Source: Planctomycetota bacterium (GTDB lineage: Bacteria > Planctomycetota > UBA8742 > UBA2392). From it: 64,000 nt of DNA. How positions within the stretch are numbered: position 1 is the stretch's first letter; every line of letters begins with the position of its first letter. Shown here piece by piece: positions 1 to 64,000 of the stretch. The stretch is taken from positions 5,853 through 69,852 of the forward strand of contig JAJVIO010000034.1 in the NCBI GenBank assembly GCA_022071975.1. Reading direction: 5' to 3'. The notes under the pieces were generated by a model that saw nothing but the letters and a program-made list of their open reading frames with translations, had not been told where the DNA came from and searched no databases. The translations under genes and the position numbers were made by a program.

Positions 1-942
1 GCTACGGGTCGGCGTGGTAGTGGGATTCCAGGCCGTCGCCGAACCACGCTGCCAGGTGCTGCCAAGCACCCAGCCGGTAGCGGTCGAGAAGTCATCACTG
101 AAGGGCAATGCCACCGGAGTCGGCACAACAGCCAGGTTGAAGACTTTCTGCGCGTTGCTTGCCGCCGCGTCGGTCGCACTGACAGTGAACTGGTAGTTGT
201 TCACGACCGTGGGTGTGCCGGACAGAATCAAGTCATTGCCGTTCTGCGAAGCGGTAATGCCGCTCGGCAGGCCGGAAATGCTGGTGTTCCATGTGTAGGG
301 CGTTGTCCCATTCGCGGCCACGATCGTGGTGCTGTAGAACTGGTTCACAATCGCAGAGGGCAGCGGGTCATTGGTCGTGATTGCGAAACCCAGGTTCACC
401 AGGTAGTCCTCGGCTTCGCCATAGGAATAGCTCGCAGTCGAGTTATGTGGTCCTGCGGTTGACCAGACGCAGCGAACCCGCATGCGACGAATGCCGCCCA
501 CTCCCGTCGGAGGCGTAAAGTTAAGAGTACCCAGCGTTCCAGCCGCAATGGACGTGGTTGTATAGGCCACGGTCTCACCGGAGTCCGCAAAGTCGCCGTC
601 ATTGTTGTAGTCAATGAATATGGTGAACTGCTGCGAATACGCGGTTCCAGGACGTACGTCTATCTGGTGCTGCACGCCGGGAATCAGGTTAGCCGGTGTG
701 ATCGAGCCGTAAAAAGTGTTGTACGGCGATGCAGAGGCACCAGTGCCGATGTTGCTCAACAGCGTGGTTCCCCCTCGTCGGATGATCACATCGTCAATCT
801 GGTCGCCAAGCCCAGTCCCTGTCGTGTACGCAGCATTCGTATAGCCGCTGTAGGGAGGCTGCGCTTCCAGCCCATTGGCGAACACCACCAATGCGATAGC
901 TACGAGGGCCCCCACGAGCCCTTTACCCAGTGATAAAGACAT
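1..942 (-). CDS. GEVED-domain secreted/surface protein with Ig-like repeats (3' end runs off the window)
   Basis: Absent from the ORF track because it is open at the window edge. My minus-strand translation from ATG 942-940 (GGAGGA 5 nt upstream) gives signal peptide MSLSLGKGLVGALVAIALVVFANGLEAQPP, then ...SYSYGEAEDYLVNLG (GEVED-type motif), then ITASQNGNDLILSGTPT Ig-like repeats. The frame stays open to nt 1. Confidence 0.7.
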   Translation of the reverse strand, partial: MSLSLGKGLVGALVAIALVVFANGLEAQPPYSGYTNAAYTTGTGLGDQIDDVIIRRGGTTLLSNIGTGASASPYNTFYGSITPANLIPGVQHQIDVRPGTAYSQQFTIFIDYNNDGDFADSGETVAYTTTSIAAGTLGTLNFTPPTGVGGIRRMRVRCVWSTAGPHNSTASYSYGEAEDYLVNLGFAITTNDPLPSAIVNQFYSTTIVAANGTTPYTWNTSISGLPSGITASQNGNDLILSGTPTVVNNYQFTVSATDAAASNAQKVFNLAVVPTPVALPFSDDFSTATGWVLGSTWQRGSATAWNPTTTPTRS

Positions 943-1020
943 TCGGATCCTCCGCACCTCGATTGTATTGCTCGCCGGGCATCCCACATGCACGGCTACA
1001 GGGACCAGCCCCCAAACCGG

Positions 1021-1830
1021 TCACCCTGTTACTTCAACGGGCTGCCGCAATGACTCCGGCAGCTCCTCAACACGCCTGGCACGGTGCCACAGCCCCTCGA
1101 ACAACATCCGCATGTTCTCCGCGAGGCCCTTGTTCGGCACCACCAGCCCCATTGACGTGTTGTCTTCCTCGGCCAACTCAATCATAGCAGTTCGGCCGTC
1201 AACCACCATGAAACGCAGCGGAACGCGTTCGACAAAACGCACACGCCCGCCCAGTTCTTCCGCATTTTGAAGCACATCCGGGCCGTGAACCGGGTCTTCC
1301 AGCACCGCCAGGTCGATCAGGTAGCGCAGATTCACGCCGCGCTCAATCATGCGCAGGTCGGCCGCTGTGTCCGGCGGGATCATGAGGGGCGCGCGCACGG
1401 CGACCACCAGTTCGTTCTCGGCGCTTTCGAACGCGTCGTTCACGACGCTCACCACATGGCTCGAGCGCACCAGGCGAATGCCCAGGCTGCCCGGGTCGTC
1501 GCTGGGCGCGTCCGGCGCCTTGACCCCAAGCTCCTTCATGTCGGCCTGGGACTGCGTCAGTGATTCCTCGACGCTGCGGCGGTAGTTTTCGAAGGCCTGC
1601 TCCGGCGCGATACCGCGGTACAGCTTGACGTCGCCGAGCACCAGCTCAGCGAAGCCGCGCTCGACCAGGCTGCTCAGCGCGCCATAAACTTTGCTTTGGG
1701 GAACGCCCGACTTGCGCACGACGCGCGAAGCCGGCGCGCGGGTTTCACCCAGCAGGGCGAGGTAAACCTGCGCCTCATAGCCACTGAGGCCCATCTTCTT
1801 TAACTTCTGAATCCACTCATCGCGGTTCAC
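1021..1830 (-). CDS. TrmB-family transcriptional regulator
   Basis: The N-terminal wHTH MGLSGYEAQVYLALLGETRAPASRVVRKSGVPQSKVYGALSSLVERGF is typical of TrmB. 269 aa. Confidence 0.85.
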   Translation of the reverse strand: MNRDEWIQKLKKMGLSGYEAQVYLALLGETRAPASRVVRKSGVPQSKVYGALSSLVERGFAELVLGDVKLYRGIAPEQAFENYRRSVEESLTQSQADMKELGVKAPDAPSDDPGSLGIRLVRSSHVVSVVNDAFESAENELVVAVRAPLMIPPDTAADLRMIERGVNLRYLIDLAVLEDPVHGPDVLQNAEELGGRVRFVERVPLRFMVVDGRTAMIELAEEDNTSMGLVVPNKGLAENMRMLFEGLWHRARRVEELPESLRQPVEVTG

Positions 1831-2206
1831 TCAGATCTCCGACGGAATTGACTCGAAACCCGGAACATGGCTAGTCCCAAGGCGCCCGGTCTTCTCACGT
1901 CAAAAATCACTCGTTGAGCGGCGCGCGCGGACCTTCCTGGCGGGCAAAGCACATGCCCGTGTCGCGCGTCTTGGTGGAACGTGGCTGGTTTAGCAATTGG
2001 CGCATAACTAATTCGTGCTCTTTAATGCTTCATCCGATGAAGTGCAACCATTTTCGCGTATTTCTGGGCCTTTTGCCAGCATTCTCTTTTCGTGACCACG
2101 GGCATTCACCAACCGACTGCATAACTCCATTTTAGTGCAGTACTTGCGCCATGAGGCTGATACCAAAATTCTTCCCACGTACACTCCACAACGCGCACAA
2201 ATTGCA

Positions 2207-2232
2207 AGCGCCACGGCCGAAACCGTGGCGCT
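2207..2232. terminator. 10-bp-stem hairpin AGCGCCACGG/CCGTGGCGCT (same stem recurs at 10830-10854)
   Basis: Read directly: agcgccacgg ccgaaa ccgtggcgct. It lies downstream of the small minus-strand ORF 2275-2427 and is followed on minus by tgcaatttg. Confidence 0.5.
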
Positions 2233-2274
2233 CCCGCATCGGGTCATGCGGGTGAGGATGCTGTCATGTGCTTG

Positions 2275-2427
2275 CTAAGCCATGGCGTGGGCGCGTTTGC
2301 CGGCGGGCTCCTGCTGGGGCTCGCGGGCAGGGGCTCCCTTCAACTCACGTTGCTGCAGGATCGGCAGAATCAGCAGAGCGCCAGCCCAAACTGTGCACAT
2401 GATGATGCCAAGCGCGGCATAGAACAT
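2275..2427 (-). CDS. small hydrophobic protein (50 aa), hypothetical
   Basis: My translation is MFYAALGIIMCTVWAGALLILPILQQRELKGAPAREPQQEPAGKRAHAMA. There is a GAGAGGTG SD-like sequence upstream and two hairpins downstream. It is below the ORF-track cutoff. Confidence 0.3.
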   Translation of the reverse strand: MFYAALGIIMCTVWAGALLILPILQQRELKGAPAREPQQEPAGKRAHAMA

Positions 2428-2591
2428 GGTTCACCTCTCGTTGGTCGATACCTGAAGGGATAATAGGACCTCAAGCTCCTGTGGTACAGTAGTTTTTCCG
2501 AAAAACCCGGCCGCCAAGGGCTTTTCGGACCCGCTAAATCCAACTTGCGCGCGCGAAATCCCGGCGTAACGTCAACCCAAAGGGGCGCGCC

Positions 2592-3071
2592 TTGTTCTCG
2601 CAGACTTCCGAATACGCCAGCCGCACCATGATCGAGATCGCCACCCGCCCGGGCGGCGGGCCGGTCATGTCGGCCGAGCTGGCCGAGTTGCTGGGCATTC
2701 CGCCCTCCTACCTGGCCAAGCTGCTGCAGTCGCTGGTGCGCACGCGCCTGCTGACCTCCGTGCGCGGCAAGCAGGGTGGCTTTTCACTGGCGCGATCGGC
2801 CGCGAGCATCAAGCTGCGCGACATCATCGCGCCCTTTGAAGACCTGCAGAAATACGAGGAGTGCATCCTGGGCCAACCGGTCTGCAATGAGGCCGGCGCC
2901 TGCCCCCTGCATCACTTCTGGTCGGACGTGCGTACCCGGTTCGTGGAAGAACTGAAGACCAAGAGCCTGCAGGACCTGACCGACTTCCAGCTGAGCAAGC
3001 TGAACACCATGAACGCCGGCCTGTTCAAGAAGATAGGCCGAGTCCCCGGCAAAAAGTCCCTCAACAAGTAG
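2592..3071 (+). CDS. Rrf2-family transcriptional regulator (three-Cys cluster ligand pattern)
   Basis: wHTH segment SAELAELLGIPPSYLAKLLQSLVRTRLLTSVRGKQGGFSLAR, then C-x6-C-x5-C (CILGQPVCNEAGAC). TTG start. The TAG stop lies inside a REP GTAGGG. Confidence 0.9.
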   Translation: MFSQTSEYASRTMIEIATRPGGGPVMSAELAELLGIPPSYLAKLLQSLVRTRLLTSVRGKQGGFSLARSAASIKLRDIIAPFEDLQKYEECILGQPVCNEAGACPLHHFWSDVRTRFVEELKTKSLQDLTDFQLSKLNTMNAGLFKKIGRVPGKKSLNK

Positions 3072-3307
3072 GGACGCGCCGTGGGGCAGACATCCTGTCT
3101 GCCCTGTAGGGACACGCGGCAGTGTGTCCCCCGCCGTGGGGCAGGCTGCCAGCCTGCCTGTAGTTCGTGATGTGGACCATTGGCGGCAACACGTAGGGAC
3201 ACGCGGCAGCGTGTCCCAGGCCGTGGGGCAGGCTGCCAGCCTGCCTGTAGTTCGTGATGTGGACCGGTGGCGGCAACACGTAGGGACACGCTGCCGCGTG
3301 TCCCTAC
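3068..3307. repeat. REP array: GTAG + GGGACAC..GTGTCCC hairpins in an 87-bp tandem unit (starts 3106, 3193, 3280), last copy inverted
   Basis: gtagggacacgcggcag(t/c)gtgtccc occurs at 3106 and 3193. Each is followed by a second hairpin ggcaggctgccagcctgcc. The copy at 3280-3307 has the reverse-complemented loop (gctgccgc). A degenerate copy sits at 3068-3105. Confidence 0.85.
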
Positions 3308-3376
3308 TTTCGCGGCCGTCCGCGCGGGCGAAAGGGGTCTGGCTCCGCTTGCGGTGCCTGACCCCTTTCGCCCGGC

Positions 3377-4189
3377 TCACCCCTCGGCTTTCTTAGTCCG
3401 GCCTCGCGGACGAATCGTTGATTCCAGCCCCAGCTTGCGCGCGGCGTTCTTGCGCCAGGGATCGTCACTAAACGGCGAGCCCCGGTTCACGCACTCGCGC
3501 AGCTTCGCTAGCTGCTCAGCCTCTTCTTCACGGTTCACAAAACGCAACCAAGGCTGCGGCCGCGGCGTAGGCCCCTCCACCAGCCAGTGGGCGAGCGGAA
3601 AAGGGTCAGGCTCCCCGGGGTCTGGCTCCTTTTCCGGCCGGCGCAGTTTGCCGGACGGAAAAGGTGCCTGACCCCCTCCCGAGCCCGAATACAGCCAGTC
3701 CTGGGCCTTGGCGACCATGCCCGCGCGCACGGGGTTGCGCTCGACGTAGCGCAGCACTGACAAAAGGTGCCCGCCGGGCTCGATGGGGAAGCTGCGGTAG
3801 CGCCCCTGCCAGACATGCACCGAGCCCTTGTAGTGCTTGTGATAGCGCCGCACATGGCAGGTGGCAGCCCACTGCATGAAGGCCTGCAGGTCGCCGTCGC
3901 GCCGGGGCCACAGCTCCAAATGGAAGTGGTTGGTCATCAAAACCCAACCCCGCAGGTGGATATCGAACCGCTTGCAGGCCTGCCCTGAGTTTGTCGAAGA
4001 GCCAGGGAAAGGATGCGCTCAAAGGCCGCGAAGCCTGCCAGCCGGCCTGTCCACTGAAGCTTTTGCGAAGGTGGAAGCCGAGGCGAAGGCTGGGTCTTCG
4101 GGCTTGTGGAATACGTTAGCCCGGCCGTTACCCCGGTTGATAACATGGTAACAGATGCCACCGCGGGCGGAGCGAAGAGGTCGAGCCAT
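3377..4189 (-). pseudogene. REP-associated tyrosine transposase (RAYT, Y1/IS200-like), disrupted
   Basis: From ATG 4189: MARPLRSARGGICYHVINRGNGRANVFHKPED. Downstream: LMTNHFHLELWP...WQGRYRSFPIE...RYVERNPVRAGMV...LGLESTIRPRGR. There is an in-frame TGA at 4021-4019, and a homolog-like AAFERIL segment sits in another frame, so the gene has at least two frame disruptions. Confidence 0.8.
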
Positions 4190-4241
4190 GCCAGGAAGCT
4201 ACAAACCAGCATCAAAAGGAGCAAGAAAAAGGAGCCTGACC

Positions 4242-4285
4242 CCTTTTAAGTTCTGCCTTTTAAGTTCATGACCCCTTTTAAGTTC
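4242..4285. repeat. three direct copies of CCTTTTAAGTTC
   Basis: Copies at 4242, 4256 and 4274. Copies 1 and 3 are preceded by tgacccc. The repeats lie just upstream of the RAYT pseudogene start. Confidence 0.7.
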
Positions 4286-4496
4286 AAACTTCCACTCAAC
4301 GATTTCCACTTCTGGAGGCAGAGACACGTCGTCGCAGGAGGCGACGACTGTTGCCCACAATACGGGAGGAAGGCCTACTTCAACCCTAGGGCAGGCGAGT
4401 CCGATGAGACCGGGAATACGCCCTTTGGTGCTGGTTATACCCATCCGATTTGGGAACCTTGGAACCCGATGAGCGAGTAGCGAGGAGAACGCGGCC

Positions 4497-5021
4497 TTGA
4501 TAACGAAATGGGTTCAGCGGCAGATTGCTGTGTGCTTGGCGGTAGGCTGTGCGGTGTTTCTTGCCACGTGCACGTCCACCCCCGCGTCATTGAAGGACTC
4601 CGACACAATGGCTAGTTCGAATACCCCAGAATCGCCCGATGTAGAGATACCGGCTCCTTCGACCATTCGGGATGCATGTCGCATTCTGTGGCTTGCGCTT
4701 GATGAGCACCAGGAGCTACCTGATTTCGTACTTTCATCTGCTAAGGAACACATTGACCGACTGACCGCTTCCGAGGTTAGGTGCCTTGTTGAATGCTTGC
4801 AAAGAGAACTATATCTAATTCTTCCTAACGTACGCGGCCGTTCGAAAGTCGAAGGTATAGGGACAGTTCACGTAACTACCTCTCGAAGCACGAGATCGCC
4901 AGGTCCCAACTTCATCGCAGCATGGTACACGGATGGATCAGTCGTCAAACTTGTTGAACTTGATATTGAACGAAAGGCATGGCCCGAAGACCTCCCACCG
5001 CTTTTGCGATACCATGAGTGA
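4497..5021 (+). CDS. hypothetical lipoprotein (start uncertain)
   Basis: Hydrophobic N-terminus with the lipobox-like FLATC. The region is visibly lower in GC. No recognisable domain. Confidence 0.45.
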   Translation: MITKWVQRQIAVCLAVGCAVFLATCTSTPASLKDSDTMASSNTPESPDVEIPAPSTIRDACRILWLALDEHQELPDFVLSSAKEHIDRLTASEVRCLVECLQRELYLILPNVRGRSKVEGIGTVHVTTSRSTRSPGPNFIAAWYTDGSVVKLVELDIERKAWPEDLPPLLRYHE

Positions 5022-5280
5022 CCCTTTATTCGGGAGCTATTGTCAAATGTTGTGTTCTGGGGTGAGTCAGGCGACTGTCTTTACCGAAAATGCCGTCTGG
5101 CACACCTTGGAGAAGAACGGCGATCGGGGTCAGGCTGCTTTGTTGAGCCATCCAAAAGCTGAGGGGCGGGGTGTCGAGCCCCGAAATCGGGTTAGCGCGG
5201 CCGTAAACGCTAAAGGGGTCAGGCTCCGTTTCTTTCCGCCCTCCTGGCTGGATTGGGGTGGCGGTGCTGGTTTCTTGCTT

Positions 5281-5652
5281 CTAGATGACAATTAGAAACA
5301 CGAGCAATACGCAGACGCAGGCTGTGGTTCCTATGCCTGGTAGTAAGAAATAGAATACCCAGTCGTCCCACCAGTGGCCGTGGTGGAAGTGGGCTCCGGC
5401 CTTCACTTGCCTCAATAACTTCAGGTGTTCGCCGTGGGCTTTGGCCAGCTCATCGAACTGCTCGCGCTCGACGTGCAGCAGCACTACCTGGGTGGGTTGG
5501 GTGCCGGCTTGCAAGTACCTTAGCTCGGGCACCTCGGCGCGCCGCAGCAGCTCCAACTCACGGGTGGTGGGCTTGTGATAGGTGCCCTTCTGCTGGGCGG
5601 CCAACGGCGCGGCCGCAAACAGCAGCACGATCAGCAGGATCAGGTTTCGCAT
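5281..5652 (-). CDS. hypothetical protein with signal peptide and C-terminal TM anchor
   Basis: Preferred start is MRNLILLIVLLFAAAPLAAQ (ATG 5652, GGAGG SD). The C-terminus is WVFYFLLPGIGTTACVCVLLVFLIVI. Confidence 0.55.
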   Translation of the reverse strand: MRNLILLIVLLFAAAPLAAQQKGTYHKPTTRELELLRRAEVPELRYLQAGTQPTQVVLLHVEREQFDELAKAHGEHLKLLRQVKAGAHFHHGHWWDDWVFYFLLPGIGTTACVCVLLVFLIVI

Positions 5653-5693
5653 GGCAACCTCCGGTTGCGGGCTTGGGGAGCTGCTTTGCTGCT

Positions 5694-5735
5694 TTTCCCT
5701 ATGCCCTATGCCCAATGCCCTAAGCCCTGCCCCAG
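5694..5735. repeat. heptamer array (core GCCC): tttccct atgccct atgccca atgccct aagccct gccccag
   Basis: Read directly. It is intergenic, between the stop of 5763-6311 and the start of 5281-5652. Confidence 0.8.
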
Positions 5736-5762
5736 TTTACCCCTTCGGACCGCCCCGCGCGC

Positions 5763-6311
5763 CTATTCTTTGGGTGTTGCGAGCAGCGTAAAGCGGCCGG
5801 TCTGCTTCCAGGAATGCTCGAACTGGCCGGCCGCGCTCACCAGCGCGCCGCGCAGGGGGTCCTGCAGCAGCACCCAGTCGTTCACCGGGTCGTAGCCCGT
5901 CACCAGCACGAAGTGGTTGTTTCCCCCACCCAGCCCCAGCGCCACCACCAGCGGTCGGCCGCGATCCAGGTGGTAATACAGGCCGCGGATGGTGTGGGTG
6001 AGCGCGCCCTCGAACAGGGCAACCTCGAGGCCTTCGGCTTTCAGGTAACCCTCCAGGTCGGCGCCGGTCAGCCCCTGCTGGCTGTCGGCTTTTTCGCGCA
6101 GGGGCGCGGCCTTGGCGGCGTCGGCCGGGTGGCCGTAATAGGCAAGCAGCATGGACAGGGCCGAAACGCCGCAGTCGTAGCGGTCGTTTTGAAGCACGAT
6201 GGGCACATGCAACACCACGGCCTCGGGCGAGAGTTTGGCTTCGCGCAGGGGCGTGCCGGTCTGGAAGGCCGCACAGCCGGAAAGCAGCAGAAGCAGACAA
6301 AGAGCGCGCAT
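5763..6311 (-). CDS. peptidase C39-like (papain-fold cysteine peptidase) lipoprotein
   Basis: Start MRALCLLLLLSGC (lipobox). DCGVSALSMLLAYYG is the Cys motif and NHFVLVTGYD the His motif. Confidence 0.8.
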   Translation of the reverse strand: MRALCLLLLLSGCAAFQTGTPLREAKLSPEAVVLHVPIVLQNDRYDCGVSALSMLLAYYGHPADAAKAAPLREKADSQQGLTGADLEGYLKAEGLEVALFEGALTHTIRGLYYHLDRGRPLVVALGLGGGNNHFVLVTGYDPVNDWVLLQDPLRGALVSAAGQFEHSWKQTGRFTLLATPKE

Positions 6312-6360
6312 GGCCAAATTGGCGCAGGCGCGGGCGGTGGTGTCAATGGCTGGGGTTGAT

Positions 6361-6446
6361 GGGCCACGAAAACACAAAAGGTACTGCCACGAAAAAGGCT
6401 TTGCTTCGTGCCGCAGTTGTTTGGTGTTTTTGTGTTTTCGTGGCCC
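6361..6446. repeat. 19-bp perfect inverted repeat (gggccacgaaaacacaaaa / ttttgtgttttcgtggccc) with 48-nt spacer
   Basis: Arms at 6361-6379 and 6428-6446. The spacer holds an inner cacgaa/ttcgtg pair. Confidence 0.8.
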
Positions 6447-6560
6447 GTTGAAAGGCGGTTTTGTCAGGATTTACAGGATGTTAGTGGACGCGGGTTTCAT
6501 GTGGCCAGGGCCATCTGGAACCCGTGTCCTCTTGAATCCTGTCCATCCTGACCAAATGCA

Positions 6561-6633
6561 GTGGGGACACGCGGCAGCGTGTCCCTACACCAATACGGAG
6601 ATGCGGCTAGGACACGCGGCGGCGTGTCCCTAC
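6561..6633. repeat. REP pair (GT(G/A)GGGACAC...GTGTCCCTAC x2)
   Basis: gtggggacacgcggcagcgtgtccctac at 6561-6588 and taggacacgcggcggcgtgtccctac at 6608-6633. The phoH stop (complement of cta 6630-6632) lies in the second copy. Confidence 0.8.
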
Positions 6634-7667
6634 TGCTTGGCCTGGCGTTGCTTGTCTGTGGTTTCGTAGGCGTCGATGATGCGCTGCACCATGTCGTCGC
6701 GCACGATGTCCGCGTTGCCGAGGCGGCAGATGCGCACGCCTTCAACGCCGTCCAGGCGGCCGATCACGTCCACCAGGCCCGATTTCTGGCCCTCGGGCAG
6801 GTCGGTCTGGCTGATGTCGCCGGTGACCACCGCTTTGCTGCGGCGGCCCAGGCGCGTCAGGAACATCAGCATCTGCTTGGGCGTGGTGTTCTGCGCTTCG
6901 TCGAGCAAGATAAACGCGCGGTCCAGCGTACGGCCGCGCATGTAGGCCAGCGGGGCGACCTCGATGACGTCGCGTTCGATGTAACGCTGGATCTGCTGCA
7001 TGGGCAGCATAGCGCCGAGCGCGTCGAAAATCGGGCGCAGGTACGGGTTCACCTTGGCCTGGTAGTCGCCGGGCAGGAAGCCGAGCTTTTCGCCGGCCTC
7101 AACAGCCGGGCGCACCAGCACCAGCTTGCTGACGTTGCCGTGGATCAGCGCCGCCACGGCCATGCTGGTGGCCAGGAAAGTCTTGCCGGTGCCGGCGGGG
7201 CCGACGCCGAATGTTACGTTGCAGGTCTTGATCGCATCGAGGTAAGCGGCCTGGCCGGGCGTCATTGGCTTGGCGCCCTGCAGGCCGAGCGGCTTGATCT
7301 CGGCGTCGGAGTCGGCCTCCGGCGCGTCGAGGCGCAGCAGCGCGCTTTCGACGTCGTTGGTGCGCAACTGCCCGTACTTGCGGACCTTTTCGATCAGCGT
7401 CAGCAGGGCGACGTAGGCATCGAGCACGCTCTGCTCGTCGCCGGCGATGCGCAGGTTGTTGTCGCGCGCGAAGATTTTGACGTCGAAGTGGCCGCGGATC
7501 ATCTTGAGGTGACGATCGCGCTCACCGAAGAGAGCGTAAGCCTCTTCTTTATCGCGCAGTCGTATGGACTTTTCCATGAAGCCGTTCGGGGAGTGGTGGT
7601 TGGAGCCGCGACGCTCGAGTGTTTTTCCCATGAGCTTTATTCTAGCCCGTGTGGCTGTTTCCGCCAC
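6630..7667 (-). CDS. phoH: PhoH-family ATPase (YbeZ-like)
   Basis: Walker A GPAGTGKTFLA, ...ILLDEAQN, and the C-terminal GDISQTDLP motif. Confidence 0.95.
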   Translation of the reverse strand: MAETATRARIKLMGKTLERRGSNHHSPNGFMEKSIRLRDKEEAYALFGERDRHLKMIRGHFDVKIFARDNNLRIAGDEQSVLDAYVALLTLIEKVRKYGQLRTNDVESALLRLDAPEADSDAEIKPLGLQGAKPMTPGQAAYLDAIKTCNVTFGVGPAGTGKTFLATSMAVAALIHGNVSKLVLVRPAVEAGEKLGFLPGDYQAKVNPYLRPIFDALGAMLPMQQIQRYIERDVIEVAPLAYMRGRTLDRAFILLDEAQNTTPKQMLMFLTRLGRRSKAVVTGDISQTDLPEGQKSGLVDVIGRLDGVEGVRICRLGNADIVRDDMVQRIIDAYETTDKQRQAKQ

Positions 7668-7727
7668 ACTACATTTCGCGTGTTAGCGCCCTGTGGAGAA
7701 GTTAGGCGGCCCGCGTACGGGACCGCG

Positions 7728-8645
7728 CTAACTCGGCCACAGGGCCAACACCAGAATCAGCAGCGGGCCGGTCAGCATGAAGTTATCCATGATGTCCATG
7801 ACCCCGCCAAAAGATGGAACGAGATGGCCGCTGTCTTTGATTCCCGCGGCCCGCTTGAATCCGCTTTCGACCAGGTCGCCCGCCTGGGCCGCAATCCCCA
7901 CGAACGCCCCGAGGATGCCGCCGTACCACCACTCAACGAACACCCGTTTCAAAGCGCCGCCGGTAACCCAGTCGCCCCAGTAGAACGCGAGCGCGCCGCC
8001 CGCCGCGCTGAACAGCAGGCCGAACAGCGCGCCCTCGATGGTCTTGCCCTTGCTGAGGTACGGGATCAGCTTGTGACGGCCGAGCATGCTGCCCATCAGG
8101 TAGGCGCCCACGTCGCCGAGGCGGCTGGCGGCGAGCAGGAAGTAGACCAGCCATTCGCCCGTGGTGGGCACCCGGCGGATCCAGAGAATCACGGCAATGG
8201 GCAGGATCAGGTACAGGAACAGGCCGAGGTTGTTGTTGATGCGCGGGCTGAGGTTGCTGACGTCGGAGCGCGTGAGGCCGACCAGCGAGTAGATCACGGC
8301 CGCGGCCAGCGGCAGCACCAGTGTGAGCTGCCGGAAACTGACCGGCACCCAGAACAGGTGGTTGGGCGCGTCATCGCCCCACAGGGGCGCGAAGGCGCCA
8401 ATGCGCGGAGGCTCGGCCACCAGCTGCACGTAGCACATCACCACGGCGACAGTGATGTAAAGCAGGCCGGTGTCCAGCGGCAGGCCGCGGGCGCGGAACA
8501 TGCGGCCCATCTCGTAGACACCGCCCCAGGACATCAGCAGGCAAAGGGCAAAGAAGCCCCAGGTAACGTTTGCGTAGTGGTCCAAGGCCAGCAGACCCAC
8601 CAGCGCAAAAAACATCGAGAAACCGAACAGGAAACGTTTGCCCAT
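7728..8645 (-). CDS. cdsA: phosphatidate cytidylyltransferase family protein (CdsA-like, divergent signature)
   Basis: Polytopic membrane protein. The C-terminal signature-like stretch is SGFKRAAGIKDSGHLVPSFGGVMDIMDNF. Confidence 0.75.
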   Translation of the reverse strand: MGKRFLFGFSMFFALVGLLALDHYANVTWGFFALCLLMSWGGVYEMGRMFRARGLPLDTGLLYITVAVVMCYVQLVAEPPRIGAFAPLWGDDAPNHLFWVPVSFRQLTLVLPLAAAVIYSLVGLTRSDVSNLSPRINNNLGLFLYLILPIAVILWIRRVPTTGEWLVYFLLAASRLGDVGAYLMGSMLGRHKLIPYLSKGKTIEGALFGLLFSAAGGALAFYWGDWVTGGALKRVFVEWWYGGILGAFVGIAAQAGDLVESGFKRAAGIKDSGHLVPSFGGVMDIMDNFMLTGPLLILVLALWPS

Positions 8646-8753
8646 TGAACGCCAAACACTAGCTACCCGTCGCGGCTCGACAAGGTACGACGAGAAAAGT
8701 TGCCACCTCGGCGCTCATCGATGATGTTACGCTCTCTCGAGGCAGGTAATCGA

Positions 8754-9137
8754 ATGGTCGAGTTCGACGAACGACAACTGCTGCACGCGCATCTGTTCTT
8801 CACTGCATTTGTGCTGGTGGCTACCAGTGTTTGGGTGGTCTCAATCCCCGACGGTGCCGGAAACTTTTATCCGATCCCCACCAGCGAAACAAAAATGTGG
8901 TTCGTACGGCGTGCGCTCGAAACGCGTTGGTTTGGGTTGGTCGTCCTGACGGCATTCGTCGCTGCGCTCGTTGGTGCGTTTCGCAAGAGGTATGCACCGA
9001 TTGTGCTTCACCGGATCTGTTGGATCGCACTGGCAGTCCAATGTGTCTGGTTTGGACTCTGCATGTTCATCCTCTGGGAGCCCATGATGGTTGTGTTTGA
9101 GCCGCTTCTAAATCCGAGTAGAACAATTCTGGATTGA
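8754..9137 (+). CDS. hypothetical membrane protein
   Basis: About four hydrophobic segments. Lower-GC patch. Start chosen at MVEFDERQ. Confidence 0.45.
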   Translation: MVEFDERQLLHAHLFFTAFVLVATSVWVVSIPDGAGNFYPIPTSETKMWFVRRALETRWFGLVVLTAFVAALVGAFRKRYAPIVLHRICWIALAVQCVWFGLCMFILWEPMMVVFEPLLNPSRTILD

Positions 9138-9148
9138 ATCGCGGAAAG

Positions 9149-10330
9149 TCACACCGCAAACAGCTGCAATCCCTTCAGGTACTCGCCTTCGGGGTATTGC
9201 AAGCCGATGGTGTGGTCGGGCGACTGGCTTAGCTGGCGCAGGATTCTGGCGTCGCGACCGGCGTCGGCGGCCGCGGCGGCCACTACCTGCGTAAACGACT
9301 CGCGCGTGACGTGGCCGCTGCACGAGAACGTGAACAGCATGCCGCCCGGGCGCAACAGCTGGAAGCCCAGCAGGTTGACGTCTTTGTACGCGCCAAGGGC
9401 CTTGTCCACCGAGGCCGCGCTGGGCGCGAATTTGGGCGGGTCGAGGATCACGCAGTCGAACTGCCGGCCGGCATCGCGCAGCTTGCGCAACTCTTCAAAG
9501 GCGTTGCCTTGGATGTACTCGATACCGCTGAGCCCGTTAAGCTCGGCGTTGCGGAGCGCCAGCGCCAGCGCGTCGGCTGACTGGTCGAGCTGGGTGACGC
9601 TGCCCGCGCCGGCCCTGGCGGCGTGCAGGCCGAAGCCCCCCGTGTAACAGAAGACGTTCAGCACACTGTCGCCGGGGCGCACGGTTTCGCGCACCAACCG
9701 GCGGTTGACGGCCTGGTCGAGGTAGGCGCCGGTCTTGTGGCCGCCGTGCAGGTCCGCCAGCAGGCGCAGGCCGGAATCGTCGAACTCGACCAGCTCGTGC
9801 GGCGCTTCGCCGCGCAGTGTGCCGGTGGTGAGCTCGAGGCCTTCCTTGCGGCGCACTTCGACGTCGCTGCGCTCATGGAAGCCCTGGGCGGGTAGCAGTT
9901 TCATGGCGGCGTTGACGATGGCCTCTTTCCAGTGTTCGGCGCCGGCGCCCAGGAACTGGCCGACGTGCCAGCCGGCGTAGTGGTCGATCACCAGGCCGGG
10001 CAGGCCGTCGTTTTCGGCGTTGCAGAGGCGGAAAGCGGTGTCGGGTTTGAGCAGGCCGAGGCGGCGGCGCAGCTCGAGGGCCGCGTGCAGGCGGCGCTCG
10101 AAGAAGGCTTCGTCGATGGCTTCATCGGGGTCGAAAGTCCAGGCGCGCACGCGGATCTGGGAGTGCGGCGACCACGCGCCGCGCGCCAGCCAGTCGCCGC
10201 GGAATGAGACCAGTTCCACGGCTTCGCCGGGCGAGGGTTCGCCGGTGACGGCCGCAATGGAGCCGGCAAACACCCATGGGTGGCGCAGCAGTAGTGAGCG
10301 TTCCCGCCCGCGTTTGAGCACGACGTCCAT
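9149..10330 (-). CDS. rlmI: class I SAM-dependent 23S rRNA (cytosine-C5) methyltransferase RlmI-like
   Basis: PUA-like N-terminus LLRHPWVFAGSI. SAM fold VLNVFCYTGGFGLHAA ... ILDPPKFA. Confidence 0.9.
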   Translation of the reverse strand: MDVVLKRGRERSLLLRHPWVFAGSIAAVTGEPSPGEAVELVSFRGDWLARGAWSPHSQIRVRAWTFDPDEAIDEAFFERRLHAALELRRRLGLLKPDTAFRLCNAENDGLPGLVIDHYAGWHVGQFLGAGAEHWKEAIVNAAMKLLPAQGFHERSDVEVRRKEGLELTTGTLRGEAPHELVEFDDSGLRLLADLHGGHKTGAYLDQAVNRRLVRETVRPGDSVLNVFCYTGGFGLHAARAGAGSVTQLDQSADALALALRNAELNGLSGIEYIQGNAFEELRKLRDAGRQFDCVILDPPKFAPSAASVDKALGAYKDVNLLGFQLLRPGGMLFTFSCSGHVTRESFTQVVAAAAADAGRDARILRQLSQSPDHTIGLQYPEGEYLKGLQLFAV

Positions 10331-10421
10331 TGGGATGGCTTAGCAGGGAAACGGTCGAACGGAAGGCATCGCTCACGCTCGCAGCCGGTGGGAGCTATGA
10401 TCCGTGCCCGAGGTGGAGTCG

Positions 10422-10820
10422 ATGTCGAGAATTCTGCTGCTGTTCCTGGTCTGCTTGCCTTTGCTGTGCGCCGGCTGCCCAGACGACCGGTCGCGGCCTG
10501 CGGACTCGGTGCTGGATGCGGAGATCGACGCCGTGCGAGATGAAGAAATTGAGCGCGGCCGAAAGGCATTGGCACATGTCGTGGATCGAAACAAGGACGA
10601 TTACTTCGACCCCGAGCAGGCCAAGCGCGAAATGATAGAGCACTGGGAGAACACAGACGTGAAGGCCTGGTCAGAGTTGATTGAGTCAATCCGGCCGCAG
10701 CTTCGTGACGCAGCGGCACAGGCCTGGCACCTGGCGGAGTTCGACCGGCGCAAGCACATCAAGAAACGAATCATGCAGGAACCGGGCGGCAACCTGTGGG
10801 CCGACAAGCCAACCGAGTGA
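10422..10820 (+). CDS. hypothetical lipoprotein
   Basis: MSRILLLFLVCLPLLCAGC lipobox. GAGGTGGAG SD. Confidence 0.6.
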   Translation: MSRILLLFLVCLPLLCAGCPDDRSRPADSVLDAEIDAVRDEEIERGRKALAHVVDRNKDDYFDPEQAKREMIEHWENTDVKAWSELIESIRPQLRDAAAQAWHLAEFDRRKHIKKRIMQEPGGNLWADKPTE

Positions 10821-10829
10821 CCAAACGAA

Positions 10830-10854
10830 AGCGCCACGGCTTAGCCGTGGCGCT
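10830..10854 (-). terminator. hairpin agcgccacggc-tta-gccgtggcgct, T-rich tract on the minus strand
   Basis: Lies between convergent genes. On the minus strand it is followed by tttcgtttgg. The stem is the same as at 2207-2232. Confidence 0.6.
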
Positions 10855-10868
10855 ACGGGTCGTGGGCT

Positions 10869-12563
10869 TCACTTGCGTTTGAAGGGCTTTTTCTCGTACT
10901 GCTCGCCTCGGGCATCGGCGCGTTCGGCCTTGCGGTCTTCGCGGCGTTCCCACTGGCCCTTGGTCAGCTCTTCCGTCTCTTCATCGCGGCGCGGCGGCGC
11001 GGCGTTTTCGTTTACGGGGCCGTTGTTCGGCGTACCGTTGTTGGGGCCGTTGTTGTCGCGGGCATCCGGTGCGGGTCGGGGCGGCTGTTCGGGCTCCGGC
11101 TCGACGTTGCGCACGATGTCGCGCACGCGCTGGAAGGTCTGCTGTACTTTCCAGTAGGCGCCGGCCGTGCCTTCCACGCCGGCGTCGCCGACAACTCCCG
11201 CCTTGCGGGGTTCGCGGCCGTCAGAGCCGGTGGGCAGGCAGATCAACTGGCCCGCGGCTGTGGTAAGGAAAAGCTGGTCGTCATCGGCGGCAGGCTCCGC
11301 CATAAAGCGCATGCCCTTGAAGTTGTAAGCCCAGATCAGCGCGCCGGTCTGCTCCTCAAGGGCGCAGACCAGGCCGTTGCTGCCGGCCAGCAGCACCAGG
11401 CCGCGCCACGCTACGGGGCGGGTGAACTCAACGCCGGCATCGGCAAGTTTCAACGACCAACGCGCCTTGCCCAGCAGCGGATCGACGCACGCCACGCAAC
11501 CGGCGTAGGCAAAGAAGATGTTGGTCTGCGACACACCGGGGCGCAGACCCTGGAAATCCAGCGTGCTGCGCGGGCCGGCCAGCGCGGCGGCTTTACCACT
11601 CGGCTTCACGCTGGGCTTCTCGACAAGGGCGATGCGGCGGTCCTTGGCGGCGACCAGGGTGGGCGCGTCGGGCTCGGCATCCGTGACGGTCTCGCGCTCG
11701 CTGCGGCGACGCTCTTTCGCGCTGCTTTCCTTGATGCCATCGGCGCCCTTGCCGTCCCAGGTCGTGGCAACCAGCAGGCCCCAGGGCGTGGCCACAGGGG
11801 CCGAGACCGCGCCGACGCTGGCGCTCCACTGTTTCTTGCCCTTCTTGCTTTCCAGGCGGGTGAGGTTGCCGTCGGCGCTGGTGATGAACACGTTGTCGTC
11901 CATGATCACCGGCGCGGTCAGCACGCCCTGGGCGCCGACGTCGGTGCTCCACTTCGCTGTGCCCTGCTCGGCGTCGTGCAGCGTGACTTCCCAGGTCGAT
12001 TTACTGCGGTACGAAGTCGCAACCAGCTGGTCCTTCACGTCGGGAGCGCAGTCCACCGTGGACGCCAGCCACTTGCTGTAGGTGTTAGCGCCGTCACTGA
12101 CCCGCACGCGTTCAAGGGTGCAGCTGTAGGTGGTGTAATAGGCGTGCCCCAGCGAGATCACGATGTTCGAAATGCCGGAGTCCTTGCTGCTGGTCGTCCA
12201 CTTGCGCTTGCCGGTGGCGACGTCGTAGCCATAGACGCTGGAGGCACGGCCGGAGCCAACCACCACCATGCCGTTGCTGGCGGCGGGTGTGCGCGGGTTG
12301 TCCTGGGCGACGCGCGTGACCCAGGCTTCGTCGGTGGTGTGCCCGACCATGAAATGGACGCCGTCGCCGGCCACTGCCCCATCGGCGGCGAGGTTTACGG
12401 GGATGGCCAGCGCATTGAGGTCGAGCACGCGGTCAACTTCAGGCGCGGGTTTTTCCGTCTTCGCCTCTGGCGGGTCGTCGGCGTGGATGGCGAGCGTTGA
12501 GCGGGCGGCCAGCACGCAAGCAGCGGCGGCCGCCTGGAAGGCCGTGCGATGGAGAACTTTCAT
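10869..12563 (-). CDS. PQQ-like (BamB-like) beta-propeller repeat protein, secreted, with charged C-terminal tail
   Basis: Signal peptide. Repeated motifs of the form G..YGYDVATGKRKW / GNLTRLESKKGKKQW / CALEEQTGALIW. Confidence 0.75.
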   Translation of the reverse strand: MKVLHRTAFQAAAAACVLAARSTLAIHADDPPEAKTEKPAPEVDRVLDLNALAIPVNLAADGAVAGDGVHFMVGHTTDEAWVTRVAQDNPRTPAASNGMVVVGSGRASSVYGYDVATGKRKWTTSSKDSGISNIVISLGHAYYTTYSCTLERVRVSDGANTYSKWLASTVDCAPDVKDQLVATSYRSKSTWEVTLHDAEQGTAKWSTDVGAQGVLTAPVIMDDNVFITSADGNLTRLESKKGKKQWSASVGAVSAPVATPWGLLVATTWDGKGADGIKESSAKERRRSERETVTDAEPDAPTLVAAKDRRIALVEKPSVKPSGKAAALAGPRSTLDFQGLRPGVSQTNIFFAYAGCVACVDPLLGKARWSLKLADAGVEFTRPVAWRGLVLLAGSNGLVCALEEQTGALIWAYNFKGMRFMAEPAADDDQLFLTTAAGQLICLPTGSDGREPRKAGVVGDAGVEGTAGAYWKVQQTFQRVRDIVRNVEPEPEQPPRPAPDARDNNGPNNGTPNNGPVNENAAPPRRDEETEELTKGQWERREDRKAERADARGEQYEKKPFKRK

Positions 12564-12700
12564 GAAAGTGTCCCGGAAGGGGAGGACGGGGTCTACGCAG
12601 ACTGAACGTACACCGTCGGCCGGAAAACGCCAAACCCGGCGAGCGCGGGGCTTAGCGAATCTTTGCGGAAGTGAACCGGCTTCGCGGATCGGCGAGTGGG

Positions 12701-12976
12701 CTATTCTTCAGAAAGGTAGAACTTGTTCTGGAACAGCTCACGCATTGCCTTGACCGCGTCGGCGGCATCGGTGCCGTCGGCCTCGACGGTCAGGCGCGTG
12801 CCCTTTTCGGCGGCGAGCATGATGACGTCGATGATGCTTTTGGCGTTGCAGCGCTGCTCGCCCTTTACCAGGTAGATTTCCGAGCCGAAGCGAGACGCGG
12901 TCTCGATCACCTTCATGGCCGGTCGCTGGTGAAGGCCGTACTTGTTCAGCAGTTCGACTTCCGCGGTAACAGGCAT
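12701..12976 (-). CDS. ptsH: HPr phosphocarrier protein
   Basis: MPVTAEVELLNKYGLHQRPAMKV contains His15. NAKSIIDVIML contains Ser46. 91 aa counted from ATG 12976. Confidence 0.9.
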   Translation of the reverse strand: MPVTAEVELLNKYGLHQRPAMKVIETASRFGSEIYLVKGEQRCNAKSIIDVIMLAAEKGTRLTVEADGTDAADAVKAMRELFQNKFYLSEE

Positions 12977-13102
12977 GCGCGCTCCGGGGAACGAGTCTAC
13001 ATAGACCGGCAACGCCAGAGAATCAAGGGCTGTGGAATACCCGCCCACTGGCCGGGGGTTTGATTGCGGCTATTGTTGTTGGTCCGGGCGATTACTGAAG
13101 AG

Positions 13103-14152
13103 ATGACGATGACCGTACCTGTTTACCTGGTGGCCGGCTTTCTGGGTTCCGGCAAGACCACGCTGATGAAGCAGCTGCTCGAGCACCTGAACGCCCGCGG
13201 CGAAAAGCCGCTGGTTTTGATGAACGAGTTCGGTGAAACCAACATCGACAACGAGCTGCTGGAGGGCAGCAGTGCACAGATGCGCGAGCTGATCGACGGC
13301 TGCATCTGCTGCACGTCAAAGACCGAGCTGACCAAGACCCTCTACGACATCGTCACCAACGACCAGCCTTCTTCCATCCTGATGGAAGCCACCGGCCTGG
13401 CCGACCCGGTCGAAGTGCTGGACATCTGCACTCTGCCCAACCTGCTGGAGCGCCTGAGCCTGCGCACCATCGTCAGCGTGGTGGACGCCAACCGCTGGGG
13501 CAAGGTGCCCCAGGCCGAGGCCCTGATGAAGCGCCAGGCCAAGTACGCCGACATCCTGCTGCTCAACAAGACCGACGTGGTGGACCCGGCTACGGTCGAT
13601 GAAGTCGAGAAGCACCTGCGCGCACTCAACGAACGCGCGGCCTTGCATCGCACCGTGCGCGCCGCCATCGACCCCGAGCACGTGCTGGGCGCCGAGGGCA
13701 CCGAAGTCGTCAACGACGGCAAGGACCACAGCCACTGCGACCACGAACACGACCACTGCGAGCACACCCACGATCACCACGTGCACCACAAGCACGATCA
13801 CGCTCACGACCACTACCTCAGCTTCACCGTGCGGCCGAAGGGCAAGGCCAACAAAGCCAAGTTCAACGACTTCCTGAATGAGGGCGTGCCCGGGCTGCTG
13901 CGCCTCAAGGGCTTCCTGCAGGTGGAGGGGGTTGAGCCCCAGGCCATCCTGCAGTGGACGGCCGGCCACTGGGAGTTGATCCCGCGGCCGCAGGTGCTGA
14001 AGCCGAAGCCGGACGTGCTTGTGTTTATCGGCGAGAACCTGGACCGCCACGCGCTGATCCACAAGCTGGAAGCCACAGGCCTCGAGTTCGACGCCAGCGA
14101 GCACGAAGGCCATCACCACGAGCACGGGCACGCGCACCACCATCACCACTAG
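13103..14152 (+). CDS. COG0523/CobW-family GTPase metallochaperone with His-rich insert and tail
   Basis: GFLGSGKTTL P-loop, CICC metal motif, HSHCDHEHDHCEHTHDHHVHHKHDHAHDH insert, and C-terminal HHHEHGHAHHHHH. Confidence 0.9.
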   Translation: MTMTVPVYLVAGFLGSGKTTLMKQLLEHLNARGEKPLVLMNEFGETNIDNELLEGSSAQMRELIDGCICCTSKTELTKTLYDIVTNDQPSSILMEATGLADPVEVLDICTLPNLLERLSLRTIVSVVDANRWGKVPQAEALMKRQAKYADILLLNKTDVVDPATVDEVEKHLRALNERAALHRTVRAAIDPEHVLGAEGTEVVNDGKDHSHCDHEHDHCEHTHDHHVHHKHDHAHDHYLSFTVRPKGKANKAKFNDFLNEGVPGLLRLKGFLQVEGVEPQAILQWTAGHWELIPRPQVLKPKPDVLVFIGENLDRHALIHKLEATGLEFDASEHEGHHHEHGHAHHHHH

Positions 14153-14161
14153 GAGCGGCTG

Positions 14162-14521
14162 ATGTTGAAGCTGGTGACGGCCGTGGTTTGCGAATCGGCA
14201 TCCGAAGCGGCGCCTTACACGTTGATCAGGGTGCGCAAGCGTTGGCGTATGCCTCCGACCGAGATCTGCGTCTACCTGGAGGTGCTGAACGCGACAGGCG
14301 AGCCATACGATGTGTCGGCGCAAATCCGCCGCAAGTCCACCGTCGTTGCGGCGTTTGAGACAGAACTCGTGTTGATGTCCAAGCGGGATTTGGACGAAGT
14401 CATCCTGACGCTGCCGCTGGAAGGCCTAGAACCAAGGACCTACGGCATCAACTTGTTGCTGAACGGCACAGTGGCGGATACTTTATGGGTGGACTTCGGA
14501 CATCCGGAGGCTGCGATATGA
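14162..14521 (+). CDS. hypothetical protein (119 aa)
   Basis: AGGAG SD 6 nt upstream. Starts 9 nt after the COG0523 stop. No recognisable domain. Confidence 0.5.
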   Translation: MLKLVTAVVCESASEAAPYTLIRVRKRWRMPPTEICVYLEVLNATGEPYDVSAQIRRKSTVVAAFETELVLMSKRDLDEVILTLPLEGLEPRTYGINLLLNGTVADTLWVDFGHPEAAI

Positions 14522-14676
14522 GCAGACAAGTGCCGGTGAAAAAAGCTTCTGTTCGCTACACCGTCTGGCCTGAGAATGGCCCGCCAAAGTCATTCGGCCC
14601 AACTGAGATGCAGTCGACCTATTACCCGCATCCCAAAGAAGACGATCGTGCAGAGGGCAGGAAAAAGCCCGCCTGA
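14518..14676 (+). CDS. hypothetical small protein (52 aa)
   Basis: ATGA start/stop overlap with the upstream ORF. GGAGG SD. Sequence MSRQVPVKKASVRYTVWPENGPPKSF... Confidence 0.4.
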   Translation: MSRQVPVKKASVRYTVWPENGPPKSFGPTEMQSTYYPHPKEDDRAEGRKKPA

Positions 14677-14750
14677 GCATGCTGACCCACACGCGGCGGG
14701 TTGCCCGCCGCGTTCTTCTTTAACAGGCCTTGGGGGCTATATTCGGCGCC

Positions 14751-15827
14751 ATGAGCATTGAATGGCTGGAAGCGGAATCCGCGATTGACGAACGCGTGGC
14801 CCTGCAGGCCCAGCGCGAAAAGCTGGAGGCCGCCTACGACGCGAACCCCGGCGACGCCGAGGCCGCGCTGCGGCTGGTCAACGTGCTGGACCAGCTCGGC
14901 GTGCCCGCGCAGGAAATGGCCGCGCGCATCGAGCGCGCCTTTGAGGCCAACCCCAACGACCCGGCGCTGATGGCGTGGCTCGGCCAGCTGGCCTACCGCA
15001 TGGGCCAGCTCAAGCTCGCCATGCTGACCCTGAAACACGCGATCAGCCTGGACCCCGATGACACCCTGGCCAACTTCACACTCGGCCAGTGCATGCTGTA
15101 TGCGGGCACGTTCGAGGACGCCCTGCGCTACGCCAAGCGCGCCTGGGATACCGGCCAGGCCGCTTACTACCGCAAGGAAATCAGCCGCCTGTACTGCATC
15201 GCGCTGGTGCGCCTGCGCCGCTTCGACGAGGCCTACGAGTTCCAGAAAGAACAGCTGGCTGAACGGCCGGACGACAGCCAGACCGTGATCGACACCGCAG
15301 ACCTGCTGGGTGAAATGGGCCGCGACGACGAAGCCCGCAAGCTGCTGCTGAATGCGCACAACAAGAAACCGGCCGACACCGACCTGCTGTTCCGCCTGGC
15401 GGTCGCGCACTTCGAAAGCAACGACTTCGCCGGCGCGATCGAGTGGGCCGACAAGGTGCTGGCCGCCGACGCCCAGCACCTGGAGGGCTGGAACCTGCGC
15501 GCCCAGGCCAAGTTCAAGCTGGGGCTGTTCGAAAGTGCCTTGGCGGACCACGGCATGATCCTGGAGCTCAGCAAGAGCATGCCGCTGGACCGCAGCTTCG
15601 TGGCAAGCTGCTACGAGGGCATGGGGCGCAAGGCCGACGCCATCGCCGCGCTGAAACAAGGGCTGATCGAGGCCAAGGACTGGCCCGACCGTAAGCGCGC
15701 CTACCAGCAGCATCTGGAACGGCTGCAGATCGTCACGCCCGACCAGCAGAAGAAGAAACACAACCTTGGGCCGAACGACCCCTGCTGGTGCGGCAGCGGC
15801 AAGAAGCTGAAGAAGTGCCATGGGTAG
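14751..15827 (+). CDS. TPR-repeat protein with C-terminal SEC-C metal-binding motif
   Basis: Multiple TPR-like helices. C-terminus PNDPCWCGSGKKLKKCHG. Confidence 0.85.
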   Translation: MSIEWLEAESAIDERVALQAQREKLEAAYDANPGDAEAALRLVNVLDQLGVPAQEMAARIERAFEANPNDPALMAWLGQLAYRMGQLKLAMLTLKHAISLDPDDTLANFTLGQCMLYAGTFEDALRYAKRAWDTGQAAYYRKEISRLYCIALVRLRRFDEAYEFQKEQLAERPDDSQTVIDTADLLGEMGRDDEARKLLLNAHNKKPADTDLLFRLAVAHFESNDFAGAIEWADKVLAADAQHLEGWNLRAQAKFKLGLFESALADHGMILELSKSMPLDRSFVASCYEGMGRKADAIAALKQGLIEAKDWPDRKRAYQQHLERLQIVTPDQQKKKHNLGPNDPCWCGSGKKLKKCHG

Positions 15828-15925
15828 CTGTTGGCTGTTGGCTAACAGCTAACGGCTAACAGCCAATAGCTAACGGCCAGCGGCTGATAGCTAACAGCCA
15901 ACGGCTAACGGCCGATAGCGCCACG
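15828..15925. repeat. heptamer array, 13-14 units of C-N5-G (ctgttgg ctgttgg ctaacag ctaacgg ctaacag ccaatag ...)
   Basis: Read directly. Starts at the first base after the TAG stop. Confidence 0.85.
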
Positions 15926-16078
15926 CTGCAACCTGCCTCCGTTTCCACTCTGCGACGTTCCCGGGCGGCGTATGCCATGCCGGGGACCGATTGAGCCGTC
16001 GGGCCGGCGGCGTGGGCTGCGTGCAGTCACCACGTTCCGTGTACGGGATCTGAACCGGCGGGGAGATTGGTTTCGCAC

Positions 16079-16153
16079 CTGGTTATAGCTCAGAGGTAGA
16101 GCACCGGATTTGAGATCCGGCAGTCGCGGGTTCGACTCCCGCTAACTAGCCCA
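16079..16153 (+). tRNA. class-I tRNA with anticodon 5'-UGA-3' (Ser by anticodon, atypical architecture), CCA encoded
   Basis: Manual cloverleaf, in order. Acceptor ctggtta/taactag (one G-U pair). ta. D arm gctc-agaggta-gagc. a. Anticodon arm ccgga-tttgaga-tccgg. Variable loop cagtc (5 nt). T arm gcggg-ttcgact-cccgc. Discriminator c. Then cca. Confidence 0.8.
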
Positions 16154-16593
16154 GTGTCCCTGAACAGGACACACCAGCCTTTAACGCTGGCTTTTGGATC
16201 GGTCCCAGAAGGCCGAAACTCCTGTGCCGGAAGGGGGTGGTGAAGCGCAAGGCCCGTCCTTGACCCGTCAAGGGCAACACGGGAAGAGACTCTGCAGCAC
16301 GCAGATCCAGTCCGGGCAGAACCGGGTGAACGCGGCGCGCCAAAGCACAGGAGGAGTGCGGCGGCGCGAAGCCGAAGCCCCCAGTATCCCTCGACTCAAG
16401 CAGTGCTCCGTTTCAGACGTGCGGCCGAACGCCAAACCACCCCTGGAAAGCCCCAGCCCCGCCCGGAAGGGCGGGAGATCGACCCACCGGCAATCAGACA
16501 ATTCTCTGGTCTCCCCCGGCCTGCCGGCCGGGGCTGAAACCGGGCCCCGTTCTCTTGACGCGTCAATATTCGCCCGTTCGAAAGGGGGCAAGC

Positions 16594-17913
16594 ATGTTCA
16601 TCTTCCGCAAGTTCAAGGTTGCTCCGCATGAGCGCGCTCTCGCATTCCATGAGGGCGAGTTCCGCACGCTGCTGATGCCGGGCAAGTACAAGCTGCTTGA
16701 CCCGCTGCGCAAGCTGAAGTTCGAGAAGGTCAACCTGCGCGAGGTCTACTTCAAGCACGAGAACCTCGACGTGCTCGCCCGCGAGTTCCTGCTGCGCAAG
16801 AACCTCGACGGCGAGGTCAAGGTACTCGAGCTCGCCGACCACGAGCGCGCCTTCGTGTTCGTCGACGGCCGTTTCGACCGCATCCTCAAGCCGGGCCTGC
16901 ACGTACTGTGGGTCGCCCTGCGCAAGGTGCGCGTCGACGTCGTCGACACGCGCGAGCCGGTCTACGCCTCGGCCGACCTGCCGCGCATCGTGCGCGGCAG
17001 CACGCTGGAGAACGAGGCCAACGTGATCGACCTCAAGGACCACGAGCGCGCCCTGCTGTGGGTGGACAACCGCTTCCGCATGGCGCTGCGCCCGGGCCTC
17101 TACCTGCTGTGGAAGGGACTGCACGACGTTCGCGTCGAGGTAGTGGACGCCTCGGGCGTGCTGTTCAACCACCGCGAGCAGGCGGCCGTGCTGGGCAACG
17201 GCAACACGCAGTACGTGCTGAATCCGTTCACGGTCGAGGCCGGCCAGGTCGGCCTGTGGTTCCTGGACGGCTCGTTCATGGGCCTGCTGAAGCCGGGCAC
17301 CCACGCGTTCTGGACGGGCGTGGGCAAGCTGAAGCTGCTGCTGGTTGAGCTGCGCGAGCGCACGCTGGACATCTCGGGCCAGGAGATCATGACCAACGAC
17401 AAGGTCACGCTGCGGCTCAATGCCGTGCTGACCTACCGCGTCACGGACGCGCTCAAGTCGGTCACGGTCACCGAGGACGCGGCGCAGGCCCTGTATCGCG
17501 AGTCGCAGCTGGCACTGCGCGCGGTGGTCGGCGCCCGCGAGCTGGACGCCCTGCTGACCGACAAGGACGCCGTGGCCGCCGAGCTTGAGGCCATCGTGAA
17601 GGCCAAGGCACCGGAATTCGGCCTCGAGGTGCGTTCGCTCGGCATCCGCGACATCATCCTGCCGGGCGAGATGAAGGAGCTGATGAACAAGGTGACGGAG
17701 GCCAAGAAGGCCGCCGAGGCCGCGCTCATCAACCGCCGCGAAGAGACGGCCGCCGCGCGCATGCAGGCCAACACGGCGAAGATCCTCGAGGGCAACCCGG
17801 TACTCATGAAGCTGCGTGAGCTGGAGGTGCTTGAGAAGGTGGCCGAGAAGTCGAACCTGACGGTCGTGCTGGGAGACGGCGGCCTGAAGGATCGCGTCAC
17901 CAAGCTGCTGTAG
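16594..17913 (+). CDS. SPFH/Band-7 (slipin-like) protein with four N-terminal internal repeats
   Basis: C-terminal half LRLNAVLTYRVTD...RDIILPGEMKELMNKV...EAKKAAEA. The N-terminal half has 4 copies of a ~60-aa unit (HERA..F.DG.F...LKPG.H.LW). GGGGG SD. Confidence 0.9.
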   Translation: MFIFRKFKVAPHERALAFHEGEFRTLLMPGKYKLLDPLRKLKFEKVNLREVYFKHENLDVLAREFLLRKNLDGEVKVLELADHERAFVFVDGRFDRILKPGLHVLWVALRKVRVDVVDTREPVYASADLPRIVRGSTLENEANVIDLKDHERALLWVDNRFRMALRPGLYLLWKGLHDVRVEVVDASGVLFNHREQAAVLGNGNTQYVLNPFTVEAGQVGLWFLDGSFMGLLKPGTHAFWTGVGKLKLLLVELRERTLDISGQEIMTNDKVTLRLNAVLTYRVTDALKSVTVTEDAAQALYRESQLALRAVVGARELDALLTDKDAVAAELEAIVKAKAPEFGLEVRSLGIRDIILPGEMKELMNKVTEAKKAAEAALINRREETAAARMQANTAKILEGNPVLMKLRELEVLEKVAEKSNLTVVLGDGGLKDRVTKLL

Positions 17914-18091
17914 CACCTTCCGGACGGGATGCCTCGGCATCCCGTCCGCCGCTCCGCTCACGCCCGCCTGTGGGCGGGCTACTCCGCTTTTCGGGCAGCG
18001 CACTGCGCTGCCCGAAGGTGGCCGAGAAGTCGAACCTGACGGTCGTGCTGGGAGACGGCGGCCTGAAGGATCGCGTCACCAAGCTGCTGTA
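17835..18091. repeat. 78-bp direct duplication (17835-17912 = 18014-18091) flanking a 101-bp three-hairpin insert
   Basis: The copies are identical by eye apart from the base immediately 3' of each copy (G at 17913 vs A at 18092), which makes the stop codon TAG vs TAA. Insert hairpins are at 17922-17947, 17962-17979 and 17990-18016. Confidence 0.9.
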
Positions 18092-18127
18092 ACGAACGCC
18101 CCCGTGAAAGCGGGGGCGTTTCGTTTG
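18092..18127 (+). terminator. rho-independent terminator
   Basis: acgcccccg-tgaaag-cgggggcgt stem extended by aacga/tcgtt, followed by tttcgtttg. Confidence 0.8.
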
Positions 18128-18255
18128 CCCGGACGATCGGCATGGTGGTGCGGACGTGCTGTCATTCACAGTCCTCTCATCGCGGGATACCTATGGGCAG
18201 GTCGCAAGGGCTGCCCGCGGGGCACCCGGCGCCACCAACGAGAGGAGACTGGAAC

Positions 18256-19077
18256 ATGAGCCAAACCGAGACACTGGACGCCATCGAGACGCTGCGTACC
18301 CGCCAGCAGGCCACTTGGGCTTCCGGCGATTACGCCCGTATCGGCGTCACATTGCAGATCGTCGGCGAAACCCTGTGCGAAGCCATGGATCTGCGCGCCG
18401 GCAGCCGCGTGCTGGACGTTGCCGGCGGCAACGGCAACGCCACACTGGCCGCGGCGCGCCGCTTTTGCGACGTGGTATCGAGCGACTACGTACCCGCCCT
18501 GCTGGCCGGTGGTGAAGCCCGCGCCCGCGCCGAGGGGCAGGATGTCCGCTTCGTGGAAGCCGTCGCCGAGTCGCTGCCGTTCGAGAATGACTCCTTCGAC
18601 GCCGTGATGTCCACCTTCGGCGTGATGTTCGCGGCCGACCACCAGCGCGCCGCCGCCGAGATGCTGCGCGTCTGCAAGCCGGGCGGCGTGATCGGCATGG
18701 CGAACTGGACGCCCGCCGGCTTCATCGGCCAGCTGTTCAAAGTTGTGGGGCGTCACGTGCCGCCCCCGCCGCAGGCCGTGTCTCCCCTGCGCTGGGGCAC
18801 TGAAGAGGGCCTGCGCGAGTACTTCAAGCCGCAGGACGCGCTGCTGGACGTCACGCCGCGCATTTACACCTTCCGCTACTTGTCGGCGCAGCACTTCATT
18901 GACGTGTTCCGCACGTGGTACGGGCCGGTGTTGAAGGCGTTTGCAGCCCTTGGCCCGGACAAGGGGCCGGCGCTTGAAGCCGAGCTGCACGCGCTGCTGA
19001 CGGAGTGGAACCGCTCCGGCGACGACAGTCTGGTGGTCCCCGCCGAGTACGTGGAAGTGCTGGTCACGAAGGAGTAG
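18256..19077 (+). CDS. class I SAM-dependent methyltransferase
   Basis: VLDVAGGNGNATL (motif I) and VCKPGGVIGMANW. AGGAGA SD before ATG 18256. Confidence 0.9.
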   Translation: MSQTETLDAIETLRTRQQATWASGDYARIGVTLQIVGETLCEAMDLRAGSRVLDVAGGNGNATLAAARRFCDVVSSDYVPALLAGGEARARAEGQDVRFVEAVAESLPFENDSFDAVMSTFGVMFAADHQRAAAEMLRVCKPGGVIGMANWTPAGFIGQLFKVVGRHVPPPPQAVSPLRWGTEEGLREYFKPQDALLDVTPRIYTFRYLSAQHFIDVFRTWYGPVLKAFAALGPDKGPALEAELHALLTEWNRSGDDSLVVPAEYVEVLVTKE

Positions 19078-19099
19078 CCGCCAGCCACCGACAAATGAA

Positions 19100-19127
19100 C
19101 AAGGGAGAGCTCACGGGCTCTCCCTTG
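19100..19127. terminator. bidirectional hairpin between convergent genes
   Basis: caagggagagc-tcacgg-gctctcccttg, an 11-bp perfect stem. Confidence 0.6.
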
Positions 19128-19147
19128 GCATTTGACACGAGACGTCA

Positions 19148-20428
19148 CTAGTTGCCGCGCTGCTGCTCGGCTTCACCAACGCGCCTGAGCGCAAGCATCA
19201 TGGCGGCCGTGCGCTTGCTGCACTTTTCCTGGCGCGCGAGCGTGTGCACGTCCATGAAGGCTTTGCGCATCTTGCGGTCGAGCTCCTGGTTCACGCGGTC
19301 CTCGTCCCAGTAGAACTGGGTCAGGTTCTGCGACCACTCGAAATAGCTGACGGTCACGCCGCCGGCGTTCGCGAGAATATCCGGGATCACCGTGATGCCG
19401 CGCTCATGCAGCTCTTCGTCGGCCTCGGGCATGGTCGGATGGTTGGCGCCCTCCACGATCAGCGGCGCCTTGATGTGCGTGCAGTTGTCGGGCGTGATCA
19501 CGTCGCCGATCGCGGCCGGGATCAGGCAGTCCACGGGCAGGGCCAGCAGGTCCTGGTTGTTCATCACCTCAGCGCCGGGGAAGCCGGACACCGTGCGCTT
19601 TTCCTTGAACCAGTCGAACAGGGCCGGCACGTCGAGGCCCTTCTCGTTGTAAACGCCGCCCTTCACGTCGGTGATCGCCACGACCTTGCCGCCGCGCTCA
19701 TGCCAGAAGTGAGCGCAATAGCTGCCCACGTTGCCGAAGCCCTGGATCGCCGCCGTCTTGCCTTCAAGCTTGTCGCCGCGCGACTTGTAGAAAGCATCCG
19801 CGACGGTGATCACGCCATAGGCTGTGGCCGTGATGCGGCCCTGGCTGCCGCCCAGCGCGACGGGCTTGCCGGTCACCACGCCCGGACTGTAGCCGCGGCG
19901 TGAGCTGTACTCGTCCATCAGCCAGGCCATCACCTGGCCGTCGGTGCCCATGTCGGGGGCGGGGATGTCGCGGTGCGGCCCGAGCACGATGGCGATACGC
20001 GCGGTAAACTTGCGCGTCATACGCTCGAGCTCGGTCATGCTCATGTTCATGGGGTCGCAGGCCACGCCGCCCTTGGCGCCCCCGAAGGGTACGTCGATCA
20101 GCGCGGTCTTCCAGGTCATCAGGCTGGCCAGCGCGCGTACTTCGTCTTTATCGACCTCGGGGTGGTAGCGGATACCGCCCTTCCAGGGGCCGCGCGCGCC
20201 GTTGTGCTGCACGCGGAAGCCGGCGTAAACGTGGATCTTGCCGCTGTCCATGCGGACGGGCACGGCCACTTCGATTTCCCGGAACGGCGTCTTCAGGATC
20301 TGCCGCAGCTCATCAGCCATGCTCAGCCGGTCAGCGGCCTTGTCGAACAGCTCGTTAACTGCCTCGTAGGCGTTGTATCGATGCGTGGACGACTTGTAGC
20401 GTCCCGTGGTGCGCGTGGTCATGTACAC
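19148..20428 (-). CDS. gdhA: Glu/Leu/Phe/Val dehydrogenase family, glutamate dehydrogenase
   Basis: GPWKGGIRYHP, VPFGGAKGG and GFGNVG Rossmann motifs. Confidence 0.95.
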   Translation of the reverse strand: MYMTTRTTGRYKSSTHRYNAYEAVNELFDKAADRLSMADELRQILKTPFREIEVAVPVRMDSGKIHVYAGFRVQHNGARGPWKGGIRYHPEVDKDEVRALASLMTWKTALIDVPFGGAKGGVACDPMNMSMTELERMTRKFTARIAIVLGPHRDIPAPDMGTDGQVMAWLMDEYSSRRGYSPGVVTGKPVALGGSQGRITATAYGVITVADAFYKSRGDKLEGKTAAIQGFGNVGSYCAHFWHERGGKVVAITDVKGGVYNEKGLDVPALFDWFKEKRTVSGFPGAEVMNNQDLLALPVDCLIPAAIGDVITPDNCTHIKAPLIVEGANHPTMPEADEELHERGITVIPDILANAGGVTVSYFEWSQNLTQFYWDEDRVNQELDRKMRKAFMDVHTLARQEKCSKRTAAMMLALRRVGEAEQQRGN

Positions 20429-20566
20429 TTCCCGGCGTGCTCGCCCAACCTCTGATGCGTTCGCAACCCGTCAGGTGAAGCCACACCCGAACCGGGATGC
20501 CTTCAAGTCGGCGGACTATGCCTTTTCCGGGTGATGCGCGCAAATGGGGGGATGGCGAGACTTCAG

Positions 20567-20998
20567 TTACGCTTTAGCCGGTGTGCCGGCCGTCTTGTCT
20601 TTCAGGCCGAAGTCGGCCAGCGTGTAGCGCTCCAGCACCTTGCCGATCTGGTCTTCTACCTCACCGAACACTTCGCGCATCAGGCAGTCGCCGTAGAGCG
20701 TGCAGTCGGATTCCGTGGCGAAGCACTCGAAAACCCGGGTGGGGCCGTCAATCTCGGTCAGGATTTCCTGCAGCGTCACTTCTTCGGGCTCAACGGCCAG
20801 CACGAAGCCGCCGCTGGGCCCTTTCAGGCTGCGCACCACGCCCTTGCGGGCAAGCTGCTGCAAAATCTTGGACAGGAACGCCTTGGGGATCATCAGCTTT
20901 TCAGCGATTTCGCTTAATGTAACCGGGCCGCGCGCGCGGCGGTCGGCCAGGTACATCAGGGCACGCAGGCCGTAATCACTTTTTCTGCTGAAGATCAA
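20567..20998 (-). CDS. Rrf2-family transcriptional regulator (Cys-containing)
   Basis: [18 protein letters not shown]... and [17 protein letters not shown]. Cys ligand pattern [14 protein letters not shown]. Confidence 0.9.
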
Positions 20999-21121
20999 TT
21001 GCGATCCTTATTGCCCCGAAAACTGGACAAAGCTTGTCCTGTTCAGTACATCCGCCCTCAGGCCGGGTGTCAAGCACGGGCACGCTTTCTGCCGGGGTGT
21101 AAACTGCGGCCGGAGACCAAC

Positions 21122-21595
21122 ATGAAAACCCACACCGAGTACCTGTACTTTCACACGAAGCACAAGCGCGAATACATCCGCATCACCGACAAGGTCGAGC
21201 AGGCGGTGCGCGAATCGGGCGTGCGCGAGGGCATGGCGCTGGTCAGCGCCATGCACATCACCGCGGGAGTCTGGGTGAACGACGCCGAGGATGGGCTGCT
21301 GGACGACATCGACCACTGGCTGGAAAGCCTGACGCCCTACGGCGCTTACCCGGAGATCAAGTGGCCCAAGCCGGGCGAAGAAGGCCCCGTGCAGGCCGTG
21401 CGCCACGAGTACAAACACCACCGCACCGGCGAGGACAACGGCGACAGCCACCTGAAGAGCATCCTGGTACACCACCAGGTGATGGTGCCCATCACCGACG
21501 GCCGCCTCGACTTAGGCACCTGGCAGCAGATCTACTACGCCGAGTTCGACGGCCAGAGGCGCAAACGCGTGATCATCAAGGTGATGGGAGAGTAG
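21122..21595 (+). CDS. YjbQ/UPF0047 family (secondary thiamine-phosphate synthase-like) protein
   Basis: [36 protein letters not shown]... and [13 protein letters not shown]. Confidence 0.9.
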
Positions 21596-21597
21596 CA

Positions 21598-21828
21598 ATG
21601 CGCTGGGAAGCGGACTCATTCCTGAAGTGGACCGAGTATCCCTGGTGGCTGCGCTGGCTGATCTGCTTGATCCCCATCGGCATTGCTATCGTGCTGCTCG
21701 CCAACGGCCGCTTCATGTACTGGCTTTGGGGTATCGGCGGTGTGCTTTGCCTGATCAACCTGTACCTGACCTGGAATGAGATCCTTGACCGCTTCATGCC
21801 CCGCAAAGGACATGACGACGAGCGCTAA
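21598..21828 (+). CDS. small membrane protein (76 aa)
   Basis: ATG is 2 nt after the yjbQ-like stop. Two TM helices (WWLRWLICLIPIGIAIVLLA, WLWGIGGVLCLINLYL). Confidence 0.55.
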   Translation: MRWEADSFLKWTEYPWWLRWLICLIPIGIAIVLLANGRFMYWLWGIGGVLCLINLYLTWNEILDRFMPRKGHDDER

Positions 21829-22505
21829 GCGAGCAACTTCGGCAACTCGCGGATGTCGTTGATGCGGGCGTTGGCCTCGGCCAGTTCTTCCGTCGGTCCG
21901 TAGCCGTAGGTGCAGCCCACAAACCAAAGCCCGCAGGCCATGGCGGCTTCACCGTCGTGGATGCGGTCCCCCACCATCACGCCGGTTTTTGCCCCCACCG
22001 TGTCCAGGCCGCGCTGCAGCTCGCCGGCCTTGGTGAACTCGCGGCCACGACCGGCCGCGGCGCGGAAGTGCAGCAGTTCATCCAGCGCGAAGGTTTCGAC
22101 AACGGCGTCCATGTAGTCCTGGCTGCAGTTGCTGACCAGCAGCAGCTTGTGGCCGCTCGCGCGCAACTCGGCCAGCACCTCGCGCGCGCCCTCGAACAGC
22201 CTGCCGCTGCCGTCCTTCAGGAAAGCCTTTTCCACGGCGCTGGCGGCGCGGTGCAGGTCCATGGCCTTGTGCTTGAGCGGTTGCGGCAGCAGCTCGGCAT
22301 AGAAGATGTAGGGCGGTTTGCCGATCTGGCGGCGGATGGCGGCTTCGTCCGGCGGCGCATCCAGCCCCGGCAGGTCGCCGGCCGCCATCAGTGTTTCGAA
22401 CGCCAGGTGAATCGCGCGCGCGCCGAAGTCGCCGCTGTTCAACAGCGTGCCGTCCATGTCGAACGCCACGCAGTCCAGGTGTGTGCCGGTCCAGGGATAA
22501 GCCAT
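21825..22505 (-). CDS. HAD-superfamily hydrolase (phosphoglycolate phosphatase-like)
   Basis: Preferred start MAYPWTG. CVAFDMDGTLLNS is the DxD motif. ...LVSNCS... and VGDRIHDGEAA. Confidence 0.85.
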   Translation of the reverse strand: MAYPWTGTHLDCVAFDMDGTLLNSGDFGARAIHLAFETLMAAGDLPGLDAPPDEAAIRRQIGKPPYIFYAELLPQPLKHKAMDLHRAASAVEKAFLKDGSGRLFEGAREVLAELRASGHKLLLVSNCSQDYMDAVVETFALDELLHFRAAAGRGREFTKAGELQRGLDTVGAKTGVMVGDRIHDGEAAMACGLWFVGCTYGYGPTEELAEANARINDIRELPKLLA

Positions 22506-22576
22506 GCCGGGATAGTAGTAGGGGTGGCCCCACGTGGCCACCCGGCTCACTCGGGCCGCCGCACGGGGGGCGGCCC

Positions 22577-23767
22577 CTAGACCAGCTCGATCAGCGTGAT
22601 CTCGGGCGGGCAGTTGATGCGCACGGGCATCCACTGGCCTGTGCCGCTGTTGACGTACAGCTTTCGGCCATTGTGCTCATACTCGCCCGCGTGGTACAGC
22701 TCGACTGGCAACACGGGCGACAGCTCGTACTGGCCGATGCGCCCCATGCTTACCTGCCCGCCGTGGGTGTGGCCGGAAAGTTGCAGGTCGATCGGACGTT
22801 CACGCCCTTCATGGAAGCTGCTGGGGTTATGCGCCAGCACGATGCGCGGCGCGCCGTCGTCGGCGACGTCTTTGAGAGCTTCGTCGAAACTGGCCTTGGG
22901 CTGGCGACGGCCGGGGTAATCCACGCCCAGCATCCACAGGTGGTCGCCGCCCACCCGGATCCGTTGGCTGGCGTCACGCAGCATCACGCAACCGGTCTGC
23001 TCAATACCCGCGATCAGCTGCTCTAGTTGCGGGCCCGCCGCGTAGTACTCGTGGTTGCCGAGGCACATGAACACGCCGTGGCGGTGCTTGACACCGCGCA
23101 ACATCATCTGCGCGTCCTCGAGCTGCTCCATGGCGTGGTCGAGCAGGTCGCCGGTGCACACCACGATGTCCGGGTCCTGGGCGTTGACCATCTGCACGAT
23201 CTCGCGCAAGCGTTCGGTCTTCACGAAGCGGCCGATGTGCACGTCGCTGAACTGGGCGATGCGCAGGCCGTGCAGGTTTGTCAGCTCGCGCGGCACGGGC
23301 AGGGTCACGGTGCGTATCACCGGGTCGCGCATGGCGCCGATCGCGCCTATGCCCGAGCCTGCGATAATCGCGGCCGGCGGCACCAGGGCCGCGCGCTTCA
23401 GCCATTCACGTCTTGACAGGTCAACGCTCTCGGGGCGCAACCGCGCGCGCAGCTTCAGCGCCGCAAAGGCCGGGAAGCTGAACGCGATCAGCCACGCGCC
23501 GTAGCACAGCACCGCGAACTGAATCGCCATGCTAGGCACAGACAGCCACAACGGCGCGTCGGAGCGAAAGACCCGCAGGGCATCCGCCTTGAACGGCATC
23601 AGCATGGTGGGCAGCAACGGCAGCCAGAAGAGCACGGCCAGCAGGATGCGCGCGCGCCGCCTGCGGGCGGGGAAGGCCGTGGAAACCCGCACCCACAGCG
23701 CCCAGAACACCAGCGCGTTGACAGCAACCATCAGCAGGGCAAGCCGCATGAAGGCAGTATATTCCAC
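22577..23767 (-). CDS. membrane-anchored metallophosphoesterase (N-terminal multi-TM + calcineurin-like domain), paralog 1
   Basis: FSDVHIG, TGDLLDH, GNHEY and SGHTHGGQ motifs. C-terminus INCPPEITLIELV. Confidence 0.9.
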   Translation of the reverse strand: MEYTAFMRLALLMVAVNALVFWALWVRVSTAFPARRRRARILLAVLFWLPLLPTMLMPFKADALRVFRSDAPLWLSVPSMAIQFAVLCYGAWLIAFSFPAFAALKLRARLRPESVDLSRREWLKRAALVPPAAIIAGSGIGAIGAMRDPVIRTVTLPVPRELTNLHGLRIAQFSDVHIGRFVKTERLREIVQMVNAQDPDIVVCTGDLLDHAMEQLEDAQMMLRGVKHRHGVFMCLGNHEYYAAGPQLEQLIAGIEQTGCVMLRDASQRIRVGGDHLWMLGVDYPGRRQPKASFDEALKDVADDGAPRIVLAHNPSSFHEGRERPIDLQLSGHTHGGQVSMGRIGQYELSPVLPVELYHAGEYEHNGRKLYVNSGTGQWMPVRINCPPEITLIELV

Positions 23768-23802
23768 GCGGCGCGACCGCGCGGACGGAAACTCGGGAAT
23801 CC

Positions 23803-25107
23803 TTACACCAGCTCGATCAGCGTGATCTCGGGTGGGCAGTTGACGCGTACGGGCATCCAGCCGCCGGCGCCCTGGTTCACGTACAGCTGGCGGCCCTGGT
23901 ACTCATAGTGCCCGTTGTGGTAGAGCTCGAAGGGCAGCACCGGGCTGAAGTTCCAGTCGCCGATGCGCCCCAGCACCAGCTGCCCGCCGTGGGTGTGGCC
24001 TGAAAGCATCAGGTCCAGCTGCATCTCGCGCCCCTCGATGAAGCTGCCCGGGTGGTGCGCCAGCACGATGCGCGGCGCGCCGTCGTCGGCCATCTGACCC
24101 AGTGTGTACTCGAGGCTCTCGCGCCGCGTGCGTTGCTTCAGCTCTTCCATGAACGGGCCCATGGCGTAGTCGATGCCGCCCAGCCACAGGTGGTCGCCGC
24201 CGACCTGCAGTTTGCGGGCCTCGTCGATCAGCAGGCCGGGGCAGGCCTCGCGCAGGCCGTCGATGATCGGCTTGATGTCGCCGTCGCGGGCGGGGATGTA
24301 CTCGTGGTTGCCCATGCACATGAACACCTCGCGCCTGGGCTTCAGCCCGCGCAGGAAGCGCTGGGCCTCCGGCAACTGGTCGATGTGATTGTCGAGCAGG
24401 TCGCCGGTCATCAGGTGATAATCCGCGCCCGTGGCGTTCATGGCATCGCGGATTTCGTCCAGCCGCCCTGCGTCCATGTAGCTGCCGATGTGCACGTCGC
24501 TGACCTGGGCGAACGTCAGCCCGTGCAGGCCGGTCATCTCGCGCGGGACGCGCAGTCTCAAGCGAGTAACCACAGGCGCCTGGCGCGCGGCGATGGCGCC
24601 CCCCACCGCCGTGGCGACAATTGCCGCCGGCAACGCCAGCCCCGCCTTGGCCAGTGCCTTGCGCCGTTCCTCGTTCACGATCTCGCGCTCGGCGGGCGTG
24701 CCGTCGGGCTTGCGGGCCAGGCGGCGCAGGCGCTTGTAGGCATCGATGAAGGCACCCGGCGTGCCCTTGATCAGCAGCACGCCGCCGTAGACCCAGGTGG
24801 CGAGCTGGAAGGTCATGGCCGTGATCTGCGCCCACTCGGGCACCTGCTGGCGGAACGACATCATGCCGGAAACGCCGCCGAACAGCATGAACAGGCCGGG
24901 GTGCAGCAGGATCAGCATGGCCACGCCGACCACGATGCTCACCAGGTTGCCGCGTTTCGGAAAGGCGTGCAGCAGGCGCCGGCGCAGGGTGATGAACGTG
25001 AGCACGTTCAACACCGTGACCAGGAAACCGATCAACATGAACACGTACTGGACCATCGCGCCAGTGTAACCGACCGATAGCGCTCCGTATTCCGGGTATC
25101 GGTCCAA
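23803..25107 (-). CDS. membrane-anchored metallophosphoesterase, paralog 2
   Basis: VSDVHIG, TGDLLDN, GNHEY and SGHTHGGQ motifs. C-terminus VNCPPEITLIELV. Confidence 0.9.
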   Translation of the reverse strand: MDRYPEYGALSVGYTGAMVQYVFMLIGFLVTVLNVLTFITLRRRLLHAFPKRGNLVSIVVGVAMLILLHPGLFMLFGGVSGMMSFRQQVPEWAQITAMTFQLATWVYGGVLLIKGTPGAFIDAYKRLRRLARKPDGTPAEREIVNEERRKALAKAGLALPAAIVATAVGGAIAARQAPVVTRLRLRVPREMTGLHGLTFAQVSDVHIGSYMDAGRLDEIRDAMNATGADYHLMTGDLLDNHIDQLPEAQRFLRGLKPRREVFMCMGNHEYIPARDGDIKPIIDGLREACPGLLIDEARKLQVGGDHLWLGGIDYAMGPFMEELKQRTRRESLEYTLGQMADDGAPRIVLAHHPGSFIEGREMQLDLMLSGHTHGGQLVLGRIGDWNFSPVLPFELYHNGHYEYQGRQLYVNQGAGGWMPVRVNCPPEITLIELV

Positions 25108-25164
25108 GCGGTTTGGCCGAGCGCTGCCTGAAAAAATCTGATTTCATCTGATTGGCCCCGCTCC

Positions 25165-28100
25165 GTGGCGACGGGTACCTGTATGGAAGAAACGGGAAAT
25201 CCATCCGCTGACCGGCACGGCGCTCTGCGCTGGTGTGCCCAGCAGTGCACACAGCGGGGCTGGCGCCTCGCCTGCTCGCTGCTGCGCAACAGCGCCGACG
25301 CCGAAGACGCCGTGCAGCAGGCTTTCCTGGTTGCGTTGCGCAAGCCGGATGACATCCCGCGAGATGACCCGTGGCCCTGGTTCGCCACGGTCATCGCCCT
25401 GGAGGCGCGCAACGTCAGGCGCAGGTACCAGCGTCCGCAGGCGTCCATTGACGCGGGGGAAGAGCCCATGCAGTTGCCCGACCACCGGCACACACCGGCC
25501 GAAGACAGCCTGGAAAGCCGCGAACTCGCGCAGCAGCTCGCGGTGGCGCTGGACGAGCTGCCGGGCGACGAGCGCGAAGCCCTGGTGCTGACGGAGCTCG
25601 GCGGCATGAGCTATGCCGAATCGGCCAGGGCGCTGGGCGTCCCGCTGAGCACCTTCAACCACCGGGTTTCACGCGGCCTCCAGAAGCTGCGCAAGAAACT
25701 CGGCGTGGGCGACGCCGCTGTGCTGGGCTGCCTCCCGTTCCTTCCTGTGAATGAGCCGCCGGCGACTCTCGAGCTGTTTCTTGAGTCGAAACTGGCGGCG
25801 GCCAGCGGGTCGGCAGTGCCCGCAACCGTAATCATCGCAGGAATCGCCATGAAGAAGACTGTTCTGCTTGTCAGCATTCTGGTTCTTGTACTGCTGGTGG
25901 GCTTCGGAGCCATGGTTGTAGCGCTGGACCCGGATGCCGATCCCTCCTCCGCCGAACGCTCAGCTTCGAAGCCGACGGCGCTGGAGCCAGCGCTCCCAGT
26001 CGAAACCGGGCCGCAGGTCGCGCCGTTTCCTGGGACCGAAGCACCAGCCGGAACCACCTCGGGCCCTTCCGCGAACACCGCCGAGGACGCCGCGAAGCCC
26101 ACGGAGGGCGGTCCCGCGCCGCGGGCCACGGACGAGGCCATCGATGAAGAGGAAGAACTCGAAGACTCCTGGCCGGTCAGCCGTCCCGAACGTGAGCCGA
26201 CCCTGGAGCTGGCGAAGGCGAAAGTGCGTGACGCGCGCATCATTCACTCGATCGGAGAAAGCGAGCCCTGGACCGTACACGAGGAGCCTCACACGCTGCT
26301 GGTTTCGCCCGACGACAGCTTCGTGATCGCGGCCGCCAGGCAGTCCCTGCTTCGTTTTGACGCCCGCAGCGGCGAGACGCTCTGGGCGCTGTCCGTCGAG
26401 CCGGATCCGGTGGACGCCGTGACACTGAGCCCCGACGGCGCGCGCCTGGCCGTCGCAACCCAGGAACGCGTTGTCATGCTGGATACGTCAGACGGCCGTC
26501 GCATTGAGGGCGAAGACCTGATGTCTCCCGCGGACGCCCTGGCCTGGTCGCCCGACGGCGAGCGCCTGGCGGTTGCACATCGGCGCGGCGTAGAGGTTTT
26601 CGAGCTGAAGAGCGCGCGGTCATTGTTCCGATACCGGTTCACGAACACGCCCTGGTTTGTGCGCGGCCCGATCAGGCAGCTGCGATTCAGCGACGACGGC
26701 ACGCGCCTTTTGTGCGCCCGCATCGACGGGCCTTCCGAAGAAAACGCACTGCAGGTTCTGGATGCGGTAACCGGCGAGCTGCTACGTAATGTCCGGATTG
26801 CCGAGTTGGGACTTGCCGCGGCCGGCAACATGGTGCTGGCAAGCGATGGACAGCACGCCGTTCTCGAGGCCATAGACGACGCCGAGTTCGTGATGAGCTT
26901 CGATGAGTTTACGGAAATCCACCCCATCAGCGGAAGTGAAGCGGAACTCGACGAAGTCTACCGCAAGCGCCGCAAAGAGTACGCGGAGTACCTGGCGACT
27001 AAGGGCCTCACAGAAGAGCCCGTGAACCACCAGGCTGCTCGCTTCGCGGCGGTCATCAACGTCGCGGACGGCAAGCTTGAGAAGCGAGTGGATATGCGGG
27101 GCAACCGCGGCCACAGCGTGCGTTTCGCCCTCAGTGGCGACGGAGGCACGCTCGCTGCGTGGAGCGTGGACGTCGCGCGCTTGTATGACTGCGGCGTATG
27201 GTTAGAGCGCGCCACGGCCGCCATCTCCACCAGCAGCACGGCTCTGGCGTTCAACAGCCGCGGCGACGTGCTGTTCTGCAGCGACGGCCTGCGGTTACGC
27301 CGCATCGGCGTCAACGACGGGCGAGAGATCGAGCCGGAAGCGCACCTGGGTCTGAAGCCCGACGGCAAGTACCTGTGCCTGTCAGCGGACGGCAAGGTCG
27401 CCCTGTTCACTGAGGACCAAGGGCTGGTCGCCTTTGACTTTTCATCGCGCCAGGTGCTGTGGCGCAAGAAGGACCTGCAGCCTGCCAGCAGCGCGAACTC
27501 GTTCACCAGCGATGGTTCGTGTGTTTTTGCCATGCAGCGCCCCGCGAACCAGCCTGTGCTGCTGGACACCTTCACTGGCGAGGTTACGCGCGAACTGGCC
27601 TGGCCGGCAGGAGTAAAGCCCTCTCAGGGCATCGTGGTGTCGGGCGACGGTTCTACGGCGGCAACCGTGTGCGAGCCAACGGACGGAGACTGGTGGACGC
27701 ACTCGGTGCTATGGCGTCAGTCGCAGGACTATCAACCTGCTGTCTATCAGGTCGATGGCACGACTCGCTTCGGCATGATGGGCCTGCTGGAGCTGAACCA
27801 CGACGCTACCCGCGGCGCCACCCCGGCCTGGGAAGGCTTCATCGTGTGGGACTTCACGGCGGAGACCTACCGCGTTGTGAAGACCCGGCAGGGTTTCATG
27901 AACAACACCACGCTGCGCATGACCCCGGACGGCTCGCAGCTGCTGGCGGTGGCGATGACGCAGAAGCCGCAGTTCTGGCGCATCGACCTGGCCACGGACG
28001 CCGTCACCAACGTCAAGATCAACCACGGCAAGGACGGCGAGTACGGCGAGTTCCGCGACTTCCTGCTCGCGCCTGACGGCAAGTCGTTGCTGATGGCCCC

Positions 28101-28269
28101 GGTCGGGAAGAACCTCTCCATCCTGCGTGTAGAGCTCGAGTCGGGCAAAGTGCTCGACCAGTTCCCCGGCCACCGCGACACCATCGAGCGCCTGGCCCGC
28201 AGCGCCGACGGCAGCGTGATGGCCAGCGTCAGCGAAGACGGCGTGCTCTACTTCTGGCGCATGGAGTAA
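25165..28269 (+). CDS. ECF sigma-70 family factor fused to a TM helix and a large WD40/beta-propeller domain (single ORF)
   Basis: Region 2: DAEDAVQQAFLVAL. Region 4: LPGDEREALVLTELGGMSYAESARALGVPLSTFNHRVSRGLQKLR. TM helix: VLLVSILVLVLLVGFGAMVVAL. A Pro/Ala/Glu linker follows. Then repeated SPDG..LAVA blocks, ending PGHRDTIERLARSADGSVMASVSEDGVLYFW. The alternative start ATG 25183 is possible. Confidence 0.85.
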   Translation: MATGTCMEETGNPSADRHGALRWCAQQCTQRGWRLACSLLRNSADAEDAVQQAFLVALRKPDDIPRDDPWPWFATVIALEARNVRRRYQRPQASIDAGEEPMQLPDHRHTPAEDSLESRELAQQLAVALDELPGDEREALVLTELGGMSYAESARALGVPLSTFNHRVSRGLQKLRKKLGVGDAAVLGCLPFLPVNEPPATLELFLESKLAAASGSAVPATVIIAGIAMKKTVLLVSILVLVLLVGFGAMVVALDPDADPSSAERSASKPTALEPALPVETGPQVAPFPGTEAPAGTTSGPSANTAEDAAKPTEGGPAPRATDEAIDEEEELEDSWPVSRPEREPTLELAKAKVRDARIIHSIGESEPWTVHEEPHTLLVSPDDSFVIAAARQSLLRFDARSGETLWALSVEPDPVDAVTLSPDGARLAVATQERVVMLDTSDGRRIEGEDLMSPADALAWSPDGERLAVAHRRGVEVFELKSARSLFRYRFTNTPWFVRGPIRQLRFSDDGTRLLCARIDGPSEENALQVLDAVTGELLRNVRIAELGLAAAGNMVLASDGQHAVLEAIDDAEFVMSFDEFTEIHPISGSEAELDEVYRKRRKEYAEYLATKGLTEEPVNHQAARFAAVINVADGKLEKRVDMRGNRGHSVRFALSGDGGTLAAWSVDVARLYDCGVWLERATAAISTSSTALAFNSRGDVLFCSDGLRLRRIGVNDGREIEPEAHLGLKPDGKYLCLSADGKVALFTEDQGLVAFDFSSRQVLWRKKDLQPASSANSFTSDGSCVFAMQRPANQPVLLDTFTGEVTRELAWPAGVKPSQGIVVSGDGSTAATVCEPTDGDWWTHSVLWRQSQDYQPAVYQVDGTTRFGMMGLLELNHDATRGATPAWEGFIVWDFTAETYRVVKTRQGFMNNTTLRMTPDGSQLLAVAMTQKPQFWRIDLATDAVTNVKINHGKDGEYGEFRDFLLAPDGKSLLMAPVGKNLSILRVELESGKVLDQFPGHRDTIERLARSADGSVMASVSEDGVLYFWRME

Positions 28270-28304
28270 GTTGACCGTTCATCGGCCGGGGTGAAGATGG
28301 GCTC

Positions 28305-29159
28305 ATGCGTATCTTCATCTCGGCCGACATGGACGGCATCACCGGCATCACCCACCCGGACCAGATGTTCGAGGGCAGGCCGGGGTACGCCGCCGGCTGC
28401 GAGGCCATGACCGCCGACGTGAACGCCGCCATCGAGGGAGCACTACGGGCCGCGCCCGGGGCCGAGTTCGTGGTGGCCGACGGGCACTCCCAGGGGCGCA
28501 ACCTGCTGATCGAGAAGCTGCATGAAACGGCCGCGCTGGTGTGCGGGCCCATGCACGAAACCTCGCGCCCGCTCAGCCAGGCCCAGGGCATCGAGGGTTG
28601 CCAACTCGCCTTTTTTGTCGGCTACCACGCCAAGGCCGGCACCGAGGGCGGCCTGCTGGCCCACACCTGGGCCGGGCCGGTGATCGCCGACGTGCGCCTG
28701 AACGGGCTCAGCGTCGGCGAGGTCGGCATCAACGCGGCCGTGGCCGGGCACTGGGACATCCCGCTCGGCATGATCAGCGGCGCCCACGATTTGCGCCCTG
28801 AGCTGGACGCGCTGAACTGCGGCACACTGCTGGCCCAGACCAAGCAAAGTTACGGCCGCACAGCCGCCCTGTGCCTGAGCGCAAAGAAGTCACGAGCGGT
28901 GATAGCGGAAGCCGCGGAAGCGGCCGTGAGAGCACTGCAGCAGGGCAGGCTGGAGCCATTCAAGCCAGCGCTGCCGGTCACCATGGAGGTGGACACCCAC
29001 CGCCGCGAGCAAGCTCAGAAGGCCGCCCAGGTGCCAGGCGTGAAGCAGACAGAAGAGCGCACAGTAAGTGTAACGGCCGAATCCACTTTGCAGGCCGCAC
29101 TCACTATGTGGAAAGCCATGTGCCACGCCCAGGACGAAGCGCCCAACTGGCTGAAGTAG
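28305..29159 (+). CDS. M55-family peptidase (DppA D-aminopeptidase-like)
   Basis: MRIFISADMDGITGIT..., ADGHSQGRNLL and GYHAKAGT. Confidence 0.8.
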   Translation: MRIFISADMDGITGITHPDQMFEGRPGYAAGCEAMTADVNAAIEGALRAAPGAEFVVADGHSQGRNLLIEKLHETAALVCGPMHETSRPLSQAQGIEGCQLAFFVGYHAKAGTEGGLLAHTWAGPVIADVRLNGLSVGEVGINAAVAGHWDIPLGMISGAHDLRPELDALNCGTLLAQTKQSYGRTAALCLSAKKSRAVIAEAAEAAVRALQQGRLEPFKPALPVTMEVDTHRREQAQKAAQVPGVKQTEERTVSVTAESTLQAALTMWKAMCHAQDEAPNWLK

Positions 29160-29162
29160 CGG

Positions 29163-30458
29163 CTACGGCTCGGGGACCAGCTCTACGAGTGTGATCTCGG
29201 GCGGGCAGTTCACCCTTACGGGCAGCCAGCCCCCGGCGCCGGCGTTTACGTACAGGCGGCGCGGCCGTGACCAGAGCTGTGTGCTCTCGGCATGTTCGTA
29301 GTAGCCGTTGTGGTAGAAATCTATCGGCAGGATCGGCGTCAGCGCCGCGTCGCCGATGCGCCCGAGGTTGATCTGCCCGCCGTGGGTGTGGCCGCTGAGC
29401 ATCAGGTCCAGCGGCATTTCGCGCCCCTCGTAAAACGTGCGCGGGTGGTGGCTCAGCACGATGCGCGGCGCGCCGTCGTCGGCCATCTGGCCCGTGGTGT
29501 GCAGCAGGCTGTCGCGCGTGCTGCGCCCGGAAATCGAGCCGCCGCGCTGCGGGTAGTCGGTCGCCCCGAGCCACAGCATGTCGCCGCCGAACTCCAGCGC
29601 GCGGGCCTCGTCCACCAGCATCACGCCGCCCCCCTGCGCGAACTCGTCCAGCATGCGCTTCATGTTGTTCGGCCGCGCGGTGTAGTACTCGTGGTTGCCC
29701 ATGCACATGTAGATCTCGCCGCGCCTGGGTCTGAGCCGCGACAGGAACCAGCGGGCAAGTTCCACCTGGTCCATGTGGTTGTCGGTGAGGTCGCCTGTTA
29801 CGACGTGGATGTCGGCGTTTGCGGCGTTCATGGCGTCCACCACACCGTGCACGCGCTCGCGGTCCATGTAACTGCCGATGTGCACGTCGCTGACCTGCGC
29901 CAGCGTGACGCCGTGCAGGCCCGTGAATTCGCGCCGCACGGGCAGGCGCAGCCGGGTGATCACGGGCGCACCCATGTAGCTGGCCACACCGGCGCCCGAG
30001 AACACCAGCGCCGCGGCCGGCACAGCCAGCGAGGCGCGGGCCAGCAGCCTGCGGCGTTCTTGGTTAACCGGAGCGGGATCCTGCCTGCGCACGCGGCGAA
30101 CCAGTGCGGCGACCCAGGCTGGCGCGCGCGTGGCGAGCAGCACCACGCCGTAGGTCCAGGCCGCGAACTGGGCGGCCATGCTCAGCACCTGGGCCCATTC
30201 GGGCAGGCCGTCGCGCACCGCGCGCAGGCCGGACCAGCCGCCAAGCGCCATGGCCAGCGAGGGGTGCAGCAACACCAGCATCAGCACGCCCGCCAAGATG
30301 CCAAGCAGGCGGCCGCGTTTCGGGAAAGCCAGCTTCAACCGGCGGCGCAAAGCCAGCCAGATCAGCAGGTTCAGAAGCGCCGTGATCATTCCGCCGAACT
30401 GGAACATGGTATTGCCTATAACGGCCGACGGCCCCGGGCATTCCCGGAATTCGGGCAC
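29163..30458 (-). CDS. membrane-anchored metallophosphoesterase, paralog 3
   Basis: VSDVHIG, TGDLTDN, GNHEY and SGHTHGGQ motifs. C-terminus VNCPPEITLVELV. Confidence 0.9.
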   Translation of the reverse strand: MPEFRECPGPSAVIGNTMFQFGGMITALLNLLIWLALRRRLKLAFPKRGRLLGILAGVLMLVLLHPSLAMALGGWSGLRAVRDGLPEWAQVLSMAAQFAAWTYGVVLLATRAPAWVAALVRRVRRQDPAPVNQERRRLLARASLAVPAAALVFSGAGVASYMGAPVITRLRLPVRREFTGLHGVTLAQVSDVHIGSYMDRERVHGVVDAMNAANADIHVVTGDLTDNHMDQVELARWFLSRLRPRRGEIYMCMGNHEYYTARPNNMKRMLDEFAQGGGVMLVDEARALEFGGDMLWLGATDYPQRGGSISGRSTRDSLLHTTGQMADDGAPRIVLSHHPRTFYEGREMPLDLMLSGHTHGGQINLGRIGDAALTPILPIDFYHNGYYEHAESTQLWSRPRRLYVNAGAGGWLPVRVNCPPEITLVELVPEP

Positions 30459-30554
30459 GACACCAAGGCTACACGTCGGCCTTTCCCGATGTTCTAATGC
30501 GGACGAAATCGCGCCGGGCTGGCGTTTGGATTACGGGCAAGGAAAGAGACTGAC

Positions 30555-31637
30555 ATGGCCGGCACTGTGATGCCCTCGCCCATCAGGGTCGAGGAAGACG
30601 AGGCGGAAAACATCGAGCGCATCCGGCAGATCAAGGCCGAGCGCGGCGATTCATTGATCATCCTGGCCCACCACTACCAGCGCCTGGGCGTGCACGCCTG
30701 CGGCGACGTCACCGGCGACTCTTACGCCCTGTGCAAGGCGGCCGCGAATACCGACAAGGCCCGCGACATCGTGTTCTGCGGCGTGCGCTTCATGGTCACC
30801 AGCGCCGCGGTGCTGTGCCGCGACGACCAGATTGTCTACCACCCGGATCGCAACGCCGGCTGCCCCATGGCAGACATGGCCAATCTGCCCCAGGTTCTCA
30901 CCAGCTGGAAGGAACTGGGCGAAGTGGTTGATACCAAGGCCGTGGTGCCGGTCGTGTACATGAACAGCGACCTCGACCTGAAGGCCTTCTGCGGCGAACG
31001 CGGGGGGATCGTCTGCACCAGCAGCAACGCGGGCAAGGTGTTCGACTGGTGCTTCGAGCGTGGCGAGAAAATCTTCTTCTTCCCCGACGAGCATCTCGGC
31101 CGCAACACCGCCAACAAGTACGGCATCAAGCGCGAGCAGATCGTGCTGTGGGACCCCAAGCTGCCCTTCGGCGGCCTGAGCCACGAGCAGATCCGCAACG
31201 CGAAAGTGATCCTGTGGAAGGGCTACTGCCACGTGCACACGCGCTTCAGCGTCGAGATGATCGAGAAAGCGCGCGCGGAGCACGAGGGCATCAAGGTGAT
31301 CGTGCACCCGGAGTGCACAGAGGAAACCGTGGCGGCCGCGGACTACAGCGGCAGCACGGGCTTCATCCAGGACTACGTCATCAACAGGATGAAGCCGGGC
31401 GACAAGGTGGCGATCGGCACGGAAGTGAACATGATCCACCGGCTTGCGGTGCAGCACCCGGACAAGCTGGTCATTCCGCTGGTGCGTAGCCTGTGCCCCA
31501 ACATGTTCAAGATCAGCACCGGCGACCTGCGCGACTGCCTGGAAAACCTGGACACCTGGGAGCCGGTAAAGGCAGAGCCGAATGAGAAGCGCTTCGCCCG
31601 CGTCGCGCTGGACAACATGCTGTCCTGCGCCGGGTAA
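30555..31637 (+). CDS. nadA: quinolinate synthase
   Basis: ILAHHYQR, CTSSNA and VHPEC motifs, plus overall length. Confidence 0.95.
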   Translation: MAGTVMPSPIRVEEDEAENIERIRQIKAERGDSLIILAHHYQRLGVHACGDVTGDSYALCKAAANTDKARDIVFCGVRFMVTSAAVLCRDDQIVYHPDRNAGCPMADMANLPQVLTSWKELGEVVDTKAVVPVVYMNSDLDLKAFCGERGGIVCTSSNAGKVFDWCFERGEKIFFFPDEHLGRNTANKYGIKREQIVLWDPKLPFGGLSHEQIRNAKVILWKGYCHVHTRFSVEMIEKARAEHEGIKVIVHPECTEETVAAADYSGSTGFIQDYVINRMKPGDKVAIGTEVNMIHRLAVQHPDKLVIPLVRSLCPNMFKISTGDLRDCLENLDTWEPVKAEPNEKRFARVALDNMLSCAG

Positions 31638-31756
31638 GTTGAATCTCCGCTTGCCGGGTTTTTCGGCGCGCGGAATAATGCTAGACAGCCGGTTGTTACT
31701 CACGCAGATACGCGCAAGGTGCGCAGGACCAACGCCCCACCAGGCGTTTACGGAGA

Positions 31757-32086
31757 TTGAACATGGCAGGACCGAATACAAAGGAAGTCACCGGCGCCAA
31801 CCTGGAGGACTTCACCAAGGGCGTCTCGATGGTTGACTTCACCGCTACCTGGTGCGGCCCCTGCCAGGTGCTGGGCCCCATCGTGGACAAGCTCGCTACC
31901 GAGTTCGCGGGCAAGGTCAGCGTCGGCAAGTGCGACATCGACAAGAACCCTGACGTGGCCGGCGCCTTCGGCATCATGGGCGTGCCCACGCTGGTGTTCT
32001 TCAAGGGCGGACAGATGGTAGACCAGCACGTCGGCCTGCTGCCCGAGACCGCCCTGCGCGAAAAACTCAAGAAGCTCGCGGGCTGA
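31757..32086 (+). CDS. trxA: thioredoxin
   Basis: DFTATWCGPCQVLGP active site. 109 aa. Confidence 0.95.
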   Translation: MNMAGPNTKEVTGANLEDFTKGVSMVDFTATWCGPCQVLGPIVDKLATEFAGKVSVGKCDIDKNPDVAGAFGIMGVPTLVFFKGGQMVDQHVGLLPETALREKLKKLAG

Positions 32087-32104
32087 ATCAAATTGATTCA
32101 ACCG

Positions 32105-32136
32105 GACCCGGGCCTCGCGCCCGGGTCTTTGTATTT
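32105..32136 (+). terminator. rho-independent terminator after trxA
   Basis: gacccgggc-ctcgc-gcccgggtc followed by tttgtattt. Confidence 0.75.
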
Positions 32137-32332
32137 GCCTGCCCAAGCCTTCTCGCCAATCGACGAACATACCTGCGAAAAAAGCCTTGGCTTCTGTCGT
32201 CTGGCGAAGCCGAATACGCTAAGCTGTTCCGCAAACGGCGACGCCGACTAGACTGGTCTCCCTGCACATCGGGCACCTGCGGAGTGTAGGCGCCCGACGG
32301 AACAGCCTGCGGCGGCTGTATCGCGTCAGGAG

Positions 32333-33991
32333 TTGGTCATGACCCGAACCGCAATCGTAGCCGCGTCCTTATTGCTCATTCTCGCCACCATCTCACGGGC
32401 CAACGCACAGTCGGACGCCGAAGCCGCAATTGTAAAAGCGGCGCGTCACTACATCGAAACAGGAGACGGAGACGTTCTTCGATTGAAGACACAGTTTCGA
32501 AGGCTCCCCGTGGAACTCGCCGAAGACGTGCTGGCCGAGGAACTCAAATCACGCGACGCCGCAGTTCTTGAGAGGGCCCTGCTGCTGGCCTTGTCCAGTG
32601 ATTGCTCCAGGATCGTAAAACAGTGCGAGAAGCTGACCAAATCAAAGGAGGAAGTGGTCAGTCGCTATGCCGTACTGGTGGTGCTGTCCCGAGGCGATAT
32701 CAAGCAACGCAAGAAGGCTTTGGCGCAGTTCATGGACGCTCCGAATGCGTCAGGCGACTCCACGACCCTTACAATCATGAACCAATCCGTCTTCAGCGCG
32801 AAATTCGCTTCCGAACTGGAAGCTGCGCTGAAGAAATCCAAGTCTCCTGACAGCACCAACGCCAAAGTGGTAGAGCGCTGGCTGGCAGAACTGCTGGGGC
32901 GCCCCGACCTTGAGAAGAGCGCTCTTCTGAAGGACTACGACGACCTGCTGAAACAGCAAGAGACGCGAGTCAAACGCACCGAGGAACTGGCTCAAGGCAT
33001 GGACTACGAACTCGTCGGCTCGCTTTCGAACGACGAGTTCGACAAGGCCACGTTAGCCAGCGCACACCTCACCGCCGATGGGACAAAGTTCCTCGTGATG
33101 ATAACGCCGGACGAAAATGACGACGCACCAGCTGTCCACTGCTTTGAATTCGGCACCGGTAAACGCGTGTTCACGTCGCCTAGAATTCAGTCGCAGTATC
33201 CGCAACTCCTCGGGTTACGTGAATCCGTCAACGAGTTTGTTGTAAAGGCAGGCGCGGAGCTCCAGCGCTACAGCTTGGCCGACGGCACGCTGAAGGCCGC
33301 CGTGAGGATGGAAGACACTGGCTCGGTCTGCAGCATTTGCAACGAGGGAAACGAGCTGGCCCTGTCCAGCGAGGACCGGGTATGGGTAGCCGATATCGAA
33401 ACCGGGAAGACAACTCGCGAACTATTCAAAGGTGCGGGAAAGCCGTTCAACGAATTCTGCGCGACCTCAGAGGATGGGAAGCTGCTCGCCGTTTCGTTTT
33501 GGACCGGCAATGGCGACGAGCACGTCACGCGCATTTTTGACGTACCCGTCGGAAAGGAGCTGGCAAAACTGGAGAATGCGGGCCAATGCCTCGGTATTGG
33601 TCCAGACAACAAGTTGATTGTCCGTTTGGACCGACCTTTCAAGCATCAACGCATTATGGACTTCAAGACAGGCAAGGTACTCGCATGCATGGAACGCGGC
33701 GATACGGACATGCGGGTGCCGAACCACCCTATGCGAAGCTGGTGCCTCGAAACCGAGGATGACGCAGTTTGCCACGTGGTCTCGACGGAGACCGGCCGTA
33801 TCTGCGCCTCGGTTCGGGTGCCTTGCGATAACCGCGTGCGGCTTGACCCCGTCACCGCGCAGATCAGCACCGACGGCAGCCAGATTGTCGCGATCTCCGG
33901 CAGCTACTTCGCATATGGCTCTTTCGGAAATGAGTCAGCCGACAACGATAGACACGCACGCATTTACTTCTGGCGACGCAAGGCCCGCTAA
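32333..33991 (+). CDS. hypothetical secreted protein (helical N-half, propeller-like C-half)
   Basis: Signal peptide AASLLLILATISRANAQS. C-terminal blocks resemble WD-like repeats (EDGKLLAVSFWTG, TDGSQIVAISG...IYFWRRK). Lower GC than its flanks. Confidence 0.6.
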   Translation: MVMTRTAIVAASLLLILATISRANAQSDAEAAIVKAARHYIETGDGDVLRLKTQFRRLPVELAEDVLAEELKSRDAAVLERALLLALSSDCSRIVKQCEKLTKSKEEVVSRYAVLVVLSRGDIKQRKKALAQFMDAPNASGDSTTLTIMNQSVFSAKFASELEAALKKSKSPDSTNAKVVERWLAELLGRPDLEKSALLKDYDDLLKQQETRVKRTEELAQGMDYELVGSLSNDEFDKATLASAHLTADGTKFLVMITPDENDDAPAVHCFEFGTGKRVFTSPRIQSQYPQLLGLRESVNEFVVKAGAELQRYSLADGTLKAAVRMEDTGSVCSICNEGNELALSSEDRVWVADIETGKTTRELFKGAGKPFNEFCATSEDGKLLAVSFWTGNGDEHVTRIFDVPVGKELAKLENAGQCLGIGPDNKLIVRLDRPFKHQRIMDFKTGKVLACMERGDTDMRVPNHPMRSWCLETEDDAVCHVVSTETGRICASVRVPCDNRVRLDPVTAQISTDGSQIVAISGSYFAYGSFGNESADNDRHARIYFWRRKAR

Positions 33992-34055
33992 TCCGTTTTG
34001 TGATTTCGAATCGCCGACTCAGGGCCTTGATCTGGTTTTATTGGGGCAGCCGCCG

Positions 34056-34448
34056 CTACTCCCAGTTCTCGCGCAGGATGGCGAGCAGGCAGTCGTTCTC
34101 GTCCCAGAAGTACCACACGGTGGCCTCTGCGGCTTCACGGCCGGCGCGGGCTTCGTCGCTGCGCTCCATCACGGTGGTGTAGCGCACTTCACCGCGGCCT
34201 TTCAGCTCGTCGCTCCAGTTGCGCCAGTCGGGCGTGAAGTCTCCGCCCTGGGCCAGCTTCTCTTCCGCGAACTGGCCGAAGTTGGAGTACTTCACCACAT
34301 CCCCCGTGCCGAACACCATGGCGCGATCCGCCACGATGTCGGCCGCTTTCACGTCAGTCAGTACATCTTTGCGCGGATCGCCCAGAGAGTACTGGGGCCC
34401 GGCCGTGCAGCCAGCCAGCAGCAACGTGAACAGTAAAAGTCTACGCAT
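34056..34448 (-). CDS. hypothetical lipoprotein
   Basis: MRRLLLFTLLLAGC lipobox. Starts 9 nt downstream of the OMP gene. Confidence 0.6.
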   Translation of the reverse strand: MRRLLLFTLLLAGCTAGPQYSLGDPRKDVLTDVKAADIVADRAMVFGTGDVVKYSNFGQFAEEKLAQGGDFTPDWRNWSDELKGRGEVRYTTVMERSDEARAGREAAEATVWYFWDENDCLLAILRENWE

Positions 34449-34457
34449 GGCGCTCCC

Positions 34458-36083
34458 CTAGAATTCGATGTTGATGCCGAGGTTTACCGCGCCGCCGAAG
34501 CGCTGCGGCACGATGCGCGGGTCTTCCGTAGTACCAAACTCCTGCTGTTCAAGACCCAGCTGGCCGGCGAAGTCCAGGTGGAAGAACCACAGCCGCAGCC
34601 CGAAGCCGGCCGTCAATGTGAACGCCTGCTCGGCGTCTGCGAGGTTCTTGAACGCGCCCAGCCGGATTCCCAGCCCGAACGGCCCGAACTGCGGCTCAAA
34701 CGTAAGCGCCGCGCGCACGAATTGGCTGTGATAGCGGGGCAGGATGTCGCTGCTGATGCGATTAAGCTCGCCCTCAGCGGCCAGGGTCAGCGGCAGGCCG
34801 GCATCGGCGAACCAGGTGTAGCTGGCTCCCGCCACGAACTGCGGGTCGAAGCGGATCAGTGTGGGCTCGGGGTGTGTAGCGGGCTCCCACCGGAACTCGG
34901 GGCCGTTGAGGTTACGGCCGGTAAGGCTGATCGTCAGCGTATCCAGGAACGGGATCTGCGGCGTGAAGGTGACGCCCAGATCGAAACCGACATTGAATCG
35001 CGACCGCCCCTTCAGCTTGGCGGCATCCTGGGTCTGGCGTCCCAGATTGGTGAGCATGTCGTTGACGCCGTCCTTGTCCATGTCCTCAATCGGCAGCAGG
35101 TGGCTGAAGGTGTAGGCTTGTATGAAGGCGACCGTGCCGCCGATCGACAGCCAGTCGCCGAGCACCGGCAGGGGCAGCGGCATCCCGTAGCTGATGCCGA
35201 ACTCGTAGAACGCCAGGCCGCGGATCACGAAACCCGAGCCGTTGCCCGCCAACGGGTCCGCACCGCTCTCAAGGCTCTCGCCTGTGCCGTTGCGCGTGTT
35301 CACCAGGAAGTCGAACAGGATGCTTGCGCCGACGCCGCCGAAGTTGATGCCCGAGTCCTCGGCCGTCTTGGCCAGAATGTCCGCCTCAGCCGCGGGATAG
35401 CCCGCTGCCTGCAGGTCGGCGCTGAATTGCTGGCCGCCGGGCGTGGTGGGCGCTGCGGTGGGAGTGCCGGAAACAGTTGCTGCGGTGACGATGAACGAGT
35501 CCCAGGTGGCGCCCGATTCATCCACAAAGCGGAAGTTGCGCAGACTCTCGAGGTCAACGATCGTGGCCGCGCCGGCGATGGCGAATGCGCCCAGAGTGAA
35601 AGTCAGGCCGTCGCCACCCATAAGAACGTTTCCGAATCGCATGGCGATGCCCGACGAGGCTGTGCTATAGACACCATCGCCGCTCAGGCTGTCCAGGATG
35701 TCAAGCTTGCTGAAAATGCCGAACACGTCCTGGAAGTCGCCCAGGCTTGCGGTGCTTGGCGTATCGAAGGCACCGGCCTGGAACAGGTCAAACACGTCGT
35801 TGGCTGCCTGCACCACGTCAAACATCTGTTGAAAATCGTCGCCGTGCACCGAGGCCGCGAAGCTGCTGGGCAGGTGGAACTCCATGGTCAGCAGGTCCGT
35901 CTCGCCCCGCTCCCAGGGACGCGAGGCCGCGAATGCCGGGTTGTAGCGAGCAGCACCCGCGCCGCGCGCGGTGATGCCGGCGCTGCCGGCACCGACGGCC
36001 GGCGCATGGAAGTCAACCCACTCCTCGGCGCCCAATCCGGTACAGACAACCAGGGCGAGGGTGAACATCAGAAGTCTGGGCAT
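34458..36083 (-). CDS. outer-membrane beta-barrel protein (TraF_2/FadL-like guess)
   Basis: Signal peptide. N-terminal GAGAARYNPAF motif. Alternating amphipathic strands. C-terminus ...NLGINIEF with terminal Phe. Confidence 0.65.
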   Translation of the reverse strand: MPRLLMFTLALVVCTGLGAEEWVDFHAPAVGAGSAGITARGAGAARYNPAFAASRPWERGETDLLTMEFHLPSSFAASVHGDDFQQMFDVVQAANDVFDLFQAGAFDTPSTASLGDFQDVFGIFSKLDILDSLSGDGVYSTASSGIAMRFGNVLMGGDGLTFTLGAFAIAGAATIVDLESLRNFRFVDESGATWDSFIVTAATVSGTPTAAPTTPGGQQFSADLQAAGYPAAEADILAKTAEDSGINFGGVGASILFDFLVNTRNGTGESLESGADPLAGNGSGFVIRGLAFYEFGISYGMPLPLPVLGDWLSIGGTVAFIQAYTFSHLLPIEDMDKDGVNDMLTNLGRQTQDAAKLKGRSRFNVGFDLGVTFTPQIPFLDTLTISLTGRNLNGPEFRWEPATHPEPTLIRFDPQFVAGASYTWFADAGLPLTLAAEGELNRISSDILPRYHSQFVRAALTFEPQFGPFGLGIRLGAFKNLADAEQAFTLTAGFGLRLWFFHLDFAGQLGLEQQEFGTTEDPRIVPQRFGGAVNLGINIEF

Positions 36084-36091
36084 GGTTGCTC

Positions 36092-36502
36092 CTACAGCTC
36101 TTCGCCGTACAGCGGGGCGAGCACGCGCTCGTCGTCCACCAGCAGCGAAACGTTACCCCCCACAAGCAGCGAGATGGCATCTGAGGGCCGTGCGTCCACG
36201 CGAACCTCACCGTCGGCGGTCTCGATCACCAGATTTGCGTAGTACGTGTGGTCTTTCAGGTCGGTGATCTCAACGGCCTTGATGGCGCCTCCCATGCCGG
36301 CGATCACGTTGTCCAGCAGGTCGTGCGTCAGGGGTCGGGGGTGATAGCGCTTCATGGCGCGGCGGTAGATCGCCACGGCCTCGGGCTCGCCGATTTCGAT
36401 GGTGAAGTGCCGGTCGCCGCCGACTTCGCGCAGAATCAGCCGCTGCGTGGGATGCGTGTCCGACAGGATGATGCGAGCCAGCGAAAACGGAACCATCGCC
36501 AT
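36092..36502 (-). CDS. bifunctional nuclease family protein (BFN/DUF151)
   Basis: ILREVGGDRHFTIEIGEPEAVAI...RPLTHDLL...YYANLVIE...VDARPSDAISL. Confidence 0.9.
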   Translation of the reverse strand: MAMVPFSLARIILSDTHPTQRLILREVGGDRHFTIEIGEPEAVAIYRRAMKRYHPRPLTHDLLDNVIAGMGGAIKAVEITDLKDHTYYANLVIETADGEVRVDARPSDAISLLVGGNVSLLVDDERVLAPLYGEEL

Positions 36503-36583
36503 GAAACGCCAACCTCAGGCTGTGAGCAACACCGACAGTGTAACGGTGATCGGGGAGTTCACAACGGACCGGGACTCCGTTCG

Positions 36584-36907
36584 CTAGGCGTACCGTTCCA
36601 CTTTGACGCCTGCGATCTGCAGGCGCACTACTTCGCCGCCTTCGCAGGCCAGCTCGTATCCGCCCGACCAGCTCCCCGCGGCCACACGTCGCACAGTGCC
36701 GCGGCCTCCACTGATCTCGCCCTCGTACTCAAGGTAGACGCGACGGTGGTCGGCAAGCTGCACGCAGGCGCAGGCCTCCCCCACCGCCAGGGGCCAGCGC
36801 GCCAGCTGGAAGGTGCGCAGCAACTCCTGCCCCGCCACCTCCAGCATCAGGTCAAAGTGCACACCGCCATTGACGCTGTGCTCAAGGATCACGAACCTCT
36901 GTGCCAT
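36584..36907 (-). CDS. LigD 3'-phosphoesterase-like (LigD_N) small protein
   Basis: MAQRFVILEHSVNGGVHFDLMLE... resembles the RFVIQEH..HYDLRLE core. 107 aa. Confidence 0.7.
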   Translation of the reverse strand: MAQRFVILEHSVNGGVHFDLMLEVAGQELLRTFQLARWPLAVGEACACVQLADHRRVYLEYEGEISGGRGTVRRVAAGSWSGGYELACEGGEVVRLQIAGVKVERYA

Positions 36908-37796
36908 GCGCAGGATTGTGCTTGATCTTGAGTACCACGGCAAAGGCTTCGTTGGCTGGCAACGCCAGGGGCCTGATCGCTCTGTGCAGGGAACCGTCGA
37001 GGCCGCCGTTGCCGACCTGGTCAGCCACCTGGTCAGCGTGCAGTCTTCCGGCCGCACCGACCGCGGCGTGCACGCGCTGGCGATGCCGGCGCACGTCGAC
37101 GTGGAAACGCGGCTGGCCGCGCGCGAGATCATGCCCGCGCTGAACCACCGGCTGCCCCATGACGTGGCCGTGCGGCGCGTGCGCGAGGTTGATCCGCGTT
37201 TCCACTGCCGTTTCGACGCGATCTCGAAACTTTACCGCTACACCCTGCTGCGCAGCCGCGTGCGCAGCCCCCTGCTGGGCGACCGCGCCCACCAGGTGCC
37301 CCGCGCGCTTGACCTGGCGGCGATGCGCGAGGCCGCCGCCATGCTGGTTGGCAGCCACGACTTCGCCAGTTTCCAGACCAATCCGGATGTCGATCGCCCG
37401 GACGAAGACGACCTGCCCGAAACCACAGCCGATACCATCGGACCGGCGGCTGTAGCGTCCGGCCACTTCGAGCCGCCCCCCTGGCGTAAACCTCGCCCGA
37501 AGGGGACGGTTCGGAACATCTCGCGCGTTGAGTTGATGGAACAGGATGAACTACTGCTGCTTGAGGTTGAGGGCAACGGATTCCTGCGCGGAATGGTTCG
37601 CGCGCTGGCCGGCACGCTGGTTGAAGTCGGACTGGGCAAGCAGAAACCGGATTGGGTGCAAGGTTTGATTGATGTCAAAGATCGCCGCGAGGCCGGGGCC
37701 AACCTGCCTCCTCACGCTTTGACCCTGGTTCATGTAGACTATCCCACCGAGCCGTTCGAGGGGCGGGACTCAACGGATAGCCTGGCACTGGTCTGA
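36906..37796 (+). CDS. truA: tRNA pseudouridine(38-40) synthase TruA (with ~35-aa insert)
   Basis: MRRIVLDLEYHGKGFVGWQRQ, GRTDRGVHA (catalytic Asp) and FLRGMVR. Confidence 0.9.
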   Translation: MRRIVLDLEYHGKGFVGWQRQGPDRSVQGTVEAAVADLVSHLVSVQSSGRTDRGVHALAMPAHVDVETRLAAREIMPALNHRLPHDVAVRRVREVDPRFHCRFDAISKLYRYTLLRSRVRSPLLGDRAHQVPRALDLAAMREAAAMLVGSHDFASFQTNPDVDRPDEDDLPETTADTIGPAAVASGHFEPPPWRKPRPKGTVRNISRVELMEQDELLLLEVEGNGFLRGMVRALAGTLVEVGLGKQKPDWVQGLIDVKDRREAGANLPPHALTLVHVDYPTEPFEGRDSTDSLALV

Positions 37797-37867
37797 ATTC
37801 GTTCGCCTTGACACCCCCCCGGGGGCCGGTAGGCTCGCGGGGCTGTAAACGTAAGCATTGACGCATC

Positions 37868-38650
37868 TTGAGGTTGGGCGTGAAGGCCATCGTCTCCGAC
37901 ATCCATGCCAACGTCGCCGCCTGGGAGGCCGTGAAAAAGGACATCAAGTCCCACAACATCACGGACATCATCAGCCTGGGCGACCTCGTGGGTTACGGCC
38001 CGGAGCCTTTGGACATCATCGACCAGGCCATGGAATTCCGCATCAACCTGATGGGCAACCACGACGAGGCCGTGGTGTTTGAGCCCGTGGGCTTCAACTA
38101 CCGGGCTCTGACGGCCATCCGCTGGACCAAGAAGTCTCTGCAGGGCGGCATCTTCGGCTTCAAGAACAAGAAGCGCATGAGCTTCCTGAAGGGCCTGAAA
38201 CTGACCCACCGTGAAGACGGCGCACTGCTGGTGCACGGCAGCCCGCGCGAGCCGACCACTGAGTACATTCTGAAGCACGACGCCCAGGGCGCCAGCCAGG
38301 GCGTACCCGAAGCCGTGCGCAAGATGAACGACATTTTCAGCCAATTCGAGGGGCTGTGCGTGGTCGGGCACACACACATTCCTTGCGTGATCGACGAGTC
38401 CTTCAACTACCACACCGAAAAGTCCCTGGAGTACGAGTTCAAGCCCGAGAAGGGCAAGAAGTATGTGCTCAATGTAGGAAGCGTCGGGCAGCCGCGTGAC
38501 CGCGACACCCGTGCCTGCTACGTGATCTGGGACGACAAGAAGTTCATCTGGCGACGGGTCGAGTATGATGTCGCCTCGACGGCAAAGAAAATCCGCGCGC
38601 TGAAAGAGCTGGATGACTATAACGCCGACCGCCTGGAACAGGGAATGTAG
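37868..38650 (+). CDS. cytoplasmic metallophosphoesterase family protein
   Basis: VSDIHAN, LGDLVGYG, GNHD and GHTH motifs. TTG or nearby GTG start. Confidence 0.85.
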   Translation: MRLGVKAIVSDIHANVAAWEAVKKDIKSHNITDIISLGDLVGYGPEPLDIIDQAMEFRINLMGNHDEAVVFEPVGFNYRALTAIRWTKKSLQGGIFGFKNKKRMSFLKGLKLTHREDGALLVHGSPREPTTEYILKHDAQGASQGVPEAVRKMNDIFSQFEGLCVVGHTHIPCVIDESFNYHTEKSLEYEFKPEKGKKYVLNVGSVGQPRDRDTRACYVIWDDKKFIWRRVEYDVASTAKKIRALKELDDYNADRLEQGM

Positions 38651-38721
38651 CCGGGACGGGCACTGCCTCCGTTCCGCGAAGTTGCTAGAGTGCCGCCACT
38701 TTCAGATCAAGGAGACATACG

Positions 38722-39111
38722 GTGCGTATCACCATCACCGCCAAGCACGTGCAGGTCACCGACAAGATGAAGGACTACGCGCGCGAGAAGCTTGAGAAAC
38801 TCGAGCGCTACTTTGACCGCATCGCGAACATCCAGGTCATCCTCGACAAGGACGGCCTCGATAATGTCTGCGAGCTCAACATCTCCACCGACACCCACAA
38901 CCACCTGACGGCCATGGTGCACAACCAGGAAGACATGCACGCGGCCGTGGACATGTGCGTTGACAAGGCCCTCCGCCAGCTAAAGAAGATCAAAGAGAAG
39001 CTGAAGGGCCACAAGGGCAACGACAAGCGCAAGAAGCTGGGCCGCGACGTCAAGCGCCTCACCACCCGCATGCCGCGCGAGACGACTTACGAGGAAGCCA
39101 AGAACGAGTAG
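38722..39111 (+). CDS. hpf: ribosome hibernation promoting factor (HPF/RaiA family)
   Basis: ITITAKHVQVTDKMKDYAREKLEKLERYF. AAGGAGA SD. GTG start. Confidence 0.9.
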   Translation: MRITITAKHVQVTDKMKDYAREKLEKLERYFDRIANIQVILDKDGLDNVCELNISTDTHNHLTAMVHNQEDMHAAVDMCVDKALRQLKKIKEKLKGHKGNDKRKKLGRDVKRLTTRMPRETTYEEAKNE

Positions 39112-39199
39112 GCCCTCGGCAGGTGTCGGTTTTCAGGGGCAGGTGTCAGGTTCTGAAGCCGACACACGCGTGCAGCAGAGGCCGGTCGGCGCGGGATGC

Positions 39200-39241
39200 C
39201 CTGTAAACTGAAACCTGTAACCTGTAACCTGAAACCTGTAG
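39200..39241. repeat. heptamer array (core CCTG): cctgtaa actgaaa cctgtaa cctgtaa cctgaaa cctgtag
   Basis: Read directly. Ends 6 nt before the yvcK ATG. Confidence 0.85.
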
Positions 39242-39247
39242 TCCAGC

Positions 39248-40246
39248 ATGGCGCTGTTTCCGCGACTCTTCCGGCGTTCGCCCACTGTTGTTGCCATCGG
39301 CGGCGGCACCGGGGCCAGCGGCCTGCTGCGCGGGCTCAAGGAACACACCGATAAACTCACGGCTGTGGTCACCGTCGCCGACGACGGCGGCAGCAGCGGC
39401 CGTTTCCGCAAGGAGTTCGGCATGCTGCCCCCGGGCGACATCCGCAACTGCCTGGCGGCGCTGTCGGACGCGGGGCCTGTGCTTGAGAAGCTGTTCCAGC
39501 ACCGTTTTGAAGAAGGCGACCTGAAGGGTCACCCCTTCGGCAACATCTTTCTCGCGGCCATGACCCAGGTAACCGGCGACTTCGAGCAGGCCGTGCGCGA
39601 GGCCAACCGCGTGCTGAACGTGCGCGGGCGCGTGCTGCCGGCCACGGCCACCAAGATCAGCCTGATCGCCGAGCACGAGGACGGCAGCAAGACCACCGGC
39701 GAGTCCCTGGTGGGCAAGGTGAACAAGCCGGTCAAGCGCCTGAGCATCAAGCCCGAGGACGCGCCGGCCGGCACCGACGTGGTGGACGCCATCATGCAGG
39801 CTGACCTGGTGCTGCTGGGCCCGGGCAGCGTTTACACCAGCGTGCTGCCCAACCTGCTGATCCGCGGCATTCAGGAAGCGCTGCTGAAAACACCCGCCGT
39901 GGTGGGCTACGTCTGCAACATCATGACCCAGCCCGGCGAAACCCAGGACTTCAAGGCCAGCCGCCACGTGGAGGTGCTGATCGAGCACACCAGCCCGTCG
40001 CTGATCGACTTCGTGGTGGTAAACACCGGCAAAATACCGGAGGCGCTGGCGCAGGCCTACGCCGCCGAGCACGCGGTGCCCGTCGCCGCCGACCTGGAGC
40101 GCCTGACCACACTGCCCGGCGGTCCGCGCATCATCACGGCCGACCTGGTCAAGGCCGACCACGTAGTGCGCCACAACCCGGCGAAGCTTGCCGAGTTGTG
40201 CTTGAGCGTGTATCGCGAAATCAACAAAGAGCGCGCGCGCGCATAG
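39248..40246 (+). CDS. yvcK: YvcK/CofD-like gluconeogenesis factor family protein
   Basis: VVAIGGGTGASGLLRGLK, VTVADDGGSSG, PPGDIRNC and GPGSVYTSVLPNLL. Confidence 0.9.
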   Translation: MALFPRLFRRSPTVVAIGGGTGASGLLRGLKEHTDKLTAVVTVADDGGSSGRFRKEFGMLPPGDIRNCLAALSDAGPVLEKLFQHRFEEGDLKGHPFGNIFLAAMTQVTGDFEQAVREANRVLNVRGRVLPATATKISLIAEHEDGSKTTGESLVGKVNKPVKRLSIKPEDAPAGTDVVDAIMQADLVLLGPGSVYTSVLPNLLIRGIQEALLKTPAVVGYVCNIMTQPGETQDFKASRHVEVLIEHTSPSLIDFVVVNTGKIPEALAQAYAAEHAVPVAADLERLTTLPGGPRIITADLVKADHVVRHNPAKLAELCLSVYREINKERARA

Positions 40247-40253
40247 CTAAGGC

Positions 40254-43200
40254 CTACTGCAGCGCCTTGTACAGCAGCCGCAGCGGATGCACCACCTGCA
40301 CGCCGTCATTTACCTGCCCTGAGCCTGTCGAAGGGCCATCTTCGCTGGTCTTTACTCCCTGCCGGATCTGCGTCTGGCAGATGCCGCAGCTTGAGGTCAC
40401 GACGTCCGGCTTCGCCAGGTTGATCTTCGTGAACAGCGGCTGGCCGATCTTGATGCTCATGTCGAAGTTGTCGGTCTTCAAGCCGAAGGTGCCCGACAGG
40501 CCGCAACAACCCGCGTTCAAATCCACGGTCGTGCCCTCATCCAGCAGGTCGATCAGCGCCTTGGCCGCGTCGCCGATCTTCAGCACCTTGCTGTGGCACG
40601 GCAGGTGCCAGGCCACCCGCTTGCCCAGCGGCTTGAGCTGCTTGCGCATCTCGGGCTGCTTGAACACCTCCAGCAGCATGGCGTGGGCATCCAGGCAGGC
40701 ATCCGCGACCTCATGGGTGTAGCCGGTGTCGTGGATGCGCGTCCATTCGCGCGCGGCCGCGAGCATGCAGCTCGGCGCGCTGAACACGATTTTCGCGCCG
40801 CGCCGCACGGGTTTGAGCAGCTTGTCGACGTTCTCCTGGATGTCGGCCCTGGCGCCGCGGTTGTCGCCCTGGGTGATCTTGCTGATGCCGCAGCAGTTCA
40901 GCGCGGGCGTGTGCACCGTGATGCCGAGCGCGGTCAGGATTTCCACCAGCGTGGCCTTCTCGCCGTCGGGGTCGTAGTACTCGGCGTAGCAGCCTGGAAA
41001 CACCACGACTTCGGTGGGCAGCTTGGCGCGCACCTCGGCCGGCACTTCCAGCGGCTTGAGGCGCTTCACCCCGTGGGGCTTGTGGTACTCGGGCAGCTTG
41101 CGGCGCTCATCAAGGCCCGTCACGCTCTGGGCCATGCCGCGCAGGAAGCGGTTGCGCAGGATTGTGTTGGCCATGCCCGCCACCTTCTGGCCGGCCTTGC
41201 CCATCTTGTCGGGTTTGCTGAGCAGATCGGCCACCATGCCGCCCTTGCCCTTGCGGTCGATGAACTGCTCGCGGAACACCATGCTGATGCCGGGGATGTC
41301 GACCTGGGTGGGGCACTCCACCAGGCACTGCTCGCAGGCGATGCACAGGTCGATGTTGGCCTTGAACTCGGCGTCCAGCAGCAGGTTGACGTCCAGGCGC
41401 CCGGCCACCACGCCGCGCAGCAGGTTGGCCTTGGCGCGCGCGCTGTATTTTTCTTCCTTGCCGACGCGCATAAGCGGGCAGTAGTTGCGGCACTTGCCGC
41501 AGCCGTGGCACTTCTCGATTTCCTCAAGCACCGAGGGCCGGTCCAGCACCGTGCCGGTGGGCTGACGCGCGTAGTCTTCGCCCACACGCAGGAACGATGT
41601 GATGCTTCGGAGCGCAGGCGTCCCGCCCCCGGCATGCTCTGGCACCGGCCGGAGGCCCGTGCCAGTAGCAGGCGGGACGCCTGCGCTCCCAACCTTGTTC
41701 AGCGGATTCAGCAGGAAGCGCGGATCAAACAGCGCCTTCACCTGCTCGAACAGCGGGTACACCTCGCCGTACATGCGCTTCAGGTACGGCGTGCGCATCA
41801 GGCCGTCGCCGTGCTCGCCGCTGATGGTGCCCTTCAGGCCTTTCACCAGCTCGAACACCTCGTCGGCCGCTTTCCGCATGCGTTCGCGGTCGGCGGGGTC
41901 TTTGCAGTTGGCGAAAGGGTTGACGTGCAGGTTGCCCTCGCCGCCGTGTCCGAACAGGTGGGCCGTGAAGCCGTTGGCTTCACAAATGCGTTTGAAGCCT
42001 TCGATGAACTGCGGCAGCTTCCAGGGCGGCACGGCGCAGTCCTCGATCCAGCGGGTGGGCTTGTGGTCGCCCTTCACGCGGCTCAGGATCGGGCTGGCCA
42101 CCTTGCGCACCGTCCATGCTTTCTCCAGTTCGGCGGCGTCGTAGGCGGCTTTGCCGTCGAAGGCCGGGCCCTGTTTCACGCACAGATCCAGCGCGGCGTC
42201 CACGGATTTCGCCGTGTCGCGCTCGTCGTCGGCCCAGTATTCCACAATCAGCATGGACTGCAGACGCTCTGGAATGCCCTCGGCCAGGCGCGGGTCGCTG
42301 CGCGCCGCCACGTCGATGAAGCTGCGGTCCAGCACCTCCAGCTTGGTCGGCCGTGTGTTCAGCAGTTTCACCACGCCCTCGGCCATGGCCTGGTTGCTGT
42401 CGAAGTACAGCGTCAGGCCGGCCTGTTTGCGCGGGAGTTTCAGCACGCGCAGCTTTGCTTCAAGCAGGATGCCGAGCGTTCCCTCGCTGCCGCTGAACAG
42501 CCGGGGCAGATCGAGAATGCCGCCTTCGGCGTCGAACTCCGTGCGCGGGTAGTAGGCCTGGATGTCGACGCCCGAGTTGTCGGAATGCAGCAGCTCGAAC
42601 AGGTTGTAGCCGCTGCTGCTGCGGGTGGCTTCCGGCCGTTGCTCTTTCAACAGCTTCGCGTTGTCGCGCGCCAGCTTGAACAGCGCCTCGGCAATCCGCT
42701 GTTCCGCGGCTGTGGCGTCGGCGGGAAACTCGACTGCGCCGTTCGCGACCTTCAGCGGCCGTAACTTGGCGCGTTCGCCGTCGGGCAGCAGCACGTCCAG
42801 CTCAAGCAGGTAGTCCTTGGCGGTGCCCCAGCGGATCGACTTGGCGCCGCCGCTGTTGTTGCTGACCATGGCGCCGACGGTGCACCAGGGGCTGCTGCTG
42901 GGGTCGGGCGGCCAGAACATCCCGAAGCTGCCCAGCTCGGCGTCGAAGTCGTCTTTCACTACGCCCGGCTGCACACGCGCCCAGCCGTGGCTGGGCTGCA
43001 CTTCGATGATGCGATTCATGTGCACCGAGAAATCCAGGATGATGCCCTGGCCCAGGGATTGGCCCGCAACGCCCGAGCCCGCGCCGCGGCATGTGATCGG
43101 CACACCGTGCTCGCGCGCGAACTGCATGGCCTTGGCCACGTCGTCGGCGTCCATGGGCTCGACCACGCAGCTGGGCCACAGTTCAACGATGCTGGCGCTG

Positions 43201-43346
43201 CTGGCGTACAGGGCGCGGCTGATGTCGTCCCAGCGTACCGCGCCGCGGACGTTGCGGCGCAGGCGCGAGTAATCAACCGGGTACAGCGGCTTTGAATACG
43301 CTCGGGCGTCGGCCTGTGCGGTGCTCATGGCACGGCACTCTAGCAT
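40254..43346 (-). CDS. FAD-binding oxidase (GlcD-like) fused to 4Fe-4S and CCG (GlcF/HdrD-like) domains, YdiJ-like
   Basis: N-terminal FAD_binding_4 (RGAGSGVAGQS). Ferredoxin motifs CHGCGKCRNYCP and CIACEQCLVECP. The C-terminal half is Cys-rich (PCH, CCG). Confidence 0.9.
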   Translation of the reverse strand: MLECRAMSTAQADARAYSKPLYPVDYSRLRRNVRGAVRWDDISRALYASSASIVELWPSCVVEPMDADDVAKAMQFAREHGVPITCRGAGSGVAGQSLGQGIILDFSVHMNRIIEVQPSHGWARVQPGVVKDDFDAELGSFGMFWPPDPSSSPWCTVGAMVSNNSGGAKSIRWGTAKDYLLELDVLLPDGERAKLRPLKVANGAVEFPADATAAEQRIAEALFKLARDNAKLLKEQRPEATRSSSGYNLFELLHSDNSGVDIQAYYPRTEFDAEGGILDLPRLFSGSEGTLGILLEAKLRVLKLPRKQAGLTLYFDSNQAMAEGVVKLLNTRPTKLEVLDRSFIDVAARSDPRLAEGIPERLQSMLIVEYWADDERDTAKSVDAALDLCVKQGPAFDGKAAYDAAELEKAWTVRKVASPILSRVKGDHKPTRWIEDCAVPPWKLPQFIEGFKRICEANGFTAHLFGHGGEGNLHVNPFANCKDPADRERMRKAADEVFELVKGLKGTISGEHGDGLMRTPYLKRMYGEVYPLFEQVKALFDPRFLLNPLNKVGSAGVPPATGTGLRPVPEHAGGGTPALRSITSFLRVGEDYARQPTGTVLDRPSVLEEIEKCHGCGKCRNYCPLMRVGKEEKYSARAKANLLRGVVAGRLDVNLLLDAEFKANIDLCIACEQCLVECPTQVDIPGISMVFREQFIDRKGKGGMVADLLSKPDKMGKAGQKVAGMANTILRNRFLRGMAQSVTGLDERRKLPEYHKPHGVKRLKPLEVPAEVRAKLPTEVVVFPGCYAEYYDPDGEKATLVEILTALGITVHTPALNCCGISKITQGDNRGARADIQENVDKLLKPVRRGAKIVFSAPSCMLAAAREWTRIHDTGYTHEVADACLDAHAMLLEVFKQPEMRKQLKPLGKRVAWHLPCHSKVLKIGDAAKALIDLLDEGTTVDLNAGCCGLSGTFGLKTDNFDMSIKIGQPLFTKINLAKPDVVTSSCGICQTQIRQGVKTSEDGPSTGSGQVNDGVQVVHPLRLLYKALQ
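41609..41689. repeat. 81-bp nested perfect palindrome embedded in frame in the oxidase ORF
   Basis: Outer arms ggagcgcaggcgtcccgcc (41609-41627) and ggcgggacgcctgcgctcc (41671-41689). Inner arms ctggcac (41639-45) and gtgccag (41659-65). It encodes GSAGVPPATGTGLRPVPEHAGGGTPAL. Confidence 0.9.
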
Positions 43347-43425
43347 GGCGTTATGGGAACGGCAGGCACTCGCAATTCACTTGCCATAGAACTATCTTAC
43401 GACAACCGAACCAGGAGCCTGCACC

Positions 43426-43860
43426 ATGACGGAAGCCTACCTGCAGCAGAGCCGCGCAGTGGCCCGGCTGATCCTGACCTCGCAGCAGTTGTACAAGGCC
43501 GTGACCGCGCTGGTGCGCCGCTTTGACCTTACGGAAAGCCAGTACAACGCCCTGCGTGTGCTGCGCGGCGCGGAGAAACGCGGCGAAGAACTTACCCAGG
43601 CCGAGCTGGCGGAAAGGCTGATCGCCAGCCGCGCCAACACCACCTGGATCCTCGACAAGCTGGAGGAACGCAAACTGATCCGTCGCCGAGGCCACGAGGA
43701 CCGGCGCAAGAACCTGGTCGAGATCACCAGCGCCGGTCAGCGCATGCTGGCGCGCATCGACCCCGAGTTCGAAAGCCTGCTGGGCGGCGTGTTGAAAGAC
43801 ATCAGCCAGGCCGAGCTTGACTCATTGATAGAAATCGTCGCCAAGTTCCGGTTCGATTAG
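43426..43860 (+). CDS. MarR-family transcriptional regulator
   Basis: LTESQYNALRVLRGAEKRGEELTQAELAERLIASRANTTWILDKLEERKLIRR. Confidence 0.9.
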   Translation: MTEAYLQQSRAVARLILTSQQLYKAVTALVRRFDLTESQYNALRVLRGAEKRGEELTQAELAERLIASRANTTWILDKLEERKLIRRRGHEDRRKNLVEITSAGQRMLARIDPEFESLLGGVLKDISQAELDSLIEIVAKFRFD

Positions 43861-44001
43861 TCCGATACAACGGGACCGACCCCGCGCCGCAAGGCTAGCG
43901 CGTACTAACCGCGGATCGCGCAGCGACTGCCTTGGGACTGGACGGGCAGGTGTCGTTGGTATACTCGTTGGCATGGCCAACAGGCCGCTGCGGACGTTCG
44001 C

Positions 44002-45621
44002 ATGGCACTGAGCGAGCTGGACGAACAGAAATACGCGCTCATCGAGCAGCGCCTCGGCGAAGCCGAGAGCGCCCGCACCCAGATAGACTGGTCCCTCTGG
44101 ACACCCCGCGTGATCGGCGCGCTGGTGTTCTCGCTGCTGCTGCTCGGCGTCGTCCTGGCGCCCTACGAAAACCTGGAACCGCAGCGCATCGTTGGGCTTT
44201 CCCTGCTGGTGTTCAGCTTCGTCGCGCTTTACGGCGTTTACCTTGCGCGCTTCCGGCCCGAGCTGTTCAAGGAGCGACGCAAACAGATGTTCTTCGGCTC
44301 CAGCGTGCTGCTTTCCTGCGCGCTGATGCAGTCCGTCACCCTGGTCGGCGCTGAGCAGGCCCCGGCCGCCCTGCAGTCCGCGCTCAGCCCGGCCGTGATC
44401 TTCGGCCTGCTGCTGCTGTGCGGCATCAGCTACGCCGTGGTGTTCGACCAGCGTTTCGCTCTTGACGGGCTGATGCTGGCGGCGCTGTCCATGGGGCTGG
44501 TGCTGTTTTCCGCCGACGAGTTCATGCCCGTACGCCTGACCGTGGCTACGGCGGGCGCGCTCACGGCTGTGCTGTTCACGCGCAACCTGCGCTCGCGCTA
44601 CAAGCTTGCGATGGTGGGTGTGGTGGGCGGCGCTGCCGCGGCCTCGATCATCGTGGCGTTGACGCTGCTGGGCGCGCAAGACGCCTGGCCGGCCAACGAG
44701 CTGAATGAGCCGCTGCGCCTGGTGCTGTGGGTCGCAGGCGCGCTGGTGATCGGCGCCGCGGTCGGCGTGTTCAGTACCTTCCTGCTGCCCGTGTTTGAAC
44801 GCGCCTTCCAGATCACCACCGACCTGCGGCTGATCGAGCTGCTGGAAGGCGAGCACCCGCTGATCACTCTGATGCAGCAGCGCGCCCCCGGCACCTGGCA
44901 GCACACCCAGAACGTCGCCAACTTCACCAAGCGCGCCTGCGAGGCCATCGGCGCCAACGCCCTGCTGGGCGAAGTCGGCGTCAAGTTCCATGACCTCGGC
45001 AAGATGGTGCGGCCGGAGTTTTTCACCGAAAACGAGCCGGAGAGCAAGCTTCTTCACGACCGGCTGAGCCCGATGATGAGCGCGCTGATCATACTCAGCC
45101 ACGTAAGCGACGGCGTGCTGATGGCGCGCAAGGCCAAGCTGCCTTCGGTGCTTGAGGACTTCATCACCGGCCACCACGGCACCAGCATCATCAAGTACTT
45201 CTATTTCAAGGCCAAGGAACAGGCCAAGGACGGCGAGCGGATTGAGATGGACCAGTTCCGCTACCCGGGGCCGAAGCCCCAGAGCAAGGAATCCGCCATC
45301 GCGGCGATCGCCGACCAGGTGGAGGCCACGGCGCGCTCGCGCTTCGCGGGCGGCGTCAGCCACCCGGACGACATCCGCAACATGGTGCACCAGGCGATCA
45401 TCGACAAGCTGCTGGACGGCCAGTTCGACGAATGCGCGATCACCATCAGCGAGTGGAAGGTGGTGGAAGACAGCCTGGTGAAGAGCCTGGCCAGCATGTA
45501 CCACCACCGGGTCAAGTACCCCGACGACCCGGACAAGGACAAGCGCAAGGCCGCCATCGAGGCCCGCGAAAAGTACCGCAACGAACTCGCCAAGCGCCGC
45601 GAACGCATCCTCACCCAGTAG
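44002..45621 (+). CDS. 7TM-HD (HDIG) membrane phosphohydrolase, PgpH/YqfF-like
   Basis: Seven TM helices, then QHTQNVANF...KFHDLGK...GHHGTS. Confidence 0.85.
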   Translation: MALSELDEQKYALIEQRLGEAESARTQIDWSLWTPRVIGALVFSLLLLGVVLAPYENLEPQRIVGLSLLVFSFVALYGVYLARFRPELFKERRKQMFFGSSVLLSCALMQSVTLVGAEQAPAALQSALSPAVIFGLLLLCGISYAVVFDQRFALDGLMLAALSMGLVLFSADEFMPVRLTVATAGALTAVLFTRNLRSRYKLAMVGVVGGAAAASIIVALTLLGAQDAWPANELNEPLRLVLWVAGALVIGAAVGVFSTFLLPVFERAFQITTDLRLIELLEGEHPLITLMQQRAPGTWQHTQNVANFTKRACEAIGANALLGEVGVKFHDLGKMVRPEFFTENEPESKLLHDRLSPMMSALIILSHVSDGVLMARKAKLPSVLEDFITGHHGTSIIKYFYFKAKEQAKDGERIEMDQFRYPGPKPQSKESAIAAIADQVEATARSRFAGGVSHPDDIRNMVHQAIIDKLLDGQFDECAITISEWKVVEDSLVKSLASMYHHRVKYPDDPDKDKRKAAIEAREKYRNELAKRRERILTQ

Positions 45622-45650
45622 GGGCGGCCCCGTGTGGCCGCCCGGGTTTC
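45622..45650 (+). terminator. GC hairpin after the HD gene
   Basis: gggcggcc-ccgtgt-ggccgccc followed by gggtttcc. The T-tract is weak. Confidence 0.5.
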
Positions 45651-45824
45651 CGCTCTCTGCGCCCTCTGCGCGAGGCTGCAGTTGCCTTTGTGGCTGCGCA
45701 GAAGCGCAAGGCTTCTCTTGGCTGCTTGGCGACGTGGGGCAAGGCCGGCTGATATCATGAACGCCTGTCGTCCCCGGGAACGGGGACAGTCCCCTGCGGG
45801 GACAGTCCCCATGAGGAACCTGCC

Positions 45825-46421
45825 ATGAAACTTCGCATGCTGTCGGCCGTGATCGCCCTTGGCCTGTTGTCGTTCGTCGCCGTGCTGGCCCAGGATGCGC
45901 CCACAGAGCCCGCGCCGGAGCCCGAAAAGAAGGTGGTGCTGGTGGAAAGCGCCGAGAACCTGCTGAGCCAGGAAATCTGGGGCAAGTGGGACACGAACAA
46001 GAACTTCACGAAGTTCGTGCAGGACGGCTCGCCCAAGGAGGACTTCGGCAAGGTCGAGTTCACGCGCGACGAGGCCGCCACCACGCGCATGGTGGCTGCA
46101 TTGGAAAAGCTGGTCACCAAGCTGGCCGAGCGCGGCACGCCCAACGACCTTGAGTTCAAGCGCGGCGTCAAAGCCGTCTACGCAACCGGCAAGATGCACC
46201 TCGAGCGCGGCAAGGACAGTTTCGACGCCGATTTTGCACTGATCACCATGTTCGGCGAACAGTTGCTGATCCTGCGCTCAGGCAAGGAAGACAAGCCGAG
46301 CTGGGAAACCAACCGGGTCAGCTTCGTGCGCCACGCCGAAGGCGACCACGACCTGCTGTTCATCGGCACGGACACCAAGGAAGGCAAGTTCACCGCATTG
46401 AACCGCGACGGCGTAAAGTAG
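45825..46421 (+). CDS. hypothetical secreted protein
   Basis: Signal peptide MKLRMLSAVIALGLLSFVAVLAQDAP. The TAG stop lies inside a REP GTAGGG. Confidence 0.6.
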   Translation: MKLRMLSAVIALGLLSFVAVLAQDAPTEPAPEPEKKVVLVESAENLLSQEIWGKWDTNKNFTKFVQDGSPKEDFGKVEFTRDEAATTRMVAALEKLVTKLAERGTPNDLEFKRGVKAVYATGKMHLERGKDSFDADFALITMFGEQLLILRSGKEDKPSWETNRVSFVRHAEGDHDLLFIGTDTKEGKFTALNRDGVK

Positions 46422-46481
46422 GGCCACGCTGCCGCGTGTCCCTACGGCGGCGTCTCCAGTCGAACGCTGCCGCGTGTCCCC
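46418..46481. repeat. REP copy (inverted orientation) plus half copy
   Basis: gtagggccacgctgccgcgtgtccctac at 46418-46445. cgaacgctgccgcgtgtcccc at 46461-46481. Confidence 0.75.
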
Positions 46482-46488
46482 CTGGGTG

Positions 46489-47088
46489 TTACACGTCGAA
46501 CGCGGTCGAGTACACCTGGTCGAACACCTGCAGGTAGGCGTCCACGTCCACCTTGGGATCCAAGTAGGCCTGCTGCACCAGCCCCTGCACGATCGCCACC
46601 AGGAAGCGCGCCGCGGCCTCGGGCTGAAGTTTGGAGTTCAGCCGCCCGCTGGCCTGGCGCTCGGAGATCAGCTCCGTGAGCTGGTTCACCAGCACCCGGT
46701 AGCTCTTGCGCAGGATCTCGCGCACGTCCTTGTTGTGGCGCGACTCCGACATCAGGTCGTAGTCGAGACTGTAGGCCTGCAGGTTCTTGCGCTCGCGCAG
46801 CTCTTCAAGAAAGTGCCGCACGATGCTGTGCACCGGGCGGTCCGGGTTCTTCAGCGCCGCCTTGGTGATCTCTTCCGCGTTGCGCTTGCGCGAACGCGTG
46901 GCAATCGCGCACACCAGCTCGTCCTTGCTGGGATAATAGCTGTAGCACGCCCCCGCGCTCAGCTCGGCCGCGCCGCAGATGTCGTTCATGCTGGCGCGGC
47001 CGTAGCCTTTCTTCAGGAACACTTCGACGGCCGCGTCAACGATCTGCTGACGCCGTTGCTCCTGGTGCTCGGGGCTGACTTTGGGCAT
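46489..47088 (-). CDS. TetR/AcrR-family transcriptional regulator
   Basis: RRQQIVDAAVEVFLKKGYGRASMNDICGAAELSAGACYSYYPSKDELV. Confidence 0.9.
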   Translation of the reverse strand: MPKVSPEHQEQRRQQIVDAAVEVFLKKGYGRASMNDICGAAELSAGACYSYYPSKDELVCAIATRSRKRNAEEITKAALKNPDRPVHSIVRHFLEELRERKNLQAYSLDYDLMSESRHNKDVREILRKSYRVLVNQLTELISERQASGRLNSKLQPEAAARFLVAIVQGLVQQAYLDPKVDVDAYLQVFDQVYSTAFDV

Positions 47089-47332
47089 GTCCTGCCTCCT
47101 GGCGCGCGGCGTTGCCGCGGGCTTCGGGTTTCTGCGTGGCCTCGCCCACCGCGGCGATTACGGCCGTGGCGGCAAATGCCATCACCAGGATGAACGAGGC
47201 GACGCGCAACGCGTCTCCCAGCAGGACGCCCCGTATCGCGCCGCGCTTGAATTCGCGGGCGGATACGGGTTTGTCATGTGCCGGCGCCTCGAGGTGCCTG
47301 GCGGAATGGTGATATTCAACGAAGTTTAACAT
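47036..47332 (-). CDS. hypothetical single-TM protein upstream of tetR (overlaps it by 53 nt)
   Basis: MLNFVEYHH... with TM helix VASFILVMAFAATAVIAAV. The call is weak. Confidence 0.35.
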   Translation of the reverse strand: MLNFVEYHHSARHLEAPAHDKPVSAREFKRGAIRGVLLGDALRVASFILVMAFAATAVIAAVGEATQKPEARGNAARQEAGHAQSQPRAPGATASADR

Positions 47333-47352
47333 GTCTCGGTCTCTCATCCATA

Positions 47353-47398
47353 AAAAACGAACGCTCACTCGTTTTTATAAACGAACGGTTATTCGTTT
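47353..47398. promoter_or_regulatory. two tandem AAACGA-N-TCGTTT palindromes, candidate TetR operators
   Basis: aaaaacga-acgctcac-tcgttttt at 47353-47376 and aaacgaa-cggtta-ttcgttt at 47379-47398. They lie 20-65 nt upstream of the minus-strand operon start. Confidence 0.5.
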
Positions 47399-47457
47399 TT
47401 GTTTCAGGATGCTTCAGACCGGAAAGATTTTTTTTCTGACAGAACGGACGGGAGTGG

Positions 47458-47574
47458 CATGCGCATCTTGCGCATGGGTAGCGGCGGCCTCTGGCCGCCG
47501 ATGGCGCGTGCTGGAAGCACGCGGAACTCATTCGCTGGAAGCGAATGCCACTACTCACGGCCTGGAAGGCCGTG
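47458..47574. repeat. array of five hairpins, three with unrelated 7-bp stems but identical TGGAA loops
   Basis: catgcgca-tct-tgcgcatg. cggcggcc-tct-ggccgccg. cgcgtgc-tggaa-gcacgcg (47505-23). cattcgc-tggaa-gcgaatg (47529-47). cacggcc-tggaa-ggccgtg (47556-74). Confidence 0.8.
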
Positions 47575-48450
47575 CTACGCCGCTTTAATTACCGGGATGC
47601 CGGCGGCGTCCTTTACCTCGGCGAGTTTCATCACTTCGGCCAGGTACTCGTCGTGCAGGTAGGTGTGCGTGAGGCGTTTCTTGCCGAACCAGCGCCAGAA
47701 CGCCAGCTTGCGCAGGCTCTTGCGCGCCACCGCCCCCACGATCAGCCGGAAGCTTTCGAAACGGCCGTAGTCGGCCAGGGGCTTGGCGGTCATGCCCATG
47801 CGCTGCAGGCGCAGGTCGGTGGTCTGGATGATCCTGGCCAGGTACTCGGGAATCTGGCGCATCACGGGGTGGTCCTGGTCCACGCGTTTGGCGATCCACT
47901 TCTCGAAACGCTTCACCACCCACAGGCTCAGCAGGTGCAGGCCCAGCAGCCGCCTGCGCAGCCTCGGGTTGCGCGCCAGCGCCTTCATGGTCTGCTGCTC
48001 GCCGAAATCGACGTGGCTTTCCTCCTGGCGCGCGGCCGCGTCCATGCGCTTGGCCAGCTTCTCGTCGTCGATGCAGTTGATGATGGCGTAGAAGATCATC
48101 AGCACGAAACCCTCGCCCTGGGCCATTTCCAGGGCGCAGTGTTCATGCCAGTCGTCGCTTTCGCTGCTGAGGAACTTCACCACCGGGTGGACCTTCACGG
48201 GGCGCGCGCCGAGCCACTTGAAGAACTCCATGAACACGTCCACGTGCTGCAACTCCTCGATGCACTGGCGAGCCAGGAACTTGGCGGATTCGACGTCCGG
48301 CGCGTGCAGTATCCAGTGGCCGACCTGGATGCCGGTGACCTCGCCATAGAGGAACTGGCTGGCGATCCAGGCCAGCAGGTCGCGGTCCTTGACGCGGTCA
48401 AACTTCGCGCCCTTGAAGTCGAAAGCCATTTCTTCACGGCTCAGCAGCAT
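47575..48450 (-). CDS. ferritin-like di-iron carboxylate superfamily protein
   Basis: Two E...ExxH motifs (YGEVTG...CIEELQH and ...ARQEESH). All-helical. Confidence 0.7.
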   Translation of the reverse strand: MLLSREEMAFDFKGAKFDRVKDRDLLAWIASQFLYGEVTGIQVGHWILHAPDVESAKFLARQCIEELQHVDVFMEFFKWLGARPVKVHPVVKFLSSESDDWHEHCALEMAQGEGFVLMIFYAIINCIDDEKLAKRMDAAARQEESHVDFGEQQTMKALARNPRLRRRLLGLHLLSLWVVKRFEKWIAKRVDQDHPVMRQIPEYLARIIQTTDLRLQRMGMTAKPLADYGRFESFRLIVGAVARKSLRKLAFWRWFGKKRLTHTYLHDEYLAEVMKLAEVKDAAGIPVIKAA

Positions 48451-48498
48451 GTGACATCTCCTGCATTCACTGTACCCAGCCTGCCGGAACGCGAAAGC

Positions 48499-49467
48499 CT
48501 ATTCCCGGGCCCATGACAGCATCAGCCAGGCGCCGCCGTTGGGGTAGATTTCGAACTCCTTGAAGCCGGAGGGGAACAGCACTGTGTCGCCGGCCTTCAG
48601 TCTTGCGGGCTGCAGGTTGTCGCGCTCGCGCCCGGCCAGCTCGCAGGCGCCCTGCAGGCAGGTGAACAGGCTGAAGCCGGGCCAGTCTTTCTCGAGCAGC
48701 CGCCCCTTCTTGACGCGTAAAGAGCGCACGCCGAAGGGCCCGTCCGGCTGCAACAGCAGGTCGTCGCCCGCGGTCTCCAGTATCGGCGGCGGCTGCAGGT
48801 CAAAGCGCGCGGCCGCAAGCCCCGCCTGCACGTGCTTTTCGCGCGGCTTGTCGCGTGGGAAGTCCCACAGCCGGAACGTTGTCGCGCAGTTCTGCTGCAC
48901 TTCCAGCAGCGCCAGTCCGCCCCCCACCGCGTGCACCATGCCTGCTTCATTATAGATGTAGTCGCCGGCTTTCACCGGCCGCGCGTTCAGCAGCGCGGGT
49001 GGGTCGCCGCCCTGCAGGGCCTGCTGAAACTGCTGCGGCGTGACGCCCGACTTCAGGCCCTGGTAGATCACGGCATCCGGCGCCGCGTCCAGCACGATCC
49101 AGCACTCGGACTTGCCGCGCCTCACCAGGCGCTCGTTCTCGCGCTCGTCGCTTGGGTGGTCCTGGATGCTGAGAGGCTGCGCGGTGTCGAGCAGCTTTAC
49201 GGCCAGGGGGAAATCCGGCAGCTCGTTGCCATCCGCCAGCTCACCCAGAAGCTCGGCGCGGTGGCTGCCCATCACTTCGTGGAGGGTCTTGCCGCGCCAC
49301 ACACCGTTGGCCACCACGCTGCACTGGCCGGGCAGGTCCGCCAGCTCGATCGATTCGCCGGTGCCGGGCGGCAGCTCGTCCGCCAGCTCGGGGTACAGGC
49401 GGGCAAGGCGTGTGTCGGCCCAGGGCTTGCGCACGGCGATGCGGTAGAAGCGCAGGGGGTAGCTCAT
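48499..49467 (-). CDS. manA: type I phosphomannose isomerase (cupin)
   Basis: LSIQDHPSD and EAGMVHAVGGG motifs. 322 aa. Confidence 0.8.
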   Translation of the reverse strand: MSYPLRFYRIAVRKPWADTRLARLYPELADELPPGTGESIELADLPGQCSVVANGVWRGKTLHEVMGSHRAELLGELADGNELPDFPLAVKLLDTAQPLSIQDHPSDERENERLVRRGKSECWIVLDAAPDAVIYQGLKSGVTPQQFQQALQGGDPPALLNARPVKAGDYIYNEAGMVHAVGGGLALLEVQQNCATTFRLWDFPRDKPREKHVQAGLAAARFDLQPPPILETAGDDLLLQPDGPFGVRSLRVKKGRLLEKDWPGFSLFTCLQGACELAGRERDNLQPARLKAGDTVLFPSGFKEFEIYPNGGAWLMLSWARE

Positions 49468-49525
49468 GTCCTCAAGTTAGCGTTCCCCGTATGGCAAGGC
49501 AAAGCGCACTCGCTAAGGTGTAGGC

Positions 49526-50152
49526 GTGACGACGCCCGAACCCAAACCGGTGTCCGAAGTCCCGCTGGTCTCAAGCCAGCCGGCGCCGCGCAGCGGCAAC
49601 AACCTGCTGCTGCTGTTCATGCTGGGCTGCCTGGTGGCGGTGGCTGGCGGCGCAACCTGGATCTGGCTCGACTCCAACCGGCCCAAGCATGACCCCCACG
49701 TCACCCAATGGCCGCGCGAAGGCCACCCCGGCGAGTTCGACTTCGGCGAGGCGCGCGGAGATTACAAGGCCGCGCAGGCCCGCATGCAGAAGCTGGCAGA
49801 CGCGCTGCTCGCCTACCGTGAGGGTCCCATGGGAGGCGGTGTGCGCTGGCCCTCGAGCTTTGAGGAACTGCAGATGGCGGGTTTAGTGGAGCAGGACTTC
49901 GACTTTACAGGCCTGCTTTCCGGCAAGCCGATCGCCTTCCAGCCGGAAATGCCGATCGGCCACGACCCGGAGCGCTGGGTACTGTGCCACGACATCGAGA
50001 TCGGCTGGCGCCGCCAGCAGGGCACAGGCTACGCCATGAAAGGCCCGCGCGCGGCCGTGGTGATGCTGGCGGACGGCACGGTCAAGCTGCTGGAAGGCGA
50101 CGAGCTGGAGCTCTATGGCGGGCTGAATCAGCAGGTGGGCGCGGGGCGATAG
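49526..50152 (+). CDS. hypothetical protein with N-terminal TM anchor
   Basis: [27 protein letters not shown] start. Confidence 0.55.
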
Positions 50153-50154
50153 GC

Positions 50155-50355
50155 ATGAAGATCACCGTGAACGGCACCGAGCGCGAAGTGGCGGAAGGCA
50201 CCACGATCGCTCAGTTGATCGAGCAGTTGAAGCTGCGCACGGACCGCATCGCCACGGAGCGCAACCTTGATGTGGTGCCCAAGGCCAAGTACGCGGAAAC
50301 GCGCCTGGCGGATGGGGACAAGCTGGAGATCGTTACCTTTGTAGGCGGCGGATAG
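50155..50355 (+). CDS. thiS: sulfur carrier protein ThiS
   Basis: [12 protein letters not shown]...[13 protein letters not shown] with the C-terminal GG. 66 aa. Confidence 0.9.
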
Positions 50356-50360
50356 GCGGA

Positions 50361-50465
50361 CAACAGCAAATGAACAATAACCAATTACCAATTTTCAATG
50401 AGCTGCCCCGGTCGCGGGCGCCAATTGGAAATTGGTTATTGGTTATTGGTAATTCGCTGTTCGAA
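50361..50465. repeat. heptamer arrays in dyad symmetry (CAATNNN x4-6 ... ATTGGNN x4) around a GC core
   Basis: Left arm: caacagc aaatgaa caataac caattac caatttt caatgag. Core: ctgccccggtcgcgggcgcc. Right arm: attggaa attggtt attggtt attggta attcgct gttcgaa. Confidence 0.85.
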
Positions 50466-50482
50466 CTGGATTGGAATCGCGA

Positions 50483-51316
50483 ATGACCGTGACGGCATCC
50501 GAACTCGATACTCCGCTGATCGTCGGCGACTACACGTTCTCCTCGCGCCTGCTGGTCGGCACCGGCAAGTACGCCTCCTTCCAGCTCATGCGCGACTGCC
50601 TGGCCGCCAGCGGCACCGAGTGCGTCACCGTGGCCGTGCGTCGCGTGAAGCTGGACGGCCCCAAAGAAGAGAACCTGCTCAGCTACATCGACGAATCGAA
50701 GTACAAAATCCTGCCCAACACGGCCGGCTGCTTCACGGCCGAGGATGCGATCCGCACCGCGCACCTTTCGCGCGAGGCGCTGAACACCCCGCTTGTGAAG
50801 CTGGAGGTGCTGGCGGACCCCAAGACCCTGCTGCCCGAGCCGGTCGGCACGCTGGAGGCCTGCGCGCGTCTGGTGAAAGAAGGCTTTACCGTGCTGGTCT
50901 ACACCAGCGACGACCCGGTGATGGCGCGTAGACTGGCGGACCTGGGCGTGGCCAGCGTGATGCCCGCGGGCTCGCCCATCGGCAGCGGGCAGGGCGTGTT
51001 GAACCCGAACAACATCCGCATCATCCTCGAGACCGTGCGCGAGCAGTACAAGCTGCCGATCATCGTGGACGCGGGCGTGGGCACGGCCAGCGACGTCACC
51101 ATCGCCATGGAACTGGGCGCCGACGGCGTGCTGCTGAACACCGGCATCGCCCATGCGCAGGACCCGCTGCGCATGGCGGTCGCCATGAAAGCCGGCATTG
51201 AGGCCGGGCGCCTGGCCTACCTGGCCGGCCGCATCCCGCGCAAGCTGTACGCCAACGCAAGCAGCCCCATGGAAGGCCGCATTGCCAGCGTCAAGGAAGG
51301 GATTCCCGGCGAGTAG
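50483..51316 (+). CDS. thiG: thiazole synthase ThiG
   Basis: [27 protein letters not shown] and VDAG.G. An alternative TTG start at 50471 is possible. Confidence 0.95.
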
Positions 51317-51324
51317 CGGGTAAG

Positions 51325-51735
51325 TTACTTCCAGGGGTCATAGGTCCCGAAGTTCCACAGGTGGCCTTCCGGGTCGAGGCAGGAGTAGCCGCGGCCGCCG
51401 TAATCTTCGTCCGTCAGCGGGTAGACCACCCGGGCGCCGGCTTTCATGGCCCGGTCGTGGTGGGCGTCGGCGTCTTTCACAATGATGTAGACGCTCTGCG
51501 TGCCTACTCCGCCCGCCTTTTCCGGGGTGGACTGCAGCTTGCCGAAGGCGTCGTCGCGAACGGTGCCCAGCATGATCATGGAGTTGCCGAAGCGCAGTTG
51601 GGCGTGTGCGATGGTGTCGTCGTCACCGGGCACGACCAGCTGCTTTTCAAATCCAAATGCCCGGCACAGCCACTCGATCGCCTGATTGGCGTCCCTGTAG
51701 CGCAGTGTGGGGATAATCACGGCTCCGTTGCTCAT
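51325..51735 (-). CDS. VOC/glyoxalase-family protein (PhnB-like)
   Basis: PTLRYRDANQAIEWLCRAFGF...DPEGHLWNFGTYDPW. Confidence 0.9.
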   Translation of the reverse strand: MSNGAVIIPTLRYRDANQAIEWLCRAFGFEKQLVVPGDDDTIAHAQLRFGNSMIMLGTVRDDAFGKLQSTPEKAGGVGTQSVYIIVKDADAHHDRAMKAGARVVYPLTDEDYGGRGYSCLDPEGHLWNFGTYDPWK

Positions 51736-51855
51736 GGATTCTCCTCAGGCATTTTGTTTATGGCAGGCCTTTTACACCCCAGACGACAGGAAAGCTCGGG
51801 GCTTGCTACAATAGCCGCGGGTGTCTTCTCCGCCCCTACATCAGGAGAGACGGCC

Positions 51856-52260
51856 ATGACTGAGCGTAAACCGTGGGGCATGCCGCAGGAAGACTGGGTG
51901 GACAAGCTGATCCGCGATGCCCAGGAACGCGGCGAATTCGACAACCTGCCCAAGGGTAAAGAGATCAAGGGGCTCGACCGCCCCTGGTCCCTCGACGACT
52001 GGGCGCGCGAGAAGATCAAGAGCGAAGGCGTCAGCATCCTGCCGCCCGGACTGCAACTACGCCGCGACGTGGAACGCGAGCTGGAAGAGATCATGCAGCT
52101 CGCGCTGGAAGAAGGCGTGCGCCGCGCGGTCGCGACGCTGAACGAACACATCCGGGACACCAACCGGCGCATCATGGAAGGACCGCAATCGATGGTGCGG
52201 CCCTTGAACGTGGATGAAGTCGTGTGCCGGTGGAAAGCGCGCAAGGCGCAATCAGGCTGA
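51856..52260 (+). CDS. DnaJ-like DUF1992 domain protein
   Basis: WVDKLIRDAQERGEFDNLPGKGK-like motif (observed as GEFDNLPKGKEIK). AGGAGAGA SD. Confidence 0.8.
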   Translation: MTERKPWGMPQEDWVDKLIRDAQERGEFDNLPKGKEIKGLDRPWSLDDWAREKIKSEGVSILPPGLQLRRDVERELEEIMQLALEEGVRRAVATLNEHIRDTNRRIMEGPQSMVRPLNVDEVVCRWKARKAQSG

Positions 52261-52560
52261 CGGCGCGGATGCGCTTCGACGCTGATCACGCACGGCCGCG
52301 AGCTCGTGCTTGACCCGGCGCTCCATCAGTTCAAGCACCACGATCACCGCCAGGAAGTTCAGCGCTACATAAGCCGACGCCTGCGCGCTCCAGAGCAATG
52401 CGCCTACGGCAGGTATGGCGAAAATGGCCACCGCGCCCATCAGGTTGATAACCAGTTTGAAACCACGCAGGCTTTCCAGCAGCCGCTGCTCCTGTGCGCT
52501 CGACTTGGCCTGAACCAGCAGGCGCTGCGCATTTCGGCCGCTTTCAACGTAAGCGATCAT
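52252..52560 (-). CDS. hypothetical membrane protein
   Basis: Two TM helices. Overlaps the upstream ORF by 17 nt. Confidence 0.5.
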   Translation of the reverse strand: MIAYVESGRNAQRLLVQAKSSAQEQRLLESLRGFKLVINLMGAVAIFAIPAVGALLWSAQASAYVALNFLAVIVVLELMERRVKHELAAVRDQRRSASAPSA

Positions 52561-52990
52561 TCTCGGCCTCCTTCAGTTGCAACGCCGCCATGGAGCGCTG
52601 GTATTCCGCACGGCGGATCAGCCGGCGGCCAGTTTCGCCCAAGCGACGCTGGTTGAGCAGCCAGCCCCAGGCGAAGTTCAGCGCGCCAAGTGCCAGCATG
52701 AAGCCCAGCATTGCCCAGTTCCCCAGCGATACACCTTCCGGCCCTGCGCGAAACGCGCCAAGCACAACCCGGCCCAGCGCGGCGGTTCCCAGTACCAGCA
52801 GGACAAGCACCCCGGATGCCAGCCACACGCCGCGACGCCCGCGAACGATTACCACCTTACCTTGTTGCTCCAGGGCGTCCGCATCGCGCAGGCTGCTGAC
52901 CAACGTGGATTGCCTGATGTGCTGACGCTGCTGCAGGGCGGCATGGGCGCCGCTTTCGGTATAAGGATCGCCAGTGCGCTCCTGCGCCAT
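52544..52990 (-). CDS. hypothetical membrane protein
   Basis: Two TM helices (WLASGVLVLLVLGTAALG and WAMLGFMLALGALNFAWGWLL). Confidence 0.5.
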   Translation of the reverse strand: MAQERTGDPYTESGAHAALQQRQHIRQSTLVSSLRDADALEQQGKVVIVRGRRGVWLASGVLVLLVLGTAALGRVVLGAFRAGPEGVSLGNWAMLGFMLALGALNFAWGWLLNQRRLGETGRRLIRRAEYQRSMAALQLKEAENDRLR

Positions 52991-53029
52991 GGGCGTATTG
53001 TACGCGGGAAAGAACGCCGAATACCAAGG

Positions 53030-53509
53030 TTAATCGATGCGGGCGATCAGGCGACCCTGCGCGTCGCGATAGACCGGTTCACCCTTCTCATTCTTCGTCG
53101 GGTAAGCCAGCCGCACCGTCGTGCCGTACGTCCAGCGGTTCATGCGTTCGTCGAGGCGTCGCTGCTCGAACTCAAAGTCGTCCGACTCGCTCTCGCCCGC
53201 CAGGGCTACGGTTTCGCGCCGGTCCGCGGCCTCGATCACAAGCGTCACGGAATTCACCCAGCGCAGCACCGTGCCTTCCGTGGGCGCCGGCGCCTGCTCG
53301 GTGCTGTTCCAGTTGTTGGCGGCCGGCCGTTCGCGCTCGACCTGCGCTGATTCACCGGCGTTGCCCTGCTTCTGCTCGCCTTCGTTGGCACGGGGGTCTT
53401 CACCGCGCCTGATGGCCTCAAGCTCGGCGGGCGTGGGTTCATAGCCCAGCACGGCCATACAGCCGGCAGTGGTGAGCATCAGGCACAGGCAGGTCAGCAG
53501 TCGCAGCAT
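53030..53509 (-). CDS. hypothetical lipoprotein
   Basis: MLRLLTCLCLMLTTAGC lipobox. The C-terminal OB/SNase-like feel is uncertain. Confidence 0.55.
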   Translation of the reverse strand: MLRLLTCLCLMLTTAGCMAVLGYEPTPAELEAIRRGEDPRANEGEQKQGNAGESAQVERERPAANNWNSTEQAPAPTEGTVLRWVNSVTLVIEAADRRETVALAGESESDDFEFEQRRLDERMNRWTYGTTVRLAYPTKNEKGEPVYRDAQGRLIARID

Positions 53510-53597
53510 GACGGAATGGTAGCGGGGCTGCGCCATGCGGCAAGCACAGGAACGCAAAACGGCGCCTGCCGGCGCCGTTCTGGTGAATCGGGTCATG

Positions 53598-55073
53598 CTA
53601 GGCCGCGCGACGACGCAGCACCGCGGGCATCAGCGCTACCAGCGCAAACAGCATCCACCAGGCGCTGCCATGCCCGGCCGAGCAACCGGCGCCACCCCCT
53701 GCGCCTGTGCCGCTGCCTGTACCGACCGATCCTCCGCCGCTGCTGGCGTTCTGGCCGATGCCGGTGAGATTGACGCGGAACGGCTCACGCTCGGAGCCGT
53801 CGGAATGTGGAATCTCGAGCACCGCGCTGCGCACGCCGTCGGCCAGCGGGCTGAAGCGCACCGTTAAGCTGACCGTGCCGGCCGAGCTGACGGTGGTAGA
53901 GAAGCCGGTCAGGTCCAGGCTGAAGTCGGAGTGGCCGACCAGTGAGGGCGTGCCCAGTGCCAGGTCCGCGCCGGGCTGGTATCCGGTCCAAAGAAAGTCG
54001 CCCACATCGGCGTTGGCGATAGTGAGTGTGAATGAGGCCGTGTTACCGCCGTCCACGGTGCCGAAGTCACGAGGCCCGGCCGCGGCGGCGTTTTCAGCCA
54101 GGTGCGTGCCGATGTACTGCGGAACCATGCCCGTGTTGTCAAACCAAGGGCCTGTGCTGTCGCTGACGCGGATCTGGTCGGACTCAACAATACCCTCGCC
54201 TTTGAACTCGATGCGGAAGGGGCTGGCATGGAAACCGTCGTCCTGGGTGAACTCAAGTACCGCGGTGTGAACACCCGCCACGAACGGGTCAAAGCGCACA
54301 GTGAACAGCGTTCCGTAAGTCGGTGACAGGGTTCCGGTGAAACCCGTAAGGTCCAGCTCGAACTGGTTGTTGCCACTGATCCAGGCCGGGGTGCCGATGT
54401 GCAGGTCGCCGGCGCCGGCAGCACCCGCGTTGAAAATACCGATCGTGATCGAGTCAGTAGCGCCGGCTGACAGCTTGCGCTTGCCGAATTGCCGCCCGCC
54501 CACAGCCGGCAGATCATGGTAGACCTTGGTACTGTTCAACGGGAAGTTCTCCAGCACGTTGATAACCGGCACCGGCGAAGCGACGCCCAGACCCGTAAGG
54601 TTGATCACGAAGTCCGTGTATACGCCCGGGTTGACATAAGGGTTCTCCTCATAGCTGAAGGTGACTTGGCCAGTCTTCACTCCAGCCGACTGCGGCGAGC
54701 AGGAAATCCAGAACTCCGTGCTGGCGCCGACCTGAAGGCTGTTGCTGAAGGCGCCGGTTGCGACGGTGAATTCGCTGCCGCCCGTGGTGACGGTCGGCGT
54801 GGTCATGTTCAGCACCGCGCCGCCAAACATGCCATCCTCATTGGTAATGCGGATTTTGACCCACGGCGACAACTGCCCCACCAGCGCGGGCGGGCAGGCG
54901 CGACCGAATTCGGCGGCCATGTTGTTCACCACGGTGCAGAGTGCTACGCCGTTGGAGGTCTCCTGAACATGCATGTTCGGAGTTGCTGTTGCCGGAGCCG
55001 TAGGTTGCGGATTGGCCGCAAGAACCGGCAGCCAAAGCACGGCCGCCAAAAGTAACGCTGCCCAGTACCTCAT
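53598..55073 (-). CDS. secreted surface protein with choice-of-anchor-D-like repeats and a MYXO-CTERM-like C-terminal anchor
   Basis: Signal peptide. Repeated units F(G)..(L/V)..G...S.T(L/I)(T/G)I.N.G...L. Tail GAGGGAGCSAGHGSAWWMLFALVALMPAVLRRRAA. Confidence 0.7.
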   Translation of the reverse strand: MRYWAALLLAAVLWLPVLAANPQPTAPATATPNMHVQETSNGVALCTVVNNMAAEFGRACPPALVGQLSPWVKIRITNEDGMFGGAVLNMTTPTVTTGGSEFTVATGAFSNSLQVGASTEFWISCSPQSAGVKTGQVTFSYEENPYVNPGVYTDFVINLTGLGVASPVPVINVLENFPLNSTKVYHDLPAVGGRQFGKRKLSAGATDSITIGIFNAGAAGAGDLHIGTPAWISGNNQFELDLTGFTGTLSPTYGTLFTVRFDPFVAGVHTAVLEFTQDDGFHASPFRIEFKGEGIVESDQIRVSDSTGPWFDNTGMVPQYIGTHLAENAAAAGPRDFGTVDGGNTASFTLTIANADVGDFLWTGYQPGADLALGTPSLVGHSDFSLDLTGFSTTVSSAGTVSLTVRFSPLADGVRSAVLEIPHSDGSEREPFRVNLTGIGQNASSGGGSVGTGSGTGAGGGAGCSAGHGSAWWMLFALVALMPAVLRRRAA

Positions 55074-55194
55074 GGAATCTCCCCCTTAGTGTGTGCCTGC
55101 GCGGTCTCCTCAAACCGCTTGCCAAGGGATATGCAACCCGCGTGCCAGAGCGCGTACACGGCCTTTCCCGGCCGGCCGCTACCGGGCGGGAACT

Positions 55195-56643
55195 TCAGGC
55201 GTTACGGCCGAAACGCTGCAGGTACTCTTCCATCCTGCATTTGCGGCGTGTTGAGGCGCTGGTCATATAGCGCACCTTGCCGAATACCGGGCGCTCGGGC
55301 CCCCAGGCGCGGTCAAACAGGCCGAGACACCAGCCGATGCCGCTGTAACTGTTGGGGTCGCGACCATCGAGGGCGTACTTGTTGTTGAGTTGGGTCATGA
55401 TTGCCAGCGCCTGCCGCGGAGACTCGCTCCAGTGCAGGATCTGCTTCCCCCACAGCATGCGCAGGTAGTTGTGTATGCGGCCTTCGATCAACAGCTGGCG
55501 TTGGGCGGCATTCCAGACTTCGTCGTGGGTGTCGGCGTTCTCGAACTGCTCCAGCGTGTAGATGTACGGCCGCTTGTCACTGGCGTGGCGCTTGAGAGTG
55601 GTTTGCGCAAACGAGGGCAGACTGTCGAAGCGGTCGTAGTCCTCAGGGTGCTTGTGGCACCACTGGTAACCCAGCTCGCGCCAGGTGACGAACTGGTCCA
55701 GGAACGCCTCGGCGTTGTCGCTCATCCCCCACCAGCCGCGGCGGCCGTCGGTTTTTCCGGTCAGTTTTCCGGGTGTCCAGTTCTCGCGCCAGGCCACGTT
55801 CTGCAACACCTCCCATGCACTGAGGTGGCCGAAGTGCAGCCAGGGTGAGATGCCGCTGGTGACGTCGTGGTCGGGGTGATTGCGCTCTTCCTCATATACA
55901 CCGAACTGGCGGTCCACCCAGGCGCCCAGGTGAGTCACGGCCGCGTCCCAGCCGCCCGCGATGTTTGTCGCCGGCACGTCGTGGTCGATCGGCAGCTTCG
56001 AGAGTTCAGCAGCGAAACCGGGCGGCCAGCGTTTCAGTACATCTGAAGCTACGCGCACGGGCGGCAGCTTCACGCCCTGCAGCGGGTCTTCCAGCGGTTG
56101 CTGTCCCAGGTGCGCCGGAAGTTCCTTCTGCAGATGGCGCCGGAACGAGTGCGCTACCGTGAACTCACGCCCGGCGGCCCGCAGCGGATACAGGCCATTG
56201 CTGTCCACCTGCTCGAGCCGCACGTCAAGCTGTCCCGCAGCCGCCTCCACCATGTGGGGCAAGAAGAAACACGGAAACTCGTCGGTCACCACGGCCACCG
56301 CGCGCGCGGCCAGGCTCTGCAGCAGGCCCTTGTCCGCGCCATCCGCAAGCTCGACATACGGGAGGTACTCGACGTTGGTCTTGGCAAATGCGCGCGTGTT
56401 GGCTGCCATGCCGTCGATGATGAACTTGTGGATCCGCTCGCTGGCCCAGCGGTACCCGCAACGAAGGGGCTCGAACACCAGCAGACCCTTGCCGTGCTCG
56501 CGCGCGAGTTCAACTGCCCGCTGCAGGCCGAAGTTGTAGCGCGGTCGGCGGGCGGCAATCATCCAGTACAGCACATAGTCGCGCCCCGGGTGCAGGGGCG
56601 CGTCGTTACCGGTTTGGATGCGGAGTGCGGGCACGTTCTGCAT
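55195..56643 (-). CDS. phr: deoxyribodipyrimidine photolyase (class II-like)
   Basis: YVLYWMIAARR N-terminus. C-terminal FAD domain GRIHNYLRMLWGK...DGRDPNSYSGIGW. Confidence 0.85.
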   Translation of the reverse strand: MQNVPALRIQTGNDAPLHPGRDYVLYWMIAARRPRYNFGLQRAVELAREHGKGLLVFEPLRCGYRWASERIHKFIIDGMAANTRAFAKTNVEYLPYVELADGADKGLLQSLAARAVAVVTDEFPCFFLPHMVEAAAGQLDVRLEQVDSNGLYPLRAAGREFTVAHSFRRHLQKELPAHLGQQPLEDPLQGVKLPPVRVASDVLKRWPPGFAAELSKLPIDHDVPATNIAGGWDAAVTHLGAWVDRQFGVYEEERNHPDHDVTSGISPWLHFGHLSAWEVLQNVAWRENWTPGKLTGKTDGRRGWWGMSDNAEAFLDQFVTWRELGYQWCHKHPEDYDRFDSLPSFAQTTLKRHASDKRPYIYTLEQFENADTHDEVWNAAQRQLLIEGRIHNYLRMLWGKQILHWSESPRQALAIMTQLNNKYALDGRDPNSYSGIGWCLGLFDRAWGPERPVFGKVRYMTSASTRRKCRMEEYLQRFGRNA

Positions 56644-56744
56644 GCGGTTCCATTCTCGCGCGACCCTTGTAGCGTATGGCCGCGCTCACTAGCATGACGC
56701 GCCCCGAGCGTAGCGCAAACTTCAGACCCGCACAGGAGCAATCC

Positions 56745-57353
56745 ATGCAGCGTCCCCTGCTCGTGATCGACGTCCAACGCGGCAACATCAGCGAATACAA
56801 TCGCTTCATCCCGAACGGCATTGCCAGCATCATCAAGGCGGAGCTGTTCAACCCCATCATCTTCACGCGCTACATCAACACGCCCGACAGCCCGGCCCGC
56901 CTGTTTCTTGAATCTTCCGACATGAGTGACTTCGGCAGCGCCGGCATCGACGCCAAGATCGGTGAGGTCATGGGCGCCAAGGCCCCGGGGTTGGAGACCT
57001 ACGGCGTAACATCGCTACCTGAAGGCTATGGCGCCACCCGCTACCTGTTGACCAAAAACGTCTACTCAGCCGTAACGCCGGAGTTCGAGGAACTGCTGGG
57101 CGAGCTGGACCTGGAAAACACCGGCATGTACATCGTGGGCGCCGACACCGAGTCCTCGGTACTGAAGACGGCACTCGACCTGTTCGAACGCAGCATCGAA
57201 CCCATTGTGCTGGCCGAGTTCTGCGGCAGCCACCGCGGCCTTGGTAACCACCAGCGAGCACTTGAGCTGCTCAAGGAACTGATCGGTGCCGAGCGGGTGG
57301 TGAACGATTACATGCCGCTACGCCAGCGCTGGGAGCGCTCCAAAAACGCGTAA
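56745..57353 (+). CDS. isochorismatase/cysteine-hydrolase-fold protein (nucleophile position is Ser)
   Basis: LLVIDVQ Asp motif. VGADTESSVLKTALD sits where family members have T-D-x-C-V. Confidence 0.75.
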   Translation: MQRPLLVIDVQRGNISEYNRFIPNGIASIIKAELFNPIIFTRYINTPDSPARLFLESSDMSDFGSAGIDAKIGEVMGAKAPGLETYGVTSLPEGYGATRYLLTKNVYSAVTPEFEELLGELDLENTGMYIVGADTESSVLKTALDLFERSIEPIVLAEFCGSHRGLGNHQRALELLKELIGAERVVNDYMPLRQRWERSKNA

Positions 57354-57517
57354 ACCGTTATTTCCAAAATACTTGCGTCTATCTCCTGCCATGACAATGT
57401 CGTGGTGATGATTCTTCCCGAATTATTGTAGGTTTCCATGCCGTCGCTCCTACACTTATGGCGGTGCAATTCCGCGCACACTTTGTGTGCAGCAGGTTCT
57501 TTGGAGGAGGAACGCGG

Positions 57518-58507
57518 ATGAAACGAATGATTCTTAGCGCCGTTGCCTTCGCGGGCGTCTTCGCCCTCGCTGGCATCGCGGCGCAGCCTCTGTCGGCGGG
57601 CTGATGAGGTGGAGGAGGCGGAGGCGGTGCCTCTGCAGGTGGCGGCGGCGGCGGTGGCGGCAGCGGTGGCTCGTCTGGCGGCGCCAAGGCAGCACTGAAC
57701 AAGAACAAGTACAAGAAGAGCGGCTCAAGCTCGGGCAAAGCCTCGGGCGGGACCGCCGGCAAGAAGAAGCACGGCGGCGAGAGCGGCGACGCGATCATCC
57801 CGGAAGAAGAACTGATCTCCTGGTATCGCGCGGACACCGAGGTGTTCGAGGCGGCCGCCAAGGACAAGGCCCCGATCGTGCTGTACTTCGTCGAGGAAGA
57901 CCTCGACCCGATCGACGCCTCGCGTCAGCTGCATGACGCGGACCTGGCAAAGCTTTCGGACGACAACTTCATCTTCGTGATGATCGAGTACAACCCCGAT
58001 CGCACGCCCTCGTTCGACAACGGTTCGCCGGTTCCGACCAGCAAGCTGCTGAGCCCCAACCCGTCGCGTGACTACAACATCACCAAGTACCCCAGCTACC
58101 TGGTGTGCGACTGGTTCGGCAACGAATACACCCGCTACACCAAGACGCCGGGCGCCAAGGACCTCAAGAAGCAGCTTGAGGGCGTAAGCGACGCCGTGGA
58201 GAAGGCCAACGCCAAGCTGCAGGGCACCCTGGACGAGGCCAAGAAAGCGCTCGAGGCCAAGGACACCCGCAACTTCATGAAGGCCGCGATCAAGAACTTC
58301 AAGACCGGCACGGTGGGCCTTGCCAGCCAGGAAGAGACCATCGCGTTGTACCGCAAGGTGATCGACGAGGCTCGCGAGGAAGTGAACAGTATCCTCGAGA
58401 ACCGCCCGGAAGACGCCAAGGATCGCCTCAAGCAGATGGCGAAGGACTACGGAGAAACCGAACTCGCCACGGAAATCAAGGACGCCCAGAACATCATCAA
58501 GGGCTGA
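57518..58507 (+). pseudogene. secreted thioredoxin-fold-like protein gene interrupted by tandem in-frame TGA TGA (57602-57607)
   Basis: GGAGGAGG SD then ATG 57518 gives MKRMILSAVAFAGVFALAGIAAQPLSAG, followed by TGA TGA. The same frame continues open: GGGGGGASAGGG...KKHGGESGDAIIPEEELISWYRADTE, into track ORF 57842-58507 (KAPIVLYFVEED...YPSYLVCDWFG). Confidence 0.55.
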
Positions 58508-58530
58508 TCTTTGCTGGATTTGCGCCATTC

Positions 58531-58555
58531 CCGGGGACGGCTGAGCCGTCCCCGG
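58531..58555 (+). terminator. hairpin terminator
   Basis: ccggggacggc-tga-gccgtccccgg followed by ctgttt. Confidence 0.6.
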
Positions 58556-58663
58556 CTGTTTAACCCCATGCCAGTATTTTGGCGGCGATGACGCTTGATT
58601 CGCGGGATAGACTCTGCCTGTGACGCATGAAACCGCGCACCGCCGCGGAAGGGAGAGGATGAA

Positions 58664-59440
58664 ATGCGCAAACTGAGCCTGGCGATACTGATGGTCGCGC
58701 CCCTGCTGGCCCTGACCGCCTGCCACCCGCACCACGACGATTATGACGACGATGATGATGTCGTGGTTACTCCCTACGTGCCTGGTGGCGGCGTGGACTG
58801 GGGGCTGTTCAATCACTTCGAGCACGACTTCGCCAGCCGCGACATCTCGGACAGCGTTGACCAGGACGGCTTCGAGTTCGACCTGGCCGAAGACAGCGTG
58901 GTGGTCATCACCATCACCGGCTTCGGCGGCTTCGACGGCTACCTCGACCTTTACTACGACGATTTCAACTTCATCACCGGCGACGATGACGGCGGCCCGG
59001 GCGGCGACGCCGTTCTGGTCGGGTCGCTCTCCGCGGGCGGCTACTTCGTGGTGGTGGGCGGCTCCGGCGCCAGCACAGGCAGCTACGACATTGACATCAG
59101 CGTCGAGCCCATGGGCGGGGCGGACTTCGGCGTGCTTGTGCCCGGCGACAGCTTCATCGACAACGGCGGCGTGATGGACGACTCCTTCGATGTGGACAGC
59201 TACATCTTCACCGTCGAGAGCAACGTGGTGGCGGACTTCTACATGACAACCACCTCGGGGGCCCTGGACCCCAACTTCGAACTGCTGGATGAGTACGGCA
59301 CCGTGATCGTGTTTGATGACCCTGCGGGAAACGCCGACCCCTTCCTGATCAACCAGGCGCTGACCCCGGGGACCTACATCGTGCGGATCGGCACAGCCTC
59401 GGGCAGCGGCGCATACAGCCTGCAGATCGATATCAACTGA
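58664..59440 (+). CDS. lipoprotein with two pre-peptidase C-terminal (PPC)-like domains, Asp-rich
   Basis: LLALTAC lipobox. Two units ending AGGYFVVVGG..TGSYDIDIS and PGTYIVRIGTASGSGAYSLQIDI. Confidence 0.7.
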   Translation: MRKLSLAILMVAPLLALTACHPHHDDYDDDDDVVVTPYVPGGGVDWGLFNHFEHDFASRDISDSVDQDGFEFDLAEDSVVVITITGFGGFDGYLDLYYDDFNFITGDDDGGPGGDAVLVGSLSAGGYFVVVGGSGASTGSYDIDISVEPMGGADFGVLVPGDSFIDNGGVMDDSFDVDSYIFTVESNVVADFYMTTTSGALDPNFELLDEYGTVIVFDDPAGNADPFLINQALTPGTYIVRIGTASGSGAYSLQIDIN

Positions 59441-59468
59441 TGCGCCTGCACCCGGAAGTAATGCAAAA

Positions 59469-59500
59469 AATTGGCCCCTCCGGGGCCAATTTTGCGTTTC
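59469..59500 (+). terminator. rho-independent terminator
   Basis: aattggcccc-tcc-ggggccaatt followed by ttgcgtttc. Confidence 0.75.
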
Positions 59501-59554
59501 GCCCGTGGCGGTCGCGGCTAACATCTTGGCCCTCGTTGCAACCGGTGCAAAGAC

Positions 59555-60244
59555 ATGGAGCCCAGAGAAGCCTGTGCCAAGGCCTCACAACTGGCGCTTG
59601 CAGGAAACCTGCAGGGCGCCATCGACGTACTGGACCCGATTCTCGATGAGTTCCGCGAGTTCGGCCCCGCGTACGCGCTGCATGCCCGCGTGTTCCTGAT
59701 GGCCGGTGACGCCGCGCAGCCGCTGATCGACCTGGACGCGGCGGAGTGGGCCAACCGCGAGTACGGCACAAACCACGACCTGATCGAAGTAACGGAGCTG
59801 CGGGCCATCACCTACGCGATCCGCACCATTTATGGCGGCAAGCAGGAAGCGGCAAAGTGCCGCGAGCAGATCGAGGAACTCATGCGCCAGCGCATTTCGC
59901 CGCAGTCGTGGTGGTTCCTGCCCGCGGCCTGCTACGAACTCGGGTACCGCGAGCCTGATGCCGCGGCCTGGGTCGAAAAGCTGTCCAACTTTCCGCCGCT
60001 GAAGTCGGCGGCCAGCTTCTTCTTCAAGAAGAGCGGCGGCCTGACGCAGTTGCTGGCGATGCCCAAGAATCCCGAGGAAATGATCCCGGTACACTATGCC
60101 CGCCACTATCGGGCGCGGCGTGAGGGCGACCTGAAGGGGGCTGAAAAGTACCGCAAGCGCATGGCGGACCTGATCCAGCCCGGGGACCCCTGGGGCATCG
60201 TAGACCTGTATGCCTCGGGCGCTGTGCACGTGGCCGCGGTTTAG
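59555..60244 (+). CDS. hypothetical TPR-like helical protein
   Basis: ORF with GC3-rich codon usage and helical repeat character. No diagnostic motif. Confidence 0.5.
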   Translation: MEPREACAKASQLALAGNLQGAIDVLDPILDEFREFGPAYALHARVFLMAGDAAQPLIDLDAAEWANREYGTNHDLIEVTELRAITYAIRTIYGGKQEAAKCREQIEELMRQRISPQSWWFLPAACYELGYREPDAAAWVEKLSNFPPLKSAASFFFKKSGGLTQLLAMPKNPEEMIPVHYARHYRARREGDLKGAEKYRKRMADLIQPGDPWGIVDLYASGAVHVAAV

Positions 60245-60354
60245 CATTCCGCCCCTTGACGGATTGCGGCATAACGCTACTGTTTCGCGCCCCGTCGTGA
60301 CCTGCGCGCCATGGCCATGGCGACGGCCTGTGACGGGGTGAATGGAGAGAAGTC

Positions 60355-60609
60355 ATGTCCCGAGTCTGTGAGATCTGCAACAAGAGCGTCCGCGCGGGCG
60401 GCAGCATCTGCCGTCGCGGCCTGGCCAAGAAGAAGGGCGGCGTGGGCAGCCGCGTGATCGCGCGCAACAAGCGCGTGTTCCGCCCCAACCTCAAAAAAGT
60501 GCGCGCCTGGGTGAACGGCGGCGTGCAGCGCATGACCGTGTGCACCAGCTGCCTGCAGGCAGGCAAGGTCACCAAGCCGGTCGCGCGCGAGTACAGCAAG
60601 GCTGAATAG
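60355..60609 (+). CDS. rpmB: 50S ribosomal protein L28
   Basis: MSRVCEICNK...R.FRPNL. Confidence 0.9.
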   Translation: MSRVCEICNKSVRAGGSICRRGLAKKKGGVGSRVIARNKRVFRPNLKKVRAWVNGGVQRMTVCTSCLQAGKVTKPVAREYSKAE

Positions 60610-60629
60610 CTGACAGCAACAAACACACG

Positions 60630-60661
60630 GCCCGCCGCATAGACGGCGGGCTTTTGTGTTT
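60630..60661. terminator. rho-independent terminator after rpmB
   Basis: gcccgccg-cataga-cggcgggc followed by ttttgtgttt. Confidence 0.75.
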
Positions 60662-60677
60662 CCGGGTTGCTGACGGC

Positions 60678-61400
60678 TCAACTCGCGGAATAGCGCCGCT
60701 CGTCGATTACCTCGCGCGGATTGCTGCGCAGGTCAAGCTCATGCAGCACCTCGTCACGCAGCTCCTTTGAAGTCTTGTCCACCCATTCATTCCCGACCTT
60801 CTTGCGCACGGGCAGTCGCAGCACGAAGTCGCCCCTGATGCGGTTGTAGCGGCGCCGAATCTCCTGCAGGAAGTGCAGCTTCTCGGTGCTCTGGGGCGCG
60901 TCGCCGTCGGCGAACATGTACTTCTGGCCCTCCTGTTTCACCCAGCGCTGCCCCATGCCCAGGCTGCGCTTGCGGGTACGCGCCAGGCCGAAACGCGGCG
61001 CGATGTCCAGGATCACCAGCAGGTCGGGCTTGGGGTGCCAGCCCTCATGGCGCTTCAGGATCTCGGTCTCCGGCACGCCCATGGCGCCCTGGTACACCAG
61101 GGTGCTGTACATGCTGCGATCCTGGATCACGTCTTTGCCCTGCTTCAGCGCGGGCTTCACGATCGTGTCGATGTTCATGCGCCGGTCGGTCACGAACATG
61201 CCCAGCCACTCATGCGGCGTCGCCTTGAAACCGCGTGTTGACAGGCGCTCGAGGATCAGCTTGCCGCTGGGCAGGTCCGTGGGCTCGTGGGTCAACAGCA
61301 CGTCTCGGCCGCGCGCGACCAGCGCATCCGCCACCAGTTTCACCAGCGTGGATTTCCCGGTGCCGTCAATGCCTTCAATGATGATGAAACGACCGCTCAT
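60678..61400 (-). CDS. tmk: dTMP kinase (with C-terminal extension)
   Basis: FIIIEGIDGTGKST P-loop, ...DRSMYST..., 240 aa. Confidence 0.85.
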   Translation of the reverse strand: MSGRFIIIEGIDGTGKSTLVKLVADALVARGRDVLLTHEPTDLPSGKLILERLSTRGFKATPHEWLGMFVTDRRMNIDTIVKPALKQGKDVIQDRSMYSTLVYQGAMGVPETEILKRHEGWHPKPDLLVILDIAPRFGLARTRKRSLGMGQRWVKQEGQKYMFADGDAPQSTEKLHFLQEIRRRYNRIRGDFVLRLPVRKKVGNEWVDKTSKELRDEVLHELDLRSNPREVIDERRYSAS

Positions 61401-61486
61401 GAGAGGTCAGAGGTTAGAGGCCGGAAGTCAGGGACGCCATAGCCGAAAGCACCCTGACCTCTGATCCCTGATAGCTGACCTCTGAA
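61401..61486. repeat. entire 86-nt spacer = 12 heptamers in dyad symmetry (NAGAGGN ... ACCTCTG)
   Basis: gagaggt cagaggt tagaggc cggaagt cagggac gccatag ccgaaag caccctg acctctg atccctg atagctg acctctg. Confidence 0.85.
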
Positions 61487-63328
61487 TCACCAGCTTCCGC
61501 CGAAGCGCTTCTTGCGCTTGCGCGGCAGGCGCGATGGACCGCCGGGCTGCGCGCCCGGCTGTGCTCCGGGCTGCGGGGGAGGTCCTGCGGGCGCCGGCGG
61601 CTGCGTGCCGGGCATGCCGTAACCCTTGAGGCGCGGGGCGCGCTTCTGGTTCACCAGCACCTGGCTGTCGCGCTTGACCTTCAACCCGCCGGCCGGCGCC
61701 GGCCCGTCGAAGAAACCGGGCAGCTTGCCCGTCCGCATCAGGTGCTCGATGTCCGACACCAGCTGGCTGGCGCTCGCCGGCCGATCCTCGGGGCGCTTGG
61801 CCATCATCGAGTAGACAAGCGTGCTGGTGGATTCCTGCAGGTCCGGTCGGAAGTTCTTGGGGTGCGGCGGCGGTTCGTGGATGTGTCGGTACATCACGAC
61901 TTCCGGCGGGCCCTCGAAGGGCACGCGCGCCGTAAGGCAGAAGTACAGCGTGACGCCCAGGCTGTAGATGTCGCTGCGGGTGTCGATGTCCTGGCGGCCC
62001 ATGGCCTGCTCAGGTGAGATGTAGTTGGGCGTGCCCACCGCCATGCCCTTGGCCGAGCCCGAATCTTCGGCGGCGCGCATCTTGGCCAGCCCGAGGTCGA
62101 GCAGTTTCACCTGGCGGTCGCGGGTGATCATGATGTTGTCAGGCTTTACGTCGCGGTGAACCAGGCTGAGTTTTTCCGCGTGCTCGAGCGCTTTCGCGAC
62201 CTGCAGGATGGCGTCCAGCGCCTGGCGCTCGTCCATGGCGCCGCGCTCTTTCACCAGCTGCTGCAGGGTCTTGCCCTCGACGTACTCCATCGCGAAGTAG
62301 CACAGGCCGTCCACTTCGCCGGCGTCGATGCCGGTGATTACGTTGGGGTGGTTCAGGCGGGCGCTGGCGCGAGCTTCCTGCAGGAATCGCTGCTTGATGG
62401 TGACGTTGGCCGCCAGCTCCGGCTGCAGCACCTTGATCGCCACGAAGCGGTCCATGCGCACCTGCTTGGCCTTGTACACCGTGCCCATGGCGCCCTGGCC
62501 CAGCTTTTCCGCCAGCTGGTAGCCCGGGATCTTGTCCTGCAGCTGGTACATCTGCTGGTAGCTCTTGATCTTTTCGACGCCCGGTTTGTCCAGGTAGCCG
62601 CGCTGCACGAGGATCTGGCCCAGCAGCGGCACGCGCTGCCCCTTGGCCAGCAGGGCCCGCTGCACGTTCACGCACTCCTGGATCTGTGCCGCAGTCACGA
62701 GTTTCAGGTTCACGGCCGCCTGGCCGAAGCTGATGCGCGCCTGGCCGGCCACGGTCTCAGGGGGTTTCTCGACTTCCACCGGGTCCATGTCCTGGGTTTC
62801 GGCCAGGCTGGGGTCCTGCGCGGCGCGGTACTGGACTTCCTGGGGCGGGCGCGACACCGGGGCCTGCGGTACTTCCGTTTGTTCGCCAACCGGTTGCTGG
62901 CTGCTGGCCGCACTGCGTGGATGCTGCTGACTGGACGCGCTGCTGCGTTGTGCCGGCTGGCTTGACGCTGCACTGCGCTGCTGCTGCGCGAGCTGCTGTG
63001 CGCGACTGAGCGGCTGCGGGGGCGGAGTACCCGGCTGGCGCGGTGGCACCGGTGAAACGCGAGCCGGAGGCTGCGTCGGTTTCTGGTTGCTCGGCGGCGG
63101 GCCCAGGGAAACCGTGGGAATCGAGGGCTGCGGCGGCTCCTCACCCTTCTGTTTGTCGGTTCCGGGCATCCGTCTGCTGTCTTCCTTGGGTTCCACACGG
63201 CGCGTCACGTGGGAGTCCGGCCGTTTGACCGGGTAAACACGCGGCGGACCCGAGCCGCCGCCTCCCTCCGAAGACGTGGACCGATTGACGTGCCTTGGCC
63301 CGTTGCTAGCCATCTCTTGTCCAAACAC
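61487..63328 (-). CDS. Ser/Thr protein kinase with long Pro/Gln/Ser-rich N-terminus and Pro-rich basic tail
   Basis: GQGAMGTVYKA, VAIKVL, HRDVKPDNIM, DLGLA and GTPNYISPEQ motifs. Confidence 0.9.
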   Translation of the reverse strand: MFGQEMASNGPRHVNRSTSSEGGGGSGPPRVYPVKRPDSHVTRRVEPKEDSRRMPGTDKQKGEEPPQPSIPTVSLGPPPSNQKPTQPPARVSPVPPRQPGTPPPQPLSRAQQLAQQQRSAASSQPAQRSSASSQQHPRSAASSQQPVGEQTEVPQAPVSRPPQEVQYRAAQDPSLAETQDMDPVEVEKPPETVAGQARISFGQAAVNLKLVTAAQIQECVNVQRALLAKGQRVPLLGQILVQRGYLDKPGVEKIKSYQQMYQLQDKIPGYQLAEKLGQGAMGTVYKAKQVRMDRFVAIKVLQPELAANVTIKQRFLQEARASARLNHPNVITGIDAGEVDGLCYFAMEYVEGKTLQQLVKERGAMDERQALDAILQVAKALEHAEKLSLVHRDVKPDNIMITRDRQVKLLDLGLAKMRAAEDSGSAKGMAVGTPNYISPEQAMGRQDIDTRSDIYSLGVTLYFCLTARVPFEGPPEVVMYRHIHEPPPHPKNFRPDLQESTSTLVYSMMAKRPEDRPASASQLVSDIEHLMRTGKLPGFFDGPAPAGGLKVKRDSQVLVNQKRAPRLKGYGMPGTQPPAPAGPPPQPGAQPGAQPGGPSRLPRKRKKRFGGSW

Positions 63329-63412
63329 TTAAGGGCGCCCACCCAGAGATGCACCGCGAGAACGCGCGGCACCCTGCTTGATTATTGCTTCATTTGAGCC
63401 ACTTGGCGAGGG

Positions 63413-63988
63413 TCAGCCACCTTCTCGTTTCGGGGTGACTCCTATCGCAGCGCGGGGAATGAAAGTAGCCGCTCCTTCCATCCGCTCTTGAAAGTTCCAT
63501 TCGAGGGGCATCACTTCGGCACGTCGGCCCCGGTAGGCGTTGGCATCGAGCCACCACTCAAGCAGGTGCGCATCACTTGTGGAAAACCCGGTTTCGCCTC
63601 GATGCGCCCTGGTTGCAAAGTCCCGGAAGCTGAACTCCCCCACCATTCCGAACGCAAGCAGCACGGGCTCAGAGCGACCGGATCCTGCATCCACCAGCGG
63701 AAGATCTTCAGCCCAGGCGCGCCAGCCTGGACGGCCAGGCAGCTTGCGAGGCAGGCCACGATAGGCGGGGTCATCAAGGTCCACGACCAGCGTGTCCGCC
63801 CACGGCTGCTCCGCCAGCAGGAACACGCGGGCAGAGTGCGCGCCACCGTCGCCACCGCGAACCAGTACGCTGGCCTCAATCACCGGAAGCGGTCGTGGCT
63901 GCAGCAGCGCCAGGCCGCCGATCGCCGCGCAACCCAGCAGCACCCCCACTTGCGCGGGCCACGCCCGCCGCGACAGGCGTCCGGCCAC
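63413..63988 (-). CDS. hypothetical protein with N-terminal TM/signal anchor (start may lie beyond the window)
   Basis: ORF only. AQVGVLLGCAAIGGLALL hydrophobic segment. Confidence 0.45.
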   Translation of the reverse strand: MAGRLSRRAWPAQVGVLLGCAAIGGLALLQPRPLPVIEASVLVRGGDGGAHSARVFLLAEQPWADTLVVDLDDPAYRGLPRKLPGRPGWRAWAEDLPLVDAGSGRSEPVLLAFGMVGEFSFRDFATRAHRGETGFSTSDAHLLEWWLDANAYRGRRAEVMPLEWNFQERMEGAATFIPRAAIGVTPKREGG

Positions 63989-64000
63989 GACCGGAGCCAG

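Follow-up and report, generated by a model that had tools for sequence, protein, structure and literature searches.

To our knowledge, the long simple repeat with the greatest over-representation in many bacteria has, since 2007, been the heptanucleotide, and we know of no accepted cause for this. Likewise, we know of no function for the open reading frame (ORF) of rRNA intervening sequences (IVS), which has been recognized since 1993. In Coxiella burnetii, the IVS of the 23S rRNA is located in helix 45 and contains an S23p ORF, a 28-bp stem that is cut by RNase III, and variable tandem heptamers (PMC4990558), and it is for the rRNA IVS only that excision by RNase III has been demonstrated. 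Heptamers are also described away from rRNA genes. In Xanthomonas, 70-75 convergent inverted pairs of GGGAATC arrays are found per genome, intergenic and near the upstream gene (PMC4692102), and in Geobacter metallireducens, sets of five MTYCTGA units are hairpin-like (PMC2700814). The arrays of both genera, along with the cyanobacterial STRR, are variable between close relatives and their function is not known, and the Xanthomonas and Geobacter papers name no gene family. In the Beggiatoaceae, TAACTGA arrays abut start codons at the Shine-Dalgarno (SD) position in organisms with few canonical SD sites, so that a role in translation was suggested; these arrays repeat a single unit in direct orientation, apart from one inverted set (PMC4679880). 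Short repeats are coupled with a gene in two other systems, namely REPIN-RAYT, where short hairpin repeats far outnumber a single-copy protein gene flanked by the same repeats with about one protein lineage per repeat family, and MITEs, where gene-less copies and a gene-bearing parent have common ends.

Here we analyzed a spacer between a protein kinase gene and a thymidylate kinase (tmk)-like gene in the window, which denotes the whole stretch of 64,000 nt under analysis (C2:5853-69852 of the genome labelled G000). The element that fills the spacer resembles the 23S rRNA IVS of C. burnetii and Leptospira (PMC4990558) in that terminal inverted repeats form a long stem, tandem heptamers of variable copy number are located in the stem region, the loop of full-length relatives contains a PF05635/S23p four-helix-bundle ORF, and the insertion is in the sense direction in transcribed DNA. 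Unlike the rRNA IVS, the spacer has no ORF and is located between two protein genes instead of in an rRNA helix, and the 23S genes of this clade are without IVS (in 8 genomes they measure about 2,960 nt and no large insert is present). The spacer and its relatives share 7-nt units, a mostly intergenic location and proximity to the 3' end of the upstream gene with the heptamers of Xanthomonas, Geobacter and the cyanobacterial STRR; in contrast with those, dozens of unit families instead of one are present in a single genome, and the arrays match four-helix-bundle cassettes in unit and polarity. Heptamer arrays abut start codons as in the Beggiatoaceae, but as dyads of many units. Like REPIN-RAYT, short hairpins here far outnumber the gene that is flanked by the same repeats, at about one protein lineage per repeat family, whereas the flanked gene encodes a four-helix bundle with no known catalytic activity and not a Y1 transposase, the arms have heptamer periodicity, and the loops lack relationship to one another. 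Gene-less and gene-bearing copies have common ends as in MITEs, except that there is no transposase, no target duplication, and no internal sequence common to the copies. Considering the spacer as a whole, we find it likely that it represents an IVS-like, heptamer-armed hairpin element in complete but gene-less form, which is probably carried as a tolerated passenger.

Overall structure of the kinase-tmk spacer

On the minus strand, the window encodes a Ser/Thr protein kinase of 613 aa (61487..63328; Pfam Pkinase, E 4e-51) and, downstream of it, a thymidylate-kinase-like protein of 240 aa (60678..61400; Pfam Thymidylate_kin, E 6e-31, residues 8-147), the orthologues of which share 78-91% identity in eight Planctomycetota MAGs. 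The spacer between the two genes spans 61401-61486, from the TGA stop codon of the kinase (61489-61487) to the ATG of the tmk-like gene (61400-61398), and the first-pass annotation was exact in its coordinates, in its length of 86 nt and in the positions of both codons. A two-way terminator-like hairpin at 60629..60652, detected in the terminator scan, is located 3' of tmk and of a convergent rpmB-like gene, and is likely the end of the kinase-tmk transcript.

The period-7 autocorrelation of the spacer was 0.53, compared with 0.25 ± 0.05 in dinucleotide-preserving shuffles (z 5.7), and its periodicity was matched by none of 20,000 shuffles, whether period 7 or all periods from 2 to 15 were considered. 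The heptamer periodicity proposed for the spacer is thus significant against such controls. The periodicity is concentrated in the arms, which exhibited autocorrelations of 0.57 and 0.66. While the arithmetic of the proposed parse into 12 heptamers plus 2 leftover nucleotides is right, only about five units per side repeat, and the middle units gccatag ccgaaag constitute a loop.

The 5' arm on the mRNA (61452..61486, minus strand) begins immediately past the kinase stop codon and consists of about five units of the CAGAGGU family (UUCAGAGG UCAGCUA UCAGGGA UCAGAGG UCAGGG), whose unit and polarity are those of the 5' arm of a gene-bearing cassette, L071. The centre of the element (61435..61451, minus strand) is not repeat-like and appears in the predicted folds as a loop region with four weak apical pairs around a 9-nt loop at 61439-61447; the 3' portion of this region (CUAUGGCGUC) is common only to the orthologous copy in the relative L001. 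The 3' arm (61401..61434, minus strand) consists of units of the ACCUCUG family (CCCUGAC UUCCGGC CUCUAAC CUCUGAC CUCUC), and its last base adjoins the tmk AUG. Placed from stop to start between co-directional genes, the arms fill the whole 86-nt gap. TRF reported 4.3 heptamer copies at 61402-61431, as in repeats of the long SSR/STRR type (at least three tandem 7-nt units, intergenic). The segments 61402-61433 and 61452-61483 are complementary at 72%, so that two inverted 7-nt arrays form one hairpin, and the dyad symmetry that had been noticed between the left and right units holds, also in the RNA fold (z about -4). In Rfam, no family matched the spacer at its gathering score, and the sole match, Ocean-VII at 14.5 bits versus a gathering score of 53.5, is at chance level.

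Predicted fold of the spacer RNA

The minus-strand RNA of the spacer region was predicted to fold with -48.9 kcal/mol (z -3.9), a stability reached by none of 200 shuffles, and the 86 nt folded alone gave -41.7 kcal/mol (z -4.1). The predicted stem is imperfect with about 31 pairs, or 35 when the four apical pairs are included. In this fold, the kinase UGA (61489-61487) is paired with the UCA at 61402-61400, the final base of which is the A of the tmk AUG. The mRNA strand carries AGAGGU units in the 5' arm, 50-85 nt 5' of the AUG, and an anti-SD-like CCUCU adjoining the tmk AUG is paired with SD-like AGAGG. The earlier statement that SD-like units are present only on the wrong strand for tmk was therefore inaccurate; because the element is a dyad and reads alike both ways, such units are found on both strands.

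A stable hairpin directly 3' of a stop codon might be an intrinsic terminator of the kinase gene that is followed by a promoter of tmk. However, the stem is followed by AUGAGCGG and lacks the U-run that accompanies the GC-rich stem of an intrinsic terminator, our scan of the spacer detected neither a terminator-like nor a sigma-70-like promoter site, and since the stem ends at the AUG, there is no room for a tmk promoter. We consider this arrangement extremely improbable. Considering that terminator-like and promoter-like sites are both missing from the spacer and that a promoter-like site is present 5' of the kinase gene, kinase and tmk are probably co-transcribed. As such, of the long hairpin in the co-transcript that the first-pass annotation envisaged, the hairpin is supported by folding, and the co-transcript is what we infer from these sites. 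A G-quadruplex, a reading taken from PMC4692102, was ruled out on the basis that the CAGAGGT unit has no G-runs.

The kinase-tmk junction in related genomes

The kinase gene is kept 5' of tmk in seven of the eight Planctomycetota MAGs, and all seven syntenic relatives have a heptamer dyad at the junction, beginning 1-5 nt after the stop codon and ending 0-5 nt before the start codon. The structure of the spacer is thus kept among relatives. The units (5' arm / 3' arm) are CAGAGGT / ACCTCTG in the window and L001, which differ in unit number, GATTCAG / CTGAATC in L002, GGATTTT / AAAATCC in L004, L005 and L006, and CAGTTGT / ACAACCG in L007, and L003 has a degenerate unit mix. For all four of these junction units, the clade has a gene-bearing counterpart at another place. 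In L008, synteny is lost and only a trace of the 3' arm is left. No other heptamer arrays were found in the 8.7-kb kinase-tmk loci of the relatives. The fold z at the junction ranged from -3 to -5.8 in six copies and was 0.2 in L003 and -1.4 in L006, indicating that copies at this site can decay.

In L004 and L006 (3950-4012 in both), no start codon is present past the 3' arm of the kinase-tmk hairpin, and an in-frame ATG 5' of the arm would add 13-17 N-terminal codons to tmk (MSSIQNPKSEIRNRGGRFI... and MPAIQYQQPEVQNRPGRFI...).

The presence of a dyad that fills the junction in all seven syntenic relatives, together with a stem base that pairs the stop with the start codon and with the pairing of the anti-SD-like CCUCU before the AUG to SD-like AGAGG, would suit a dedicated cis-regulatory RNA of the kinase-tmk operon, in which the hairpin is under selection because it couples or throttles the translation of tmk or directs processing. 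Such a regulator is difficult to reconcile with a site at which four unrelated units are found and the unit was replaced among relatives, such that the SD-likeness is not conserved, or with the decaying copies in L003 and L006.

Heptamer arrays and gene-less hairpins across the genome

We ran TRF on the whole assembly of G000 (4.24 Mb in 91 contigs, 64.9% GC, 88.7% complete). With thresholds of TRF score ≥40 and ≥3.5 copies, period 7 was dominant among the tandem repeats, with 315 arrays compared with 0 at period 5 and 1 at period 8. After merging, 383 heptamer arrays were obtained, 78% of which are mostly intergenic, and the genome is about 83% coding by rough gene calls. Inverted partners within 250 nt were found for 218 arrays, versus separate direct partners for only 14, and 143 inverted pairs, or dyad elements, were defined, whose length and loop have medians of 87 nt and 22 nt, respectively. 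With its 86 nt, the spacer is typical of these 143 dyads; rather than the local regulatory oddity that the first-pass annotation described, it is one of a family of hairpins that has four-helix-bundle-bearing full-length members.

The canonical units number 66, with a few dominant families, AATTACC, AGGAGGC/AGGCGGC, AAAATCC, ACCTCTG (that of the spacer), AAACCTG, AACCTAC and AATGACC. Each unit family has one fixed polarity (AATTACC 60:2, GGATTTT 18:0, CAGAGGT 15:0, CAGGTTT 14:0), and dispersed copies of one family have a common unit order and common outer ends, for example GAACAGCRAATTACCAATAACC...GGTTATTGGTAATTYGCTGTTC. Among gene-less copies, the loops are mutually unrelated and have a genome-like GC content (0.63) regardless of the GC content of the arms (0.31 to 0.75), and no similarity of loops, either among gene-less copies or to the ORF or interiors of the cassettes, was found above shuffled controls. 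Only the arms are copied, and not the loops. Given unrelated loops of genome-like GC content, neither simple mini-element copying nor in-place ORF deletion is supported.

Within the window, a gene-less hairpin of the AATTACC family with the conserved outer termini of that family is located at 50373..50454 (C2 56225-56306). By TRF, a heptamer array of GCTGTTG / GCTAACA extends from the stop codon of a SEC-C-motif gene (15826..15920), a direct array of CCTGTAA / CCTGAAA ends 6 nt 5' of an ATG (39200..39241), and a short direct array of CCCTATG is present at 5697..5728. No heptamer arrays were found near the rRNA operon of the genome and only two beside tRNAs; a tRNA-Sec gene is followed after 4 nt by a CAGAGGT-family hairpin (G000 C48:28-156).

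Contigs of G000 end in heptamer arrays with 19-25 copies of GGCAGGA (C15:1-174, C9:1-132). Since contigs terminate in them, arrays break the assembly, and the counts of arrays and cassettes given here are lower bounds. At C63:6457-6494, C81:3635-3712 and C26:61488-61526, the units equal the eukaryotic telomere repeat (AGGGTTT = TTTAGGG) or are near to it (AGGGGTT, AGGGCTT), and such telomere-like arrays often adjoin a second array of a different family.

Among the 143 dyads, 98 are located in co-directional gaps, 22 in convergent gaps and 18 in divergent gaps, and the 5' arm begins at most 15 nt past the upstream stop codon in 53 of the 98 co-directional gaps. In co-directional gaps, the antisense strand was more stable than the mRNA strand in 50 of 72 cases and the opposite was seen in 22 (p 0.002), and the hairpins have 235 G-U pairs on the sense strand compared with 346 on the antisense strand. 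This trend is opposite to that expected from selection for a stable mRNA-strand hairpin, which was rejected. The asymmetry could be due to selection that weakens mRNA stems or to mutation bias. The sense strand of the hairpin-bearing co-directional gaps is A+C-rich (A.233, C.291, G.262, T.214), so that a mismatch that is A·C in the mRNA is G·U on the antisense strand. Both the elements in 22 convergent and 18 divergent gaps and a sense strand that folds worse than the antisense strand throughout the genome argue further against the spacer being a regulator dedicated to the kinase-tmk operon, which we regard as unlikely.

Elements that are short, extragenic and palindromic, and that far outnumber any protein gene, are reminiscent of REP/REPIN elements moved by a RAYT (Y1 transposase), and 28 PF01797 matches are present in the genome. 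However, only one heptamer array was found within 1 kb of the 28 Y1_Tnp matches, where about 6 would be expected by density, the heptamer elements have no GTAG/CGTC head, and it is instead a classical GTAG-type REP array that adjoins the Y1_Tnp match of the window itself. A RAYT/REP link was rejected for the heptamer arrays, as they are not associated with the 28 Y1_Tnp matches and are not arranged as Y1-flanking repeats, and we give hardly any credence to their being REPINs. The REP-like array in the window (3106-3304 and 3734-3982) has 2.3 tandem copies of an 87-nt unit with GTAG-headed REP-like palindromes (GTAGGGACACGCGGCAGCGTGTCCCAC), about 430 nt from the Y1_Tnp (RAYT-like) match.

Four-helix-bundle cassettes

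The full-length element consists of two inverted 7-nt arrays around a PF05635/TIGR02436 four-helix-bundle (4HB) gene, hereafter a cassette. The 4HB protein belongs to the family of the 23S rRNA IVS ORF and is a distant relative of DGR Avd. Only small 4HB genes were found to be enclosed by such arms (TIGR02436 E 2e-35, with weak similarity to DGR Avd), and no larger elements with a transposase bounded by heptamer arms were found in the genome. In G000, ten PF05635 matches are over the cut-off, and all ten are located between complementary heptamer arrays, each with a different unit. A gene was considered armed when both flanks had at least 17/28 period-7 matches and at least 22/35 complementarity. 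Based on this definition, 27 of 32 PF05635 genes from the same GTDB family were armed in a first batch and 31 of 40 in a second, giving 58 of 72 in both. Among the other predicted genes of G000, 5 of 2,863 were armed (Fisher p 1.6e-13), one of which is pheT, located between two cassettes. Armed 4HB genes were also found in one genome each from the same order and the same class, but not in the most distant genome. In a genome of the same class, the 4HB gene at L041 (G018:C29) has inverted hexamer arms (CCCTTG / CAAGGG). Protein identity correlates with arm-unit similarity (Spearman -0.44, Mantel p 2e-4), a signal that comes partly from orthologous copies.

Cassettes are co-oriented with their neighbours and located inside operons, as in gcvT-gcvH-gcvPA-[cassette]-gcvPB and in the case of pheT, which is flanked on both sides. 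The cassettes that flank pheT (Phe-tRNA synthetase beta subunit, G000 C30:6175-9332) have related but distinct arms (CAATGAC, AATTACC), and their proteins are likewise related but distinct. At the gcvPA-gcvPB junction, the cassette extends exactly from stop to start in G000, G002, G003 and G008, of which G008 has arms that differ from the others, the site is empty in two congeners (TAGCCATG and TAATG), and two relatives have a short plain gap. The 4HB cassettes thus occupy exact stop/start junctions of co-directional genes, and the site is filled or empty among congeners. Because no transposase, target-site duplication or moving intermediate was seen for the cassettes or the hairpins, the term mobile rests on filled versus empty sites in one clade.

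Relationship between gene-less hairpins and cassettes

Gene-less hairpins outnumber cassettes in G000 by about 14 to 1. When the 5'-arm units of the 143 gene-less dyads were compared with the cassettes, 81 were identical to the 5'-arm unit of a cassette in G000, where there are ten. Compared with 60 cassettes from the clade, 121 of the 143 were identical and 141 were within one mismatch, and identity to cassette units in the wrong polarity was seen in only 2. The quality of the arms exhibited no real difference between families with and without a resident cassette.

In the case of the spacer, no CAGAGGT-armed cassette was found in the G000 assembly, which is 88.7% complete. The CAGAGGT-armed cassette L071 is present in a congener (G007:C243) with the arms AGAGGTCAGAGGCCAGAGGTCGGAGGTCAGGG ... 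CCCCTGACCTCTGACCTCCGGCCTCTAACCTCTAA. The 3' arm of the spacer and that of L071 are identical at 22 of 23 bases (CTGACTTCCGGCCTCTAACCTCT) and have the same polarity, and the identity includes the variant units CCTCCGG and CCTCTAA. The spacer therefore has its unit, polarity and unit order in common with a PF05635-bearing copy. Considering that its loop is 17 nt and contains no PF05635 gene, we class the spacer among the gene-less derivatives and do not call it a cassette.

We also compared the density of heptamer arrays with the 4HB survey in six genomes, which are phylogenetically non-independent and from each of which 270-400 kb was sampled. The densities per 100 kb were 9.1 arrays in G000 with 10 PF05635 hits, 8.8 in G003 with 14 hits, 5.2 in G015 with 6 hits, 0.25 in G020 with one weak, unarmed hit, and 0 in both G013 and G016, neither of which had a hit.

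These comparisons bear on whether the arrays are plain SSRs that were made in place by slippage, with palindromes made by template switching and no relation to any gene family. According to Mrazek (2007; cited in both PMC4679880 and PMC4692102), in many bacteria no long SSR is more common than the heptamer, for which slippage was put forward as the cause, and the difference in unit number between the window and L001 would be in line with slippage. On the other hand, the polarity is fixed in each family, dispersed copies have a common unit order and common outer termini, the spacer equals a cassette arm at 22 of 23 bases, the repertoire and polarity of the units match the 4HB cassettes, and related genomes without 4HB genes are without arrays. 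The plain SSR reading was already disfavoured, and we regard it as quite improbable.

Discussion

The copy of a heptamer-armed element in the kinase-tmk spacer is probably a tolerated passenger, selfish or neutral, rather than a dedicated regulator of tmk. In the kinase-tmk co-transcript, the insert would fold into an imperfect stem, the base of which would pair the kinase UGA with bases of the tmk AUG. Such a fold would close the insert off and leave the stop codon next to the start codon, as if the junction had no insert, and by bringing them together it would make the insert tolerable in a tight junction. From this folding model, we infer that kinase and tmk may be translationally coupled via the hairpin. 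RNase III, the gene of which (rnc) is present in the genome, may cut the spacer stem and separate the two cistrons, which seems plausible by analogy with the stems of rRNA IVS.

A broader reading, which we put forward tentatively as a possibility, is that heptamer arrays have PF05635 proteins as their cognate partners, one lineage of the protein for each unit family, and that gene-less hairpins are non-autonomous members. The elements would then form a REPIN-RAYT-like system without a known transposase, which colonises cistron junctions and rRNA helices. No paper in the literature that we searched links heptamer hairpins throughout a genome to PF05635.

Two puzzles meet in G000, namely the excess of heptamer repeats and the ORF of the rRNA IVS, for which we know of no function. 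If PF05635 proteins and heptamer arrays are indeed partners, this would explain why heptanucleotide repeats are over-represented in the genomes of bacteria. For annotation, spacers of this kind are better read as inserts than as locus-specific regulators. For operon biology, the hairpins provide more than 100 natural inserts at cistron junctions, which are usable for tests of coupling and of RNase III processing.
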